A stretch of DNA of 64,000 bases from Candidatus Latescibacterota bacterium (GCA_965208835.1 OZ242358.1:1600001-1664000); one strand, 5' to 3'. Shown: positions 1 to 64,000, counted from the stretch's first letter. Numbers and translations are program-made. The notes: generated by a model not told the origin, from the sequence alone.

Positions 1-999
1 CTCCTGCCCTATCTGTCGAGGCGGTGGCAGGCGTACGTCGGGCAGTCGGGGTTCACGATACCGTCGGTCTCGATTTACCCGAAACTCTACGCGCAGGCCG
101 CCCGGCGCGACGCCTGGCCGCCGAATGGCAGGAAGCCCGGAACAGACGCCGGGTTTGCCCGGGAACAGTTACTCGACAGATGGGGTATTGACTTTGCGGT
201 CCTCAACCCGCTCGTCGCGGTGTCGGCCGTGCGCAATATCGATCTTGCAAACGCGCTGCAGCGGGCCGTCAACGAATGGACCCGGGAGGCGTGGCTGGAT
301 GCCGACAGCAGGTGGCGCGGCTCAATCGTCGTGAACATCCAGGATGCGGACGCGGCCGCCGCCGAGATCGAGCGCGTAGCCGCCGACCGCCGCTTCGTGC
401 AGGTGTTGCTGCTCGTGCGTTCCTACGCACCCTACGGACGGCGCGAATTCCGGCCCATCTTTCGCGCCGCGGCCGCGGCCGACCTGCCCGTAGGCATTCA
501 TTTTGGCGGCGGCGGCAATCCCATTACGGCAAGCGGTTGGCCATCCTATTACATCGAGGACCACACGGGAATGTCGCAGGCCTTCGAGGCCCAGGTTATC
601 AGCCTGGTGTGCGAAGGCGTCTTCGAGGAACTGCCTTCGGCCAGGATAGCCCTCATTGAGGGGGGATTCGCCTGGTTGCCCGCGCTCATGTGGCGGCTTG
701 ACAAGAACTACCGCGGTCTTCGCGTCGAAGTGCCGTGGCTCAGGAAGCTGCCAAGCGAATACATCCGGGACCACTTCCGCGCGACGACGCAGCCCATGGA
801 GGAGCCTTCCAATCCCCGGCACCTGCTCGCCATTCTGGATATGATCGGATGCGAAGACTTTCTCATGTTCGCCACCGACTATCCGCACTGGGACTTCGAC
901 GCGCCCGACCGTGCACTGCCCCGGGTCATCAACGGCACCCTGAGGCAGCGCATTCTGGCCGATAACGCGGCGGCCTTCTATGGTCTCGAAGACAGTTGA
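1..999 (+). CDS. Amidohydrolase_2-family (TIM-barrel metallo) protein, 5'-truncated by window edge
   Basis: Frame open from base 1 ([10 protein letters not shown]...). Motifs [13 protein letters not shown] and [11 protein letters not shown]. Confidence 0.85.
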
Positions 1000-1345
1000 C
1001 ATCGGATCGGTTGACGACTTCCAGCCTGGCCGGCCACGACGGGTTGACGCCGGAGGCCGTGCGCTTATGGTGGTGCGGCGGGGCGGCCGCTTTTTTGCAT
1101 TGCGCGATGTCTGTCCTCACCAGGGCGCGCCGCTGTCTGCCGGAAAGGTGGACGGTACGGCCCTGCCGTGTCGTCCCGGCGAGGAGATCTCCTACGGTCG
1201 TCTGGGCGAAATCCTTACGTGCCCCTGGCACGGATGGCAATTCGATCTGGCAACCGGCCGCGCACTGATTGAGCCCGAGCGATTCCGGGTGCGGGTCTAT
1301 CCCGTACAGGTCGCCGGCCGCCGCGTTATTGTTCAGATGGACTAG
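980..1345 (+). CDS. Rieske [2Fe-2S] ferredoxin
   Basis: CPHQGAPL...[10 protein letters not shown] Rieske motifs. Overlaps the upstream stop. Confidence 0.9.
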
Positions 1346-1422
1346 ACTTCCGCCCTCCCTTCCACGCGCCCGGGGTCTCGCCCGCATGAAATGGCCTTGG
1401 CATTCATCGCGACGGACACAAG

Positions 1423-1583
1423 TGTTCTGTCCCGGAAATTAGTTGCCTGAATTCGACCGCTGAGTCGCCCGGCTCGCAAGGCGCCGGAGCGCAGGCGACC
1501 TGCGTAAGGTCGGCGAGCGAGGGGAACGTAGCGAGACGGAATGAATCGGCGGTCGAATGGTGAGGAATTTTTGGGACAGGACA
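1423..1583. mobile_element. MITE-like element (family E)
   Basis: Terminal IR TGTTCTGTCCCGGAAATT / AATTTTTGGGACAGGACA, plus internal IR ATTCGACCGC...GCGGTCGAAT. Confidence 0.6.
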
Positions 1584-1588
1584 ATAGA

Positions 1589-2773
1589 TTGATCAAGATC
1601 AGCAATCCATTTTCCGAATGGAACCGGGACTTTCGGCTTCTGGGTGCGGCGGCGTTTTCAGTAGGCGTATTTTTCGGCGTCCAACTGACGTTGTACAACA
1701 ACTTTGCCGTGGATCGTCTGGGCATCGAGCCTCACGAACTCGGGTACGTGGAAGCCTTGCGGGAGACGTCGGGATTCCTGAACGCGTTTTTTGTCGCGCT
1801 GATGATGCGGCTGGCGCCGCCTGTCGTCGCTGGCGCCTCCCTGGTAGTGATGGGCGCGGGGCTTGCCGCATACGCGGACGTGCATACCGTATTCTCCCTC
1901 GCGGTATATTCGGCGCTGTGGGGCATCGGGTTCCACTGCTGGATCCCCATGGAGCAGTCCATGGCGCTGCGGTTTTCTCCCGACGGCAAGAAGGGGAAGT
2001 GGCTGGGGCAGTTGAGGAGCGTGCACGCCTTTGCGTGGCTGCTGACAATCGGGATCTGCAATCTGATCTTCCATTTAATCCGCTACGACTGGCTGTTCGT
2101 GGCCGCCGGAGCGATAACCGCGCTGGGTGGACTGGCGATCTTCTTTGCCAGCAGAAAACCCCCTGGCGTGAAGGAAAAGAGTTTCGTTTTCCACCGCCGC
2201 TACGGTCTGTATTATGCGTTGAATTTTCTGCAGGGCTGTCGGAAGCAGATGTTTATCACGTTTGCCATCTTCGCGCTGGTGAAAGTCCATGGCATGCCCG
2301 TGGAAACGACGATGGTGCTCGTACTGATCAATCAGACGCTGATTACGTTGACGGCCCCGCTGATGGGCCGGCTTGTCGACAGGCACGGAGAGCGCGCCGT
2401 ACTCAGCTGGAGCTACATCGGGCTGGCCTTCGTCTTTTTCGGGTATGGCGCGATTCAACACCGTCCGACGCTGTACGTGCTTTATTGTATCGATAACCTT
2501 ATTTTCTTCGGAGGTATTGCGCTTACGACGTACCTGCACAAGATTGCGCCTCAGGAGGATCTGAAACCCACCCTGTCCATGGGCGTCACAATGAATCATT
2601 TCGCCGCGGTGGCGGCGCCGTTGATCGGCGGCCTGGTCTGGCGTTACTTCGGCTACCAGGTGATTTTTTTCAGCGGTGCGGTTCTGGCTCTGATATCCCT
2701 TCTTGTGAGCCAGTGGGTGGATCCCGAGGGGATGCTGCGGCGGGAGCGCGAGGCGGTTGCATTGGCGGATTGA
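1589..2773 (+). CDS. MFS transporter
   Basis: About 12 hydrophobic segments and MFS motif GRLVDRHGER. The ORF-track start at 1541 lies inside the MITE, so the in-frame TTG at 1589 is preferred. Confidence 0.85.
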   Translation: MIKISNPFSEWNRDFRLLGAAAFSVGVFFGVQLTLYNNFAVDRLGIEPHELGYVEALRETSGFLNAFFVALMMRLAPPVVAGASLVVMGAGLAAYADVHTVFSLAVYSALWGIGFHCWIPMEQSMALRFSPDGKKGKWLGQLRSVHAFAWLLTIGICNLIFHLIRYDWLFVAAGAITALGGLAIFFASRKPPGVKEKSFVFHRRYGLYYALNFLQGCRKQMFITFAIFALVKVHGMPVETTMVLVLINQTLITLTAPLMGRLVDRHGERAVLSWSYIGLAFVFFGYGAIQHRPTLYVLYCIDNLIFFGGIALTTYLHKIAPQEDLKPTLSMGVTMNHFAAVAAPLIGGLVWRYFGYQVIFFSGAVLALISLLVSQWVDPEGMLRREREAVALAD

Positions 2774-2821
2774 CGCGCATGCCATTGCGCGGCCGCGAGG
2801 GAAACGACTCTTGATCGGTAT

Positions 2822-3787
2822 ATGGAGGACAGGATGAGATATCGGGAACTCGGAAAAACGGGGATTCAGGTCTCCGAGGTGGGGTTGGGTTGCTGGCCTA
2901 TCGGCGGGGCTTCATTCAGGGGCGGCAGTCCGACGGGCTGGTCCGGAGTGGACGTGAAGGCGTCGATCGAAACCGTCCGTACATCCTGGGCGCAGAATGT
3001 GACATTTTACGATACAGCGGACGCGTACGGTCGGGGGAAGAGCGAGGTCCTGGTGGGACTGGGTTTGTACGAAAACAAGAACGATGCCGTGATATGCACC
3101 AAAGTCGGGATGAGTCTCGCGGCGCCGGGCCAGGACTTTTCCGAACCTTATATCCTCGGTGCGCTGGACGCAAGCCTTACGCGTCTGGAGCGCGATTACG
3201 TCGATCTTTACCTGCTGCACGGTCCTCCCCTGGAAGGGATGACGGACGCGCTGTTCAGGCTGATGAAGAGCCTGAAGGATTCGGGGAAAATTCGTGCGTG
3301 GGGCGTGTCGATCAGCCCGGTCGAAACCTCCGACGTGGTCGTGGAAGAAGGGCTGCGCGCCATGGCGGGCGGCGCCGAGGCGATTCAACTTGTGTACAAC
3401 ATGCTTCAGCAGAAGGAGGGCGACGCCCTTTTCCCGGCGGCCATGGAAAAGGGGGTGGGGATGATCGCTCGGGTGCCGCTGGCATCGGGCTGGCTGACGG
3501 GAAAATACAATGAGAGTACCGCGTTCCCCGAAGACGACCTGCGAAGTCTCAGATACACGCGAGACAGGGTGAGAGAGACGGCAGCGCAGGTCGGAAAGCT
3601 GGATTTTCTGCTCGAGGAGGCCGATTCCATGGTCGACGCGGCGCTGCGGTTCGTGCTTTCGAATCCCGCGGTTTCCACGGTCATTCCGGGGGCCAAGACA
3701 CCCGCGCAACTTGAGGACGTCGTCAAGTCGGCTGGAAAGACGCTTTCCCGCGAGTCGCTGGACCGGATCCGGGAGATGTTTGGCTGA
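2822..3787 (+). CDS. Aldo/keto reductase
   Basis: LGKTGIQVSEVGLG, YDTADAYG, DLYLLH, PLASGWL and IPGAK motifs. Confidence 0.92.
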   Translation: MEDRMRYRELGKTGIQVSEVGLGCWPIGGASFRGGSPTGWSGVDVKASIETVRTSWAQNVTFYDTADAYGRGKSEVLVGLGLYENKNDAVICTKVGMSLAAPGQDFSEPYILGALDASLTRLERDYVDLYLLHGPPLEGMTDALFRLMKSLKDSGKIRAWGVSISPVETSDVVVEEGLRAMAGGAEAIQLVYNMLQQKEGDALFPAAMEKGVGMIARVPLASGWLTGKYNESTAFPEDDLRSLRYTRDRVRETAAQVGKLDFLLEEADSMVDAALRFVLSNPAVSTVIPGAKTPAQLEDVVKSAGKTLSRESLDRIREMFG

Positions 3788-3917
3788 ACGCAAGCAGTCG
3801 ACGAAAACCCGGGAACGGAAATCGACCTCGCACACTGTTCGCCGGTCGCGAACGCCGAGTCTGTACAGGGCGCGTGTAAAGCATCTTCAGGGAAATGACG
3901 GGATGGAGGATATTTGA

Positions 3918-4901
3918 ATGGTTGGGTTTGCGGTGGTCGGCCTGGGCATGGGGCGAAACAGGTGCCGGACAATAAGGGACACCGAGGGCGCTGAATTGAA
4001 AATTGTCGTGGACCTGGACGAGACCCGGCTCGGGCAGGCAGGTTCTGAATTCGGCGTGGAGGGCACAACGGACCTGGATGCGGCGCTGGATCGGGAGGAC
4101 GTGGATGCGGTGATGGTGATGACGCCCAGCGGGACCCACGCCGATCTGGGCATCCGGGCAGCGCGCGCTGGCAAACACGTGATTACCACGAAGCCCATGG
4201 ATGTGTCTACCGAAGCGTGCGACCGGTTGATTGCGGCGTGCGACGAGGCGAAAGTGCTTTGCGGTGTGGATTATCAGAGCCGGTACGTCGACAACAACTA
4301 TCGTGTGGCCGAGGCGCTTCGGCAGGGCTGGCTGGGAAAACCCATCCTGGGCGAAGTCAGATTCAAGTGGTTCAGAGCCCAGTCCTACTTCGAAGCGAGC
4401 GGCGGATGGCGCGGGACGTGGAAGATGGACGGCGGCGGGTCGCTGGCCAACCAGGGCGCGCACCTGCTGGATGTGCTGTGCTGGTTTATGGGAGACGCGG
4501 TTTCAGTCTATGGCGAGATGGCCATCATGAACCACGAAATCGAGACCGAGGATATCGGGTTGGCAATCGTGAATTTCGAGAGTGGCGCGAAGGGCACGGT
4601 TGCCGGGACGACGACGTTTCCCGCAAGTGCGTACTTCAGCGCAGAAGTCCACGGAACGCACGGCGGGGTGTTGATCGGCGACGTGCTCAGCGGCGAAATG
4701 CGAGTGTTCGGGGAGGGTCTGGAGGAGCGGCTGGCGGCGGTGGAGAACCCTCTCAAGAACATCATCCAGGACGTGGTCAGCGCGGTGGAGAGAAGAACGG
4801 CGTTGCGGGTGGATGGACGGGAGGGCCGGCGGACTGTTGCGTTACTGGAGTCCATCTACACGTCCGCGCGGACGGGCCGGCCGATAGACGTCGTTGCATG
4901 A
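3918..4901 (+). CDS. Gfo/Idh/MocA oxidoreductase
   Basis: VVGLGMG Rossmann fold, GKHVITTKP and DGGGSLANQGAH. Confidence 0.9.
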   Translation: MVGFAVVGLGMGRNRCRTIRDTEGAELKIVVDLDETRLGQAGSEFGVEGTTDLDAALDREDVDAVMVMTPSGTHADLGIRAARAGKHVITTKPMDVSTEACDRLIAACDEAKVLCGVDYQSRYVDNNYRVAEALRQGWLGKPILGEVRFKWFRAQSYFEASGGWRGTWKMDGGGSLANQGAHLLDVLCWFMGDAVSVYGEMAIMNHEIETEDIGLAIVNFESGAKGTVAGTTTFPASAYFSAEVHGTHGGVLIGDVLSGEMRVFGEGLEERLAAVENPLKNIIQDVVSAVERRTALRVDGREGRRTVALLESIYTSARTGRPIDVVA

Positions 4902-4980
4902 TTGGCGGCTCGCATGGTCGTTCTCGCAGGGGTCCGCGGCAGAAAATCGGCCACGGCAACGCGTGGCGGCGTCAGCCGGC

Positions 4981-5331
4981 TTACACCTGGCCGTGGTCGT
5001 GGTCCTCGTGGCGATCCGAGGCGAATTGCGCGGTCCTTGCCGTCAGTTGTCCGCGGGCGACGAGGCCCTTTTCGATTGCCAGCTCTTCAAGTGAAGCGAC
5101 CCATCGTGCGTAGTAATCCGATGGGTCGTTTTCTTTTTCTGCGGCGGCAATCCGGGAAGCCAGCGCCGCGCTGAACTCGCGCCATTCGTAGACGCCCTTC
5201 TCACAGAGCGCCACGGCAAGACCGAAGGCGCGGGCTTCCCACGGAGCTTCGAATACGAGTTCGCCGTTCTGGCGGGGGAGCGCGACCGTCGTTTCAGCGT
5301 CCGCGATCTTCCTGTCGATTCGACCCGTCAT
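4981..5331 (-). CDS. Nitrile hydratase accessory/activator protein
   Basis: PRQNGELVFEAPWEARAFGLAV, YYARW and His-rich tail HEDHDH. Lies directly after the alpha subunit. Confidence 0.88.
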   Translation of the reverse strand: MTGRIDRKIADAETTVALPRQNGELVFEAPWEARAFGLAVALCEKGVYEWREFSAALASRIAAAEKENDPSDYYARWVASLEELAIEKGLVARGQLTARTAQFASDRHEDHDHGQV

Positions 5332-5338
5332 ATCCGGC

Positions 5339-5947
5339 TCAGTTCGATGAGGTATCGATCCTGGCCACGCCGATCATCGCGTCGCGCGTGACCAGCCGGA
5401 CAAGCGCTTCTTCCGTGAAGTCTTCCGTGCCTTCGGGTCGTTCCGGCAGGACCATATACCGGAGATCCGAATTGCTGTCCCAGACGCGGATTTCGACGGA
5501 CTCCGGCAGATGCAGGTCGAATTCCCTGAGTACTGCCCGTGGTTCCCGGACGAGCCGCGACCGGTAGGCGAAGGATTTGTACCAGCCGGGAGGCAGACCG
5601 AGCACCGGCCATGGATAGCAGGAACAAAGGGTGCAGACGACGACGTTGTGGACCGTCGACGTGTTTTCAAGGACAACGATCTCCGCGCCTTCCCTGCCGG
5701 CGAAGCCCAGCTCCGCGATCGCCTCCGTGCCGTTCTCCAGCAGCCTTCGCTTGTAGCCGTTGTCCGTCCAGGCGCGGGCAACCACCCTGGCTCCGTTGAG
5801 CGGTCCCACGTCCTTCTCGTACTTTTCCACGACTTTGTCAATCGTGTCGGTCGTCAGCAACCCTTTTTCAACCAGCAGCGATTCCAGCGCCCGCGTGCGC
5901 AACGCCGCGTCGGACTCGCTCTGCACGGATTCTTGTCGTCTGTTCAT
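5339..5947 (-). CDS. nthA: Cobalt-type nitrile hydratase alpha subunit
   Basis: VCTLCSCY (Co-type signature), GARVVARAW and GLPPGWYKS. Start placed at MNRRQES (5947). Confidence 0.95.
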
Positions 5948-5965
5948 GACGTCGGCCCCTCGTAA

Positions 5966-6162
5966 GCGGGTAGACGGGAGACGGTAGAATAAATAAGGGG
6001 AGACGGTAGAGGGGAGACGGTAGAAGAAGCCCTTGCCGATATGTTCCTCCGGCTCGCCTGCGGCCTGACAGGAAACCTTACACGGCATGCGATCTCTACC
6101 CTCTCCCGGCTTACGTCTCACCAGGTGGTGGGGTGTCGTGTGGTTCTCTACCCTCTAACCGC
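5966..6162 (-). repeat. Family A heptamer-flanked element, copy 1 (between NHase beta and alpha)
   Basis: GGTAGAC/GGGAGAC arrays, shared core in reverse orientation, and CTCTACC/CTCTCCC arrays. Confidence 0.75.
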
Positions 6163-6212
6163 ATTCAGGTTTTTTGTGGCCAATTTGACTGGTGTCTTTT
6201 TTCGGATTGACG

Positions 6213-6899
6213 TTAATCGCAATCTGACTGCACGGGCGCCAGATAGCCTTCCCACATGTCCAGATAGACCGCGTCTTGCGCTTCGGCCGACTCCCCCCAC
6301 AATTCCCGGGATTCGAAGCGTACGGCATACAGCGGCTGCTCCCGACGCACGCACCATCCGGGCAACTCGGCGTCCTGGAGGTCGTGGATTCCGTAAAAGC
6401 GAGCGATCGTACCTTTCTTTCCCCGGACGTACCGAGGAAGCCGTGTGTGGCCCTCGGGGTGGATGTTTCTCGCCCGTACCGGGTCGCCACTTCGAAATCG
6501 CGGCCGGACTTCCACGTGCGACGGTGTGGTCGAAACGGTTCGTTTGCCCGCGAGTTCCGCCCGGACGCGGTCGGGGTTGGGGGGGACCGGAGTCTCCGCC
6601 TCCGGTCTGTCCCGGAACAGCGCCATCCTCGTCTCCAACTCCTCGTCCGTCAGCGCTCCCGCATCGATCAGGCCCTTGATTCTGGCGTGCAGCCACTTTT
6701 CGTAGTAGGTGGATGACAGATAATGCGCAGGATCCATGTTCTCGATGTTGTTTCGCGAACCTCCCGGGACCGGCACGGGAACGGCAACGGCCATACCCAG
6801 CACGCGCCTCTCCCAATCGTGGTGGAACAGAGGTTCGTCTTCTTCACGTACAATCGGGCCGAATCCGTGCATTCCGCCCAGGTCATGGATGCCGTCCAT
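6213..6899 (-). CDS. nthB: Nitrile hydratase beta subunit
   Basis: MDGIHDLGGMHGFG, YYEKW, HTRLPRYVRGK and DMWEGYL. Confidence 0.95.
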   Translation of the reverse strand: MDGIHDLGGMHGFGPIVREEDEPLFHHDWERRVLGMAVAVPVPVPGGSRNNIENMDPAHYLSSTYYEKWLHARIKGLIDAGALTDEELETRMALFRDRPEAETPVPPNPDRVRAELAGKRTVSTTPSHVEVRPRFRSGDPVRARNIHPEGHTRLPRYVRGKKGTIARFYGIHDLQDAELPGWCVRREQPLYAVRFESRELWGESAEAQDAVYLDMWEGYLAPVQSDCD

Positions 6900-6986
6900 G
6901 GGTGTCTCCCTTGTCCCACAGATCTGTCTCGTCAGCGGCTTCACATATGGATTGCGCAATGGCAGACGCTTCAATCAGCCGCTTCG

Positions 6987-7685
6987 TCAGTCGTTTCCTT
7001 CGTAGACGGGTCTGCCGCGAACCAGAATTCGTTTGGGGTTCGGTACGTCCGCGAGTTCGTCCACGCTGTGGTATCCGATGGTCATGCTCATGCGCGTGCG
7101 ATCCGTGCGGTTCTCGCCGATACCGTGCATGAGCAGGCTGTCGAGTACCAGCATTCCTCCCGCCGGCATGGGAGCAACCAGCGCCTGATCCAGCAGCGAT
7201 CGGCTCCAGTCGTGCCCGTAGAGGCGCCCTTCGATGCCGGGAAAATGGTGAGAGCCGGGGACGAGGAGCGTGGCGCCGTTTTCCGTGTTCGTTTCCTGCA
7301 GGTAGAAGATCACTGTAAAGATCGTTCGGGACCACTGTCTAACGTCGCGGTGGAATCCCTCAGGCCCGGTTTCCACCGACGTGTTCAGCGTTGCATGGTT
7401 GTGCCGGTTCTTGACCAGTTCTATATTGGGCCCCATCAGATACTCCAGAGAATCCAGCACGATGGAACTGGATGCCGTCTCGAGGAAAATCGGATCTCTG
7501 TCAACGAGGCCCGAAATTCTGACCACGCGCCCCTCTGTGTTCCGCACCACGGGTTCGACCTCCGCCCGGATGTCTGCGAGCACGGCCTGCCGGAGTCTAT
7601 CGACGGTGTCTTCGTGAAGACGATCCGGCAGTTTCAGGAAGCCGTTGTGGCGAAACAGGTGTACCTGTTCCGGCGAGAGGGACAT
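6987..7685 (-). CDS. PhyH-family Fe(II)/2-oxoglutarate dioxygenase (canonical H-x-D)
   Basis: FHRD, ENGATLLVPGSH, distal His (LMHG) and 2OG-binding Arg (RTRMS). Start at MSLSPEQ. Confidence 0.88.
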   Translation of the reverse strand: MSLSPEQVHLFRHNGFLKLPDRLHEDTVDRLRQAVLADIRAEVEPVVRNTEGRVVRISGLVDRDPIFLETASSSIVLDSLEYLMGPNIELVKNRHNHATLNTSVETGPEGFHRDVRQWSRTIFTVIFYLQETNTENGATLLVPGSHHFPGIEGRLYGHDWSRSLLDQALVAPMPAGGMLVLDSLLMHGIGENRTDRTRMSMTIGYHSVDELADVPNPKRILVRGRPVYEGND

Positions 7686-7699
7686 GGTTGGTGGTTTCG

Positions 7700-8437
7700 T
7701 TAATGGTGTTGAGGGAAAGGGTGGGGGTGGCCGATGTAGATGCGTTCCCCGGCGGCGAGGATCTTCTCCGGGTCGTCCTTCATGACGTCGTGCGAGTCGT
7801 GCGCCTGGTAGGCCAGCGTCATGCTTCTGCGTGACGTGTCGGCGCCGTTGACGCCCGCGCCGTGGAAACAGCAATCGTTGAAGAGCAGCACGCCTCCTTC
7901 GGGCATCGGTACCGGCAGGGATTTATGGAAGAGGTCGCTCCCTTCGAATGCGCCTCCGGGACGCCGCTGGTGCCGGAAGGGCCGCCGGTGACTGCCGGGT
8001 ACGATGCGGATGCAGCCGTTCTCCAGGGTGGATTCTTCGAGATAGATGAGGGCTGTGACGAGCGTGGGATGGTAAGGCTCTTCGCCGCTGTGCCAGTAGA
8101 CGTGCTCCGATCCGGGCGGCCTTACCATGATGTGATTGTGTTTGTTGGTGAGCAGTTCGATATTGGGTCCGAGGATGGATTTCATCGGGCCCAGGATTAC
8201 GGGATGTGAGGCGGCCTCGAGGTACGTTCGGTCACGAGAGAGAATCTTCGAGAGCCGCCGCACGTCATCCGGCTCACGAGAGCCGGTCTTTTCCCACACG
8301 ACCGGCTCGATCATCCCGCTGATCTGCCGGTTGGTGACGGTATTCAGCCGTTCGACCAGGTCGGCCGGCAACAGTTCGGGAACTCGGTAGAAGCCGGTGT
8401 GGTTGAAATACCAGAGATCCTCTTCGCTCAGGGACAA
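7700..8437 (-). CDS. PhyH-family Fe(II)/2OG enzyme with H-S-G in place of H-x-D (halogenase-like)
   Basis: YWHSGEE, ENGCIRIVPGSH, FHGAGVN and RRSMT. Paralog of the downstream gene. Confidence 0.85.
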   Translation of the reverse strand: MSLSEEDLWYFNHTGFYRVPELLPADLVERLNTVTNRQISGMIEPVVWEKTGSREPDDVRRLSKILSRDRTYLEAASHPVILGPMKSILGPNIELLTNKHNHIMVRPPGSEHVYWHSGEEPYHPTLVTALIYLEESTLENGCIRIVPGSHRRPFRHQRRPGGAFEGSDLFHKSLPVPMPEGGVLLFNDCCFHGAGVNGADTSRRSMTLAYQAHDSHDVMKDDPEKILAAGERIYIGHPHPFPQHH

Positions 8438-8482
8438 GGCACTCTCCCGTCATGTGTGAATTGCGTCCCGGATCCGGCGGAT

Positions 8483-8511
8483 ATTTAAAACGGTCACAGA
8501 CGCCTTGTCAA
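8483..8511 (-). promoter_or_regulatory. Putative sigma70 promoter for the PhyH-NHase operon
   Basis: TTGACA-17 bp-TTAAAT on the minus strand. Confidence 0.5.
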
Positions 8512-8660
8512 GGGTATTCTGGCCGTCCGGACGGAGGATGAAGGAGCCCGTGGGCGAGAACCGGTACACACGAAGAACACTCTGGCGGGATCCGATGCAC
8601 ATCGTTTTTACTGTGGCGTGAAATCGAAAAAACATTATATTTAGGATGACATACGTTCGA

Positions 8661-8757
8661 TGCCCACACCCGGCGGGCGTCTCGACGTTTCAGCCTGTCA
8701 GGGTGGGCAGACGATCTGCGAGGGTCGGGCGGCCGTTCCCGAAGGGGCGGTTTTTTT
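8661..8757 (+). promoter_or_regulatory. Structured 5' leader ending in an intrinsic terminator (attenuator/riboswitch candidate)
   Basis: TGCCCAC...GTGGGCA hairpin, then CCGTTCCC-GAA-GGGGCGG-TTTTTTT about 25 nt before the ATG. Confidence 0.45.
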
Positions 8758-8782
8758 ACGTAGACGAAGAAGGGGTTGCTAC

Positions 8783-10630
8783 ATGCCGAATGCGCTGCTG
8801 GTCAGTCCCATGAATCCGGTTACGTTCTGGAGCTTTGACGAAGCGCTGAAAGTAATCGACAAAAAGGTCGCGTTTCCGCCCCTGGGGCTGTTGACCATTG
8901 CCGGCATGATGTCAGATTCATACGACGTGCGAATGGTAGACATGAATGCGCATCCGCTGATCGACGAGGATCTCGAGTGGGCAGATATTGTCATAACGTC
9001 GTCAATGATCATTCACTGGCACTCGCTGGAAGACGTAATTGCGCGCTGCAACCGGATTGGCGTTCCGGTTCTGAACGGTGGACCGCTTCCCACCCAATAC
9101 TACGAAGAGATCGAGGGCGACGCCGTCTTTTACCTGGGCGAAGCGGAAAACGGGTTTATGGACATCGTGGATCGTCTCACCACGGGTTCGGCAACCGTTG
9201 AACGGGAATACGTGGACCGACGCGGCAAGTTTCAGGATCTGGCCGTAACCCCGCTGCCCCGCTGGTCCCTGATCGATTTCGACGACTACAGCAATATGGT
9301 CATCCAGGTTACGCGCGGGTGTCCCGAGAGCTGTACGTTCTGTAACATTCCTTCGCTGTACGGGAAGATAACACGGCTTAAGAGCAAGAGCAGAATGATA
9401 CAGGAGCTGGACGCATTATACGATTCCGGCTGGCGCGGCGCGGTGATGGCTGTGGACGACAATTTCGTGGGCAACCGGGACGAAATAAGGCAATCGCTCG
9501 AGGACGAAGTCGTACCGTGGCAGCAGGAGCGCGGCTATCCGTTTCAGTTCCACACCCAGGCCAGCATCCGGGTCAGCGACGATCCGCAGTTGCTGGAGGC
9601 CATGTACAAGGCCGGGTTCGACAAGGTGTTCGCCGGAATCGAGTCTCCCGTTGAGGAAAGCCTGAAGTTCATGGGCGCTCAGAAGAACCTTCAGGGCAAT
9701 ACACCCCTTTTGGATAAAGTCAAGATTCTCCAGGAAACCGGCTTCGAAGTCCAGGCGGGGTTCATTATCGGCCTGGACACCGACCCGGACGACATTGCCG
9801 AGCGGACCATCGCTTTCATCCGGGAGGCGGGTATTCCCGTGGCGATGGTAGGTATTCTGGGTGTGTTGCGGGATACGCCCGATTACAAGCGATTCAGCCG
9901 ACAGGGAAGGCTGGTGGAAGGCGCGAAATACACGGGCGACTCGGGGGTTTTCAGCCGCGAGTTGAGTTACGTGCCTCTAATAGACCCGGATACCTTGCTG
10001 GAACGGCACCGGTGGACGGTGGAAACGCTGAACAGCCCTGAGATTTTCTTCGAACGATGCCTTACGTTTTTTAATAACCGCGGGCGTCATCCGATTGCAG
10101 ATTCACCCGTACGGCTGCTTGAGATCAAGGCGTTCTTCCGGTCGATCTGGCGCCAGGGCATCCGGAACAGCAACTACCGATGGCAATACTGGAAGTTCAT
10201 GCTGCAGGTGCTCCTCAAGCATCCCGGCAGCTTGGCGGACGCGGTGCGCCTGGCCGTGCAGGGCCATCACCTCATTCTCACCACGCAGCGCGCATTGCAG
10301 GTAGACGAGGTGAAGACATTTCTTGACGAGGCGCTCGAACATCTGGAACATTTCAATAATGGCTATCGCACGGCCTACCGGAAGAACACGGAGACGTACG
10401 CCGGACGTCTTATGCGGGCGGTTCACCACCGCTTCGAGCACTTTCAGGACGACCACAGGACCATGCAGCATCACGCCAAGGTGCTTCGGGGTGCCGCCCA
10501 GGAATACTACCAGGCAACGTGCGAGGAGTTCCAACACCAGATCCGGGAGCCGATGGAGCGTTTTCAACAGGATACCGATCACTTGCTGAGGACGTTTTCG
10601 TCCGAGCGGGCGGCACTGCAGAGGTCATAG
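8783..10630 (+). CDS. B12-binding radical SAM protein (DUF4070-like C-terminus)
   Basis: FPPLGLLTIA cobalamin-binding N-terminus, RGCPESCTFC, VDDNFVG, GIES and GFIIGLD. Confidence 0.88.
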   Translation: MPNALLVSPMNPVTFWSFDEALKVIDKKVAFPPLGLLTIAGMMSDSYDVRMVDMNAHPLIDEDLEWADIVITSSMIIHWHSLEDVIARCNRIGVPVLNGGPLPTQYYEEIEGDAVFYLGEAENGFMDIVDRLTTGSATVEREYVDRRGKFQDLAVTPLPRWSLIDFDDYSNMVIQVTRGCPESCTFCNIPSLYGKITRLKSKSRMIQELDALYDSGWRGAVMAVDDNFVGNRDEIRQSLEDEVVPWQQERGYPFQFHTQASIRVSDDPQLLEAMYKAGFDKVFAGIESPVEESLKFMGAQKNLQGNTPLLDKVKILQETGFEVQAGFIIGLDTDPDDIAERTIAFIREAGIPVAMVGILGVLRDTPDYKRFSRQGRLVEGAKYTGDSGVFSRELSYVPLIDPDTLLERHRWTVETLNSPEIFFERCLTFFNNRGRHPIADSPVRLLEIKAFFRSIWRQGIRNSNYRWQYWKFMLQVLLKHPGSLADAVRLAVQGHHLILTTQRALQVDEVKTFLDEALEHLEHFNNGYRTAYRKNTETYAGRLMRAVHHRFEHFQDDHRTMQHHAKVLRGAAQEYYQATCEEFQHQIREPMERFQQDTDHLLRTFSSERAALQRS

Positions 10631-10695
10631 TGTCCCCGTCGATTCATCCCCTCCTGCCGCGTCGCCTGCAGAGCGACTTTATCGACGGACTGTTA
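10628..10695. repeat. Short family C element between convergent genes
   Basis: CGCCTGCAGAGCGACTTTATCGACGGACTGTTA nearly matches 37811-37843. Confidence 0.6.
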
Positions 10696-11925
10696 TAGCT
10701 TCCAGTAGTCGTCGATGTCGCGCTGGTAGGCGTTCACTTTTCCACTGATTACATCGTTGACCTTGACGATCTCACCGGATTTACCTGATTCGTACAGTGC
10801 TTCGCTCACCGCCTTGCTGCGCAGGCCTTCCTCCGCGTCAATCTCCACGTTGCGTCCGGTGCTCATCGCGTCAATAAAGTCCCAGAGTTCCAGAGGCATT
10901 CCGCCGGTGATGCCGTAGGGAAACAGGCGTTCGTTCTCTTCCTCGCTCAGGCTCTTCCTGAACATATCCACAACCCGTTCCATGCTGTAGGTGACGCCGT
11001 CCAGGAGTTGGCACTCACCGCGGATCGCGCCTGCCGCCGGATGGAAGATATCGTATTCAACGATGGTGCCCTTGCTGCCCGTAAGGCTGAGTTGCAGAAA
11101 GCCCTTGCCGGGCGCGCTGTTGGTCCAGGACCAGGTTCCGATAACCCCGCTCCTGAAATTGAAAATGCTGGTCCAGAAGTCTTCTCGCGTGTCGTTGATG
11201 ATCCTTTTTCCCTTCCGGTGCGGGCGTTTCTCTATTTGCTCCACGCGCGCGTATACGCTGTCCACTTCACCGAACCAGTAGCGCATTGTATCCACCCAGT
11301 GGGCGCCGCTGTCCATCACCATGCCGCAGCCGCCCAGCCGACGGTCGACTCGCCAGTGCCAGTCCTGGATATGCTTCGGGTCCTGCCACGACGCGCTTGC
11401 GGCCAGCCAGAAACGCGGTTTTCCCATCAGACCCCCCGCGTTGAACGCCCAGTGGATCGCGCGCTGCCCGACGCTGCGGCGGCACTGTTCGGCCGTTGCG
11501 GCAATGCGTTTGTTTTTCTTCGCGGCGGCGATTATCTTTTTCGTGGCCTTCACGGTGATACCGATGGGTTTTTCGCAGATGATGTTCACGCCGCCGGAAA
11601 GCAGCTCGCACGCCAGTACGTGGTGCAGCCCGTGTGGCCCGCAGATATCGGCGCCGTCCAGATGCTTCTCGCCGTTGAGCAATTCCTCTACGGTCCGGTA
11701 GGCGTTTACAGACTCGCCGGTGTGGCCTTCAATCCGTTCCGCCATGGCGGTGGCACGTTCCGGAACATCGTCCACGGCGGCGACGATGCGGAAACGCGTT
11801 TCGTTTCTTTCCATGAGTTCGGCGTAACCCCTGAGATGCGCGCCTGCGATACCGCCGCAGCCAACGATGGCGAGGTTTACCGTCTTGCCGCCCGAGTGTC
11901 TGGCCATGCCGATCCTTTCAGTCAT
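10693..11925 (-). CDS. Gfo/Idh/MocA oxidoreductase
   Basis: IVGCGGIA, ICEKP and MDSGAH. Confidence 0.9.
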   Translation of the reverse strand: MTERIGMARHSGGKTVNLAIVGCGGIAGAHLRGYAELMERNETRFRIVAAVDDVPERATAMAERIEGHTGESVNAYRTVEELLNGEKHLDGADICGPHGLHHVLACELLSGGVNIICEKPIGITVKATKKIIAAAKKNKRIAATAEQCRRSVGQRAIHWAFNAGGLMGKPRFWLAASASWQDPKHIQDWHWRVDRRLGGCGMVMDSGAHWVDTMRYWFGEVDSVYARVEQIEKRPHRKGKRIINDTREDFWTSIFNFRSGVIGTWSWTNSAPGKGFLQLSLTGSKGTIVEYDIFHPAAGAIRGECQLLDGVTYSMERVVDMFRKSLSEEENERLFPYGITGGMPLELWDFIDAMSTGRNVEIDAEEGLRSKAVSEALYESGKSGEIVKVNDVISGKVNAYQRDIDDYWKL

Positions 11926-12207
11926 ATCCGCGATCCGTTGTCGAGGCCTCGCGAGTTAGCGGCCCGGTTTCCTGTCTGCGGGTTCCATATTACCCGGTCC
12001 GGGTGAATTGTCAAGTCGATTGTTTGTGGTGTAAGGAAACCCGGCGGACCGGTTCAAAACAACCGCGTTTCCATTCCGCATGAACATGCTGCTGAAATCT
12101 CCGGTGTTGACGGCCGCACCGTCGATCGTCCAGTCAGGTCGCTCCCCCGTGAATCCCTTCGTGTCATTGTGTATCCAATTGAAATCCTATTAAGGAGGTA
12201 AGACAAG

Positions 12208-13077
12208 ATGTTGATTGACGCACATAACCATCCCAACTGGCACGGCTACGATGCGAAGCGAATTCTGAACAACATGGATGAGCAGGGCATTGACAGGATG
12301 TGGCTGTTTACCTGGGAGGTGCCGGAAGACGAATACAGTCCGTCCTATCACAAGGCCCTGCCTCCCGGTGGGACAGGCATTCCGCTCGAAGACGTGCTGC
12401 AGGTGGGAAGGGAGGCGCGCGACCGCTTCGTGCTGGGCTACTTCCCGCACCCCAAGAGGCCCGATGCGGCCGATCGCCTTCGTGCGGCACGCGAAATACA
12501 CGGCATCCGGGTTGCCAGTGAGATGAAGGTGCGCGTCCTGTTCGACGACCCGGATGCGATTCAGCTATATAACGCGTGCGCTGAAATGAAACTGCCCATA
12601 ACGATCCATCTCGACTATCCCATCAACCACGGCGGGGGGAACTATCCCAGACCGAACTACTGGTACGGCGGGAGTATCGAGGCGTTCGAGCGGGCGATCG
12701 CGGCCTGCCCGGAAACGACCTTCATCGGTCACGCGCCAGGGTTCTGGGCACACATCTCGGGAGACGATCTCTACGACAAACAGTCGTATCCGAATGCGCC
12801 GGTGCTTCCGGGGGGAAAACTGTGGGATTTGATGCGCCAGTACGACAATCTGTGGGCAGACCTCTCCGCTGGCTCGGCGCTGAACGCGCTCAAGCGGGAC
12901 CCGGGGACCGGAACGAAATTCCTCATCGAGTTTCAGGATAAATTGCTGTGGGGGCGCGACTATTTCGACACAGCGCTGATGGATTTCTTCCAGGGACTGT
13001 CGTTGCCCAATGGCGCGTATGACAAGATTACCTATCTGAACGCGTTGCGTATTCTTGGCGAATCCGTCCCGGGTTAG
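12208..13077 (+). CDS. Amidohydrolase-family protein
   Basis: IDAHNH, PITIH, FIGHAPG and LLWGRD. RBS AAGGAGG. Confidence 0.85.
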   Translation: MLIDAHNHPNWHGYDAKRILNNMDEQGIDRMWLFTWEVPEDEYSPSYHKALPPGGTGIPLEDVLQVGREARDRFVLGYFPHPKRPDAADRLRAAREIHGIRVASEMKVRVLFDDPDAIQLYNACAEMKLPITIHLDYPINHGGGNYPRPNYWYGGSIEAFERAIAACPETTFIGHAPGFWAHISGDDLYDKQSYPNAPVLPGGKLWDLMRQYDNLWADLSAGSALNALKRDPGTGTKFLIEFQDKLLWGRDYFDTALMDFFQGLSLPNGAYDKITYLNALRILGESVPG

Positions 13078-13113
13078 GCCGGCAGCCCGCGTCGCGCCAA
13101 GCGCCCGCGATCC

Positions 13114-14232
13114 TTACGTTTTGACGAACTCTGTAAGTTTCCGGGCGTACGCCACGTTGCCATACTCCCTGAGGATCCGGTCCTGCGCGCGTGCCGCGGC
13201 GTTTTTCCGCTGGGTTTCGTGTTCCAGCCACCATCGCGCTTTTTGCTGGAGCTCATCCAGGTCGGCCCACGTGTCAATCTCCGTGCCGACGTCGAAGATT
13301 TCCTCGATGCCCGCCACATAATCGGTCAGCATGAACCCGCCGCTGCCGGTGATTGCGGTATCTCGCTGATTCAGATAGCCGTGGGAATCGGGCGAATTGT
13401 GTTGGTTAATATTGACCCTGGAGGCCTTGTACACGCCGGGAAGCTCCATGTAACTCCGAAATCCGCGGTAGGAATATCTGGGCAGGTCCTGAAACGTGCC
13501 GAAACCCAGTCCCCCGTATACATGGACCCTTCCCAGGTCTCTGAGTGCGGCGACCACTTCCTGTCTCAGCGCGCGCTGGGCCGGAAAGGGGATGGTGTGG
13601 GTGATCCGTTTGACCAGGTCTTCGGATTCCAGGTACTCGTCCGGGCTGCCGCCTTCCTTTGTGTATAACGACATGATGGTGACGGAGAAGTCACATTCCT
13701 CGTGTCGCGCCGGTCTGGCGAAACGATGCAGCTCCATTGCCGGCGGCGGATACAGCACGATAGCCTTTATTCCTCGTTTTGCATAGACATCCACACTTTC
13801 CCTGCAACACGTCGCGGCATATTCGAACTCGCGGGTGAAATGCGGGCTTCGGAGCAGGTCCCACGGATCGTCCTGGGTGTGTGTTACGGTTTTGCACCAG
13901 GGAAATCGCTCTCGCAGCTCCCCGATGAGCCCCGGCGGCCGGTCGTCCTTGCTGAACCACCAGATGAGCAGTTCCGGTTCGTGCTCGATGACGGTTCTGA
14001 ACAGACCCTCCTGGAACGCGCCGACGTCCCTGTATTTCAGGTCCCACATTTCGTGAGGAGGGATGATGTCGGCCTCCTCCTTTGCCAGTGCGACATCCGC
14101 TTCGAGATTCGCCTCGATACACCCCCGTGTGGGCTGATAGAGGACATCGTAACCGATGCTCTTGAAACCGTGCTGAATGCTCCAGAGGGATTGCCCGGGC
14201 AGGAATCCGCCCAGCAGGAGGACTTTCGGCAT
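13114..14232 (-). CDS. Glycosyltransferase (GT-B, CgeB / Glyco_trans_1_2-like)
   Basis: YKASRVNINQH...LNQR...GGFMLTD C-terminal motif. Confidence 0.75.
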   Translation of the reverse strand: MPKVLLLGGFLPGQSLWSIQHGFKSIGYDVLYQPTRGCIEANLEADVALAKEEADIIPPHEMWDLKYRDVGAFQEGLFRTVIEHEPELLIWWFSKDDRPPGLIGELRERFPWCKTVTHTQDDPWDLLRSPHFTREFEYAATCCRESVDVYAKRGIKAIVLYPPPAMELHRFARPARHEECDFSVTIMSLYTKEGGSPDEYLESEDLVKRITHTIPFPAQRALRQEVVAALRDLGRVHVYGGLGFGTFQDLPRYSYRGFRSYMELPGVYKASRVNINQHNSPDSHGYLNQRDTAITGSGGFMLTDYVAGIEEIFDVGTEIDTWADLDELQQKARWWLEHETQRKNAAARAQDRILREYGNVAYARKLTEFVKT

Positions 14233-14511
14233 CTTCAGTTCCTTTCAGGTCAGGAATTGCGACCGTTTGACGTATTCATCCGGCCCTACGGCGAACGTCA
14301 GGCAACCGATCTGTCACGTGTGCGTATACATAATTACACGAGGCGATCACATCGACGCCGTCCATGGTCCCTAACGGTTTCGCTTCGGACGATGGCCGAA
14401 AGATAGATGAATCGATGTTCGTCCGAAAGACGAAAGCGGCCCGGTTTACCTGACCCGCTTTTTGGGTTGCCCGCGACGGGTTTTTGTACTTACTTGGAAT
14501 CGTGGGCCTTA

Positions 14512-14699
14512 GAAGCTGTTTTAAAATTACCGGTGAGTTCCCGAGCGCGAGCGAAAAAGTGGCGGGCAAGGCGGGAAAACCCGCCCATATCCAATGTATC
14601 GTGGCTGCGCGCCCCTCGCCACTCTTGGGTGGGTTTGACCAACGCCGACCGGCGCTTTTGCAGCCGCGCGAAGACCGCTGGGAATTTTAAGTCAGCTTC
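14512..14699. mobile_element. MITE-like element (family D) with TTA target duplication
   Basis: TIR GAAGCTGTTTTAAAATT / AATTTTAAGTCAGCTTC, flanked by TTA on both sides. Confidence 0.7.
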
Positions 14700-14732
14700 T
14701 TAGCACGTGGTGCGTCGAACGGAGGTGTTGCG

Positions 14733-15590
14733 TTGACGACGGACACGGACCTGACTGCACACCGGACTTCAATACGTTCGTGGTGGTCTGCCGACGGTCA
14801 CCGGTTCCTGCCGCCGGCGCTCATCACCTGCATATTGATTGGCAGCCAGATTACATATGGAATTCTTGAGGATCTGTCGAAAACGGCATTGGCCATCGCG
14901 GTCGCAGTCGGCGTGGAGGGTCTGCTGGGCAGACTGCATGGGAGCCGCAAACCGAATTTCGTGAGCGGATACATCACCGGAATCAGCGTGGGGATTCTGA
15001 TCCGCTCGCTATGGTTGTGGCCCTATGCGCTTTGCAGCGCGGTCTCGATTCTGTCCAAGTATGTGGTCCGATGGCGAGGCAGGCATCTTTGGAACCCGTC
15101 CAATCTCGGCGTTAGCGCGATGTTCTTCCTTGCGCCGGAAATGGCGGCGGGGCTGAGTATTCAGTGGGGTAACGCCGTCTGGGTCATGCTGGTGATCTGG
15201 GTATTTGGCTGGATGGCGGTCTGGCGGGTAAAGCGGCTGCACATCTGTCTGACGTACGTGGTGAGTTTCCTGCTGTTCGGGGTTGTACGAAGTCTTGTCA
15301 CGGGGCAGGCGTATCTGGCCGGTGTGGCGCCCATTACCGGTCCAATGTACCAGCTGTTTATTTTCTTCATGATTACGGATCCAAAAACAACGGTGAACAC
15401 AGTGCGTGGCCAGTGCTGGGTTGCGTTTACCGTAGCTGCGGTTGAAGCCGGACTGCGTCTGTACGAGCAGGTCTATGCCCCGTTCTATGCGTTGTTTCTC
15501 GTTGGACCCTGCGCGGTGGCAACGGAGATATGGTTGGAGAAGCGTGGCGTGTCTGGGGAAATTGGGGCCCGAAGTGAAGTCGGTGGTTGA
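14733..15590 (+). CDS. RnfD/NqrB-like (UnbU-like) membrane protein
   Basis: HLWNPSN and FFMITDPKT motifs. Polytopic membrane protein. Confidence 0.7.
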   Translation: MTTDTDLTAHRTSIRSWWSADGHRFLPPALITCILIGSQITYGILEDLSKTALAIAVAVGVEGLLGRLHGSRKPNFVSGYITGISVGILIRSLWLWPYALCSAVSILSKYVVRWRGRHLWNPSNLGVSAMFFLAPEMAAGLSIQWGNAVWVMLVIWVFGWMAVWRVKRLHICLTYVVSFLLFGVVRSLVTGQAYLAGVAPITGPMYQLFIFFMITDPKTTVNTVRGQCWVAFTVAAVEAGLRLYEQVYAPFYALFLVGPCAVATEIWLEKRGVSGEIGARSEVGG

Positions 15591-15618
15591 CGGTGCAACC
15601 ATTTGCAAGGAGGTGGCG

Positions 15619-15930
15619 ATGAAGACTGAAATCAGGGGGAAACACTTCGAGGTGTCCGTCCGGTTGCGGGAGTACATCGAAAAAGAAACACAAAAACTGA
15701 AACAGTTCTATGAACCGATTCTGGACACCCGGATTACGCTGGAGCGGGAGAACCGGATGTACAGGGTCGAGATTGTGGTACACGTTCATAACCACATCCT
15801 TAAAGCCACTGACGAACAGGATGCCGTCCATCCCGCGCTTGGGGGTGCGATCGACAAGATGGTCCGGCAGCTCAAGAGGGTCAAGGAACGACAGCGCAGG
15901 CCGCGGGTTCCCGCAGCAGCGCGGAATTGA
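15619..15930 (+). CDS. hpf: Ribosome hibernation factor HPF/RaiA (short form)
   Basis: MKTEIRGKHFEVS...AIDKMVRQLKRVKE. RBS AAGGAGG. Confidence 0.85.
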   Translation: MKTEIRGKHFEVSVRLREYIEKETQKLKQFYEPILDTRITLERENRMYRVEIVVHVHNHILKATDEQDAVHPALGGAIDKMVRQLKRVKERQRRPRVPAAARN

Positions 15931-15948
15931 GCGACGGCGATCCAACGA

Positions 15949-15985
15949 AACGCTCCCCTGGCAGCTGCCGCGGGGAGCGTTTTTT
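15949..15985 (+). terminator. Intrinsic terminator
   Basis: AACGCTCCCC...GGGGAGCGTT followed by a T-run. Confidence 0.75.
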
Positions 15986-15992
15986 CTGTTTG

Positions 15993-17513
15993 TCAGGAAT
16001 CGCGGATATCGACGGCGGGGCTGCGCCAGGTCCGCAGGAGGTTCCATGCCAGCGCCGCCGCCGCCAGCCACCCGAGCACGCCGGAGAGCCCGAATGCGGT
16101 CATCGAAACCGCCAAACCACCGGGAACCCGGTCCAGAATCCCTACCAGGAACAGTGGCGCGATGCGACAAAGCGCGGCGGCGGTCGCGACGTAAAAGGTG
16201 GCAGCCACCAGACCCGGTAAGGCGACTTTGCGTTTGTGAAGGAAGCCGGGCACCATCCGAGGCGCCATGCCCAGCAGAAGGAGGGTGATAAAGCCCGCAA
16301 GATGTGTGTGGCGCAATGCATCGGGATCGAACGGAGATGCGATGCGAAGGAGGACAAGAGCGCCATCCAGCAATTCAACCATAGCGGCGAGTGCCAGGAA
16401 GGCGTACGCGGCGTAGAGCAGCAGTTCGAATCGGCCGAACTCGCCATAGTCCGGCAAGCCAGGGCGCGTGGGGCGCCTGTCGGGCCCGGGTTCGCCGATG
16501 CGGTGTACGGTCCATGGAGGATACCACCGGAAGAGAATGTCCAGTTTCCAGATGAAAAGAAGGAGGATTGCGCCTCTGAGAACTTTCCCGATGGGCGAAA
16601 GATGCGCAAGAGACGATGCGAAGGAAATCTCCGTGAGTTGTGCGAATACAGGCACATGGATCAGGATGAGCGCCATGAGATAGACCTGTCCGTAACGTGC
16701 GACGGGCCAGCGGACGGCGGGCAGGCGCAGGTAGAGCGGAAGCGTACGGACGGAAAACGCCATCGCCGTGGGAAGGACGACGAATCCGGTGAACAACTCA
16801 ATACCGAATCGGTTCCACGCGATGTCAAGCAGGGGGTTGTCGCCAAGGCTCGCGTGAAATGCGAGACCCGCCGCGAGCAGTGAATACAGTCCCCACCCCG
16901 CAATGGCGATAGCCAGGAAGATGCGCACCGTCTTCAGTGCCGGGCGGTCCTCAGGTGCGCCGCGTAAGGTAGTGACCAAGAGATAGAGATAAGTAAAGAC
17001 GCCCGCCGTTTCCAACAGCGCGGAGAAACCGAGCGTCCATCGCAGGCCGGTATGGACCGGGTCTTCAAGTCCCACGGCAAGCAGCGGCTGCGAGAGCGCA
17101 CGAAGGAAAATGCCGCTTGCAAGAAGAGAGAGAATCCAGGTGGAAAGCCGGGGATGGCGCAGTGGCGCACCCGCCAGACGAGGCAGGAAGTAGAGGCTAA
17201 CGCCGATGATGAAGAGGCCGATCCAGCCTAGGAGCTGGGCGTGGCCATGCGCCTGGAGCATGGCGACCCACCAGCTTCCCATAGGCAACTGAAAACCGAT
17301 CAGCACGGCCAGGACGGCCGCGTAGCCGAACCCGACGGTCAGCGCGACAGACAGCGACGCCAGCACAAAGCCGAAGTAAAAAGGGGTGTGGGCGCGTTTC
17401 TGATTATCGGACAAGGATGTCACCTGGAGTCGGGATGAGGGGAAGTTCGAATTCGTGTCGAATTTCGATCCGCCGCGCACTCGATAAATTAACCCGCCAA
17501 CACGATTCCGCAA
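15993..17513 (-). CDS. NnrS-like membrane protein
   Basis: QAHGHAQLLGW...YFLPR and ALRHTHLAGF...GMAPRMVP. The true start may be the GTG at 17423. Confidence 0.7.
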   Translation of the reverse strand: MRNRVGGLIYRVRGGSKFDTNSNFPSSRLQVTSLSDNQKRAHTPFYFGFVLASLSVALTVGFGYAAVLAVLIGFQLPMGSWWVAMLQAHGHAQLLGWIGLFIIGVSLYFLPRLAGAPLRHPRLSTWILSLLASGIFLRALSQPLLAVGLEDPVHTGLRWTLGFSALLETAGVFTYLYLLVTTLRGAPEDRPALKTVRIFLAIAIAGWGLYSLLAAGLAFHASLGDNPLLDIAWNRFGIELFTGFVVLPTAMAFSVRTLPLYLRLPAVRWPVARYGQVYLMALILIHVPVFAQLTEISFASSLAHLSPIGKVLRGAILLLFIWKLDILFRWYPPWTVHRIGEPGPDRRPTRPGLPDYGEFGRFELLLYAAYAFLALAAMVELLDGALVLLRIASPFDPDALRHTHLAGFITLLLLGMAPRMVPGFLHKRKVALPGLVAATFYVATAAALCRIAPLFLVGILDRVPGGLAVSMTAFGLSGVLGWLAAAALAWNLLRTWRSPAVDIRDS

Positions 17514-17528
17514 CCTCTTTCCAGAAAA

Positions 17529-17659
17529 CCGGGTAGACGTTAGACGTAAGAGGGATGAGACAGGCTGCCTTGTAACGTCTCAACTCAGGCCGGAGGCAAG
17601 CAGGAGGAACCTGACGGACAAGGATTTCTTCTCCCGGCGCACGTCTCCCCTCTAACCAC
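17529..17659 (+). repeat. Family A element, copy 2
   Basis: Heptamer arrays flanking core TGCCTTGTAA...TCAGGCCGGAGGCAAG...GAGGAAC...AAGGATTTCTTCT. Confidence 0.75.
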
Positions 17660-17982
17660 TTTTAGTGCCCTTGGTTAATTTCCTGAACTTATGTACAAAG
17701 ACGTGTGTCTATAGACAATGACAGGCGTTGCGGGACGGGTGATCTGTCGCCTGACGGCTCCCCACTGGTCGCTGATGGTGTGCGCCTCACACAAGGGAAG
17801 CCACCCAGGTACCATACGCCTGGCCATTTGAGAGGATTATCAAAGCAGAGCGCGCTATTCCGTCCAGCACCAGCGTCTGATATACTTCCGAGGCTGGCAG
17901 GGCAACGGATTTTGTGCATCCACTGGGGCAATTCGTGCGATGCATAAGGCAGGCCCCGCGCCCAGCGGCGACAATTCTAAAG

Positions 17983-18149
17983 GCGGTGAGAAGGAAGAGG
18001 GAAGCCGGTAGAAGAAATGCGGGTAGACGGTAGAGGTGAGACGGTAGAAGATATCCTCGCCCCGTATGCTTTCCCTCCTTGCCTCCAGAATGAAGAGAAT
18101 CCTTACATGGCATGCAATCTCTCCCCTCTCCCGTCTTCCGTCTCCCCGC
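17983..18149 (-). repeat. Family A element, copy 3 (inverted relative to copy 2)
   Basis: Reverse-complement core GAGATTGCATGCCATGTAAGGATT...GGAGGCAAGG...GAGGATATCTTCTACC. Confidence 0.7.
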
Positions 18150-18351
18150 TTTTAAGGAACACGCCGTAGGCAGGGTAATTTGGGAGAGGGGATATTGAAT
18201 TTGGTTTTGTTCTTGATCTTGGCTGACGGCTGAACGCTGACAGCTTATCGCTTGTTTTTTCTTTGTGCCTTCGTGTGAGTTGATAGTCGTCTCTAACTCG
18301 CAGCTTTAATCGGATCGCTGACGGATATTTTCATAACCACCGGGGTTTTTT

Positions 18352-20688
18352 GTGAGATCCGAAATTCGGAATTCCATTGTCATTCTGCTTCTGCTGATTT
18401 TCGCCGCCTGCACGCCACGGGAAACCGTGACCGTGTCAGGCGCGGTATACCGGCCGGGAGACGTCGGCTACCGTTCGGATTGGAAACTGGAGAATTACGT
18501 GGCCGCGGCGGGGGGATTCCTTGCCGAAGCGGATACCGGACGGGCCGCGCTGGTCCGCGATACGGGAGACAGCGTGGTTGCCGGAGCGCAAAGCAACGTC
18601 CTGAAATGGGCGGTTGAAGACGCCCCGGCCCCATTGCCGGGCGACCTGATGACCGTTCCGCTGAAGTCGTATCGGGTCCGGTTCGATACGGTGATGGCGG
18701 TCGGGGACCTGCGGCTGGAATGGAGAGATCATGTCTACCTTATGGCGCATGGCAGGGCGGCGCTCGGGACGACGCCGCGGGGGGTGGTGGCTGCGGTGTT
18801 CTTCGGGAACGGGGAGGTGATCCGGCAGGCTTCAGGGAACGCGGCAGGTCCGTTTCAATACCTCTATGTGACAATGCATCCCGATCGGTACGGCGGTCTT
18901 CTGCCGGCGACCGCACTTCCAGTCTCCGACCGCGAGTCGCTCGAAGACGCGGCGGCGCTGCACCGCTATATGTTCCGGACGTCCACGTTCAGGACGGGAG
19001 AGCGTACGCACCTGCCGCCCGACGGTCACTTCCGGGTGCAGGCCGGCGTCTGGCTCATGCCGAAGAATGCGGCGTATCCCGGTAATGGCGTGCGGAAACG
19101 GCATTACGGTGACGGCAGGGTATGGACGACGTTTCCGGACGGAAGGCAGCGGTGGCGGTATCCGAACGGGCGAACGGTGATGGAGTTTCCCGATAAGTCG
19201 CAGGAAACGCGGTTTCAGGATGGTTCGGTCCGAATGGAAGACGCGCTGGGTGGCGTGAGGACGACGCATCCGGATGGGCGGACCGTGTTCGAAGACGCCG
19301 GCGGCAACCGGCACCTGGTTTATGAAGACGGGCGTCAGGAATGGCGGCATGCGTCCGGGAACAGGGTGACGATATATCCGGATGGCCGGCGGGTACACCG
19401 GTTTGCAAGCGGAACCGTGCGCACGGTAAATCTCGATGGCGTCGAGCGGACGGTTTTCTCCGACGGGACCCTGCACGTGCGATACCCCGGCGGAAAGGTG
19501 GAGATCAAGGCGCCCGGCGGGTCCCGAGAGACGCGTTTTCCGGACGGAAGTGTGCTGGCAAAAACGCCCGAAGGACACCGCATCAGGATCTTTGCGGACG
19601 GCCGTCAGTTTACGCGGATGAACGACGGTACAACGATTGACGAGTTTCCGGATGGACGAAAGATACAGAAACATCCATCGGGCGAGACGCTGGAGGTGTT
19701 CGCGGACCGGTCGCGCCGCACCGTGTATCCGGACGGCTCCGAAACGGTTCGACGTCCCGACGGCGTACGCGTCGCACGGCTTGAGGACGGGACGGTAATC
19801 GAGGAATTCCCGGACGGCAGGGTTGTTCAGACCGATACGTCGGGTGTGCGGATCGAGTTCCTGACTCCGGATCGATATACAATTACGGACCGGGAGGGCA
19901 ACCGCGTCGAGGTTGGCCCCGACAGCACTGCCACAAAACTGTTCGTGGAGCCCTATAGGTACCGCGGCTCGATCCGGCGCGACCTGATCGGCCTGGAACG
20001 CGTACCGGAACGAATCTCTCCCGGCATGGAAGCATCCATCCGGGGGTCGGTGGACGATTTGGTGAAATCGCTGTCAATCGTGGCTTTTTCGCTGCCGGAT
20101 GGCGACGTCCTGGATATGTCGATGAAGCACGAGGCGGGACTGTTTTCAGGGTTCCTGCTGATTCGTGAGCCCGGACATTATCGACTGCAGATCCAGGGGA
20201 AACTGGAAAACGGCGATGTTGTGATGCTGGAAGACCGCATGTTGAAGGTCGGGAATCCGAAGCCCATCGTGAAACCCCCGATTGAAGTCGAGCTCTATCC
20301 GGGCGACGCGGCCGCCGGCCGGCGGCTGATGGAGCTCGTGAACCAGGTGCGCGGCAGAAAGGGCCGCATGAGATTGAGGTGGGACGACGAACTGGCTTAC
20401 GCGGCGTCGTCGCACCTGAAGGACATGCTGGCGTACAGTTCCGTCTCGCACCGGTCGCCTTTGTACGGAAACCTGACGAGCCGCCTGGAACGTCTTGACA
20501 TTGAATTTGAGGTGGCGCTTGAAAACCTTGCGACGGCGCCGTCGCTGGAGGAAGCGCATTGGCACCTGATGTTGAGCGCCGAGCACAGGCGGAATATTCT
20601 CGACCCGCGGCTGACGCATATCGGCATTGCCGTGACGCACGAGCGGGGCCAGGTGTGGGTCGCGGAAATCTTCAAGCGGAGACATTAA
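18352..20688 (+). CDS. Lipoprotein: SLBB-like domain + long (F/Y)PDG beta-hairpin repeat (Tcp10_C-like) + C-terminal CAP/SCP domain
   Basis: Lipobox IFAAC, VTVSGAVYRPG...AAAGG, about 30 xxxx(F/Y)xDG units, and ENLA...HLMLSAEHRRNIL...IGIAV. Confidence 0.75.
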   Translation: MRSEIRNSIVILLLLIFAACTPRETVTVSGAVYRPGDVGYRSDWKLENYVAAAGGFLAEADTGRAALVRDTGDSVVAGAQSNVLKWAVEDAPAPLPGDLMTVPLKSYRVRFDTVMAVGDLRLEWRDHVYLMAHGRAALGTTPRGVVAAVFFGNGEVIRQASGNAAGPFQYLYVTMHPDRYGGLLPATALPVSDRESLEDAAALHRYMFRTSTFRTGERTHLPPDGHFRVQAGVWLMPKNAAYPGNGVRKRHYGDGRVWTTFPDGRQRWRYPNGRTVMEFPDKSQETRFQDGSVRMEDALGGVRTTHPDGRTVFEDAGGNRHLVYEDGRQEWRHASGNRVTIYPDGRRVHRFASGTVRTVNLDGVERTVFSDGTLHVRYPGGKVEIKAPGGSRETRFPDGSVLAKTPEGHRIRIFADGRQFTRMNDGTTIDEFPDGRKIQKHPSGETLEVFADRSRRTVYPDGSETVRRPDGVRVARLEDGTVIEEFPDGRVVQTDTSGVRIEFLTPDRYTITDREGNRVEVGPDSTATKLFVEPYRYRGSIRRDLIGLERVPERISPGMEASIRGSVDDLVKSLSIVAFSLPDGDVLDMSMKHEAGLFSGFLLIREPGHYRLQIQGKLENGDVVMLEDRMLKVGNPKPIVKPPIEVELYPGDAAAGRRLMELVNQVRGRKGRMRLRWDDELAYAASSHLKDMLAYSSVSHRSPLYGNLTSRLERLDIEFEVALENLATAPSLEEAHWHLMLSAEHRRNILDPRLTHIGIAVTHERGQVWVAEIFKRRH

Positions 20689-20788
20689 CCAGGATTCATG
20701 TGTCTTTGTGGACGTTAATTCGAATATATCCGAGTTGATAAAGTCGATTAAACTGCGGATTACCAGGATACTCGAGGATTGGACGTGA
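20685..20788 (-). repeat. Family B TTAA-bounded element, truncated copy
   Basis: GATTAAACTGCGGATTACCAGGAT is the reverse complement of the core in 32760-32955. Confidence 0.75.
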
Positions 20789-23019
20789 TGATCAGACGTG
20801 GAACAGCTTGCCTGGTCGTCGGCGCACTGGCTTGGTGCAGCGGCGCTGTCGCGTCCGAAAACGACCTGAAGACCGCCGAAGAACGGTTCCGGATTGCGAT
20901 CGAGGGACTGGGGCGGGTCTCGACCGAGGAGAGTCTCCGTGCATTGAATGACGTGCTGGCGCTGGATGAGAATCATGTCCTGGCGCACGTGGAAATCGCC
21001 AGGCTGCATATGTCGACGAATACGCCTCTTGCCAGGAGCAGCGCTGAGAAATTTCTGCGGCGCGCAATCCGGCTGGATCCGGAAAACTGGGAACATCGGG
21101 TGCTGCTGGGCGATCTCCTGTGGGCGCAGGGGTTTCTGTCGAACGCAAGACGACAATATGAGGAAGTCCTGGCGCAGGATCCGGAGAACGCGCAAGCGGC
21201 TTTCGGAGTGGGAGTTTACTATGCAAAAGACTTTATGAAGTATTGGAACATGATCGACACGGAGGGAATCAGCCATAGCGTGGTGCTTGAGTGGCGGCAT
21301 TTCGCCCGTGAATACCGTGAACTGGCAATCCGGAATCTCGGGCAGAGCATCGAGTACGATCCGGGATTCAAGGACGCCTATTACCAGTTGGGCCTGGTCT
21401 ATATGGAGGATATGAGATCCGCTCCCGTGGCCGCAGGAAGGGCGCTCGTAGGCGTCGCCAACTCACTGCTGAAGGCGTATCCCGGGAACAAGGACGCATT
21501 GCTCTTTGTCGGGTTGGGCTACCACACCGGCGGATTTCCGGAACAGGCATGGGATTTCTACGTCCGGGCGCTCGAGATGATGGGCGCGGAGGAACGTTCG
21601 ATCATCGAATCCGTGGACGTCGTGGCCGACGAAAAAGAGCGGACGCGAATCGCGAAAGCAGACACGCAGGCGCAAGAATCGAGAGGAGAATGGGTTGAGA
21701 GTGTTGAGAGGGAACGGTTCTGGCTCAAGCAAGACCCGTTGCTGCTGACGGAATCGAACGAACGGAGAATGGAGCACTACCGCCGGGTGGCCTATGCCAA
21801 TTTGCGGTTCGGCAAGCCCAGGCAGGGAATCGCGGGCTGGCGCACCCCGATGGGGAGGGTCTACATCAAGTACGGTGACCCGCTTGGACGGACGGTGACG
21901 CGTCCCGAGGTGGACCAGCGGGGACGTACTGTTCAGGCGCATATGGAGCTGTGGGCTTATGAAGGCTTTTCCTTTCGATTCAGGAACTGGAACGGTTTGG
22001 ACGGCTGGCACTTTGACGTCAGGTCTCCCGTTTTCCCTTACGGAGAATGGGTCCTCAAACGGACGCCGCAGCGATTCGTGGATCCCTTTCGCGACCTGAA
22101 ATACAGCATGCCGTACCACGTGGCCGCGTTTCGAGATGCCGGCAGGATACGCCTCGAGGTAGCCTATGCAATTGCGAAGGAGAGATTGAGGATGTCTCAC
22201 ACGGGTGGCGTCGACCTGCAGGACGGGCTTTTCCTGTTTGATGGCGACTGGAAAGAGGTCTCGCGGGCGGTTTATGCGACCCGGCGGCTTGCGGACGTGG
22301 GAACCGACAGCGTCAGGGGCCGGTACCTGCTTTCACAATCGACGCTGGTCGTAGATCCGGGGGACTATCATCTCATCGCCGAGGTGCAGGACCGCGGGAC
22401 CCGATCCGTCGGCACGTTCCGGGACACATTCGAATTTCCGATCGTGGGTTCCGCACCCGCGATGAGCGATCTGCTGGTGGCAACCGACATCCGGATGGAC
22501 GATCCGTTTCCCGAACGGCGAGAGGATTTGAGGGTGGCGTTGAATCCGCTCCACACGTTCCATCGCTTGGAATCGGTGTACGTCTATTTCGAGGTCTACA
22601 ACCTTGCACGGGATGATTTCGGAGGGACCAAATACGAGATTACCTATCGGGTCGGGCGCCCGGAAGCGTCCGAAGTGGTCCCCGGGAGATTCGAGGCCGT
22701 GGCGCTGGCAGAACCGGCTGGTGAAGTTCGTATGCGGGTCGGACCGGTGCGGGAGGACGGGCCTGTCGAATATCAGTTGAGGTACATTCCGGCCGAGCGA
22801 AACCGGGTTTCGAGGATGTTTCGAAAGTTTGAAAGCGAGGCGGGAGAGACCGCGGTTACCGTTCGTTATGAAGGAGACCGGGTGGATGATTTCACCTATC
22901 TTCAGATCGCCCTGGATAGCGTACCGGTGGGGGTCCACAGGCTGTCGGTAGAACTGAAGGACCTGAACAGTGCGGGGCAGGGTGACGAGAGACGCGTGTT
23001 GTTCCGGGTGTTTGAGTGA
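20788..23019 (+). CDS. TPR + GWxTD-domain secreted protein
   Basis: Signal peptide, TPR helices and FW..QDP...EHYRRVAYAN..FG...GWRTPMGRVYIKYGDP. Confidence 0.82.
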   Translation: MIRRGTACLVVGALAWCSGAVASENDLKTAEERFRIAIEGLGRVSTEESLRALNDVLALDENHVLAHVEIARLHMSTNTPLARSSAEKFLRRAIRLDPENWEHRVLLGDLLWAQGFLSNARRQYEEVLAQDPENAQAAFGVGVYYAKDFMKYWNMIDTEGISHSVVLEWRHFAREYRELAIRNLGQSIEYDPGFKDAYYQLGLVYMEDMRSAPVAAGRALVGVANSLLKAYPGNKDALLFVGLGYHTGGFPEQAWDFYVRALEMMGAEERSIIESVDVVADEKERTRIAKADTQAQESRGEWVESVERERFWLKQDPLLLTESNERRMEHYRRVAYANLRFGKPRQGIAGWRTPMGRVYIKYGDPLGRTVTRPEVDQRGRTVQAHMELWAYEGFSFRFRNWNGLDGWHFDVRSPVFPYGEWVLKRTPQRFVDPFRDLKYSMPYHVAAFRDAGRIRLEVAYAIAKERLRMSHTGGVDLQDGLFLFDGDWKEVSRAVYATRRLADVGTDSVRGRYLLSQSTLVVDPGDYHLIAEVQDRGTRSVGTFRDTFEFPIVGSAPAMSDLLVATDIRMDDPFPERREDLRVALNPLHTFHRLESVYVYFEVYNLARDDFGGTKYEITYRVGRPEASEVVPGRFEAVALAEPAGEVRMRVGPVREDGPVEYQLRYIPAERNRVSRMFRKFESEAGETAVTVRYEGDRVDDFTYLQIALDSVPVGVHRLSVELKDLNSAGQGDERRVLFRVFE

Positions 23020-23071
23020 AGAAGGACAGGCGTGAGACGGTGGAGTTAAGAGGTCCGCCCTCAAGCCCGCG

Positions 23072-23869
23072 TCATTTGAGGCGGATGACGTCACCGGGCA
23101 CTTTCAGTTGAAACCGGCCTTCCGGAACGCCGGAGTTGACTTTCCGGCTGCTGACCTGAATCCGGATCCGGTCGCTGCCCTGGACAATCTCCATCCGGCG
23201 CGGAAGGGCGATGCCGTTCTGAAGCCGGTATTCGGAGAGGGTACGGCGGGAAATCAACATCCCCTGGGACGAATAAACCCGTTCTTCGAGCAGCACGGCC
23301 GTACGCGGGTCGAAACGAAGGCGGCGTGTCCACAGCGGTTCGATAATCTCCACGACGAGACTGTCGGGGTGGGTCTCAAACCCGCCGATTCGCGGCAGGC
23401 TCAGCGGAGAAAGGTTGACGAGGCCCAATATCGCCTCACGCGCGCCGTAAGGCGTGAGGTCCATTCCGGTGACGGTGCGCAGAACGTCCTCCGAAGGTCC
23501 CTCCAGATAGTGATTGGTTTTGGCAAGGTACACCGCGAGAGAGTCGCCGCGGGCAAGCGCCGAAAGGACGCTGCTGAATAGCACCTTCATCTCAATTTTC
23601 AATGCGTCCGGCGACCGGAAGAAGAGGACGACAACGCCGTTCTGCTTGACGCCGTCTACACGCATGTTGATACCGGCGCGGACCTCAAGGTCGAGAAGGC
23701 TGTCGGACCTCGACGAGACGATGCGCAGCAGTTCGGCGGGGGTCGAAACGGGTGCGACTTCCGGGAGGCGGGAGAGGGATGCGGCGCAGCCTGCAAGCAC
23801 GAGGAGAAGAAGACAGAGGGCAGGTTTCGGCGTGATGGATCGCGTTCCGGACCGCTGAAGGTGTGCCAT
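23072..23869 (-). CDS. LolA/LolB-fold (DUF4292-like) lipoprotein
   Basis: Lipobox LAGC, beta-rich sequence ending LPRRMEI...FQLKVPGD. Lies downstream of a TPR gene. Confidence 0.6.
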   Translation of the reverse strand: MAHLQRSGTRSITPKPALCLLLLVLAGCAASLSRLPEVAPVSTPAELLRIVSSRSDSLLDLEVRAGINMRVDGVKQNGVVVLFFRSPDALKIEMKVLFSSVLSALARGDSLAVYLAKTNHYLEGPSEDVLRTVTGMDLTPYGAREAILGLVNLSPLSLPRIGGFETHPDSLVVEIIEPLWTRRLRFDPRTAVLLEERVYSSQGMLISRRTLSEYRLQNGIALPRRMEIVQGSDRIRIQVSSRKVNSGVPEGRFQLKVPGDVIRLK

Positions 23870-23870
23870 T

Positions 23871-25997
23871 TCAGGGTCCGCTTGCGTCGTTGGGGCGGAC
23901 GGACTGCAATTTGCGCCGGATGGAATCGTTTTCGGGATTCAGATCGGCCGCGCGCCGCCAGTGCTCGAGGGCTTCGTCGATGTTGCCAAGGGCCCGGGCG
24001 GCATCGCCGACGTGGTCCAGAATGATCGACAGATTCTCGAGCTGGCCGGCTGTTCGGAACTCCATTTCGATCTCGTTCAGCCTGCTTTCTTCGGCTTTCA
24101 ATGCAAGCTTGAGAAATCGCATCGCCTCGTCGTATCGCTGTTGCTGGAAATAGACCCATCCCATGCTGTCCAGGTACGCGCCGTTGTGCGGGTCGCCCCT
24201 CAATGCCCTTTCGATATAACCCTCCGCTTCCCCAAGGCGAACGCCTTTTTCCGCGAACATATAACCCAGATAGTTCAACGCCTGGTGGTTGTCGGGCGCC
24301 CTGGCAAGAAGACGCTGGAACACGGCAACCGCGCTATCGAACCGCCCAGCGCGCTCGTAACCGTGACCCAGGTCATACAGGACGTCCTCGAGGAGTTCCG
24401 CGTCGTCTTCGAGGCGACTCAGAAGGCCTTCGAGTTCGGGAATCGCGGCTTCCCAGCTTTTCTCCGCCAGATAGGTGCGGCCAACCGCCAGTCGAAAGCG
24501 AAGGTCTCCCGGCCGGGCGTTGACGGCCTGGCGATAGACGTTTCTCGCCTGTGCCGTACGATTGCTCATGGCGTACGCCCGCCCGAGATCAAACACAATC
24601 TGGGCGTAGAGTTCGGAACCGGTCGGCGTCTCGGCGAAGAGTCCATTGAGAATCCCGATGGCAGGGTCCCAATCCCGTTGGTTCAGATAGGCACGGCCAA
24701 TCGCCAGTCGAAAGCGAAGGTCTCCCGGCCGGGCGTTAACGGCCTGGCGGTAGACGTTTCTCGCCTGTGCCGTACGATTGCTCATGGCGTACGCCCGCCC
24801 GAGATCGAACACGATACGGGCGTAGAGATCGGAGTCGGCAGGCGTTTCGGCGAAGAGTTCATTGAAAATCCCGATGGCGGGGTCCCAATCCTGTTGGTTC
24901 AGATAGGTATGGGCAATGCCCAGACGGTACCTCGGGTCGGAGTCGAGAGATGTCGCCAAAATAAAGGATTGCCGTGCCTCCTCGGGGCGGTCCATGTCCA
25001 GAAGCAGCGACGCCTTCCGCCCAAGCAGGTCGTGTCTCTCCGGCAGTTCCCTTAAAAGACGGTTCAGAAGGGCTTCTGTGTGCCGAAAGCGAAGTGTGTC
25101 AAGGTCGGTCCCTTCGCCCGGTTCAGGAATGCTGCGAGGGAGGTGGACGGAAAACCGGTCAATAAAGAGCGTATCCAACGGCGTTTCCGAGATCAGGGCT
25201 TCCAGATGGTCGCCACGATCGTAAATTGCAATCAGCTTCTTCCAGAGCGTTAGCGTTGTTTTGTTCAGGCGGTGTTCAAAATGCGCCAGACCGGAACGAT
25301 AAATGGATGCGGCCCCCAGCGTGTCGCCGCCGGCAAGCGTCAGGTCGCCAAGGCGATTCCAGATCTGCACCTGCTCCGGATCGCGATGCAGGATACGGCG
25401 GTAGATGGCGGCCGTCCTGAGGGGCAGATTCAGCCGATGATACCCGTCGGCGATCAACAGATTGAACCGTATGTTCGGCGTTGGCACGGACGCGGCCCGA
25501 TCCAGTATACGCAGAACGTCCTGGCGCTGCCGTCTGGTCGTGTAGACCTGGAGCAGGCGGGCATATGCTCTGAAGTCCGCGGGATTCAGGCGCGTGATGG
25601 CCTCAAGTTGCGCCGTTGCCAGCAGGGTATCCCGTTGTCCTTTGACCAGGGTGTCGTACAACAGCCATCGATGCGCCGGGACCAGGGGTTTCAGCCGCAC
25701 GGCTCGTCGTGCCGCTTCGTCCGCTTCGGCTATCCGGTTCAATGAGATCAAATTGCGGGCAAGTGAATTGTATAGCGTGGCTGAGGTGGAATCGATGGCA
25801 ATGGCAGCTCTCAGCGACTCAACGGCTTCTTCAATCTGCCCAGCAAGCTTGAACCTTTTGGCGTCGATAAAATGACCCAGCGCCCGGGAATCCGCGCCGC
25901 GAGGTTCAGGCCGCGGGGGTATGACTGCCTGTCGGGGCGCGGCGCAACCCGCAATGCCCGCAAGACCCAGGAGGATGAGGATTGTACGAGTTTTCAT
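23871..25997 (-). CDS. TPR lipoprotein with a recent internal duplication
   Basis: Lipobox IAGC, ALNYLGY...AYLDSMGWVYF, and a 72-aa tandem duplication. Confidence 0.85.
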   Translation of the reverse strand: MKTRTILILLGLAGIAGCAAPRQAVIPPRPEPRGADSRALGHFIDAKRFKLAGQIEEAVESLRAAIAIDSTSATLYNSLARNLISLNRIAEADEAARRAVRLKPLVPAHRWLLYDTLVKGQRDTLLATAQLEAITRLNPADFRAYARLLQVYTTRRQRQDVLRILDRAASVPTPNIRFNLLIADGYHRLNLPLRTAAIYRRILHRDPEQVQIWNRLGDLTLAGGDTLGAASIYRSGLAHFEHRLNKTTLTLWKKLIAIYDRGDHLEALISETPLDTLFIDRFSVHLPRSIPEPGEGTDLDTLRFRHTEALLNRLLRELPERHDLLGRKASLLLDMDRPEEARQSFILATSLDSDPRYRLGIAHTYLNQQDWDPAIGIFNELFAETPADSDLYARIVFDLGRAYAMSNRTAQARNVYRQAVNARPGDLRFRLAIGRAYLNQRDWDPAIGILNGLFAETPTGSELYAQIVFDLGRAYAMSNRTAQARNVYRQAVNARPGDLRFRLAVGRTYLAEKSWEAAIPELEGLLSRLEDDAELLEDVLYDLGHGYERAGRFDSAVAVFQRLLARAPDNHQALNYLGYMFAEKGVRLGEAEGYIERALRGDPHNGAYLDSMGWVYFQQQRYDEAMRFLKLALKAEESRLNEIEMEFRTAGQLENLSIILDHVGDAARALGNIDEALEHWRRAADLNPENDSIRRKLQSVRPNDASGP

Positions 25998-26084
25998 ATT
26001 TTACGCGTTTATTCCCGAAGCATGGGTGTCAGACAGGAAGCGCGACCGCCTGGAAGGGGATTCAGATCCTTTCACGATCCGAGA

Positions 26085-27497
26085 TCAGAAAAGGTTGCCC
26101 GCTCGTTTTTCGAGGAGCAGCTTTCCGGCCTCGTTTTCGATGCGGATCGGATAGTCCTGCGTAAAGCAGGCCGTGCAATACTGGAGCGAGGAGTTGGGGG
26201 CCACGCCGAGCATGCCGTCGAGCGAGAGATATCCCAGGCTGTCCACGCCGAGGTGTTCGCGGATCTGCTCCACGGTCTTGGCGCTGGCGATCAGTTCCTT
26301 TTCGGTCTGAAAGTCGATTCCGTAGAAGCACGGACCCACGATAGGTGGACAGCTTACACGCACGTGAACCTGGCGGGCGCCCGCTTCCCGCAACATTCGT
26401 ACCAGGTGTTTGAGGGTTGTGCCCCGGACGATCGAATCTTCCACGACAACCACCCGTTTGCCGTTCAGAACGCCCCGAACCGGATTGAATTTGAGGCGGA
26501 CCTTGGACGATCGACTGTCCTGTCCGGGTGTGATGAAAGTGCGTCCGACGTAGTGGTTCCGTATCAGGCCGATTTCGTGTTTGATGCCGGACTGATTGGC
26601 GTAACCCAGCGCCGCGGTATTGCTGGAGTCCGGCACGGATATCACGATGTCTGCGGCGGCAGGTTGTTCTATGGCGAGTTGCCTGCCCAGCCGCCGCCGG
26701 GTCTTGTCCACGTTGTCGCCGAAGATGATGCTGTCGGGCCGTGAGAAATAGATGTATTCGAAGATGCAGAATGCGTGGCGATCGGCTTCCTCGGTCGTAA
26801 AGGCGCGGAGACCGTGCGAATCTATCATGATGAGTTCGCCGGGCTCGATGTCGCGAATATAACGTGCGGAGATGATGTCGAGCGCGCATGATTCGGACGC
26901 GACGATCCAGGCATCGCCCAGCTGGCCGAGGCACAACGGACGGAATCCGTAGGGATCGCGCGCCGCGAACAACTGGTTTTCAGTGGCCAGGACGAGCGAA
27001 TAGGCGCCTTCGACCTGCCGTAAGGCGTCTATAATTCGATCGGCCATCTTGTCTTCTCTGGATCTGGCGACGAGATGCAGGATCAGTTCGCTGTCGGTCG
27101 TCGTCTGAAAGATGGAGCCGTCGTCCTGCATCCGGTTGCGGAGTTCGGCGGTATTGGTGAGGTTTCCGTTGTGCGCGACGGCGAAAAACGCGTCCCGGCA
27201 CTCCGCCAGAAAGGGCTGGGCGTTGGTCAGGGTGTCAGATCCGGTCGTGGAATACCGATTGTGCCCGATGGCCAGGTGGCCCGGAAGCCGATCCAATACG
27301 TCTCCGTCGGCAAACACGTCGGCAACCTGACCCATTTCGGTATGGCGAAACAGATACTCACCGTTGCCTGAAACGATGCCGCTGCTCTCCTCGCCGCGGT
27401 GCTGCAGGGCGTGCAGGCCCAGCGTGGTGAGTTTCGCAGCATCGCTGTCCCCATAAATGCCGAAGATGCCGCAATAGTGTTTTACGCTCTGATCCAT
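26085..27497 (-). CDS. purF: Amidophosphoribosyltransferase
   Basis: CGIFG, LQHRG, GHNRYST, AHNGNL and VEDSIVRGTT. Confidence 0.97.
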   Translation of the reverse strand: MDQSVKHYCGIFGIYGDSDAAKLTTLGLHALQHRGEESSGIVSGNGEYLFRHTEMGQVADVFADGDVLDRLPGHLAIGHNRYSTTGSDTLTNAQPFLAECRDAFFAVAHNGNLTNTAELRNRMQDDGSIFQTTTDSELILHLVARSREDKMADRIIDALRQVEGAYSLVLATENQLFAARDPYGFRPLCLGQLGDAWIVASESCALDIISARYIRDIEPGELIMIDSHGLRAFTTEEADRHAFCIFEYIYFSRPDSIIFGDNVDKTRRRLGRQLAIEQPAAADIVISVPDSSNTAALGYANQSGIKHEIGLIRNHYVGRTFITPGQDSRSSKVRLKFNPVRGVLNGKRVVVVEDSIVRGTTLKHLVRMLREAGARQVHVRVSCPPIVGPCFYGIDFQTEKELIASAKTVEQIREHLGVDSLGYLSLDGMLGVAPNSSLQYCTACFTQDYPIRIENEAGKLLLEKRAGNLF

Positions 27498-27589
27498 CGG
27501 CCCTCCTGTCGGCGGAGTACGGATTGATAGTAATGGAAGAGACCGTTAACCTGCCAGGGGGATGGCGCGTTCTCCAGTGTTCGTAATCG

Positions 27590-29746
27590 TCAGTTTCTGC
27601 GTCGCCTGCGTCTGCCGGCTCTACTTCTGTGGTTGCGGCCCCGTCCGGGCTTCGAACCGCCTTCCTGCAACAGAAAATCGAGCCGGCGGAGTCTTCTGTC
27701 CGCCCGGACAAGCTGGACCACCACCGGGTCGCCCAGACGGAACCGTCTTCCGGTGCGTTGTCCGATGAGAGCGCCTTCGTTTTCGCGATATACGTAGTAG
27801 TCGTCTCCAATCGTACTGACCCTGACCAGACCGTCAATCAGACAGTCGTTGAGTTCCGCGAAGAATCCCATGGCCCTGACGCCAACGATAACCGCGTTGA
27901 ATGCATCGCCGACGCGATCCTCCAGAAAGCGGATCTGCTTGACCTTGACGGATGCCCGCTCCGCTTCCTGAGCCACCGTTTCCCGGCCGGTAACGACGTC
28001 GCCGAGCGCCGGAAGTCGTTCCCGGAGCCCGTTTTCTCGTTCTTCGGTCAGACCGCCGGCTTCTTTCAGGAGCCGATGGATCATCAGGTCGGGGTACCGC
28101 CGAATGGGGGAAGTGAAGTGGGTGTACGTGTCGCAGGCGAGACCGAAATGCCCGATGTTTTCAGGCGAATAGACGGCTTTCTTCATGGACTGCAGCAGCC
28201 TGGCGTTCAGCACCTGCCCGGAACGCTTCCCTTCGACTGCAGCCAGGAATTTCTGAATGTCGGCGGGCGTGATCCGGTCCCTCCGCGGAAAGCCGAACCC
28301 GAAGGCGGCGGCTGTGTCTGCGAATTCCGCAAGTTTCCGCGCGTCCGGCCTTTCGTGAATGCGGTACAGACCCGGGAGATTCCGGTCACGAATATGGCGT
28401 GCCACGGTTTCGTTGGCCAGCAGCATGAATTCCTCGATGATCCGGTGACTGTCGAGGCGTTCGCTCTTCCGTATTTCGGCGACGTTGCCCTCGCCGTCCA
28501 CGACGATCCGCGGTTCGGTCAGGTTGAAGTCAATCGCACCGCGCTTCATTCGCCGGCCGGTTATACGTCTTCGCAGATGGTCCATTTCCCGCAAGAGCGC
28601 GCGCTGCGGCGAAGGTTCGGCCGACCCGCTTCCATTTAGGAATTCCTGTGCCTGACGGTACGACAGCCTCGCCCTGCTTCGGACCGTGGACGGGGCGATC
28701 TGAGACTTCAGCGGCCGGCCGTTCCCATCCAGGTCGATCAGTACGCTGACAGCAAGCCGGTCCTTACCGGGCAGCAGGGAACAAAGGTCTCCCGAGAGGC
28801 GTTCCGGCAGCATGGGTATCGCACGATCCGCGAGGTAGATGCTGGTCCCTCGCGTCAGGGCTTCGTGGTCCAGCGGGCCGCCTTCCTTGACGTAATAACC
28901 CACGTCGGCAATGTGTACGCCCAGCCGGTATCCGCCTCCCGGCCTGTCTTCCAGAGAGACCGCGTCGTCGTGGTCCCTGGCGTCTTCCGGATCGATCGTA
29001 ACGCAAAAGAGATGACGAAGGTCCAGCCGGTTAAGGGTTTCGGCCTCTGGAATCCGGTCTGGAAACGCCTGTGCGGCTGCCAGTACATGCGGGGGAAATT
29101 CAACGGGCAGGTCGTACTCTTTCACAATGGAAAGGGTGTCGATGCCCGGGTCGCCGGGTTGGCCCAGAACGTCGACGACCTGGCCTTCAGGATTGGCGTT
29201 CCCGGGGAGCCAGGGTCGGAGGCGGACGACGACCAGTTGGCCGTCCGCGGCGCCTCCGGCATCTTCGGGAGAGATGTAGACATCCCGCGGAAATCGGGGA
29301 TTGTCGGGTTCCACGAAGCCGAAGCGGGTTCCCGCCCGGTAGATCCCGATAATGGATCTGGCGCCGCGTTCGATTACACGGCTGATCTCATTGCCGCCGC
29401 GCCTCCGGGATATCCGGACAACGACTCGGTCGCCGTGCAACGCGCCTCGCAAGCCCCCGGGGCCGACAAAGACGTCCGGGCTTTCACCATCGCGACAGAC
29501 GAAACCGAAACCGTCGGGACTGACGCTGAGTAGACCCGTGGCGAGATTGAGCTTGGCCGGGGGGCCAAAACGGTTGTTGCGCAACTTGACGATGGCGCCT
29601 TCCCGTTCGAGCTGAACGAGCAGCCGTCGAAATCGCCGGTAGTCGTTTTCGGGCACCCTCAATGCCCGGCTCAGTTCGCGAGGTTTGAGCGGGCGCCCCG
29701 ATTCATTTCGAATAAAATCCAGAACCCGGGCGCGGGTTATGGACAT
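27590..29746 (-). CDS. rnr: Ribonuclease R
   Basis: TIDPEDARDHDDA, HFGLA..YTHFTSPIRRYPDL, S1 domain and basic tail. Confidence 0.95.
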   Translation of the reverse strand: MSITRARVLDFIRNESGRPLKPRELSRALRVPENDYRRFRRLLVQLEREGAIVKLRNNRFGPPAKLNLATGLLSVSPDGFGFVCRDGESPDVFVGPGGLRGALHGDRVVVRISRRRGGNEISRVIERGARSIIGIYRAGTRFGFVEPDNPRFPRDVYISPEDAGGAADGQLVVVRLRPWLPGNANPEGQVVDVLGQPGDPGIDTLSIVKEYDLPVEFPPHVLAAAQAFPDRIPEAETLNRLDLRHLFCVTIDPEDARDHDDAVSLEDRPGGGYRLGVHIADVGYYVKEGGPLDHEALTRGTSIYLADRAIPMLPERLSGDLCSLLPGKDRLAVSVLIDLDGNGRPLKSQIAPSTVRSRARLSYRQAQEFLNGSGSAEPSPQRALLREMDHLRRRITGRRMKRGAIDFNLTEPRIVVDGEGNVAEIRKSERLDSHRIIEEFMLLANETVARHIRDRNLPGLYRIHERPDARKLAEFADTAAAFGFGFPRRDRITPADIQKFLAAVEGKRSGQVLNARLLQSMKKAVYSPENIGHFGLACDTYTHFTSPIRRYPDLMIHRLLKEAGGLTEERENGLRERLPALGDVVTGRETVAQEAERASVKVKQIRFLEDRVGDAFNAVIVGVRAMGFFAELNDCLIDGLVRVSTIGDDYYVYRENEGALIGQRTGRRFRLGDPVVVQLVRADRRLRRLDFLLQEGGSKPGRGRNHRSRAGRRRRRRN

Positions 29747-30007
29747 GGCGTCAATCCATCCCGTTCGCGGCAGATGACCAGAGGTCGGCGCCACCGCTAA
29801 ATTCTTGATGTGTGTGGGCTAATTTCTTATTTTTCAGCGGCCGTCCGGGTTCGTACTAAATATATAAGTTGGCAAAGAGAAAATCAAAACTAAATAGGCG
29901 AAGAACGGAGATTTTCATCTTGAAAGAAGGAGGTTCTCGAGCAGATCGACCGTATTCATCGTGTTTCACGCCCTGTACCAGGAAGATTTCACCAAAGGAG
30001 ATTCGTT

Positions 30008-30469
30008 ATGAGACGTCTGGTTCCGTTCGTTCTTCTACCGCTGTTTCTGTTGGTTCTGCACACGTCCGCGTCCGCGCACTGTGAAATACCCTGCGGGATC
30101 TATGGTGACGAAGCCCGGTTCTCGGCCATAGCGGAAAACCTTACGACCATAGAGAAGTCTATGAATCAGATTAACCTGCTTTCGGCCGATGCGGACAAGA
30201 ACATGAACCAGCTCGTACGGTGGGTGAATAACAAGGAATCGCACGCGGATCAGATTCGTGAAATTGTTGCGCAGTATTTCCTTGCACAGCGTATCAAGGC
30301 GCCGGCGAACGAAGATCCGGCCGCCCGCAAGGTGTACTCCGAGAAGCTGGCGTTGCTTCATCAGATGATCGTCTCTGCAATGAAATGCAAGCAGACCACC
30401 GATCCCGCACACGTGAAGAAGTCACGAGATCTGTTGCAGGCGTTCCAGGCCCTGTACAATCGGAAATAG
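30008..30469 (+). CDS. sodN: Nickel superoxide dismutase with Sec-type signal peptide
   Basis: Ni-hook HCEIPCGIY immediately after ...TSASA. Confidence 0.92.
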   Translation: MRRLVPFVLLPLFLLVLHTSASAHCEIPCGIYGDEARFSAIAENLTTIEKSMNQINLLSADADKNMNQLVRWVNNKESHADQIREIVAQYFLAQRIKAPANEDPAARKVYSEKLALLHQMIVSAMKCKQTTDPAHVKKSRDLLQAFQALYNRK

Positions 30470-30509
30470 GCGGTCGCGGCAGGTCTGGTCCTGGAGCCGC
30501 AGGAAAATC

Positions 30510-30544
30510 ACACCGGGTGTCCCACGGAATGCCCGGTGTTTTTT
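30510..30544 (+). terminator. Intrinsic terminator after sodN
   Basis: ACACCGGG...CCCGGTGT followed by a T-run. Confidence 0.7.
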
Positions 30545-30565
30545 CGTGTACCGGCCAGATTTTTC

Positions 30566-30594
30566 TTGCCAAGTATACGACGGTTTGATATATT
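30566..30594 (+). promoter_or_regulatory. sigma70-type promoter of groESL
   Basis: TTGCCA-17-TATATT. Confidence 0.7.
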
Positions 30595-30605
30595 TGTCGG
30601 CCGCG

Positions 30606-30632
30606 TTAGCACTCGACAGAATAGAGTGCTAA
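30606..30632 (+). promoter_or_regulatory. CIRCE element (HrcA operator)
   Basis: Perfect TTAGCACTC-N9-GAGTGCTAA. Confidence 0.97.
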
Positions 30633-30705
30633 CAATTGCAATAAGCACTTAAATTCGATAAATTTAACGCCAATTCCGTCTCAATTTATCAAGGAGGTAA
30701 GAGAC

Positions 30706-31002
30706 ATGGCAGTCAAGGTGAAGCCGCTGGGAGATCGTGTGCTGGTCAGGCCTCAGGAAGAAGAGGAACAGGTGAAAGGTGGCATCATTATTCCGGACAC
30801 GGCGAAAGAAAAGCCTCAGCGTGGTGAAATCGTGGCCGTTGGAGATGGCAAACTGGACGATTCCGGCAACAGGATTGCACCGTCCGTCTCATCCGGCGAC
30901 GTGGTGCTCTACGGCAAATATTCCGGCACCGAGGTAAGGCTGGACGACGAGGATCATCTCATTATGTCCGAGAGCGATATCCTGGCGATTATTGAAGACT
31001 GA
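30706..31002 (+). CDS. groES: Co-chaperonin GroES
   Basis: KPLGDRVLV and [13 protein letters not shown]. Confidence 0.98.
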
Positions 31003-31016
31003 GACGATTCAACTAA

Positions 31017-32660
<1,644 letters not shown>

Positions 32661-32700
32661 AAAAGCAACGCCTCCGTCAGTTGTGAAGGAGGCCAAAGTA

Positions 32701-32739
32701 AAAAGAAACGCGCCTTTTTTCAAAGGCGCGTTTCTTTTG
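32701..32739. terminator. Bidirectional intrinsic terminator
   Basis: AAAAGAAACGCGCCTTT...AAAGGCGCGTTTCTTTT. Confidence 0.85.
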
Positions 32740-32759
32740 TTTGGGATCATCCAGGTGTG

Positions 32760-32955
32760 TTAACCTTTATTCCGCATAAACCATAACGCGGCACCGCGAC
32801 AAAAATATCCGAAACGGGCCGAAATGGTCGTCAGGGACGTTTTTTCCGTTCACGTCCAGTGACCGGGTTTATCCTGGTAATCCGCAGTTTAATCGCCTTT
32901 ATCAGCTTGTATATATTCGGTTTTACGTCCCCGAAAACATACGAATCATGGTTAA
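32760..32955 (+). mobile_element. Family B TTAA-bounded MITE-like element, full copy
   Basis: TTAACC...GGTTAA ends. Co-linear with 47638-47835. Confidence 0.75.
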
Positions 32956-34130
32956 TCGTCCGCGGCTTCGTGTTGCGTCACGCCGCTGCAGAAGGCGACG
33001 TAGTCGATGAGTTCGGTGATTTCGGGGTTGTCGCCACAGACTGGGCAGCCGGGGTCGCGACGGATTTTAAACGTGCGGAAACTCATGGCCAGCGCATCGT
33101 ACATGAGCAGCCTGCCGATAAGCGGTTCACCCTGGCCGAGAATCAGTTTAACGACTTCGGTCGCCTGGATCAACCCAACGGTTCCCGGAAGCACACCCAG
33201 GACACCCGCGTCGGCGCAAGACGGCACCAGTTCCGCGGGCGGGGGCTCGGGATAGAGACAGCGGTAGCACGGACCTTCCAGATCGCAGGGATAGACGGTT
33301 ACCTGCCCCTCGAAACGGAAGATACTTCCGTCTACGATGGGCTTGCGCGCGAAGACGCAGGCGTCGTTTACCATATAGCGCGTGGGAAAGTTGTCGCATC
33401 CGTTCACCACGATGTCATAGTCCGCGATAATGTCCATCACGTTATCGGAACTCAGGTACTCGACATACGGGACCACCTTGCATCCCGGATTCAGGTCCTG
33501 AAGGGTTTCCCTGGCGGAGATGGCCTTCGGCCTGCCCAGGTCGGATGTGCCGTGCAGGATCTGGCGCTGGAGGTTGGTTACGTCGACGACGTCCGCGTCC
33601 ACGATACCCAGGGTGCCGACACCCGCCGCGGCGAGATAGTAGGCCGCGGGACATCCGAGTCCGCCCGCGCCGACCATCAGGACCCTTGCGTCGAGCAGTC
33701 TTCCCTGGCCTTTTTCGCCCACTTCGGGAACCAGCAGATGCCTGGAGTACCGCTGGACTTCGGCCTTGCTGAGCGCCCTGTCCTGTCGAACCGGGTAACC
33801 CGCTTCCACCCAGGCGTCGTAACCGCCCTCGATGCAGTCGACGTTTTCATATCCCATATTCTGCAGATCTCTCGCCGCCAGCGCACCCTGGTTTTCGTCG
33901 CCGTACACAATGATGGCGGTTGAGCGGTCGTTCGCGACGGTCTCGATGCGCAGTTCGAGGAATCCCCGGGAGAGGTTTTGCGCGCCTTCGATATAACCCT
34001 CGGCGTAGTCCTCCCGTTCACGGACGTCGAGCAGCAGCACGCTGTCCAGCCGCTCCCGCGCTTCTTCCGGCGAAATACCCCGGACCTCGCTTCTGACGCT
34101 TACCATCAGGGTTTCAAATGCCGTGCCCAT
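32952..34130 (-). CDS. moeB: Rhodanese-MoeB/ThiF fusion (MoeZ-like sulfur-carrier adenylyltransferase)
   Basis: N-terminal LLDVRE rhodanese-like domain, RYSRH, GAGGLG, NLQRQ and CYRC/CPVC zinc motifs. Confidence 0.9.
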   Translation of the reverse strand: MGTAFETLMVSVRSEVRGISPEEARERLDSVLLLDVREREDYAEGYIEGAQNLSRGFLELRIETVANDRSTAIIVYGDENQGALAARDLQNMGYENVDCIEGGYDAWVEAGYPVRQDRALSKAEVQRYSRHLLVPEVGEKGQGRLLDARVLMVGAGGLGCPAAYYLAAAGVGTLGIVDADVVDVTNLQRQILHGTSDLGRPKAISARETLQDLNPGCKVVPYVEYLSSDNVMDIIADYDIVVNGCDNFPTRYMVNDACVFARKPIVDGSIFRFEGQVTVYPCDLEGPCYRCLYPEPPPAELVPSCADAGVLGVLPGTVGLIQATEVVKLILGQGEPLIGRLLMYDALAMSFRTFKIRRDPGCPVCGDNPEITELIDYVAFCSGVTQHEAADD

Positions 34131-34255
34131 AATATTCCCCCCGGCGCAAAGTGGTTGGAATCATGTTCTGGTAATGTATCCAATTCAGGGTCGGAACGCA
34201 AAATTAAATGCGGCATGTAAAGGCAGAATAAAAGAAAAAGGAAGAAGGATCAAGA

Positions 34256-34386
34256 GCCGGGAGACGGAAGAGGTAAGAGGGTAGAGATCGCCTGCCTTGT
34301 ATGGTTTCTTCTCAGGCCGGAGGCATAGAAGAGGAACCGATCGGGTAAGGATTTCTTCTACCGGCTCCCGTCTCACGTCTTCCCGG
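34256..34386 (+). repeat. Family A element, copy 4
   Basis: GGGAGAC-GGAAGAG-GTAAGAG-GGTAGAG, then the core, then TTCTACC-GGCTCCC-GTCTCAC-GTCTTCC. Confidence 0.75.
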
Positions 34387-34390
34387 TTTT

Positions 34391-35209
34391 TCACGATATC
34401 GTAATTCTCGGTCCAGGCTGCTCGTGGGCGTCGATCTGATCCATGATCATCCGTGCGATTTCGAGGAACGTCCGGGACTCGCCGGATTCACCTGCCGCAA
34501 TCGGATCGCCGGCGTCGCCGCCCATACGTATGGCCGGCAGAATGGGCAGCTGGCCGAGCATCGGGACGTTGAAGGCCTGGGCGATTCGATCGCCGCCGCC
34601 CGCGCCGAAGATCGCCGCGGATTCGCCGCAGCAGGGACAGGTGAATGCACTCATGTTTTCCACGGCGCCCAGGATGGGGACGTCAACCTTGCGGAACATC
34701 TCAACGCTTCGCGTTACGTCTTCCAGGGCAACGTCCTGCGGCGTGGTGACGATCACCGCGCCACTGAGCGGAACGGTCTGGGCGAGAGTGAGTTGTGCGT
34801 CTCCGGTTCCGGGCGGAAGGTCGACAACGAGGAAATCCAGCGCTCCCCATGCCACGTCCGACATGAACTGCTGAATCATCTTTCCCACGATGGGTCCGCG
34901 CCAGATCACAGGAGTGTCCTCTCCCGCGATGAGTCCGAGAGACATCAGTTTCACGCCGTGGTTTTCCAGCGGTATGATCTTCCCTCCTACTGCCCGGGGT
35001 TGCTCCCCGGCGCCCAGCATCATCGGGACATTCGGTCCGTAGATGTCGGCATCGAGCAGGCCGACGTCCTGCCCCTGGCGGGCCAGGGCGACGGAGAGGT
35101 TCACGCTGACGGTGGTCTTTCCCACGCCTCCCTTGCCGCTGGAAACGGCCACAACATGCTTGACGTCGGGGATGGGGCGAGGTTTTGGCATGCCCGGTGG
35201 CATTTGCAT
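34391..35209 (-). CDS. mrp: Mrp/ApbC (NBP35-family) Fe-S carrier ATPase
   Basis: SGKGGVGKTT, DADIYGP, DLPPGTGD and ENMSAFTCPCC. Confidence 0.93.
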   Translation of the reverse strand: MQMPPGMPKPRPIPDVKHVVAVSSGKGGVGKTTVSVNLSVALARQGQDVGLLDADIYGPNVPMMLGAGEQPRAVGGKIIPLENHGVKLMSLGLIAGEDTPVIWRGPIVGKMIQQFMSDVAWGALDFLVVDLPPGTGDAQLTLAQTVPLSGAVIVTTPQDVALEDVTRSVEMFRKVDVPILGAVENMSAFTCPCCGESAAIFGAGGGDRIAQAFNVPMLGQLPILPAIRMGGDAGDPIAAGESGESRTFLEIARMIMDQIDAHEQPGPRITIS

Positions 35210-35262
35210 GGGTTCGTTCCTCGAAGGTTGTGGATGTCGTTGGATCTGTATGCCGGTGAAAT

Positions 35263-36441
<1,179 letters not shown>

Positions 36442-36450
36442 ATCAAGAGT

Positions 36451-36540
36451 CGGGTAGAAGGAAAAACGTAGAAGGTAGAAGGAAAAAGGAAGAAGAATTG
36501 CGGGTAGACGGTAGAGGTGAGTCGCGGTAGTGGTGGAAGA
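36451..36540 (+). repeat. Purine-rich heptamer array (family A flank without core)
   Basis: AGAAGAATTGCGGGTAGACGGTAGAGGTGAG is nearly identical to 18010-18040. Confidence 0.6.
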
Positions 36541-36553
36541 AACGCCGGTGGCC

Positions 36554-36656
36554 GGGCACCCACAAGGGGTGCCCCTACATAGTCAAATGTCCATGAATTG
36601 AACGCTCTGGGGCTGCGACGAAGTTGCATTTGTAGGGGCGCCCCTTGTGGGCGCCC
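36554..36656. repeat. Inverted pair of GTAG-type REPs (REPIN-like)
   Basis: GGGCACCCACAAGGGGTGCCCCTAC ... GTAGGGGCGCCCCTTGTGGGCGCCC. Confidence 0.8.
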
Positions 36657-36666
36657 GCTCTTGACG

Positions 36667-37599
36667 TCAATCTCCTTCAAAAAGCGCTGTCACGAAGGCT
36701 TCCGGGTCGAAGTCACTCAGATCGTCCTGGCCTTCGCCCATGCCGACCATGCTGACGGGGAGGCCGAGTTCGTCGGCGATGGCGATAACCACCCCACCCC
36801 TGGCAGTGCCATCCAGTTTGGCAAGAACAAGGCCGGTAATTCCGATGTCCGCGTGAAACTGCCGGGCCTGCGCGACGGCGTTCTGTCCCGTGGTCGCGTC
36901 CAGGACCAGTAATGTTTCGTGAGGCGCGTCCGGCAGGCATTTGCCCAGGACGCGGCGGATCTTCTTGAGTTCCTCCATCAGGTTGATACTCGTGTGCAGG
37001 CGTCCAGCGGTGTCTATGATGACGACGTCCATATTCCGGGACCGGGCGGCGGCAACGGCGTCGAAGGCCACCGAAGCGGCGTCCGCGCCGGGCCGGTGCC
37101 GAACGATGTCTGCGCCCGAACGTTGGGACCAGATGGAAAGCTGGTCGATCGCGGCGGCCCTGAAGGTGTCGCAGGCGGCCAGGAGCACCCGCTTGCCCTG
37201 CGCGTCGTACCGGCAGGCCAGCTTGCCGATTGTGGTTGTCTTGCCCGATCCGTTGACGCCGGCGACCAGGATGACGTGAGGTCGGGTGGGGGAAGGCTCG
37301 GAGTCCGGGGGCTGGACGGCGCGGAGAATCTCCAGCAGTTCGTCTTCCAGCCGCGCGCGCACCCAGTCTTCCGTCTGATCGGGCGCCGGTTCCTCCCGCA
37401 GGCGCTCGCGAAGACGGTCGATGATCCGCAGTGTCGCATTGACGCCCACGTCGGCCCGGATCAGGACTTCCTCGATCTCCTCGAGGGCATCCTCATCCAG
37501 TCCGGGGCTGCGCCGCAGGACTTCGCGGATTTTTTCGGACAGCCCCTCCCGGGTCTTTGAGAGACCCTGTTTGAATCTTTCCAGAAAACTTCCAGGCAT
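36667..37599 (-). CDS. ftsY: SRP receptor FtsY
   Basis: GVNGSGKTTT, DTFRAAA, DTAGR and KLDGTARGG. Confidence 0.96.
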   Translation of the reverse strand: MPGSFLERFKQGLSKTREGLSEKIREVLRRSPGLDEDALEEIEEVLIRADVGVNATLRIIDRLRERLREEPAPDQTEDWVRARLEDELLEILRAVQPPDSEPSPTRPHVILVAGVNGSGKTTTIGKLACRYDAQGKRVLLAACDTFRAAAIDQLSIWSQRSGADIVRHRPGADAASVAFDAVAAARSRNMDVVIIDTAGRLHTSINLMEELKKIRRVLGKCLPDAPHETLLVLDATTGQNAVAQARQFHADIGITGLVLAKLDGTARGGVVIAIADELGLPVSMVGMGEGQDDLSDFDPEAFVTALFEGD

Positions 37600-37694
37600 G
37601 CTGCCGGCGGCTCCTCGTGCGGCGCTCGGGGTCGACCCGCGAACGGGCATAATCAGAAAGGGCACGGCGCGCCGTGCCCCAGGGCGGATTCTAC

Positions 37695-37840
37695 CAGCCC
37701 GTTGAATGAGCCCATCCGGGCTACGGCCGGCCCTTGCGGTCGAAATACTGCGTTGCGCTCAATCGCCGAATCGCAGGTTGGGACCAGGTTGCACGCCTTG
37801 TCTTCGGCCTCGCCTGCAGAGCGACTTTATCAACGGCCTG
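37695..37840. mobile_element. MITE-like element (family C)
   Basis: TIR CAGCCCGTTGA / TCAACGGCCTG, flanked by CTAC on both sides. Confidence 0.6.
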
Positions 37841-37859
37841 CTACGGTGGTGGTCTGCCG

Positions 37860-38765
37860 TCAGTAAGACGATTCCCGGAGGAGGTCCAGAATGCGCTCCA
37901 GGTCGTCGTCTGTATAGAACTCGATTTCGATTTTTCCCTTTTTCCCGCGGCGGTTGATATTCACACCTGTGCCGAACCGGCGTTGCAGGTCCTCTTCAAG
38001 CGACACGATCTGGGGGTCTTTGCTCCGGGGCAGAGGTCGGGCGGGCTCACGGCGCCCTTCCCTGTCTGCCTTGACAAGGTTTTCAACCTGCCTGACCGAG
38101 AGGCCGTCCGAGATGATTCTCCTGCAGAGATTCGTCTGCAGCCGGTCGTCTGCCAGACCCAGCAAAGCACGGGCGTGGCCCATGGAGATCTGTTGGTTCT
38201 GCAGGGCGTTTCTGACTTCTTCCGCCAGGTGCAGCAGGCGCAGCGTGTTGGTAACGGTGGACCTGTTCTTGCCGACCTTCTGCGCCACCTCTTCCTGAGT
38301 CAGGAAACAGGTTTCCATCAGAGCCCTGTAGGCCCTGGCTTCTTCAATCGGATTCAGGTCTTCCCGCTGCACGTTTTCGATCAGGGAGATTTCCATCATC
38401 TCCTGATCTGATCCCACGTCAAGAATTATGGCGGGCACAGTCTCAAGCGCCGCCTCTCTCGCGGCGCGGAGGCGGCGCTCGCCCGCGATGAGCTGATATC
38501 CTGCCCCGCGGCGGCGAACAACGACGGGCTGGATGACCCCTTTTTCCCTGATTGAATCCGCCAATTCCCGGACAGCTTCCGGGTCGAACTCCTCCCGGGG
38601 CTGGTGCGTGTTTGGCTGGAGGTCTCCCACCGCAATGTCGAGTATGCGCCCCGCCGGCCGGCTGTCGCCGGTCGCCGTTGAACCCGCGGTCGGTTCCAGC
38701 GCTGAATCGTCCGCGCCGGGAATCAGGGCGCCGAGGCCTCTGCCGAGGGCGTTACGCTTGGCCAT
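37860..38765 (-). CDS. parB: ParB partition protein
   Basis: LGRGLGAL, GVIQP, LIAGERRLRA and ENVQREDL. Confidence 0.95.
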   Translation of the reverse strand: MAKRNALGRGLGALIPGADDSALEPTAGSTATGDSRPAGRILDIAVGDLQPNTHQPREEFDPEAVRELADSIREKGVIQPVVVRRRGAGYQLIAGERRLRAAREAALETVPAIILDVGSDQEMMEISLIENVQREDLNPIEEARAYRALMETCFLTQEEVAQKVGKNRSTVTNTLRLLHLAEEVRNALQNQQISMGHARALLGLADDRLQTNLCRRIISDGLSVRQVENLVKADREGRREPARPLPRSKDPQIVSLEEDLQRRFGTGVNINRRGKKGKIEIEFYTDDDLERILDLLRESSY

Positions 38766-39519
38766 GGTTGATTACCTCCCCAGCAAGGCTCATGTAATTC
38801 CTGGCTCCTGGCGACATAATGTCGTATGAGATGATGGGCTGGCCAAAACTTGGCGCTTCGCCGAGTTTGACGTTTCGACCGATGATGGTGTTGTAAACGC
38901 GATCTCCGAAGTGGTGTCGGGCTTCGTCCACGACCTGCCTGGAGAGATTGAGTCGGGTGTCGAACATTGTGAGCAGTACGCCTTCGATTCTGAGCGGAGG
39001 ATTCAGATGGCGCTGGACCAGCCGCAGCGTATTCAGCAACTTTCCCACACCCTCCAGGGCATAATACTCGCACTGTATCGGAATGAGGACGGAGCCGGCG
39101 GCGGTGAGTGCGTTGAGGGTCAGCAGCCCCAGGGATGGCGGACAATCTATCAGCAGGAATTCGTAGCTTTCGCCTGCGCTCTCCAGCGCAACCCGCAGCC
39201 GGTGTTCACGGGCTCCAAGGTTCACCATCTCGACTTCCGCCCCGGTGAGGCGCACGTGCGAGGGGGCCACGTTCAGATAGGGAATCTCGGTTTCCCGGGT
39301 GATGTCGGAAAGCGGGTGTTCCTGGAGGAGTACCTCGTAGATGCAGGGGTCCTCTCGAGTCACCGATACACCGAAACTGCTGGTAGCGTTCGACTGCGGG
39401 TCGAGGTCTATGAGAAGGGTCTTCTTTTCCGCGGCCGCCAGGCAGGCGGAGAGGTTGACCGCTGTGGTGGTCTTGCCGACGCCGCCTTTCTGGTTGGCAA
39501 TGGCGATGATTCTTGGCAT
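38752..39519 (-). CDS. parA: ParA/Soj ATPase
   Basis: NQKGGVGKTTT, DCPPSLG and QCEYYALEG. Confidence 0.96.
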   Translation of the reverse strand: MPRIIAIANQKGGVGKTTTAVNLSACLAAAEKKTLLIDLDPQSNATSSFGVSVTREDPCIYEVLLQEHPLSDITRETEIPYLNVAPSHVRLTGAEVEMVNLGAREHRLRVALESAGESYEFLLIDCPPSLGLLTLNALTAAGSVLIPIQCEYYALEGVGKLLNTLRLVQRHLNPPLRIEGVLLTMFDTRLNLSRQVVDEARHHFGDRVYNTIIGRNVKLGEAPSFGQPIISYDIMSPGARNYMSLAGEVINHGQA

Positions 39520-39566
39520 ATATGGAAGACCCCGTTCGGCGCCGCGCTGCTGTTTTTCGAACTGGG

Positions 39567-42221
39567 CTATTCAATGGCCGCCTGGGCGGCGGCCAGACGG
39601 GCGATAGGCACCCGGTATGGCGAGCAGGAGACGTAGTCGAGGCCGACACGGTGGCAGAACTTCACGGAGTCAGGATCGCCGCCGTGTTCGCCGCAGATGC
39701 CCACCTTGAGTGAGTCGCGCGCCGATCGCCCCCGTTCCGTTCCGATGATCACCAGTTGTCCCACGCCCTCCTGGTCAATGGTCAGGAACGGGTCCTGTTC
39801 GAGGATGCCCTGTTCGATGTAGGCGGGCAGGAATTTGCCGGCGTCGTCGCGCGAAAAACCGAAAGTCATCTGCGTGAGGTCATTCGTGCCGAAGCTGAAA
39901 AAGTCAGCGGACTTCGCTATGGCGTCGGCCACGAGCGCCGCGCGGGGGATCTCGACCATCGTGCCGACCAGATAGTCGATCTTGATCCTGCCCCCACCCA
40001 GGACCTCGTCGGCGACACGGTCAACCATCTCGCGGAGTTCGGTGAATTCATTTACGGTTCCAACCAGGGGGATCATGATCTCGGGCAAGATCCTGATTCT
40101 TCGCTTTCGCACGTTGACAGCCGCTTCGAAGATTGCCCGCGCCTGCATTTCGTAGATCTCGGGGTAGGTGACGCCAAGCCGGCAGCCCCGATGGCCCAGC
40201 ATGGGGTTGAATTCATGCAGGCTCTGGACCTTTTTCCGAATGGTACCAAGCGGAACGCCCATCTGGCGCGCCATTTCGTGCTGCTGTTCGGGCTCGTGCG
40301 GAAGAAACTCATGGAGGGGCGGATCGAGCAGGCGAATGGTAACCGGGTACCCTCTCATGGCCCTGAAAATGCCTTCAAAGTCACCGCGCTGGATCGGCAG
40401 GAGCTTATCGAGCGCTTTCCTTCGTCCGGACTCGTCGGCTGCAAGAATCATCTCCCGCACCGCCAGGATGCGGTCCCCTTCAAAGAACATGTGCTCCGTG
40501 CGGCACAGGCCGATACCTTCCGCGCCGAACTTCCGGGCAATCTCCGAATCCTGCGGTGTATCCGCATTGGTGCGGACATCCAGCCGCTTGATCTCTTCCG
40601 CCCACTTCATGACGGTACTGAAGTGCCCCGATAACTTTGGATTCAGGGTGGGCACTCGGCCCAGCATGACTTCGCCCGTCGAGCCGTCGAGCGAAATCCA
40701 GTCGCCTGCCTTGACGGTTGTGCCATCGACCGTAAACAGGTCGCTATTGTAATCGATTGTGAGCGCTCCGCATCCCGCCACGCAGCACTTGCCCATCCCG
40801 CGCGCCACCACGGCGGCGTGACTGGTCTGGCCGCCGCGGGCGGTCAGGATGCCCCTGGCGGCGTTCATACCGCCGATGTCTTCGGGCGACGTCTCCAGGC
40901 GGACGAGGATGACCGCTTCCCCGTCTGCGGCCATCGTCTCCGCATCGTCGGCCGTGAAAACCGCCCTGCCTGAGGCCGCGCCGGGCGAAGCGGGAAGCCC
41001 GGTCGCCAGGACTTCTCTCGGCGCCTCGGGGTCGAAAGTGGGATGCAGGAGGTGGTCGAGCTGCGCCGGGTCGATTCGCGCGATCGCTTCCTCTCTGGTA
41101 ATAAGCCCCTCTTTCACCATGTCGACCGCTATTTTCAGCGCAGACGCCGCGGTGCGCTTTCCCGTCCGGGTCTGCAACATCCAGAGTTCACCTTCCTGGA
41201 CGGTAAACTCGATGTCCTGCATTTCGCGATAGTGCAGTTCCAGTTTTTTGTAGATCTGTTCGAGGGTCCTGTAGGCATGTGGCAGTTGCCGTCTCATCTT
41301 CGCCACCGGCTCAGGCGTCCGGACCCCGGCCACGACGTCTTCGCCCTGGGCGTTGACCAGGTATTCGCCGTAGAACTTCCTCGCGCCCGTGGACGGGTCG
41401 CGTGTAAATGCCACCCCCGTAGCACAGTCGTCGCCCATATTGCCGTAGACCATGGATTGCACGTTGACGGCGGTTCCCCAGTTATGGGGGATATCGTTTA
41501 TGTTTCGGTAGACGATTGCGCGGTGGCCGTTCCATGAGTCGAATACGGCGTTTACGCTTCCCCAAAGTTGCTCCATGGGGCTCTCGGGAAAGGAACGGCC
41601 GGTGCGGTCTCTGACAATGTCCTTGAAAACGTCGACGAGTTCGCGAAGGTCGTTGGAGGTGAGGTCGGTATCCAGCGTGATGCCTCGCCTGGCCTTTACG
41701 ACGTCGATCGCGGCTTCGAAGGGATCATGTTCACGATCTTCGGGCTGTATCCCCATCACAACGTCGCCGTAGGTCTGAATGAAACGGCGGTAGACGTCCC
41801 AGACGAAGCGCTCATTGCCGGATTTCGCAATCAGCCCCTCGGAAATCCGGTCGTTCAGGCCGAGGTTCAGAACGGTTTCCATCATCCCCGGCATGGAGAC
41901 GCGGGCCCCCGACCGCACGGAGACGAGCAGTGGATTGCCAGGATCGCCGAACCGCCCGCCCATCGCCTCCTCGACTTTTCTCAGATTCGATACAACCTGG
42001 CTCTCGAGCGTTTCAGGGTGGTTCTTTTCGTGGCTGTAATAATAGGTGCACACGTCCGTGGTGATGGTGAAACCGGCGGGGACGGGAATTCCAATCAGAG
42101 ACATTTCAGCAAGGTTTGCGCCCTTCCCGCCCAGCAAGTTGCGCTGGTGACCGTCACCGTCGGCCTTGCCGCCGCCGAAGAAATAGACGCACTTCTCAGA
42201 TTTCGAAAGCTGCTCCGACAT
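39567..42221 (-). CDS. ppdK: Pyruvate, phosphate dikinase
   Basis: LGGKGANL, GGQTSHAAV, GLCRTEHMF and SFGTNDLTQ. Confidence 0.98.
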   Translation of the reverse strand: MSEQLSKSEKCVYFFGGGKADGDGHQRNLLGGKGANLAEMSLIGIPVPAGFTITTDVCTYYYSHEKNHPETLESQVVSNLRKVEEAMGGRFGDPGNPLLVSVRSGARVSMPGMMETVLNLGLNDRISEGLIAKSGNERFVWDVYRRFIQTYGDVVMGIQPEDREHDPFEAAIDVVKARRGITLDTDLTSNDLRELVDVFKDIVRDRTGRSFPESPMEQLWGSVNAVFDSWNGHRAIVYRNINDIPHNWGTAVNVQSMVYGNMGDDCATGVAFTRDPSTGARKFYGEYLVNAQGEDVVAGVRTPEPVAKMRRQLPHAYRTLEQIYKKLELHYREMQDIEFTVQEGELWMLQTRTGKRTAASALKIAVDMVKEGLITREEAIARIDPAQLDHLLHPTFDPEAPREVLATGLPASPGAASGRAVFTADDAETMAADGEAVILVRLETSPEDIGGMNAARGILTARGGQTSHAAVVARGMGKCCVAGCGALTIDYNSDLFTVDGTTVKAGDWISLDGSTGEVMLGRVPTLNPKLSGHFSTVMKWAEEIKRLDVRTNADTPQDSEIARKFGAEGIGLCRTEHMFFEGDRILAVREMILAADESGRRKALDKLLPIQRGDFEGIFRAMRGYPVTIRLLDPPLHEFLPHEPEQQHEMARQMGVPLGTIRKKVQSLHEFNPMLGHRGCRLGVTYPEIYEMQARAIFEAAVNVRKRRIRILPEIMIPLVGTVNEFTELREMVDRVADEVLGGGRIKIDYLVGTMVEIPRAALVADAIAKSADFFSFGTNDLTQMTFGFSRDDAGKFLPAYIEQGILEQDPFLTIDQEGVGQLVIIGTERGRSARDSLKVGICGEHGGDPDSVKFCHRVGLDYVSCSPYRVPIARLAAAQAAIE

Positions 42222-42241
42222 GTTGTTCCTCTTGTAATCTG

Positions 42242-43480
42242 TCAGGGTTTCCGCTCCAATGCGGTTCCACGGCCCGAATCGGCCGAACTAGCGCTAGGGG
42301 ATGATGGGGTCGTGATCAGCGTGTCCGACGCCGTTCGAAGGGGCCTGAGAGGTTGTGCACCGTCATGTCCGGTGGGATCACTCAGTTCCGCACGACTGGC
42401 CTGGACCACATCGCGGTCTTCGATATTCAACAGGGTTTTCAGGATGCTTCGCCTGCCCACGATAATGCGCAGGTCCGCGGTGGAGCCGTATTTGAGCGGC
42501 AACGGGGTTTTCAGAATGCGAATTTCCAATTCGAACGTGCGGACGCCGCCGCCGTGTACCGCATATCCGTAGAACCTGGAGATTTCGCCGGCGCCGACGA
42601 ATTCCTCGCGGTCGGTGAAAAGATTGCTGAGGATTTCGACGGGGTGTCCCAGGCGGATCTTCCAGGCGTTGGTTTCAGGAACCCACGCGTCGATTGTATC
42701 GTCTCCGCCTTCGCCGGCAATGATGAGTACGATCTGGCCCTGTTCGGCCAGCATGCCAGGATGGAGGTCCCGCCTGGCCACGGTACCGTTCACGGGCGAT
42801 CGAAGGGTGGTCAGTTCCAGGCTTTCCCGGGCGGCCTTCAAACCGTTTCGCGCTTTGTCCAGCGCGGCCGCGGCCCGTCGAACCTCGGCCGCCGCCTGTC
42901 TGAGCTCCGCCGGCGACGCACCGCGCCGGGTGAGGTTGAGAACCTCCGTTGCGACCTTCAGGTTGGTTTCCGCGAGTTGATGGTTGGTCTTTGCGCGTTC
43001 GAGTTCCTCAACGCTCCAAAGCCGCTCCCCCAGGTAGAGGTGTTCGGCCCGCTGCAGTTCCTGCTTGCGGGCCTTAAGCGCAATCAGAGCCTGTTCGACC
43101 CTGGATTCCGCGATTTTCAACGCTTCGGCCGTGGGCTTTTCTTTCAACAGCGCCAGATTGGCCTGGGCGTGTTCCAGATTGGCTTCACCGCGCTGGACCT
43201 CCTTTCCGGCCGCCTCGACCGCGGAAAGAAGGTCGCCATTGTAGAGCTGGACCACCGGCTGTCCGGCCTTCACGGCCTGTCCAGCCTCGCAATGGATGGC
43301 TTTGATGACCCGCTTCAAAGGCGAATCGATATAAATCTTCGTCCCGGGCTCGACGATGCCCTGAGCCATGACGACGTCGTCTATTTCAATAAGCGACAGC
43401 GTAAGAATAACAGCCGCCAGCACACCCCCGATCCACAGCATCCACTTCAACACGCGGTGCCTGCGTCGCCTGCGCATCAT
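42242..43480 (-). CDS. HlyD-family periplasmic adaptor
   Basis: N-terminal TM anchor, lipoyl half-motifs (VKAGQPV and LRSPVNGTV) and a long coiled coil. Confidence 0.8.
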   Translation of the reverse strand: MMRRRRRHRVLKWMLWIGGVLAAVILTLSLIEIDDVVMAQGIVEPGTKIYIDSPLKRVIKAIHCEAGQAVKAGQPVVQLYNGDLLSAVEAAGKEVQRGEANLEHAQANLALLKEKPTAEALKIAESRVEQALIALKARKQELQRAEHLYLGERLWSVEELERAKTNHQLAETNLKVATEVLNLTRRGASPAELRQAAAEVRRAAAALDKARNGLKAARESLELTTLRSPVNGTVARRDLHPGMLAEQGQIVLIIAGEGGDDTIDAWVPETNAWKIRLGHPVEILSNLFTDREEFVGAGEISRFYGYAVHGGGVRTFELEIRILKTPLPLKYGSTADLRIIVGRRSILKTLLNIEDRDVVQASRAELSDPTGHDGAQPLRPLRTASDTLITTPSSPSASSADSGRGTALERKP

Positions 43481-43497
43481 TACGGAAACCCTTTTCC

Positions 43498-43526
43498 TTG
43501 ACAGGGGAGAATGGCTTGTCTATATT
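43498..43526 (+). promoter_or_regulatory. sigma70 promoter of tRNA-Lys
   Basis: TTGACA-17-TATATT. Confidence 0.75.
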
Positions 43527-43580
43527 CATCACTTTGCCCGATCGTGTACTGGTCTTCACAGTTTGATTCGGGAACCGAAT

Positions 43581-43652
43581 GGGCCCGTAGCTCAGGGGTA
43601 GAGCAGCGGCCTTTTAAGCCGTTGGTCGAAGGTTCAAATCCTTCCGGGCTCA
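43581..43652 (+). tRNA. tRNA-Lys (anticodon TTT), CCA not encoded
   Basis: GGGCCCG acceptor stem, D-arm GCTCAGGGGTAGAGC, anticodon loop CTTTTAA and T-loop GGTTCAAATCC. Confidence 0.96.
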
Positions 43653-43691
43653 TTTAACTTTCAAAAAATAAATAACTTGTATTATAAAACG

Positions 43692-43720
43692 GCCCGGATC
43701 GAAACCGATCGGGCTTTTTT
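43692..43720 (+). terminator. Terminator after tRNA
   Basis: GCCCG-GATCG...CGATC-GGGC followed by TTTTTT. Confidence 0.7.
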
Positions 43721-44178
43721 GTTTCAGGCATCGGAAGGTTTCGCGATCCTGCGAAACACCAACCATTTTGCAGTCTTCTAACTTATCATATCACCTGCCA
43801 AAAGTCAAGGCGATTTCGGGCTGAGATACCGCCGGCACTGACCCCGTCTTGGTGGTGAACCTGCTCTCGCGAGTGCCTAGTGCGGCTTCGTTATGCTCAG
43901 TCGCAACCCAGATAGATGGAAGTCAACGCTCGAGCCTGTTTAACGGTCCAATCACTCCCCCCTTGAGGGGAGTCGCAGAAGCCGAGCCGGTCCGTTGGCT
44001 TGTCGAGGGCGCTGCCTGAGCATGCGGTCCCTGAGCTTGTCGAAGGGTCGAAGGGGCAGGCGATGGCTGATGCGGTGGGGGGATTTCAACGCCTTGACGA
44101 ATTCAAGCAGCGTGCTTAAACATGTACACATCTTGCGTAGAAGTCTTGCCGAAAGAATCTAAATTATACAGAAATTGC

Positions 44179-44227
44179 TTGACAAGGCCGATTTATTTCA
44201 TTATTCTTGACTAATTCGATCAACAAT
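44179..44227 (+). promoter_or_regulatory. cysH promoter with overlapping Rrf2-type operator
   Basis: TTGACA-17-TATTCT, overlapped by the palindrome ATTCTTGACT-AATTC-GATCAACAAT. Confidence 0.6.
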
Positions 44228-44250
44228 ATAGTAAATTGAGCCGGTAGAGG

Positions 44251-45006
44251 ATGTGCATGGAAATCGATCAGAGAGACTTCGGCGCAATTGACGATACCCT
44301 GGCGGGAGCCCGGCCCGAGGAGATCCTCGAGTGGACATGGCGGGACCTGGGCCCCGCGGTGGCAATGAGCACCGCATTCGGGCCAAGCGGCCTGGTCTTG
44401 GTGGATATGGCGCAGAGGGTCGTCCCGCAACTGCCGGTCTTTACAATTGACACCGGATATCTGTTTTCTGAAACACTGGCGCTGAAGAATCGGATCGAGG
44501 CGCGTTACAACTTTCAGATCGAATCCCTGCACCCCCGCCTGAGCGTGACCGAGCAGGATCGCGCGTGCGGCCCGGACCTGTTCAACAGGGATCCCGATCG
44601 GTGCTGTGCGATGCGAAAAGTGGAACCGCTGCAGCGGAAGCTGGCGGGCCTGGATGGCTGGGTGGCCGGCCTTCGGAGAGATCAGTCCGACGCGCGGGCG
44701 GGCGTACGCGTCGTGGAAGGATACCGGGTCAGCGGCGGCAGGACCATCGCCAAGGTCAATCCGCTCGCCGCCTGGACGCGGAAGCAGGTGTGGGACTACA
44801 TCGCGGACAATGATCTGCCATACAATTCGCTCATGGACCAGGGTTATTCAAGCATCGGCTGCTGGCCCTGCACGCAGCCGGCGGCGCCGGGCGCGGATGA
44901 ACGCGCGGGCCGCTGGGCCGGCACCTGCAAATCGGAGTGCGGCATGCACGTCCCGTTGATGGACGTCGAGATACCTCAAGCGGAGGGGCAACTGGCGGCC
45001 GGGTAA
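44251..45006 (+). CDS. cysH: APS/PAPS reductase (4Fe-4S APS-reductase type)
   Basis: IDTGY, RCCAMRKVEPL, SIGCWPCT and ECGMH. Confidence 0.93.
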   Translation: MCMEIDQRDFGAIDDTLAGARPEEILEWTWRDLGPAVAMSTAFGPSGLVLVDMAQRVVPQLPVFTIDTGYLFSETLALKNRIEARYNFQIESLHPRLSVTEQDRACGPDLFNRDPDRCCAMRKVEPLQRKLAGLDGWVAGLRRDQSDARAGVRVVEGYRVSGGRTIAKVNPLAAWTRKQVWDYIADNDLPYNSLMDQGYSSIGCWPCTQPAAPGADERAGRWAGTCKSECGMHVPLMDVEIPQAEGQLAAG

Positions 45007-45030
45007 ACGGGACAGAACGGACGAAATCTT

Positions 45031-45070
45031 CATCGGCGGAAGCGTTACCGGCTTCCGCCGATGTTTTTTT
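45031..45070 (+). terminator. Intrinsic terminator after cysH
   Basis: CATCGGCGGAAGC...GCTTCCGCCGATG followed by T7. Confidence 0.85.
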
Positions 45071-45120
45071 GTGCGGAAATCACTCGGAACGGCAGGCCAC
45101 TCTTCGCCACACGTGATCTT

Positions 45121-45145
45121 GTAGGGGCACCCCTTGTGGGTACCC
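45121..45145 (+). repeat. Single GTAG-type REP
   Basis: GTAGGGGCACCCCTTGTGGGTACCC, same family as 36554-36656. Confidence 0.75.
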
Positions 45146-45408
45146 GCGGTTTTCCCCTCTCCTTGCAGGAATGGGGGCTGGGGGAGAGGTCCCGCGACCG
45201 CCGTTTGCGCTTGACAAAGCCGGTCGTCAGCATATATTATTTCTTGCTGCTTGGTCCCGGGCAACACGGGGCCATTTTTGTACGTGATCGGGGTGTGTTA
45301 TAGTCGCCGACGGGGTTTGTATCGCGTTTCCGTTTTGTTCAAAAGATATTCGGATGTTTCCTTAATTTCCATACCGAAAATGACGCGAACAGTGAAGCAT
45401 CGTTGTCC

Positions 45409-45687
45409 ATGATACGGAGCTTCAAGGATCGGGATACAAGAAGTTTCTTTGAGGGTAAGCGGGTTGCGGCGTTTCAAAGTTTCTCGAATCAGGCTGCACG
45501 CCGTCTGACCCTTTTGGCCAATGCGGAGACGCTTCGGGATCTCGTCGCATTGCAGAGCAATCGGCTTGAAGTCTTGCGAGGCGACCGGTCCGGACAACAC
45601 AGCATTCGGATCAACCGACAATGGCGCATCTGTTTCCGCTGGACGGACGATGGTGCGTGCGACGTGGAGATCACGGACTATCATTGA
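45409..45687 (+). CDS. higB: HigB (RelE-family) toxin
   Basis: MIRSFKD...NRLEVLRGDRSGQHSIRINRQWRICFRW...VEITDYH. Confidence 0.92.
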   Translation: MIRSFKDRDTRSFFEGKRVAAFQSFSNQAARRLTLLANAETLRDLVALQSNRLEVLRGDRSGQHSIRINRQWRICFRWTDDGACDVEITDYH

Positions 45688-45698
45688 GAGGTGCGATC

Positions 45699-46004
45699 AT
45701 GAACGCTAAGAATGGGATGAGACCGGTTCATCCGGGTGAGATACTCCGCGAGGAACTCGACGCGCTCGGGCTGTCGGCCAACGCCCTCGCGAAGGCGCTG
45801 GGAGTGTCGGTGAATCGCATCACGATGATTCTGAACGGTCGGCGCGGGGTAAGCGCGGACTCGGCATTAAGGCTGGCGCGCTACTTCGGGACGACCCCTC
45901 AGCTCTGGCTCAACCTGCAAACGTCATGGGAGCTTCGCAGGACGGAGATCGAGGCGGGACACGAGATCGCAGCAAGCGTAACGCCCCGTCAAGCGGTACC
46001 GTAG
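45699..46004 (+). CDS. higA: HigA antitoxin
   Basis: PVHPGEILREE, HTH and ALRLARYFGTTPQLWLNLQ. Confidence 0.92.
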   Translation: MNAKNGMRPVHPGEILREELDALGLSANALAKALGVSVNRITMILNGRRGVSADSALRLARYFGTTPQLWLNLQTSWELRRTEIEAGHEIAASVTPRQAVP

Positions 46005-46127
46005 AAAAGTGATGGCCAATTTCCCGCCACTGACTGAACGGGGCTATTTTTGTAAGTGATCGGGGCGTTGGCTCTACGCTCCCCCACGATTCGGAAGAGG
46101 TTGCCTGTGGGACATCAGGTTCCGAGC

Positions 46128-47054
46128 ATGGACGTCGATTCCCGAATTCAGCCGACGGTTGTCGAGCACATCGGCAAAACGCCCCTGTTGCGCATCCGGA
46201 AGTTTGCAGACCACCTGGACGGCGTTGAGATCTACGCGAAGATGGAGATGTTCAACCCGGGCGGCTCGGTCAAGGACCGGCCGGCGCTGCAGATGATCCA
46301 GGATGCCATTGCATCCGGAGAGTTGACCCCCGACAGGGTGATTATCGATTCCACGTCCGGCAATACGGGAATCGCGTACGCGATGATCGGCGCGGCGCTT
46401 GGGTACCGGGTGGAACTGGTGATGCCGGGCAGCGTGAGCGTGGAACGCCGTCACGTGATCCAGGCCTATGGCGCCAGCCTTGTTCTTAGCGATCCGCTGG
46501 AGGGCTCCGACGGTGCCATCCTGAAGTGCAGGGAGATTCTGGCGGCCAATCCGGAGCGGTATTACAAGCCGGACCAGTACAACAACCCTTCGAATCCCAG
46601 GGCCCACTATCTGCAGACCGCGCCGGAAATCTGGCGGCAGACGCGGGGCCGCGTGACCCATTTCGTGGCGACGCTCGGCACCAGCGGCACGTTGATCGGT
46701 ACCGGCCGGAGGTTGAAGGAATTCAACCCCGATATTCAGATCGTTGCCATAGAGCCGCCCGAGTTTCACGGAATCGAAGGACTGAAGAATATGGACGTGT
46801 CCATTGTGCCGGGCATCTACGACCCTTCGGTCTGGGACGAGAAGATCCGCGTGGAGACCGAAGACGCCTATGACGCCGCCAGGCGGTTGACGCGCGAACT
46901 CGGCGTTCCCGCGGGGCAGTCGTGCGGCGCGGCCTTTGCGGGCGCGTTGCGCGTGGCGGAGGAGACCGGAGAAGGGGTTGTGGTAACCCTCTTCCCGGAC
47001 AGCGGCGAGAAATACATGAGCACGCCGCTGTGGCGATTGGACGAGCCTGATTGA
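46128..47054 (+). CDS. cysM: PLP-dependent cysteine synthase (CysM-like)
   Basis: IGKTPL, NPGGSVKDR, STSGNTG and GTSGT. Adjacent to mec and cysO-like genes. Confidence 0.85.
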   Translation: MDVDSRIQPTVVEHIGKTPLLRIRKFADHLDGVEIYAKMEMFNPGGSVKDRPALQMIQDAIASGELTPDRVIIDSTSGNTGIAYAMIGAALGYRVELVMPGSVSVERRHVIQAYGASLVLSDPLEGSDGAILKCREILAANPERYYKPDQYNNPSNPRAHYLQTAPEIWRQTRGRVTHFVATLGTSGTLIGTGRRLKEFNPDIQIVAIEPPEFHGIEGLKNMDVSIVPGIYDPSVWDEKIRVETEDAYDAARRLTRELGVPAGQSCGAAFAGALRVAEETGEGVVVTLFPDSGEKYMSTPLWRLDEPD

Positions 47055-47067
47055 AGGAGGGGCGAAA

Positions 47068-47535
47068 TTGGATCGGGCGGTCTGGAAGAAGATTCATGAA
47101 CACGCGCGAAGGGATTATCCTGCCGAGTGCTGCGGGATCGTGGCGAAAGGGACTGACGGCGCCTGTCGCGTGCATCCGTGCGAGAATATACAGGACCGGC
47201 TGCATGCCCGAAATCCGAAGGAGCATCCGCGCACCTCGAAAAATGCCTACCGGATGGACGATCTGGAGGTCCACCGGATATTTTCGGAGACGGAAGGCGC
47301 TGGCGGACGCGTGGTGGCGTTCTATCACTCCCACATCGACTGCGGCGCGTACTTCTCCGAGGAAGATCGCCAGGCCGCGATGTTTATGGAGCAGCCGGCC
47401 TTTCCGGACGTGGTTTACCTGGTCGTCTCCGTTGTCGGTGGTGCTGTCCGGGACGCGGCAGGGTTCGCGTGGGACGAAGGGACGGAGACCTTTGCGGCGA
47501 CGGCGCTGGAGGGCTACGATCCGGCGATAAGATAG
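47068..47535 (+). CDS. mec: JAB/MPN+ (M67) peptidase, Mec-like
   Basis: YPAECCG and FYHSHID..AYFSEED JAMM motif. Confidence 0.85.
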   Translation: MDRAVWKKIHEHARRDYPAECCGIVAKGTDGACRVHPCENIQDRLHARNPKEHPRTSKNAYRMDDLEVHRIFSETEGAGGRVVAFYHSHIDCGAYFSEEDRQAAMFMEQPAFPDVVYLVVSVVGGAVRDAAGFAWDEGTETFAATALEGYDPAIR

Positions 47536-47637
47536 AGGCCGGATCGTTCCGGCGAACGGCAATGGGTAGCGGGACCTCCACGCAGGGTGCATCAGTCACC
47601 GGACCGATGAATTCGAGCTTCATCTGCGGCAACTCAG

Positions 47638-47835
47638 TTAACCTTAATGCCGCAAGAACCGCAACACGGCACCGCGGCGGAACTTTCCGAAACGGGCCGA
47701 AATGGTCGTAGGGAAGGACATTTTTTCGTTCACGTCCATAGACCTGGTGTATCCTGATAATCCGCAGTTTAATCGCCTTTTTCAACTTGCATATATTCGA
47801 ATTAACGTCACCGAAAAATGACGAATCATGGTTAA
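47638..47835 (+). mobile_element. Family B element, full copy
   Basis: TTAACC...CGAATCATGGTTAA. Co-linear with 32760-32955. Confidence 0.75.
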
Positions 47836-47858
47836 ACCACAATCAGGAGGCCTATACG

Positions 47859-48143
47859 ATGGGATTGACCGTACGGATTCCGACACCGTTGCGGAAATTC
47901 ACGGGTGACCGCGCGGATGTTGAAGCAAGCGGGGCAACACTGGGCGAATTGCTCGACGATCTGGAATCGAAACATCCGGGCATCAAGGAGAATCTGGTCG
48001 ACGCCGGCACCGGCGGCCTGCGCCGATTTGTAAACGTCTACGTGAACGACGAGGACGTTCGCTTTCTGGACGGAACGGAAACGCCGCTCAGAGACGGCGA
48101 CAGCGTGACGATTGTACCCGCCATCGCCGGCGGGCGATGTTGA
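47859..48143 (+). CDS. MoaD/ThiS-family sulfur carrier (CysO-like), C-terminus GG-RC
   Basis: VRIPTPLR, RFVNVYVNDEDVRF and PAIAGGRC. RBS AGGAGG. Confidence 0.9.
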   Translation: MGLTVRIPTPLRKFTGDRADVEASGATLGELLDDLESKHPGIKENLVDAGTGGLRRFVNVYVNDEDVRFLDGTETPLRDGDSVTIVPAIAGGRC

Positions 48144-48199
48144 GTCGCCTGTCACGGTGCCGGTGAGGCACTTCCCATCCGGATGTTCGGAGACCGCCT

Positions 48200-48628
48200 A
48201 TGCAAATCTCCTCGAAGGGCAATTACGGATTGCGGGCCGTACTTGATCTGGCGCTTCATTACGGCGAGGGGGTCGTGCAGAGCGCGGATATCGCCTCCCG
48301 GCAGGATATTCCGGAGTCCTATCTTGCGCAGTTGCTGAATCTGTTGCGCAATGCCGGGATGGTGAGGAGCGTCAGGGGACCCAGGGGCGGCCACGAACTG
48401 ATCCGGAGACCCGAGGACATTACGGTGGGAGCGGTCCTGGAGGTCCTCGAGGGTCCAATTCAGCTTGCCGGAGAAACGCCGGATGGCGAGCACGCGGGAA
48501 AGGACGTCTTGCGGGAGGTCTATGAACGGTTGGAGGCGGCGGTGGGGGAGGTCCTGGCCTCGGTCACGTTCGGCGACCTCTGCACGAAGTATCGATCCCA
48601 GAGCGGGCGTATCGTTTTTCGGATATAG
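48200..48628 (+). CDS. Rrf2-family regulator (CymR-like, no Fe-S Cys triad)
   Basis: YGLRAVLDLA, YLAQLL and VRSVRGPRGG. Confidence 0.9.
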   Translation: MQISSKGNYGLRAVLDLALHYGEGVVQSADIASRQDIPESYLAQLLNLLRNAGMVRSVRGPRGGHELIRRPEDITVGAVLEVLEGPIQLAGETPDGEHAGKDVLREVYERLEAAVGEVLASVTFGDLCTKYRSQSGRIVFRI

Positions 48629-48666
48629 ACGATCTGTCGATCCAACCCTACCCCACGGACCATCGC

Positions 48667-49593
48667 ATGGACTCCCTCAGGAAGGGCGACAACATTCTGG
48701 ACCTCATCGGCGCGACGCCGATGGTCCGGCTGAACCGGGTGGCCGATCCGGAGGGAGCCGTCGTCTGGGCGAAGCTGGAGGCGTTCAACCCCGCGGGCAG
48801 CGTGAAAGACCGGACGGCGCTGGCCATGATCGAAGCGGCAGAGGCGTGCGGGGACCTGAAGCCCGGAATGAGGATTATAGAGCCCACTAGCGGGAATACC
48901 GGCATCGGACTGGCGATGGTAGCCGCCGTAAAGGGGTACCGGCTGACGATCACCATGCCGGAGGGCGTCAGCGACGAACGCCAGAAGCTGCTCAGGGCGC
49001 TGGGCGCGGAGGTCGTGTTGACATCGGCTTACGACGGGATGCAGGGCACGATACAGAAGGCGCTGGAACTGGTCGAGGACGGAACCAGGTGTTTTATACC
49101 GCAGCAATTCGAAAACCCGGCCAATCCTGATATTCACCGCCGGACCACCGCGCGCGAGATCCTTAGGCAGATGGAGGGAGCGCCCGACGTGTTCGTCGCG
49201 GGCGTTGGGACAGGAGGTACGGTCACAGGCGTGGGGGAGGTCTTGAAGGCCGACTATCCGGAAACCCGCATTGTCGGCGTTGAACCCCAGGACTCCGCGG
49301 TGTTGTCCGGCGGACAACCCGGACCCACGGAGATCGACGGGCTGGGCGCCGGGATGATCCCCGATGTGCTCAACGTGGATATCCTGGACCGCGTCGTTCC
49401 GGTAACCAATGCGCAGGCCCGCCGGATGTCACGCCGGCTCGCAAGGGAAGACGGCATCCTGGCCGGCATTTCCTCGGGAGCGGCGGCCCATGCGGCCACA
49501 GCGATCGCCGCAGCCATGTCCCCGGACGAACGCGTGGTCGTGATCCTGCCGGATACGGGCGAACGTTACCTGGACGCGTATCTCTTTGCGTAA
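48667..49593 (+). CDS. cysK: Cysteine synthase A
   Basis: NPAGSVKDR, EPTSGNTG, QQFENPAN, GVGTGGT and PDTGERY. Confidence 0.92.
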   Translation: MDSLRKGDNILDLIGATPMVRLNRVADPEGAVVWAKLEAFNPAGSVKDRTALAMIEAAEACGDLKPGMRIIEPTSGNTGIGLAMVAAVKGYRLTITMPEGVSDERQKLLRALGAEVVLTSAYDGMQGTIQKALELVEDGTRCFIPQQFENPANPDIHRRTTAREILRQMEGAPDVFVAGVGTGGTVTGVGEVLKADYPETRIVGVEPQDSAVLSGGQPGPTEIDGLGAGMIPDVLNVDILDRVVPVTNAQARRMSRRLAREDGILAGISSGAAAHAATAIAAAMSPDERVVVILPDTGERYLDAYLFA

Positions 49594-49609
49594 ACGGATC
49601 ACGAAAAGT

Positions 49610-49651
49610 AAAACGCGCCCGATGTCTCGCTTGACACCGGGCGCGTTTTTT
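49610..49651. terminator. Bidirectional terminator between cysK and rpsT
   Basis: AAAACGCGCCCG...CGGGCGCGTTTTT. Confidence 0.8.
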
Positions 49652-49664
49652 ATTGCGAGGTTTT

Positions 49665-49916
49665 TTACAGGGAATTCGCCCGTCGGGCGAGGTCCGATTT
49701 GTAACGGGCAGCGGTGTTTCGATGCAGGACGCCTTTTTTGACACTCTTGTCGATGACCGAAACCGCCTGCGGCATCAACGCATCCATTTCGCCTCTGTCG
49801 CTGGTCGTTGCCGCCTTTTTAAGGACGGTTCTCAGTTCGGAACGTGCGCTTCGGTTGCGCAAACGGGCTCTCCGGTTCTGCCGGAGCCTCTTGTGGGATG
49901 ATTTGAGCGTGGGCAA
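49665..49916 (-). CDS. rpsT: 30S ribosomal protein S20
   Basis: KSSHKRLRQN...IDKSVKKGVLHRNTAARYKS. RBS GGAGG, TTG/GTG start. Confidence 0.93.
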   Translation of the reverse strand: MPTLKSSHKRLRQNRRARLRNRSARSELRTVLKKAATTSDRGEMDALMPQAVSVIDKSVKKGVLHRNTAARYKSDLARRANSL

Positions 49917-50019
49917 CACATACCTCCTTCGAACGCCAGCATGCGGGAGCGGACATTTCAAATTACGGCAGATATCGAAGCAAGACAATCTAACAGAAAA
50001 CGCCACGTCGCACAACAGA

Positions 50020-50135
50020 TTAATTTGAAACTCGCAAAGTCGGAGTTCCAGGATGATTGAGCTCAATGGACGTGAACGGAGAAAGAACCCATTCGAACGA
50101 CCTCGACAGCCCGTTTCTGACGGTTCCGCCGCTTG
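50020..50135 (-). repeat. Degenerate family B copy
   Basis: CGGAGTTCCAGGAT...TGGACGTGAACGG...ACGACC...GCCCGTTTC...TTCCGCCGC follows the reverse complement of 47638-47835. Confidence 0.55.
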
Positions 50136-50434
50136 GCTCCAGCGCTGCATAAGCACGTGCTGCCATTCAGGTATCGACTCGTGCAAATCGCACCGGGATG
50201 ATCCGATGCTGCAGTAGATCCTTCGTCGGCCTGGGTGCCGGCCCTGGATGATTGTCTGGTGTCAAGTGAAGCCGATGCACTTCACGGACGTTGCGCCCAG
50301 GCCTCCTCTAGATGACAGTTTTTGCCAACACCTGACCGACTCGTTTCGCCAATGGCGGTGGACGATTATTCCAGCCATTTATTCCGCAAACTTTCGTTGT
50401 TAATCAAATCTGGTTTGAACAGGCGTGATCGAGC

Positions 50435-51355
50435 CTAATTTACCTTCATTAACTCAACCTCGAAGATGAGCGTCGAACCGGGCGGGATCGCCGGATTCCC
50501 ACGGTCGCCGTAGGCGAGGTCGGAAGGTATGTAAAAGGTGAATTTGGCCCCTTCCTTCATCAGCTGCAAGCCTTCGGTCCATCCCCTGATGACGCGGTTG
50601 AGCGGGAACGTGGCCGGTTGTCCGCGTTTGAAAGAGCTGTCGAATTCCTTGCCGTCGAGGAGGGTGCCGCGGTAGTGGACCGTTACGTTATCTGTGGAGG
50701 AGGGCGATTTACCGGATCCCTCCCGGGTTATCTTGTACTGAAGGCCACTGGGGAGTTCCACGACGCCGGTCTTTGTCCTGTTTTCCGCCAGAAACTGCCT
50801 TCCCTCCTCTTTGTTTTTCATTGCCAGTTCTCCAATGTTGGGCCTCGCGCGACGGGCCTTCATCTGTTCCTGTTGTCGGTCGACGATCCTTTGTTTCAAT
50901 GACGTCATGGCCGCCTCGATCTCCTCTTCGTTCATCCGGCCGCCCGCCTTTGTGACGCGGTCCTTTACACCGAGGGAGAACGCATCGGGATCGACTTCAA
51001 TTCCCGAATTCTGCCGCAGGCCGTTTACGATGTCCCTGCCTACGGCGTAACCGAGAGAATAGTTGAGCTTCTGCCGGTCCTGAACGTCCTTCTCCTGTCG
51101 AAAGGCCAGCAGGGCCTGCTCGATTTCGTCGCGGGTGTAGAGGGTCCCCCCGCCCGCCGCCGCTTCTCTGACGCCCTTTCCGTATGCGTCGGCATCGAGT
51201 GCTATCTGCGTTTTTTCCAATCCCTTTGCGACTTCCTCGCCAATCGTGTATCCCAGGCTGTAGCTGGTTCTCTCGTCGTCCGTTGCCAGTTCTTTCTTTT
51301 CCGCCTCGCAGGCGAAAAGAAGCAGCGATACAAGCAATATACATCCTCTTCTCAT
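50435..51355 (-). CDS. FKBP-type PPIase (Mip/FkpA-like) with duplicated N-terminal domain
   Basis: SGLQY, VHYRGTL, FDSS, VIRGWTEG and IPPGSTLIFEVEL. Lipobox LFAC. Confidence 0.92.
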   Translation of the reverse strand: MRRGCILLVSLLLFACEAEKKELATDDERTSYSLGYTIGEEVAKGLEKTQIALDADAYGKGVREAAAGGGTLYTRDEIEQALLAFRQEKDVQDRQKLNYSLGYAVGRDIVNGLRQNSGIEVDPDAFSLGVKDRVTKAGGRMNEEEIEAAMTSLKQRIVDRQQEQMKARRARPNIGELAMKNKEEGRQFLAENRTKTGVVELPSGLQYKITREGSGKSPSSTDNVTVHYRGTLLDGKEFDSSFKRGQPATFPLNRVIRGWTEGLQLMKEGAKFTFYIPSDLAYGDRGNPAIPPGSTLIFEVELMKVN

Positions 51356-51470
51356 TGAGCTCTCCTGTCTGATAAGGTGATTTCTCCGCCGCCCGCGTCG
51401 TATCAGTAACGGGAATCGTCTCGAAGCCATCAACAATGTTTTCTTGGCACGCCGTCGAGCGATGCCCCGC

Positions 51471-52238
51471 TCAACGAATGTAGATCCCGCCGTTGGCGTC
51501 GATGATTTCGCCCGTTATGAAGCTTCCCTGGTCGGAAGCCAGGAGCATCACGGCGCCGACCATTTCCTCGGCCAGCCCGACCCGTTTCAGCGGTGTGGCT
51601 TCTCCGAAGGATTCAAGTTGCTCCGGTGTGGAATGCCGGTGCTGCATCGGCGTGTCGATCACGCCCGGCGCCAGGGCATTCACCCTGATGCCGTACGGCG
51701 CCAGTTCCCTGGCGAGTCCCCTTGTGAACGTGTTGACCCCGCCCTTTGCGGTACCGTAGGGAAGGGTGCCGCCGCCTCCGCCCGTATGGCCCGCGACGGA
51801 GGATATATTCACGATGGCGCCGGTACGGTTTTCCTGCATGGCGGGAATGGCCGCACGGCAGCAGAGGAACACGCTCTTCAGATTGACGTTGATCATGTGG
51901 TCCCAAAGTTCCTCGGGGCACTCGGCAATGCGCGCCTTGTCCATCCACTGTCCGGCATTGTTAATTAGCACATCCAGCCGACCGCCGAAGACTTCCAGGG
52001 TATGGTCCACCATTCGCTGCACGTCCGTCGCACTGCAGACGTCCGTCCGCAGGGTTTCCACGCGGCCCGTCAGCGGCGCGGCCTCCTCCTTGAGTTCGTC
52101 CGCGCCGGCCCTGTTGCTGTTGTAGGTGGCGACGACAGATGCGCCTTCGTCTGCAAGTGCGAGTGCGACGACCCTGCCGATTCCGCTGCTGGCGCCGGTA
52201 ACGATTGCGACTTTGCCGGTGAACTGCCGGTCGTTCAT
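51471..52238 (-). CDS. SDR oxidoreductase
   Basis: TGASSGIG, NNAG and YGTAK. Confidence 0.92.
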   Translation of the reverse strand: MNDRQFTGKVAIVTGASSGIGRVVALALADEGASVVATYNSNRAGADELKEEAAPLTGRVETLRTDVCSATDVQRMVDHTLEVFGGRLDVLINNAGQWMDKARIAECPEELWDHMINVNLKSVFLCCRAAIPAMQENRTGAIVNISSVAGHTGGGGGTLPYGTAKGGVNTFTRGLARELAPYGIRVNALAPGVIDTPMQHRHSTPEQLESFGEATPLKRVGLAEEMVGAVMLLASDQGSFITGEIIDANGGIYIR

Positions 52239-52302
52239 ATCGGTCCTCTCTCCGCGTCGAAAGACTTTCCGTCTCTGCTGTTGTGCCGCGGGAGCGATCG
52301 TC

Positions 52303-53070
52303 TCAGTGCTTGTCAAACAGCTTCTTCCAGTCCGAGAAGGCCATCTGTCCGCCGTCGGCAACGAGGGTCTGTCCGGTTATGAACCGGGCGTCCGCGGTGG
52401 TGAGAAAGTGTACGATGCCCGCGATTTCCTCGGGTTCGCCGTAGCGTCCCTGCGGTATCAGCTTCAGGTAGTTGTCCAGGGATTCCCTGTCGTCCAGCAG
52501 ATCGTCGTTCGCAGACGTGTTGATGACGCCCGGACAGATGGCGTTCACGCGCACGTTGTGCGGTGCGAATTCTCCCGCGGCGGTTCGGGTGAAGGCAACG
52601 AGCGCGGCTTTGGATGAGTCGTAGGCGGCGGAACCCTTACTGGATACCATAGCGTTGCGGGATGCAATGTTGACAATGACGCCGTCGCCGCGTTCGAGCA
52701 TACCGGGTGCGATCTCCCGGGTAAGAATGAACGGGGCCGTGGTATTGATCCGGTAGATTTCTTCCCATCGGTCCAGGGCGATGTCGACCAGGGGCTCGTA
52801 GCACCAGGCTCCGGCATTGTTGACGAGCACGTCGATGGCCCCGTTCTCCTTCACAAGCTTCGCCACCATGCCGGGGATGGCCTCAAGGTCGTTCAGGTCG
52901 AAGACGCACGTGATGGTGTTGGAAACACATCCGGCCAGCTGCTTCAGCGCGTGTTTGGAACGATCCAGGGCGATGACCCGATGGCCCTCGGCGGAAAACC
53001 GTTTGGCAATGGCTTTGCCGATGCCGCTGCCGGCGCCGGTCACGAAAGCCAGCGTGCCGGATCTGTCCAT
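52303..53070 (-). CDS. SDR oxidoreductase
   Basis: TGAGSGIG, NNAG and YDSSK. Confidence 0.92.
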   Translation of the reverse strand: MDRSGTLAFVTGAGSGIGKAIAKRFSAEGHRVIALDRSKHALKQLAGCVSNTITCVFDLNDLEAIPGMVAKLVKENGAIDVLVNNAGAWCYEPLVDIALDRWEEIYRINTTAPFILTREIAPGMLERGDGVIVNIASRNAMVSSKGSAAYDSSKAALVAFTRTAAGEFAPHNVRVNAICPGVINTSANDDLLDDRESLDNYLKLIPQGRYGEPEEIAGIVHFLTTADARFITGQTLVADGGQMAFSDWKKLFDKH

Positions 53071-53315
53071 GGATTGACCTTAATGAGTCTTTATTTCGGG
53101 GACGTTCAATGGAATAATCGCCGCCGCTTGGCGCCCATACCATCTATGCTTTTTGTGCCCGCCGGCCGCGCTGTACCTGACGCGGACAGGCCTCTTGTGG
53201 CAATTGATCTCAGCCACGGATTTTATGTAGTATCACGTTTTTTGGCAGTTTCGCCGTCTCGTTTTTTGTCTTTCGTAGTCTCGTAGTCTCGTAGTTTCGC
53301 GTTTTTCGTAGCCTC

Positions 53316-54518
53316 TCACAGCCATCCCGCAACGGTCCACATGGCGCTGAGGCGGCCGAAGGAGGCATTGCGAAGCGCAGTGGCGTCAGATACGGGGTCG
53401 CCGCCGTAGTATCGATTGAACTCGTCGCGTATGCGCGCTTCGAGGCTGGTGGTTGCGTCCAGCGGAATATCAAGCCAATCGCCTCCGGATTCGGCGCTCT
53501 CGCGCAGCGCCACCCACATTTCATAGTCCAGCCGTCCGCCCTCCGCGCCGTATCGGGGGCTGGTGTTCCGCGTGACGGCCGTGTGAAGGCTTTCCAGAAT
53601 GGCGGCTTTTGCCACGTCGTCCTGACTGGAAATCCTGTACTGCTTGTAGGGATTCTCCCAGGCAATCGGAGGGTCGGTGTCCACCTGCACCCTGGCGAGG
53701 ACCCGTTCGCCGTCGACTTCCTCGTGGATTTCACGGATGGGGCAGGTCTTGGGTCCGCCGGAGTCGTAGAGGGTGAGTTCGCCGCCGGAGAGGTACCCGT
53801 TTACGGCTTCTATATCCCAATTCATGCCGGATGCCGCGCCGGGTATGGTGGGCATTTCGTAGATACACGCCACGTCGTTCTCAAATTCGATCACGCCGCT
53901 TTCCCACCAGCGGGTCGTTTCGCTTCCCCCGCCGTAGTTCCTGTAGGGGGGAACCTCGACGGCCTGGGCGTAACCCATTGCGCGCCGCGGTTTGCTGTCC
54001 AGAATCGTGCGTACGGCGTTCAGGCCGTGATAACTGCCCGCGGGATACCGGAGACGTGCGTGTGTGAGCCTTCCCAGGACGCCCGAACCCACGATTTTCT
54101 GTTTGAGCTGCTCGTTGGGCCAGAGCCAGACGTTTTCAGCGACTTCCCACTTCAGCCCCTTTTCGCTTGCCGCGCGGGCGATCGCGTCACCCATGTCCAG
54201 CGTGAGCGCGTAGGGTATTTCGGTGATTATGTGACAACCGTGTTCAATGCCGGCAAGCGCGGCCACCGTCTGGCCGTCGGTGGGGAGCAGGACGAAGAAG
54301 ACATCCGGCTTTTGTTCCTTCAGCAATGATTCGATGCACGTATAGCGCGCCGGAACGTCGAACTGCTCGCCCGCCGCGTGCAGGGCCTCCCGGCCGGCGT
54401 CGCAGATGGCGCAGAGGTCGTATAGATGCGCAAGCCTTTTGATCGTAGCCAGGTAGCTTCTGGCGCGGGAACCGGCCTCGACGCCGACACCGGCTACGGC
54501 CAGACGCAGCTTGGACAT
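53316..54518 (-). CDS. Gfo/Idh/MocA oxidoreductase (divergent)
   Basis: LRLAVAGVG, HIITEIP and EVAEN. Confidence 0.75.
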   Translation of the reverse strand: MSKLRLAVAGVGVEAGSRARSYLATIKRLAHLYDLCAICDAGREALHAAGEQFDVPARYTCIESLLKEQKPDVFFVLLPTDGQTVAALAGIEHGCHIITEIPYALTLDMGDAIARAASEKGLKWEVAENVWLWPNEQLKQKIVGSGVLGRLTHARLRYPAGSYHGLNAVRTILDSKPRRAMGYAQAVEVPPYRNYGGGSETTRWWESGVIEFENDVACIYEMPTIPGAASGMNWDIEAVNGYLSGGELTLYDSGGPKTCPIREIHEEVDGERVLARVQVDTDPPIAWENPYKQYRISSQDDVAKAAILESLHTAVTRNTSPRYGAEGGRLDYEMWVALRESAESGGDWLDIPLDATTSLEARIRDEFNRYYGGDPVSDATALRNASFGRLSAMWTVAGWL

Positions 54519-54534
54519 GGAATGAATTCCTCCA

Positions 54535-55341
54535 TTAGATATAGTCTTCCGCGCGGTCCCTCGGGACAAAACCGAGGACCTCCCTGGCGTGGTTCATGTC
54601 CACCCAGCAATACCTGTTGTTGGAGATGCTGTAGAAGATATCGAAACGGAGATCGTCAGGCGCGACGATACAGTCTTCGGTGATCTTCACGACGTCGCGC
54701 TGGCTGCACCACACCGCGGAGAGTTCGGGGCTGGCCGGTCGGTCTTCGGCGTTTACCGCCCCGATCCGCAGAGAGATGCACGAGAGCCCGTGTGCGTCTG
54801 AGTAGAATCGGCACAGGGCTTCACCCCAGACCTTGCTGGCGGAATAGGGTTCCGTGGGCCAGGTCGGGTGTTTGTGCGTGACGATCGGGATGGGGTCGGG
54901 AAGATCGTCGTACCGGCATTCCTGGATGGCCTTGTAGGGTTCTTCGGTCTGATATCCCCAGTTGGTCATGATGGAACTGGCGTAGATGATCCGCCTGACG
55001 CCCGCGAGGCGGCAGGCTTCGAAGACGTTATAGGCCCCAACTACGTTGCTGTTCAAAATGTCGTCCCAGCCGGCTTCGGGCCGCGGATCGGCGGCCATCT
55101 GAACGACAGTGTCCATGCCGTCGACGGCGTTCCGCACGGCGTCCATGTCGGAGAGATCCGCGAGGTGAAATTTGTCGTCCGGGATGTTGAGCATGCGACC
55201 GCCGGGCGCCCGGTCCGAAGGAAAGCGCCTGCGCGCGAGCGCGTACGTGTCGTATACATCGGGTGACTGAACCAGGTGCTCGTAAATGGCGCCCGGGATC
55301 AGCCCGTATACGCCTGTGACGAGAACTCTTCGGGGGGGCAT
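54535..55341 (-). CDS. NAD-dependent epimerase/dehydratase (uronate dehydrogenase-like)
   Basis: LVTGVYGLI, YASS, YSASK and LRIG. Confidence 0.82.
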   Translation of the reverse strand: MPPRRVLVTGVYGLIPGAIYEHLVQSPDVYDTYALARRRFPSDRAPGGRMLNIPDDKFHLADLSDMDAVRNAVDGMDTVVQMAADPRPEAGWDDILNSNVVGAYNVFEACRLAGVRRIIYASSIMTNWGYQTEEPYKAIQECRYDDLPDPIPIVTHKHPTWPTEPYSASKVWGEALCRFYSDAHGLSCISLRIGAVNAEDRPASPELSAVWCSQRDVVKITEDCIVAPDDLRFDIFYSISNNRYCWVDMNHAREVLGFVPRDRAEDYI

Positions 55342-55689
55342 GTCACCTCCATGGAGGGATGTGTTCGCGATAAGGCCTGGACGGATCAAATATCAGAAGA
55401 CACTTAATAAAGCAATATGTAATAACTACTTGCTCAGATCATTCGAGAAAGCGTGACGCTTCCGGTCGTCCCCGCGGTTCCCCGACGAATGGCGAATCAA
55501 GTTAACGCAACCGCGTGAAATAGGAAAGAGAAAACGCGACTGCTCGCCTCATCCGCCGGGCCGGTGGAATCAGCTGAATTCCGTTGGTTTTCGGCTTTCA
55601 CTCGTCTGCACAAACCGGCTTTTCGACTCTGCGTGGGATATGTAACGGCAGCCCGCGGGCCATTGCGGTGTGGGAGGGGTTTAATTTCG

Positions 55690-55717
55690 TTGACACACGG
55701 CGCGACGCGTCTATATT
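55690..55717 (+). promoter_or_regulatory. sigma70 promoter upstream of the pyrH-purD operon
   Basis: TTGACA-16-TATATT. Confidence 0.6.
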
Positions 55718-55900
55718 AAACCGGTATGGTTTGCAGGAGGCGCCTTCCCGCAGCGTTTCGGATCAGATATTCCCGTCTGGTGCATGAAACGCCCGCGGCG
55801 ACTCCGGGTTTCACCCTCGACCCGCAATCCGAGTTCCTTCCTCCCCCGGTTTTCACCCCATACTTGTCATTCCATCCGTACCCCGGAGTGTACCAGAATA

Positions 55901-56635
55901 ATGAGATACAGGCGAATTGTGCTTAAGTTGAGCGGCGCGGCCGTCGCGGGTGACCGGGAATTCGGTTTTGACCCGATTGCGCTGGAGTACATCGCCGATG
56001 AAATCCTGGCTGTTCACAGGCTGGGCGTCGGCGTCGGCGTGGTTATCGGCGGCGGGAACATCTTCAGAGGGATGCTCGGCGCGCAGTGGGGCATCGAAGA
56101 GTCCGAAGCCCACAACATCGGTATGCTCGGAACGATCGTCAACAGCCTGATGTTGCGGGGCGTGATGACCGCCCGGAGCGACGCCGAAGTGCGCGTGATG
56201 ACGGCGATTCCGATCAACGCGGTCGCCGAACCGTTTATCCGGCTGCGCGCCATCCACCACATCGAAAAGGGCTATATCGTCATCTTCGCCGGCGGTATCG
56301 GCAATCCCTACGTCACAACGGACTATCCCGGTGTCCAAAGGGCCCTTGAGATCCGGGCGGATGCCATTCTTTTCGCGAAACACAAAACAGCCGGCGTATA
56401 TACCGACGATCCGAACAGGAGACCCGATGCGCGACTGTACCGAAGCGTCGGCTACGATACCGTGGTGCGGGAAAACCTGGGCGCGCTGGACCAGTCCGCG
56501 GTGATTCTGGCCAGGGACAACCGGCTTCCCATCCATGTATTCGATTTCGACACACGCGGGACCATGCGGCGGATTCTCGAGGGCGAGGATCTGGGTACGG
56601 TGATCGCGCATGGTGCCGACGACGAGTTAGAATAG
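55901..56635 (+). CDS. pyrH: UMP kinase (divergent PyrH-type)
   Basis: RIVLKLSG, IGGGNIFRG, GNPYVTTD and GVYTDDP. Confidence 0.85.
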   Translation: MRYRRIVLKLSGAAVAGDREFGFDPIALEYIADEILAVHRLGVGVGVVIGGGNIFRGMLGAQWGIEESEAHNIGMLGTIVNSLMLRGVMTARSDAEVRVMTAIPINAVAEPFIRLRAIHHIEKGYIVIFAGGIGNPYVTTDYPGVQRALEIRADAILFAKHKTAGVYTDDPNRRPDARLYRSVGYDTVVRENLGALDQSAVILARDNRLPIHVFDFDTRGTMRRILEGEDLGTVIAHGADDELE

Positions 56636-56675
56636 GTATAGTGAACAAAGACGCCAACGCGAGGGTTCCGTTCAG

Positions 56676-57956
56676 ATGAAAGTGTTGATTGTGGGAAAGG
56701 GGGGGCGCGAGCACACGTTCGCGTGGAAGATCTCCCGGAGTCCGAAGGTGAGCCGCATCTATGCCGCTCCCGGAAATCCGGGAATGGCCGGACATGCCAC
56801 TTGCGTGGATATCGGCGTCGACGACCCGGACGGACTCGTGGCGTTCGCGCGGCGGGAACGCATCGATCTGACCGTGGTCGGGCCCGAAGACCCGCTTGCA
56901 AACGGGCTTGCGGACCGGTTCGAGGCGTTGGGGCTTCGGGTGTTTGGCCCCTCGCAAGCAGCGGCACAGATCGAGGCCGACAAGGACTTTGCGCTCCGTC
57001 TGATGCACAAACATGGTATTCCCACGGGCGAGTATCGAACGTTTACGGACCCGGACGACGCGCGGGGGTTCGTGCGGGACTGGGGAGCGCCGGTAGTACT
57101 GAAGGCCTCGGGTCTGGCGGCCGGAAAGGGTGCGCTGGTGTGCCATACGGTGGATGAGGCGCTGCGTGCTGTGGACCGGGTACTCGTCGACCGGGAGTTC
57201 GGCGACGCCGGTGAGAAGCTGGTGCTGATGGAGTATCTGGAGGGAGAGGAAGCGTCGATTACGGGGTTTACCGACGGGAAACACGTGGTGTGCGTCGTCC
57301 CGTCCCAGGACCACAAAACCATCGGCGAGGGCGATACCGGCCCCAATACCGGGGGCATGGGCGCTTACGCACCGGCCTCCGTGGTGACGCCGCAGATGCA
57401 GAAGGTCATACTGGAACGCGTGATGCTGCCCACGGTTAATGCGCTCGCGGCGGAAGGGCGGCCGTACAAGGGGATCCTCTATGGCGGCTTGATCCTGACC
57501 GAAAGCGGGCCCCGCGTTATCGAATTCAACTGCCGACTGGGCGACCCGGAGGCGCAGGTGGTGCTGCCGTTGCTGAAGACCGATCTTGTGGACATTATGG
57601 AAGCCGTGTCCGAAGGCACCCTCAAAGACCTGGAAATCGAGCTGGACGATCGGGCCGCAACCTGCGTGGTTCTGGCTTCCGGAGGGTATCCGGGCGCGTA
57701 CCAAACCGGATTTGCGATTTCCGGGCTGGATGAGGCGGAAACCGAGGACGACGTGCTGGTGTTTCACGCGGGCACGGCGCGGCGTGGAGGTTCAACTGTT
57801 ACCGACGGCGGCAGGGTACTGGGGGTAACGGCCGTTGGTGCGGATATCAGGGCTTCCGTCAATCTTGCGTACAAGGCGATCGGAAAGATTCAATTCGAAA
57901 ATGCGTATTTCCGGAAGGACATCGCACACCGCGCTCTGGAGCGTCAGGAGGTGTGA
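56676..57956 (+). CDS. purD: Phosphoribosylamine-glycine ligase
   Basis: GGREH, GLAAGKG, GPNTGGMG and EFNCRLGDPE. Confidence 0.97.
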   Translation: MKVLIVGKGGREHTFAWKISRSPKVSRIYAAPGNPGMAGHATCVDIGVDDPDGLVAFARRERIDLTVVGPEDPLANGLADRFEALGLRVFGPSQAAAQIEADKDFALRLMHKHGIPTGEYRTFTDPDDARGFVRDWGAPVVLKASGLAAGKGALVCHTVDEALRAVDRVLVDREFGDAGEKLVLMEYLEGEEASITGFTDGKHVVCVVPSQDHKTIGEGDTGPNTGGMGAYAPASVVTPQMQKVILERVMLPTVNALAAEGRPYKGILYGGLILTESGPRVIEFNCRLGDPEAQVVLPLLKTDLVDIMEAVSEGTLKDLEIELDDRAATCVVLASGGYPGAYQTGFAISGLDEAETEDDVLVFHAGTARRGGSTVTDGGRVLGVTAVGADIRASVNLAYKAIGKIQFENAYFRKDIAHRALERQEV

Positions 57957-57991
57957 GATCGCCGGGCCGGTGTTTCCGCGGGTGACGGATC

Positions 57992-59209
57992 ATGGAAACG
58001 CACGTTGACGAACAGATCCGGGGGTATCGTGCGGCTGTGACGGAGGCCGTGCTGGATGGGGACACGTTCCTCCGGCTCACGATGAGCGGGAAAGTTCGCG
58101 GTCAGCAGACGCCCTGGGTGAAAGTCGTCGCGCGGCCGGTGGCGGCCAGGCGAAAGCGAGGGATTCAGGTCTCGTATTTCAGCGATAAGAAGAACCTGCA
58201 GAAGAACTTCGTAGGCGAGGAGGTCGGCCCCGCTCTTGAGTCGCTGTTGGGGCTTCCCTTCGGCCAGATCCATGTACAATGCACTTCAAGGGACCTGCAC
58301 GTCCGCAGGACGAAGAAGAATCGCGTGCTGATGAGGCACGGCAGACCGTCCCGACCGGACGAAGCGCCCGTCTTCGACCACAATCGCAAAAAGCGGCGCC
58401 TCCTCGAAGGAGAAGGGGCCGGGGAATTGCTACGGGCGATAGGGATTGCGGGCAAACGCGGCGACGTGCTTCCGTCAATGCAGGGCAAGTTCCGGCAGGT
58501 CAACGAGTTTCTCAGGCATCTCCGGCAGATGATCCGTTCGGCGAAGCCGTCGATGCAACGGATACAGATGGTGGATTGCGGTTGCGGCCGCGCTTACCTG
58601 ACTTTTGCCGCGCACGACTATCTGTCCCGGAAGAAGGGCATACCCACGCATCTGACGGGGATCGATCACGATCCGGCAATCGTGGAGACATGCCGCGCGA
58701 TCAGGGACGATCTGCAATTGAGCGGCGTGGATTTTCGCATCTGCGAAATCGCGGAGTACGTTCCGGAAACCGGACCGGATATCGTCTTGAGCCTGCACGC
58801 CTGCGATACGGCCACCGACGAGGCGATCGCCCTGGGAGTGCAACGGGGAAGCAGAATTATCCTTGCTGCGCCGTGCTGCCAGCACGAACTCCGCTCTCAG
58901 CTGGATGCAGACGTTTTCGGTCCGGTGCTACGCCACGGCGTTCTGAAGCAACGCACCGCCGATATTCTGACGGATGCGTTTCGTGCGCAGGCGTTGCGGA
59001 TTATGGGATACCGGACCGACGTTGTGGAATTCGTGGACCCCGAGCGTACGGCAAAGAACCTGATGATCCGTGCGGTGAAGACCGCGCCTCCCGGCGACGA
59101 CGCGGAGGCTGTGGATTCGTATCGGAAGCTCAGGGCGTTCTGGAACGTCTCTCCCAGCATCGAGCGGTTGCTCGGCAAGCCCTTCCAGCGAATGACAGGG
59201 GTTGGCTGA
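57992..59209 (+). CDS. SAM-dependent methyltransferase (Methyltransf_32-like)
   Basis: VDCGCGRAYL, LHACDTATD and APCCQHE. Confidence 0.85.
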   Translation: METHVDEQIRGYRAAVTEAVLDGDTFLRLTMSGKVRGQQTPWVKVVARPVAARRKRGIQVSYFSDKKNLQKNFVGEEVGPALESLLGLPFGQIHVQCTSRDLHVRRTKKNRVLMRHGRPSRPDEAPVFDHNRKKRRLLEGEGAGELLRAIGIAGKRGDVLPSMQGKFRQVNEFLRHLRQMIRSAKPSMQRIQMVDCGCGRAYLTFAAHDYLSRKKGIPTHLTGIDHDPAIVETCRAIRDDLQLSGVDFRICEIAEYVPETGPDIVLSLHACDTATDEAIALGVQRGSRIILAAPCCQHELRSQLDADVFGPVLRHGVLKQRTADILTDAFRAQALRIMGYRTDVVEFVDPERTAKNLMIRAVKTAPPGDDAEAVDSYRKLRAFWNVSPSIERLLGKPFQRMTGVG

Positions 59210-59272
59210 GGTGTTCGCGTCACGGCGAGACCGCGGGCTCAACAACGAGCCGATCAATCATAACAAAGGAGG

Positions 59273-59728
59273 ATGAGGGTCGTGGTTGGCATAATTATGG
59301 GCAGCAAGTCCGATGAACCGATCATGCAGAAAGCGGTCCCCGTTCTGGAAGAACTGGGGATCGCATACGAGATGACCGTATCGTCCGCGCATCGGAATCC
59401 CGATCGGACGGGCGAATACGGGCGCACTGCCGAGGCGCGCGGACTGAAGGTGATTATCGCGGGGGCGGGACTGGCGGCCGCGTTGCCGGGCGTGATGGCG
59501 GCGCACACGACGCTGCCGGTTATCGGCGTGCCGATTGCCTCCGGCGCGCTGAACGGAGTCGATTCGCTCTATGCGATCGTGCAGATGCCGCCGGGAGTAC
59601 CCGTGGGCTGCGTGGGAATCGACAACGCGCGAAACGCGGCCGTGCTGGCCGCGCAGATCGTCGCGCAGACCGATCCGGACGTCAAGGCAAGACTGGAAGC
59701 CTACAAGCAGGCCCTCGCGGCGGGATAG
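59273..59728 (+). CDS. purE: N5-CAIR mutase
   Basis: IMGSKSD, SAHRNP, AGAGLAAALPG and QMPPGVPV. Confidence 0.96.
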   Translation: MRVVVGIIMGSKSDEPIMQKAVPVLEELGIAYEMTVSSAHRNPDRTGEYGRTAEARGLKVIIAGAGLAAALPGVMAAHTTLPVIGVPIASGALNGVDSLYAIVQMPPGVPVGCVGIDNARNAAVLAAQIVAQTDPDVKARLEAYKQALAAG

Positions 59729-59811
59729 CAAGGGTGTCTGGCGGCTCGGGATTTTAGGCGCATGCCGTGAGGTATGCGCCTCTTGTCATTGGAACCATTC
59801 GAGGATTTGCG

Positions 59812-60939
59812 TCAGGCTGGGGACGTAAGGCGGGAGGCGTCGGTCAATTCCCGTACGACGGAGCGTGCATCGCCCGCCTTTTTCAGGATATCCACCTGCC
59901 GCTGCGCCCACGTCGGCCCGGACGCCAGATCCAGAGTCCGTTCGAGATAGGGAACGCAGTCCAGTTCCAGGGCGGTGGGTTTGAGTTGATCGACGAGGCG
60001 CTTGACGAGTTCGCGTGCCGGCTGGGGCTGGTAGGTGTCAGAGTCGACTAGCTGAGCGTCGAGCCCGTACCGGGCCGCGCGCCATTTGTTCTGGCGAATG
60101 AGCATGGGGTGGCAGTCGTGCTGGTACGCGCCGTGGTCGATGTGGTCGGAGAGGTATTTGATGAGCGACTGCATCATGGCCACAAGGCCCAGTGTGTCAT
60201 GAAAGTTACCGGGAATATCGCAGATGCGGATCTCGACCGTACCGAATCTGTTGTGGGGGCGAACGTCCCACCAGATTTCCCTTATCGTCTCGATGTAGCC
60301 CGTTTCCACGAGGTGATTCACCAGCCAGACGTATTCACTCCAGTTTCGCATCAGCGGGGGCAGGCCGGCCGTGGGCAGACCGTCCATGATCTTGGACCGC
60401 CACGAGCAGACACCCGTGTCGCGTCCTTCCCAGAACGGGCTGTTGCAGCTCAGCGCCAGAAGGAGCGGCATGTATCGCAATATGAACTCACAGATCATGA
60501 CTGCCTTGTCGCCGCTGTCCACGCCCACGTGCACGTGCAGACCGAACGTGACGAGTTGACGGGCCGTGTCCTGCAGCAGATCCACCAGGCTTGCGTAGCG
60601 TTTGTTGGGCGTGATTTCCTGTTCCTGCCAGGTGGAAAACGGATGGGTTGCAGACCAGTAGAGCCGCACGCCCTCCCGATCGGCAATGGCCTCCAGCGCG
60701 CACAGCTTCTTCCTGAGGTCCGCCTCGACCTCCTGCAGTGTCATGCAGACATCTGAGTTGATTTCCACGTAACACTGCATCAACTCCGGCTTGATCGTCC
60801 CCTCCAGTTCCGGCGGCACGCGGTCCAGAAGTCTCTGGCTGGCGCTGCACAACGCCATCGTCCGACTGTCAACCAGCGCTAATTCGATTTCCACGCCGAC
60901 CGTGGGTTCGCGGCTGGGGTTGAATTCCATCCGGCTCAT
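59812..60939 (-). CDS. YbdK-family carboxylate-amine ligase (GCS2)
   Basis: TVGVEIE, GLHVHVG, NSPFW, WWDVRP, EIRICD and NKWRAARYG. Confidence 0.9.
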   Translation of the reverse strand: MSRMEFNPSREPTVGVEIELALVDSRTMALCSASQRLLDRVPPELEGTIKPELMQCYVEINSDVCMTLQEVEADLRKKLCALEAIADREGVRLYWSATHPFSTWQEQEITPNKRYASLVDLLQDTARQLVTFGLHVHVGVDSGDKAVMICEFILRYMPLLLALSCNSPFWEGRDTGVCSWRSKIMDGLPTAGLPPLMRNWSEYVWLVNHLVETGYIETIREIWWDVRPHNRFGTVEIRICDIPGNFHDTLGLVAMMQSLIKYLSDHIDHGAYQHDCHPMLIRQNKWRAARYGLDAQLVDSDTYQPQPARELVKRLVDQLKPTALELDCVPYLERTLDLASGPTWAQRQVDILKKAGDARSVVRELTDASRLTSPA

Positions 60940-62165
60940 CGAGTGGCCTCTTTCTCGTATGTTTTCGGTTCCGCCCAGCGCACGACCGCCCGAGCGAGAA
61001 TCTTTGCGCCGATGCCCAGCGCGCGTTCGTCGACGTCGAAATCGGGTGTATGCAGGCCCGTCGTCGTTGTCCCGGGACCCGAGCATCCGAGACGAAACAG
61101 ACTGCCTGGAACGCGGTTTAGATAATGGGCGAAATCATCGCCCCCCATGCTGGGATGACCAATATGGTGGACCCTGTCGGCCCCCAGCAGATCGACCGCG
61201 CACTGACGGATCAGATCGGTCAGGCCAGGATCGTTCAGGACCGAAGGCGGTCCTGATCTGAATGTAATTTCGATTTCCGTTCCGGAAACCCGGGCCACGC
61301 CTTCCGCGACCTCCCGCACACGTTCCATCGCCCGTCCGCGCGCGTCTTCGTCGAGGCTGCGTACGGTGCCCCTCAGCAACGCGCGATCGGGAATCGCATT
61401 GTACCGTTTTCCGGCCGCAATTGAGCCGACCGTAAGGACCACGGTATGCCGCGGGTCGAGCGACCTCGGTACCGCCACGTAAAACGCGTTGATCAACTGG
61501 GCCGCCGCGGCGATGGGATCCCTGGACTCATAGGGTCGGGCCGCATGACCGCCGCTGCCTCTGATCAGCACGTGCATCTCGTCGCAATGCGCCGTGAGAA
61601 CGCCCGATCTATGCCCGATGGTTCCTGCCGGCCTCGAGGGATCCACATGCAGCGCCAGCATTGCGCCCACGCCATCAAGCGCGCCTGCCTCGATCATCTC
61701 CAGCGCGCCCTGGTTGGTCTCTTCCGCAGGCTGAAAAATGGCCCGCCAGGATACGGGCCAGGGCAATATGCCGGATTTTCCGGCGGCGTCGAGCGCGAGT
61801 GCGGCGCCGAGCACCGCTGCCGCATGTGCATCGTGGCCGCAGGCGTGCATCACGCCATGCACAACGCTGCGGTAGTCTACGGCTTTGGCGTCCTGGATGG
61901 GCAGCGCGTCGAGGTCGGCCCTAATGGCGATTTTGGGACCGGACCCGTTTCCGGCGGATTCGGCGATCACCCCCAGGCCGGAGGGACCCGTGCGGACCCG
62001 GAAGCCGTCGGACAGCAACTGTCCTTCCAGGTACCGTGTGGTCTCCGTTTCCTCGCCGCTTACCTCGGGATGGGTATGGAGATGCCGCCTGGTCTTCACC
62101 ATCCGGTCCTGAAACGCGTCGACGGTCCTATCGAGCTGCCGGGGCCACTGATCTTTATCGGTCAT
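60936..62165 (-). CDS. M20D amidohydrolase
   Basis: HPEVSGEE, RADLDALP, MHACGHD, FQPAEE and GGDDF. Confidence 0.92.
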   Translation of the reverse strand: MTDKDQWPRQLDRTVDAFQDRMVKTRRHLHTHPEVSGEETETTRYLEGQLLSDGFRVRTGPSGLGVIAESAGNGSGPKIAIRADLDALPIQDAKAVDYRSVVHGVMHACGHDAHAAAVLGAALALDAAGKSGILPWPVSWRAIFQPAEETNQGALEMIEAGALDGVGAMLALHVDPSRPAGTIGHRSGVLTAHCDEMHVLIRGSGGHAARPYESRDPIAAAAQLINAFYVAVPRSLDPRHTVVLTVGSIAAGKRYNAIPDRALLRGTVRSLDEDARGRAMERVREVAEGVARVSGTEIEITFRSGPPSVLNDPGLTDLIRQCAVDLLGADRVHHIGHPSMGGDDFAHYLNRVPGSLFRLGCSGPGTTTTGLHTPDFDVDERALGIGAKILARAVVRWAEPKTYEKEATR

Positions 62166-62311
62166 ACATGAATTGCTCGTCTGGGAATTGCGCGCGGGCC
62201 ACAGATTGAACCAGTGCGACCTGGGCACCTGGGACGGTGATCCGTTCGCGCGCCTTGACTTCGGGCACGATGGCTCGGCCTCGCCCGCAGGGCGACTCTA
62301 ACTTCGGAATA

Positions 62312-64000
62312 TCAACCCGCGACCTCTTTGGCGATGGCGATGCATTGTGCTGCAAACGTGTCGTAGGCCGCACGGAACTCGGCGCTGGTTTTCTGCACGG
62401 AGCCGAAATCAGGCCAGTCGCCGGGTTCCAGTCCCCGTGTCTGCCAGCCGGCGACGTCGATGTCCACCACGTTCTGGAGAAAGCCTTTGAGAGAGGGCGT
62501 CAGGTCGTAGCCGCGACAGAAATCCGGCAGTTCACGCAGGCGCTGGTCCACGCCGGGTTCGTAGGTGTCCAGCACCGCGTCCCTGAAGTCTTCGAGATTG
62601 AACCCCTCCGCTTCGGAAGCGACCTGAACGGCTCTCGCGTGGTTCGGAAACTCGGTGTTGCACATGTTGGACGCGCCCAGCGTGTGGAACGAGTCGTCGG
62701 GAATGCGCTTGGAGGCCGGAAGTACGTCCATGGAATCCACGATCCACAGCGCCTGATCGTGCGTAACGCCGTACGTCTTTTTCAGATGTTCGACCCATTT
62801 CGGCCGGTTTTCCGGACTGAAGAAGATCCGGTAAACGCGGCGGGCAACCAGCGTGCCCGCTTTTTTCAGGTCGTCTTCCAGAAGCCGGATGGCGTCAGCG
62901 GACTGGCCCGCGGCTTCGGCAGCCTCCAGGACGATGGGGTGGTCGAGGGTTTTAAGGTGCGCGTACGCGCAGACCTCCCGGGCCGTGTCGGCCAGAGATC
63001 CACCGGCCGAGTCTTCAGCACCCAGGTCGGCGGCCAGGGCGCCAATGAGCTCGCTCGCCTTGCCTTCGCCGGCCCTTGCCGCAGCGGCGAGGAAGATCTT
63101 CTCGGCTTCGACTTCCCGCAAGTGACTCACGAACCGGCCGCCCATGTTGGTTTCGTAGGTACGCACGACCTGTTCGCCCGCGGCGGCGGCACGGGCTTTC
63201 CCCTCGAACGCGTCAAGTATCAGCTGGACTTCCTGGGCCACGGTATAGACCACGGTGTTATTGGAGCCGATCGCATTGCCGTTGAGCGTCGTCGTGATTT
63301 TACGCGCGGCCTCGTGGCTTGCGGCGACTTTGAAGACAATGTTCGGGTTGATACGACCGGAACGGTCCCCCAGACCCAGCAGGCGGTCGTATCGTTCAAG
63401 AAAGTCGGAGGCCAGCCCGTAGGCATTTCGCGCATCTTCAATGCTCTCATCGGCCTGGTCCGCGATGTTGGGATTGAGTTGGAAGCTGACCATATAGTCC
63501 CTGAGCTCCGTATGCACCGCAAGCGGGCGGAAGATGGACAGATTGGGCCAGAGGGCGATGAGGGTGGCGGCCATGGCGATTTCATCGGCGTGCGCCTCGG
63601 GGTCCTGCTTCCAATCGTCGTGCTTGTCGATTTCAACCTTGAGTTGCTCGGCGAGTGAACCGTCTTCGTCGAAGGCCTTGGCCGCCAGCACGGGGTTGGT
63701 GGACACCTGGCAGAATCCGTAGTGGCGCAGGTATTCCAGGCCGCGCGCAAAGTCGTTGCCGAATTTGCAGTAGTCCTCGCCAATCATCCTCCAGTAGACA
63801 CCGCCGCGCATCTGGCTCTTGAGCAGCGTCAGAAACGAACGGCCAGGGCTTGCGTTATTCAGGTCCGCTTCGATGCGTTCCGCCAGAAGGCCCGAGAGGC
63901 TGTCACTCAGGTTGACTGACTTCATGTCGTCCAGGAATTCAGCCACCACGTCCGCCATAATGGCGCCTTCAAGATCATCGATGGCGGCCAGGACCTGTTC
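62312..64000 (-). CDS. Transaldolase-family protein (long form), 5'-truncated by window edge
   Basis: STNP motif and FKVA Schiff-base Lys. The frame stays open upstream of 63958 to the window edge (EQVLAAIDDLEGAI). Confidence 0.7.
   Translation of the reverse strand, partial: EQVLAAIDDLEGAIMADVVAEFLDDMKSVNLSDSLSGLLAERIEADLNNASPGRSFLTLLKSQMRGGVYWRMIGEDYCKFGNDFARGLEYLRHYGFCQVSTNPVLAAKAFDEDGSLAEQLKVEIDKHDDWKQDPEAHADEIAMAATLIALWPNLSIFRPLAVHTELRDYMVSFQLNPNIADQADESIEDARNAYGLASDFLERYDRLLGLGDRSGRINPNIVFKVAASHEAARKITTTLNGNAIGSNNTVVYTVAQEVQLILDAFEGKARAAAAGEQVVRTYETNMGGRFVSHLREVEAEKIFLAAAARAGEGKASELIGALAADLGAEDSAGGSLADTAREVCAYAHLKTLDHPIVLEAAEAAGQSADAIRLLEDDLKKAGTLVARRVYRIFFSPENRPKWVEHLKKTYGVTHDQALWIVDSMDVLPASKRIPDDSFHTLGASNMCNTEFPNHARAVQVASEAEGFNLEDFRDAVLDTYEPGVDQRLRELPDFCRGYDLTPSLKGFLQNVVDIDVAGWQTRGLEPGDWPDFGSVQKTSAEFRAAYDTFAAQCIAIAKEVAG

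Follow-up and report, generated by a model that had tools for sequence, protein, structure and literature searches.

A widespread PhyH-family oxygenase clade with an H-x-G motif at the iron site, joined by a nitrile hydratase cassette in one lineage of Latescibacterota

Oxygenase pair and nitrile hydratase genes

The window, i.e., the whole 64,000-nucleotide stretch of Candidatus Latescibacterota DNA that was analysed, contains two PhyH-family oxygenase genes followed by nitrile hydratase (NHase) genes, with the following features:

4981-5331, minus strand: NHase accessory protein (TIGR03889, 74 bits, cut-off 46)
5339-5947, minus strand: NHase alpha (TIGR01323, 298.5 bits, cut-off 249.85)
5618-5635, minus strand: CTLCSC metal site of NHase alpha
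5948-6212: beta-alpha intergenic region with a ~240-bp repeat-element insertion, absent from relatives
6213-6899, minus strand: NHase beta (TIGR03888, 204.6 bits, cut-off 152.2)
6987-7685, minus strand: P0002, paralogous PhyH-family oxygenase with a canonical H112-R-D114 triad (ATG start, 232 aa)
7344-7352, minus strand: codons His112-Arg113-Asp114 of P0002
7700-8437, minus strand: P0001, PhyH-family Fe(II)/2OG oxygenase of the W-H-x-G-E clade (TTG start, 245 aa)
7817-7831, minus strand: RRSMT of P0001, with the presumed 2OG-binding Arg203 and the clade-specific Arg204 (both invariant in alignment A1)
7853-7867, minus strand: FHGAG of P0001, with the predicted distal iron ligand His192 (invariant in alignment A1)
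8081-8092, minus strand: codons His116-Ser117-Gly118-Glu119 of P0001, with Gly in place of the facial-triad carboxylate
8660-10630, plus strand: divergent neighbour, B12-binding radical SAM protein with DUF4070 (PF02310, PF04055, PF13282)

Two co-oriented PhyH-fold paralogs with shared motifs had been reported in the preliminary description of this DNA, and both were confirmed by gene calls, Pfam, and BLASTP. Pfam PhyH (PF05721; cut-off 22 bits) matched P0001 at 77.8 bits and P0002 at 68 bits, and the two proteins aligned at 36% identity over 245 columns (E 1e-44). The motifs GPNIEL, N[KR]HNH, and ENG..(V)PGSH, the distal His, and the Arg are common to both. The codon positions given earlier for H-S-G (8084-8092) and H-R-D (7344-7352) were exact, and the Glu119 codon occupies 8081-8083. 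The canonical 2-His-1-carboxylate triad (H-x-D/E...H) is present in P0002, as H112-R-D114 and the distal His in MHGIG, and is absent in P0001 (Gly118), whose H116-S-G118 aligns with H112-R-D114 of P0002 and with the H-x-D of PhyH and EctD. Since only 14 bp separate the two genes, P0001 and P0002 are probably co-translated.

An AF2 model of P0001 had a mean pLDDT of 91.4. Its best Foldseek matches were PhyH-fold structures (SnoK, PhyH, proline hydroxylase H11, EctD, and GriE), with query-normalised TM values of ~0.70-0.75 against the best of them, and ESM Atlas returned generic PhyH clusters only. Prediction of a P0001-P0002 complex, using alignments A1 and A3 and two Fe, gave a score of 0.30 against a mark of 0.32, which speaks neither for nor against a heterodimer.

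The NHase beta, alpha, and accessory genes had been described as lying co-oriented behind the oxygenase pair. This arrangement was borne out on the minus strand: all three genes exceed NCBIfam equivalog cut-offs and the cassette is intact. In NHase alpha, CTLCSC is followed by Y, and we take the enzyme to be Co-type. The window NHase resembles cobalt-type systems with an accessory (activator) protein in that its alpha, beta, and accessory components score above equivalog cut-offs; it differs from them in the ~240-bp repeat insertion between beta and alpha and in having no adjacent amidase gene among the annotated neighbours. The gap between the HRD gene and NHase beta is 87 bp, and that between beta and alpha is 265 bp because of the repeat-element insertion. 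A consensus scan found a terminator-like hairpin downstream of the accessory gene (4967-4950), predicted no terminator between the oxygenase pair and this hairpin, and called no sigma-70-like promoter upstream of 8437 that would match the single putative promoter proposed in the preliminary description. The NHase cassette may be co-transcribed with the oxygenase pair in this lineage. NHase genes of sponge-associated Latescibacterota MAGs are noted as gene lists only in the available portion of PMC12993501.

Conservation and ancestry of the W-H-x-G-E clade

The matches listed for P0001 include 120 homologs at 47-88% identity. H-x-G was found in all 120 of these, and 119 carry Glu at +3 alongside the Gly, the exception being P0122, a clade member without the +3 Glu. 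At the level of genome loci, W-H-x-G-E is present in 79 of 80, and the remaining locus ends before the motif. The H-x-G of P0001 is thus not a private mutation, a possibility raised when the motif was first described, and, as far as these sequences go, the missing carboxylate is a fixed, clade-wide trait. H116, G118, H192, R203, and R204 are invariant in alignment A1, where mean column identity is 58%; the proximal His, the distal His, and the Arg expected of a 2OG oxygenase are therefore retained, in agreement with the earlier claim. Three cationic residues, R204, R106, and K99, are invariant or nearly so in the clade and are extra to those of its H-R-D relatives.

The nearest relatives outside the clade are all H-R-D proteins, and those displayed have no acidic residue at +3. 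In a quick IQ-TREE tree with SH-aLRT support, built from 75 of the 80 loci after exclusion of rows that were shorter than ~217 aa or contained stops, the HxGE clade formed a single branch (SH-aLRT 99), with an H-R-D protein as its sister. Judged from the alignments and the tree, H-x-G is the derived state, an ancestral W-H-R-D-V having changed to W-H-x-G-E. Genome matches confirmed for the clade number at least 133, and cluster representatives (90% identity) at least 192 at E<=1e-5; its members come mainly from Latescibacterota and allied uncultured bacteria. Among the papers listed in literature searches on PhyH-family halogenases and on Latescibacterota, none has a title or abstract opening that describes this clade or W-H-x-G-E. 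By homology, P0001 is placed in a widespread, hitherto uncharacterised PhyH-family clade.

Gene neighbourhoods of the HxGE oxygenase

An ortholog of the H-R-D paralog was found in 37 of the 80 loci and an ortholog of the B12-radical-SAM gene in 36; the two occur together in 34. In the conserved core, the HxGE and HRD oxygenase genes are accompanied by the divergent B12-radical-SAM gene. What lies beyond it varies. A sulfatase gene starts 627-1037 bp downstream of the HxGE gene in 18/80 loci, immediately after the HRD gene where the latter is present. An M19 dipeptidase gene lies 18-27 bp downstream of the HxGE gene in 12/80 loci (a 13th is at 2.9 kb), and enolase-superfamily and GH2 glycosidase genes occur in the neighbourhoods of five and four loci, respectively. 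The island in the window also holds GFO/IDH/MocA, aldo-keto reductase, MFS, and amidohydrolase_2 genes. Pfam searches of 157 ORFs from 19 loci revealed no NRPS, PKS, or carrier-protein domains; for the "solo" loci the scan covered 77 of 106 ORFs at 13 of 16 loci, with L020, L062, L069, and a few short ORFs excluded. The HxGE neighbourhood looks catabolic rather than biosynthetic.

Conservation of the NHase linkage across homologs had been set beforehand as a test, and it failed: NHase adjoins the HxGE gene in 14 of the 80 loci, and in the quick tree the loci with this linkage group together as a single clade (SH-aLRT 99), which has 15 rows when the window is counted. In all 14, within the window's genus, the cassette is directly downstream, in the slot that a sulfatase fills in 18 sister loci. 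NHase alpha was detected in 82 of 151 genomes of the phylum. In the phylum sample, the cassette lies away from any PhyH gene in 27 of the best 30 NHase loci, and the three with a PhyH gene beside NHase all belong to the genus of the window. The linkage is most likely a recent local gene insertion, in which a self-contained beta-alpha-accessory unit would have entered behind the pair in a single lineage of genus rank, at the position where sister lineages have the sulfatase. Nitrile hydration would therefore be outside the conserved function of the HxGE oxygenase. Of the pathway proposed in the preliminary description, which coupled halogenation and hydroxylation to nitrile hydration, the H-x-G feature has held, being fixed in the clade, but the NHase linkage has not.

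A different reading is that in the window's genus both oxygenases and the NHase make up a single functional operon whose products act on a metabolite that bears a nitrile. All of the genes point the same way, the gap before NHase beta is 87 bp, no terminator is predicted ahead of the hairpin at 4967-4950, and the order is kept in 14/14 NHase-linked loci and in 3/3 genus-level loci among the best 30 NHase loci. On the other hand, the cassette is elsewhere in the other 27 of those 30, the accessory gene was not found by tblastn in 5 of the 14 linked loci, locus L013 is without the H-R-D paralog, in the window beta and alpha are separated by an inserted repeat element, the slot holds a sulfatase in sister lineages, and no amidase is annotated nearby. 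We regard the single-operon explanation as possible but rather unlikely. It amounts to the pathway idea of the preliminary description without halogenation.

Iron site and likely chemistry of P0001

The explanation that we favour overall, with somewhat better than even confidence, is that the HxGE protein is an oxygenase whose iron site has been remodelled and that the NHase is a separate insertion; an oxygenase of this kind, to which NHase is a genus-level add-on, is the most likely reading of the locus. By sequence, P0001 keeps the residue set needed for Fe(II) and 2OG binding (His116, His192, and Arg203). It shares fold and family (PF05721) with PhyH/EctD-type hydroxylases (human PhyH 2a1x, EctD 3emr), which gave its best profile matches (PhyH, E 4e-16; EctD, E 6.8e-14), and has in common with them the proximal His, the distal His, the Arg, and the ENGC..PGSH segment. 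It differs from them in Gly for the H-x-D carboxylate, in a conserved Glu one residue on, and in a short loop following the motif. P0001 would be an active oxygenase, working beside its canonical H-R-D paralog P0002. Through a ferryl intermediate it would oxidise a small metabolite, polar or anionic, with hydroxylation the most likely outcome.

Either Glu119, relocated, could fill the third iron position, or water or substrate could do so, as happens in AspH, a hydroxylase with two His ligands; we consider these two arrangements about equally likely. The possibility of a shifted carboxylate stands because Glu119 at +3 is conserved together with Gly118. Yet a +3 acid need not bind the metal, since in the PDB alignment other PhyH-fold enzymes, EvdO2 (W-H-Q-D-E) and H11 (W-H-H-E-D), carry one in addition to the +2 ligand. 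Human AspH has an HXG...H iron site and is nevertheless a hydroxylase, and an Asp-to-Gly variant of FIH keeps some activity, according to PMC10947486. AspH, with only two protein His ligands, is a functional parallel for an HxG enzyme that does not halogenate (PMC10947486); it belongs to another 2OG-oxygenase subfamily and acts on a protein substrate, and the parallel drawn is one of function.

P0001 could alternatively be a true radical halogenase. Gly118 would leave an open site at which Cl- or Br- binds Fe(II), a haloferryl species would abstract hydrogen, and the halogen would rebound, as in SyrB2, WelO5, BesD, and AdaV; hydroxylation of P0001's substrate, or of a related one, would fall to the H-R-D paralog. 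Like P0001, the Fe(II)/2OG halogenases (SyrB2, CytC3, WelO5, BesD, and AdaV) have H-x-G/A for H-x-D/E, a motif treated as the accepted signature of such enzymes in PMC11186838 and PMC12871659, and H-x-G is invariant in the clade with the other catalytic residues retained. The latter of these sources also states that HXA/G mining by motif alone yields false positives (PMC12871659). Searches pick up SyrB2 and CytC3 as remote relatives with the PhyH fold, but SyrB2 comes behind many hydroxylases (Foldseek rank 44, profile E 1.6e-5), and local PDB alignment of the motif region did not place halogenases above hydroxylases (CytC3, E 0.039; SyrB2, E 1.0). P0001, and not P0002, matches TIGR01762 "chlorinating enzyme", though weakly and locally: residues 108-152 score 22.9 bits where the cut-off is 226.3, which does not make it a member of that curated family. 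The proposal that the lost carboxylate is halogenase-like holds for the clade-wide H-x-G and the other residues kept, but not for membership of TIGR01762. Unlike the known halogenases, P0001 has the conserved +3 Glu, which goes together with the Gly, and no biosynthetic-cluster or carrier-protein context; its neighbours are sulfatase, M19 dipeptidase, enolase-superfamily, GH2, and GFO genes. AspH (PMC10947486) also speaks against equating HXG...H with halogenation. Of the sequencing sets listed as containing this stretch, none is RNA, and several of the DNA sets are labelled as sponge or marine metagenomes, which are halide-rich settings. On balance, we find a halogenase improbable.

An extended form of this idea, less probable again, is that the W-H-x-G-E clade represents new, widespread free-standing halogenases or anion-transfer enzymes of uncultured marine and sponge-associated bacteria, with a product hydrated by the Co-NHase. 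Such enzymes would work outside classical biosynthetic clusters, Glu119 would position the substrate and not bind iron, and in the window's genus the adjacent Co-NHase would hydrate a nitrile that the halogenated or hydroxylated product already bears or comes to bear.

We assign a similarly small likelihood to a substrate- or anion-assisted iron site supporting chemistry other than simple hydroxylation, in which the vacant position would be taken by a substrate carboxylate, a sulfate ester, a phosph(on)ate, or a non-halide anion. The extra cationic residues R204, R106, and K99 would suit such a site, a sulfatase gene lies within 5 kb at 23/80 loci, and the best, if weak, NCBIfam match of P0001 is a methylphosphonate hydroxylase model (36.5 bits). 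That score is far under the 500-bit cut-off, however, the sulfatase adjacency could be incidental because sulfatases may be common in these genomes, and the reading is purely inferential. To our knowledge, an anion-assisted iron site has no precedent inside the PhyH family. Finally, the notion that the HxGE protein is an inactive or regulatory pseudoenzyme partner of the H-R-D paralog, suggested by the absent canonical carboxylate ligand and by the closeness of the two genes in 34 loci (gap <=301 bp), is very unlikely, given that the paralog is absent at 43/80 HxGE loci and that His, His, and Arg are strictly conserved at a mean column identity of 58%.

Genome-mining pipelines call Fe/2OG halogenases by H-x-G/A, and because this is the filter motif, the W-H-x-G-E clade would be flagged in halogenase mining. 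If the carboxylate of its members has been relocated, or if they hydroxylate at a two-His site as AspH does, they constitute a large class of false positives; if they are halogenases, the family is new and its enzymes stand alone in a catabolic setting. For Latescibacterota, the loci point to a modular "third gene" slot behind a conserved oxygenase pair, which is occupied by a sulfatase or a nitrile hydratase depending on the lineage.

Organization of the gene set

Five genes in the same orientation lie on the minus strand from 4981 to 8437, and Pfam and NCBIfam supported the identities of all five. They are listed with an intergenic repeat and the divergent neighbor.

Features of the gene set
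8660-10630, plus strand: B12-binding radical SAM protein with DUF4070, divergent from the oxygenase pair
7700-8437, minus strand: PhyH-family protein P0001, 245 aa; TTG start with GGGAGAG upstream; PhyH 77.8 bits (cut-off 22)
6987-7685, minus strand: PhyH-family protein P0002, 232 aa; separated by 14 bp from the P0001 gene upstream; PhyH 68 bits (cut-off 22)
6213-6899, minus strand: nitrile hydratase (NHase) beta; TIGR03888 204.6 bits (cut-off 152.2)
5948-6212: ~240-bp repeat element between NHase beta and alpha; also at ~18022-18146, 34259-34369 and 36503-36515
5339-5947, minus strand: NHase alpha; TIGR01323 298.5 bits (cut-off 249.85)
4981-5331, minus strand: NHase accessory protein; TIGR03889 74 bits (cut-off 46)

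Gene calls and both family databases thus confirmed the preliminary description of a paralogous PhyH pair co-oriented with NHase beta, alpha, and accessory genes, and its codon coordinates for the H-S-G and H-R-D motifs were exact. P0001 and P0002 are paralogs (36% identity, E 1e-44), and their pairwise alignment places H116-S-G118 of P0001 onto the canonical H112-R-D114 of P0002; distal His192 and Arg203 are retained in P0001. A consensus scan revealed a terminator-like hairpin at 4967-4950, directly past the accessory gene, and no σ70-like site upstream of 8437 that would match the putative shared promoter of the preliminary description. GFO/IDH/MocA, AKR, and MFS genes border the set at one end; at the other come the radical SAM gene, another GFO gene, and an amidohydrolase_2 gene. 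No NCBIfam model came near its cut-off with the radical SAM protein (the best, PhpK-family, scored 61 bits vs. 600). That this O2-sensitive enzyme and the O2-dependent oxygenases provide alternative anaerobic and aerobic routes is pure speculation.

Within the repeat element, TCTACCGTCTCCC is present three times in direct orientation and once as an inverted near-copy; a 13-base core of the element is found at 10 places across the window, where 0.09 would be expected. The element has been inserted in the window and is absent from loci L001, L002, and L007, where beta and alpha are separated by a few bp rather than 265 bp. The element looks like a small mobile, MITE-like intergenic repeat.

Conservation and origin of the W-H-x-G-E motif

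A search of 5.8 billion proteins with P0001 yielded 964 candidates, including 192 proteins at E<=1e-5. In the best 120 of these 192 (47-88% identical to P0001), H-x-G was found at the aligned position in every case, and Glu directly followed Gly in 119, the exception being P0122 (H-R-G-A). Independently, 133 matches were confirmed in a scan covering a single genome of each species; among the best 80 loci, 79 encode W-H-x-G-E, and the remaining one, L079, ends before the motif. H-x-G is thus not a private mutation. In a 71-sequence alignment, H116, G118, H192, R203, and R204 were invariant, and E119 was at least 90% conserved. R204, R106, and K99 are conserved basic residues that the clade has in addition to those of its H-R-D relatives, a set that would suit a negatively charged substrate or the binding of an anion.

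When 1.84 billion cluster representatives were searched exhaustively with HMMER, 2210 reached E<=1e-3 and only 28 reached E<=1e-30. The nearest representatives outside the clade (P0128, at 46% identity; P0130-P0138; others) all have H-R-D followed by a non-acidic residue, remoter ones have H-Q-D, and one unrelated protein, P0268, has H-Q-G-S. A quick IQ-TREE tree grouped the 75 usable W-H-x-G-E (HxGE) rows on one long branch (SH-aLRT 99), with the H-R-D protein P0128 as sister. The motif thus has a single origin, in a paired D-V to G-E change. Such a change would be expected of a relocated carboxylate, without proving one; the co-conservation of Glu with Gly strengthens the earlier caveat that Glu might act as a shifted ligand.

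Of 10 PhyH-like matches at E<=1e-10 in the window's own genome, a single one has W-H-x-G-E. Elsewhere in this genome there is a third paralog from the same N[RK]HNH PhyH subfamily (G000:C1:3207714-3208403, locus L082; 39% identity to P0001). At L072 (9946-10617; 15061-15942) the HxGE gene is seemingly truncated, with a match starting at query residue 66 and an ORF without a Pfam hit, and a DDE transposase gene lies close by.

Genomic neighborhoods and NHase linkage

Neighbors were counted by tblastn with window proteins and representative neighbor proteins over the best 80 of the 133 loci.

Neighbors of the HxGE gene (loci of 80)
H-R-D paralog: 37; <=301 bp downstream in 34; all read H-R-D
Divergent B12-radical-SAM/DUF4070 gene: 36; paralog also present in 34 of these
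NHase alpha and beta: 14 (L001-L013, L073); all at least 80% identical to P0001
Sulfatase starting 627-1037 bp downstream: 18; directly after the H-R-D gene in 17
Sulfatase within 5 kb: 23
M19 dipeptidase 18-27 bp downstream: 12; a 13th, L060, at 2.9 kb
Enolase-superfamily gene 10-19 bp downstream: 5
GH2 glycosidase: 4

A sulfatase (PF00884 and SGSH_C) follows the H-R-D paralog at L014, L021, L024, L029, L030, L038-L051, L072, and L075, in the slot held by the NHase cassette in the window's lineage; L032 has the paralog and no radical SAM hit. M19 "membrane dipeptidase" genes mark a separate subclade (L022, L023, L027, L028, L031, L035, L037, L040, L046, L064, L077, L078); at L022, an isochorismatase-like gene and a class IV aminotransferase gene lie beyond the M19 gene. 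This context hints at a substrate of amino-acid or dipeptide type for the subclade. The Pfam context (157 ORFs: 80 from six loci and 77 from 13) included GFO/IDH/MocA oxidoreductases, xylose-isomerase-like TIM barrels, amidohydrolase_2, aldo-keto reductases, an FGE-sulfatase-like gene (formylglycine-generating enzyme family), further PhyH genes, and transporters; NRPS, PKS, and carrier-protein domains were absent from these ORFs of 19 loci.

In the quick tree, the 14 NHase-linked loci plus the window make up a single clade of 15 rows (SH-aLRT 99) adjoining L014, L015, and L016, where a sulfatase or GFO gene sits in the same slot. In five of the 14 loci (L003, L006, L011, L012, L013) the accessory gene gave no tblastn match, and L013, with alpha and beta linked, is the one that lacks the H-R-D paralog. 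NHase alpha itself was found in 82 of 151 sampled genomes of the phylum at E<=1e-20 (above the family cut-off in 69) and in 14/14 genomes of the window's genus. A PhyH gene precedes beta in only three of the 30 best-scoring NHase loci (L095, L112, L116), all from this genus; the rest carry the beta-alpha-accessory unit in other surroundings, with a sulfatase nearby in eight. Conserved linkage to NHase, as the operon proposal implied, was thus not found. The linkage is a recent arrangement restricted to one lineage rather than a trait of the HxGE family.

Structural relatives and the nature of the iron site

In a confident AF2 model of P0001 built from the 71-row alignment (mean pLDDT 91.4, pTM 0.89), strand 113-117 ends in the motif, and a short loop, 118-125, comes next. 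Foldseek against PDB returned the generic PhyH fold (SnoK, human PhyH, proline hydroxylase H11, SnoN, EctD, GriE), with SyrB2 no higher than rank 44; a profile search of PDB sequences put PhyH (4e-16) and EctD (6.8e-14) on top, with SyrB2 at 1.6e-5. EvdO2 (W-H-Q-D-E) and H11 (W-H-H-E-D), retrieved in a local search with the motif region, have an acid at position +3, that of Glu119, besides the one at +2, so a +3 acid is also compatible with a role other than metal binding.

That the HxGE protein is a halogenase, as first suggested, appears unlikely. An HXG/A filter is used to find AdaV-type halogenases (PMC11186838). Two other sources nonetheless support caution in taking H-x-G to mean halogenation: the hydroxylase AspH combines an HXG...H motif with just two His ligands, an Asp-to-Gly variant of FIH keeps some activity (both PMC10947486), and HXA/G searching yields false positives, according to a 2026 halogenase-mining preprint (PMC12871659). 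In targeted literature searches, none of the listed titles or beginnings of abstracts described the HxGE clade.

The preliminary interpretation is thus supported in part: the absence of the carboxylate is real, conserved, and unusual, while the envisaged pathway joining halogenation, hydroxylation, and nitrile hydration was based on a non-conserved adjacency. By its predicted residues, the HxGE protein has all that is needed for Fe(II) and 2OG binding save the canonical carboxylate. Given this residue set, the strong conservation, and the frequent stand-alone occurrence beside catabolic genes, we propose that it is an active oxygenase with a remodeled iron site.
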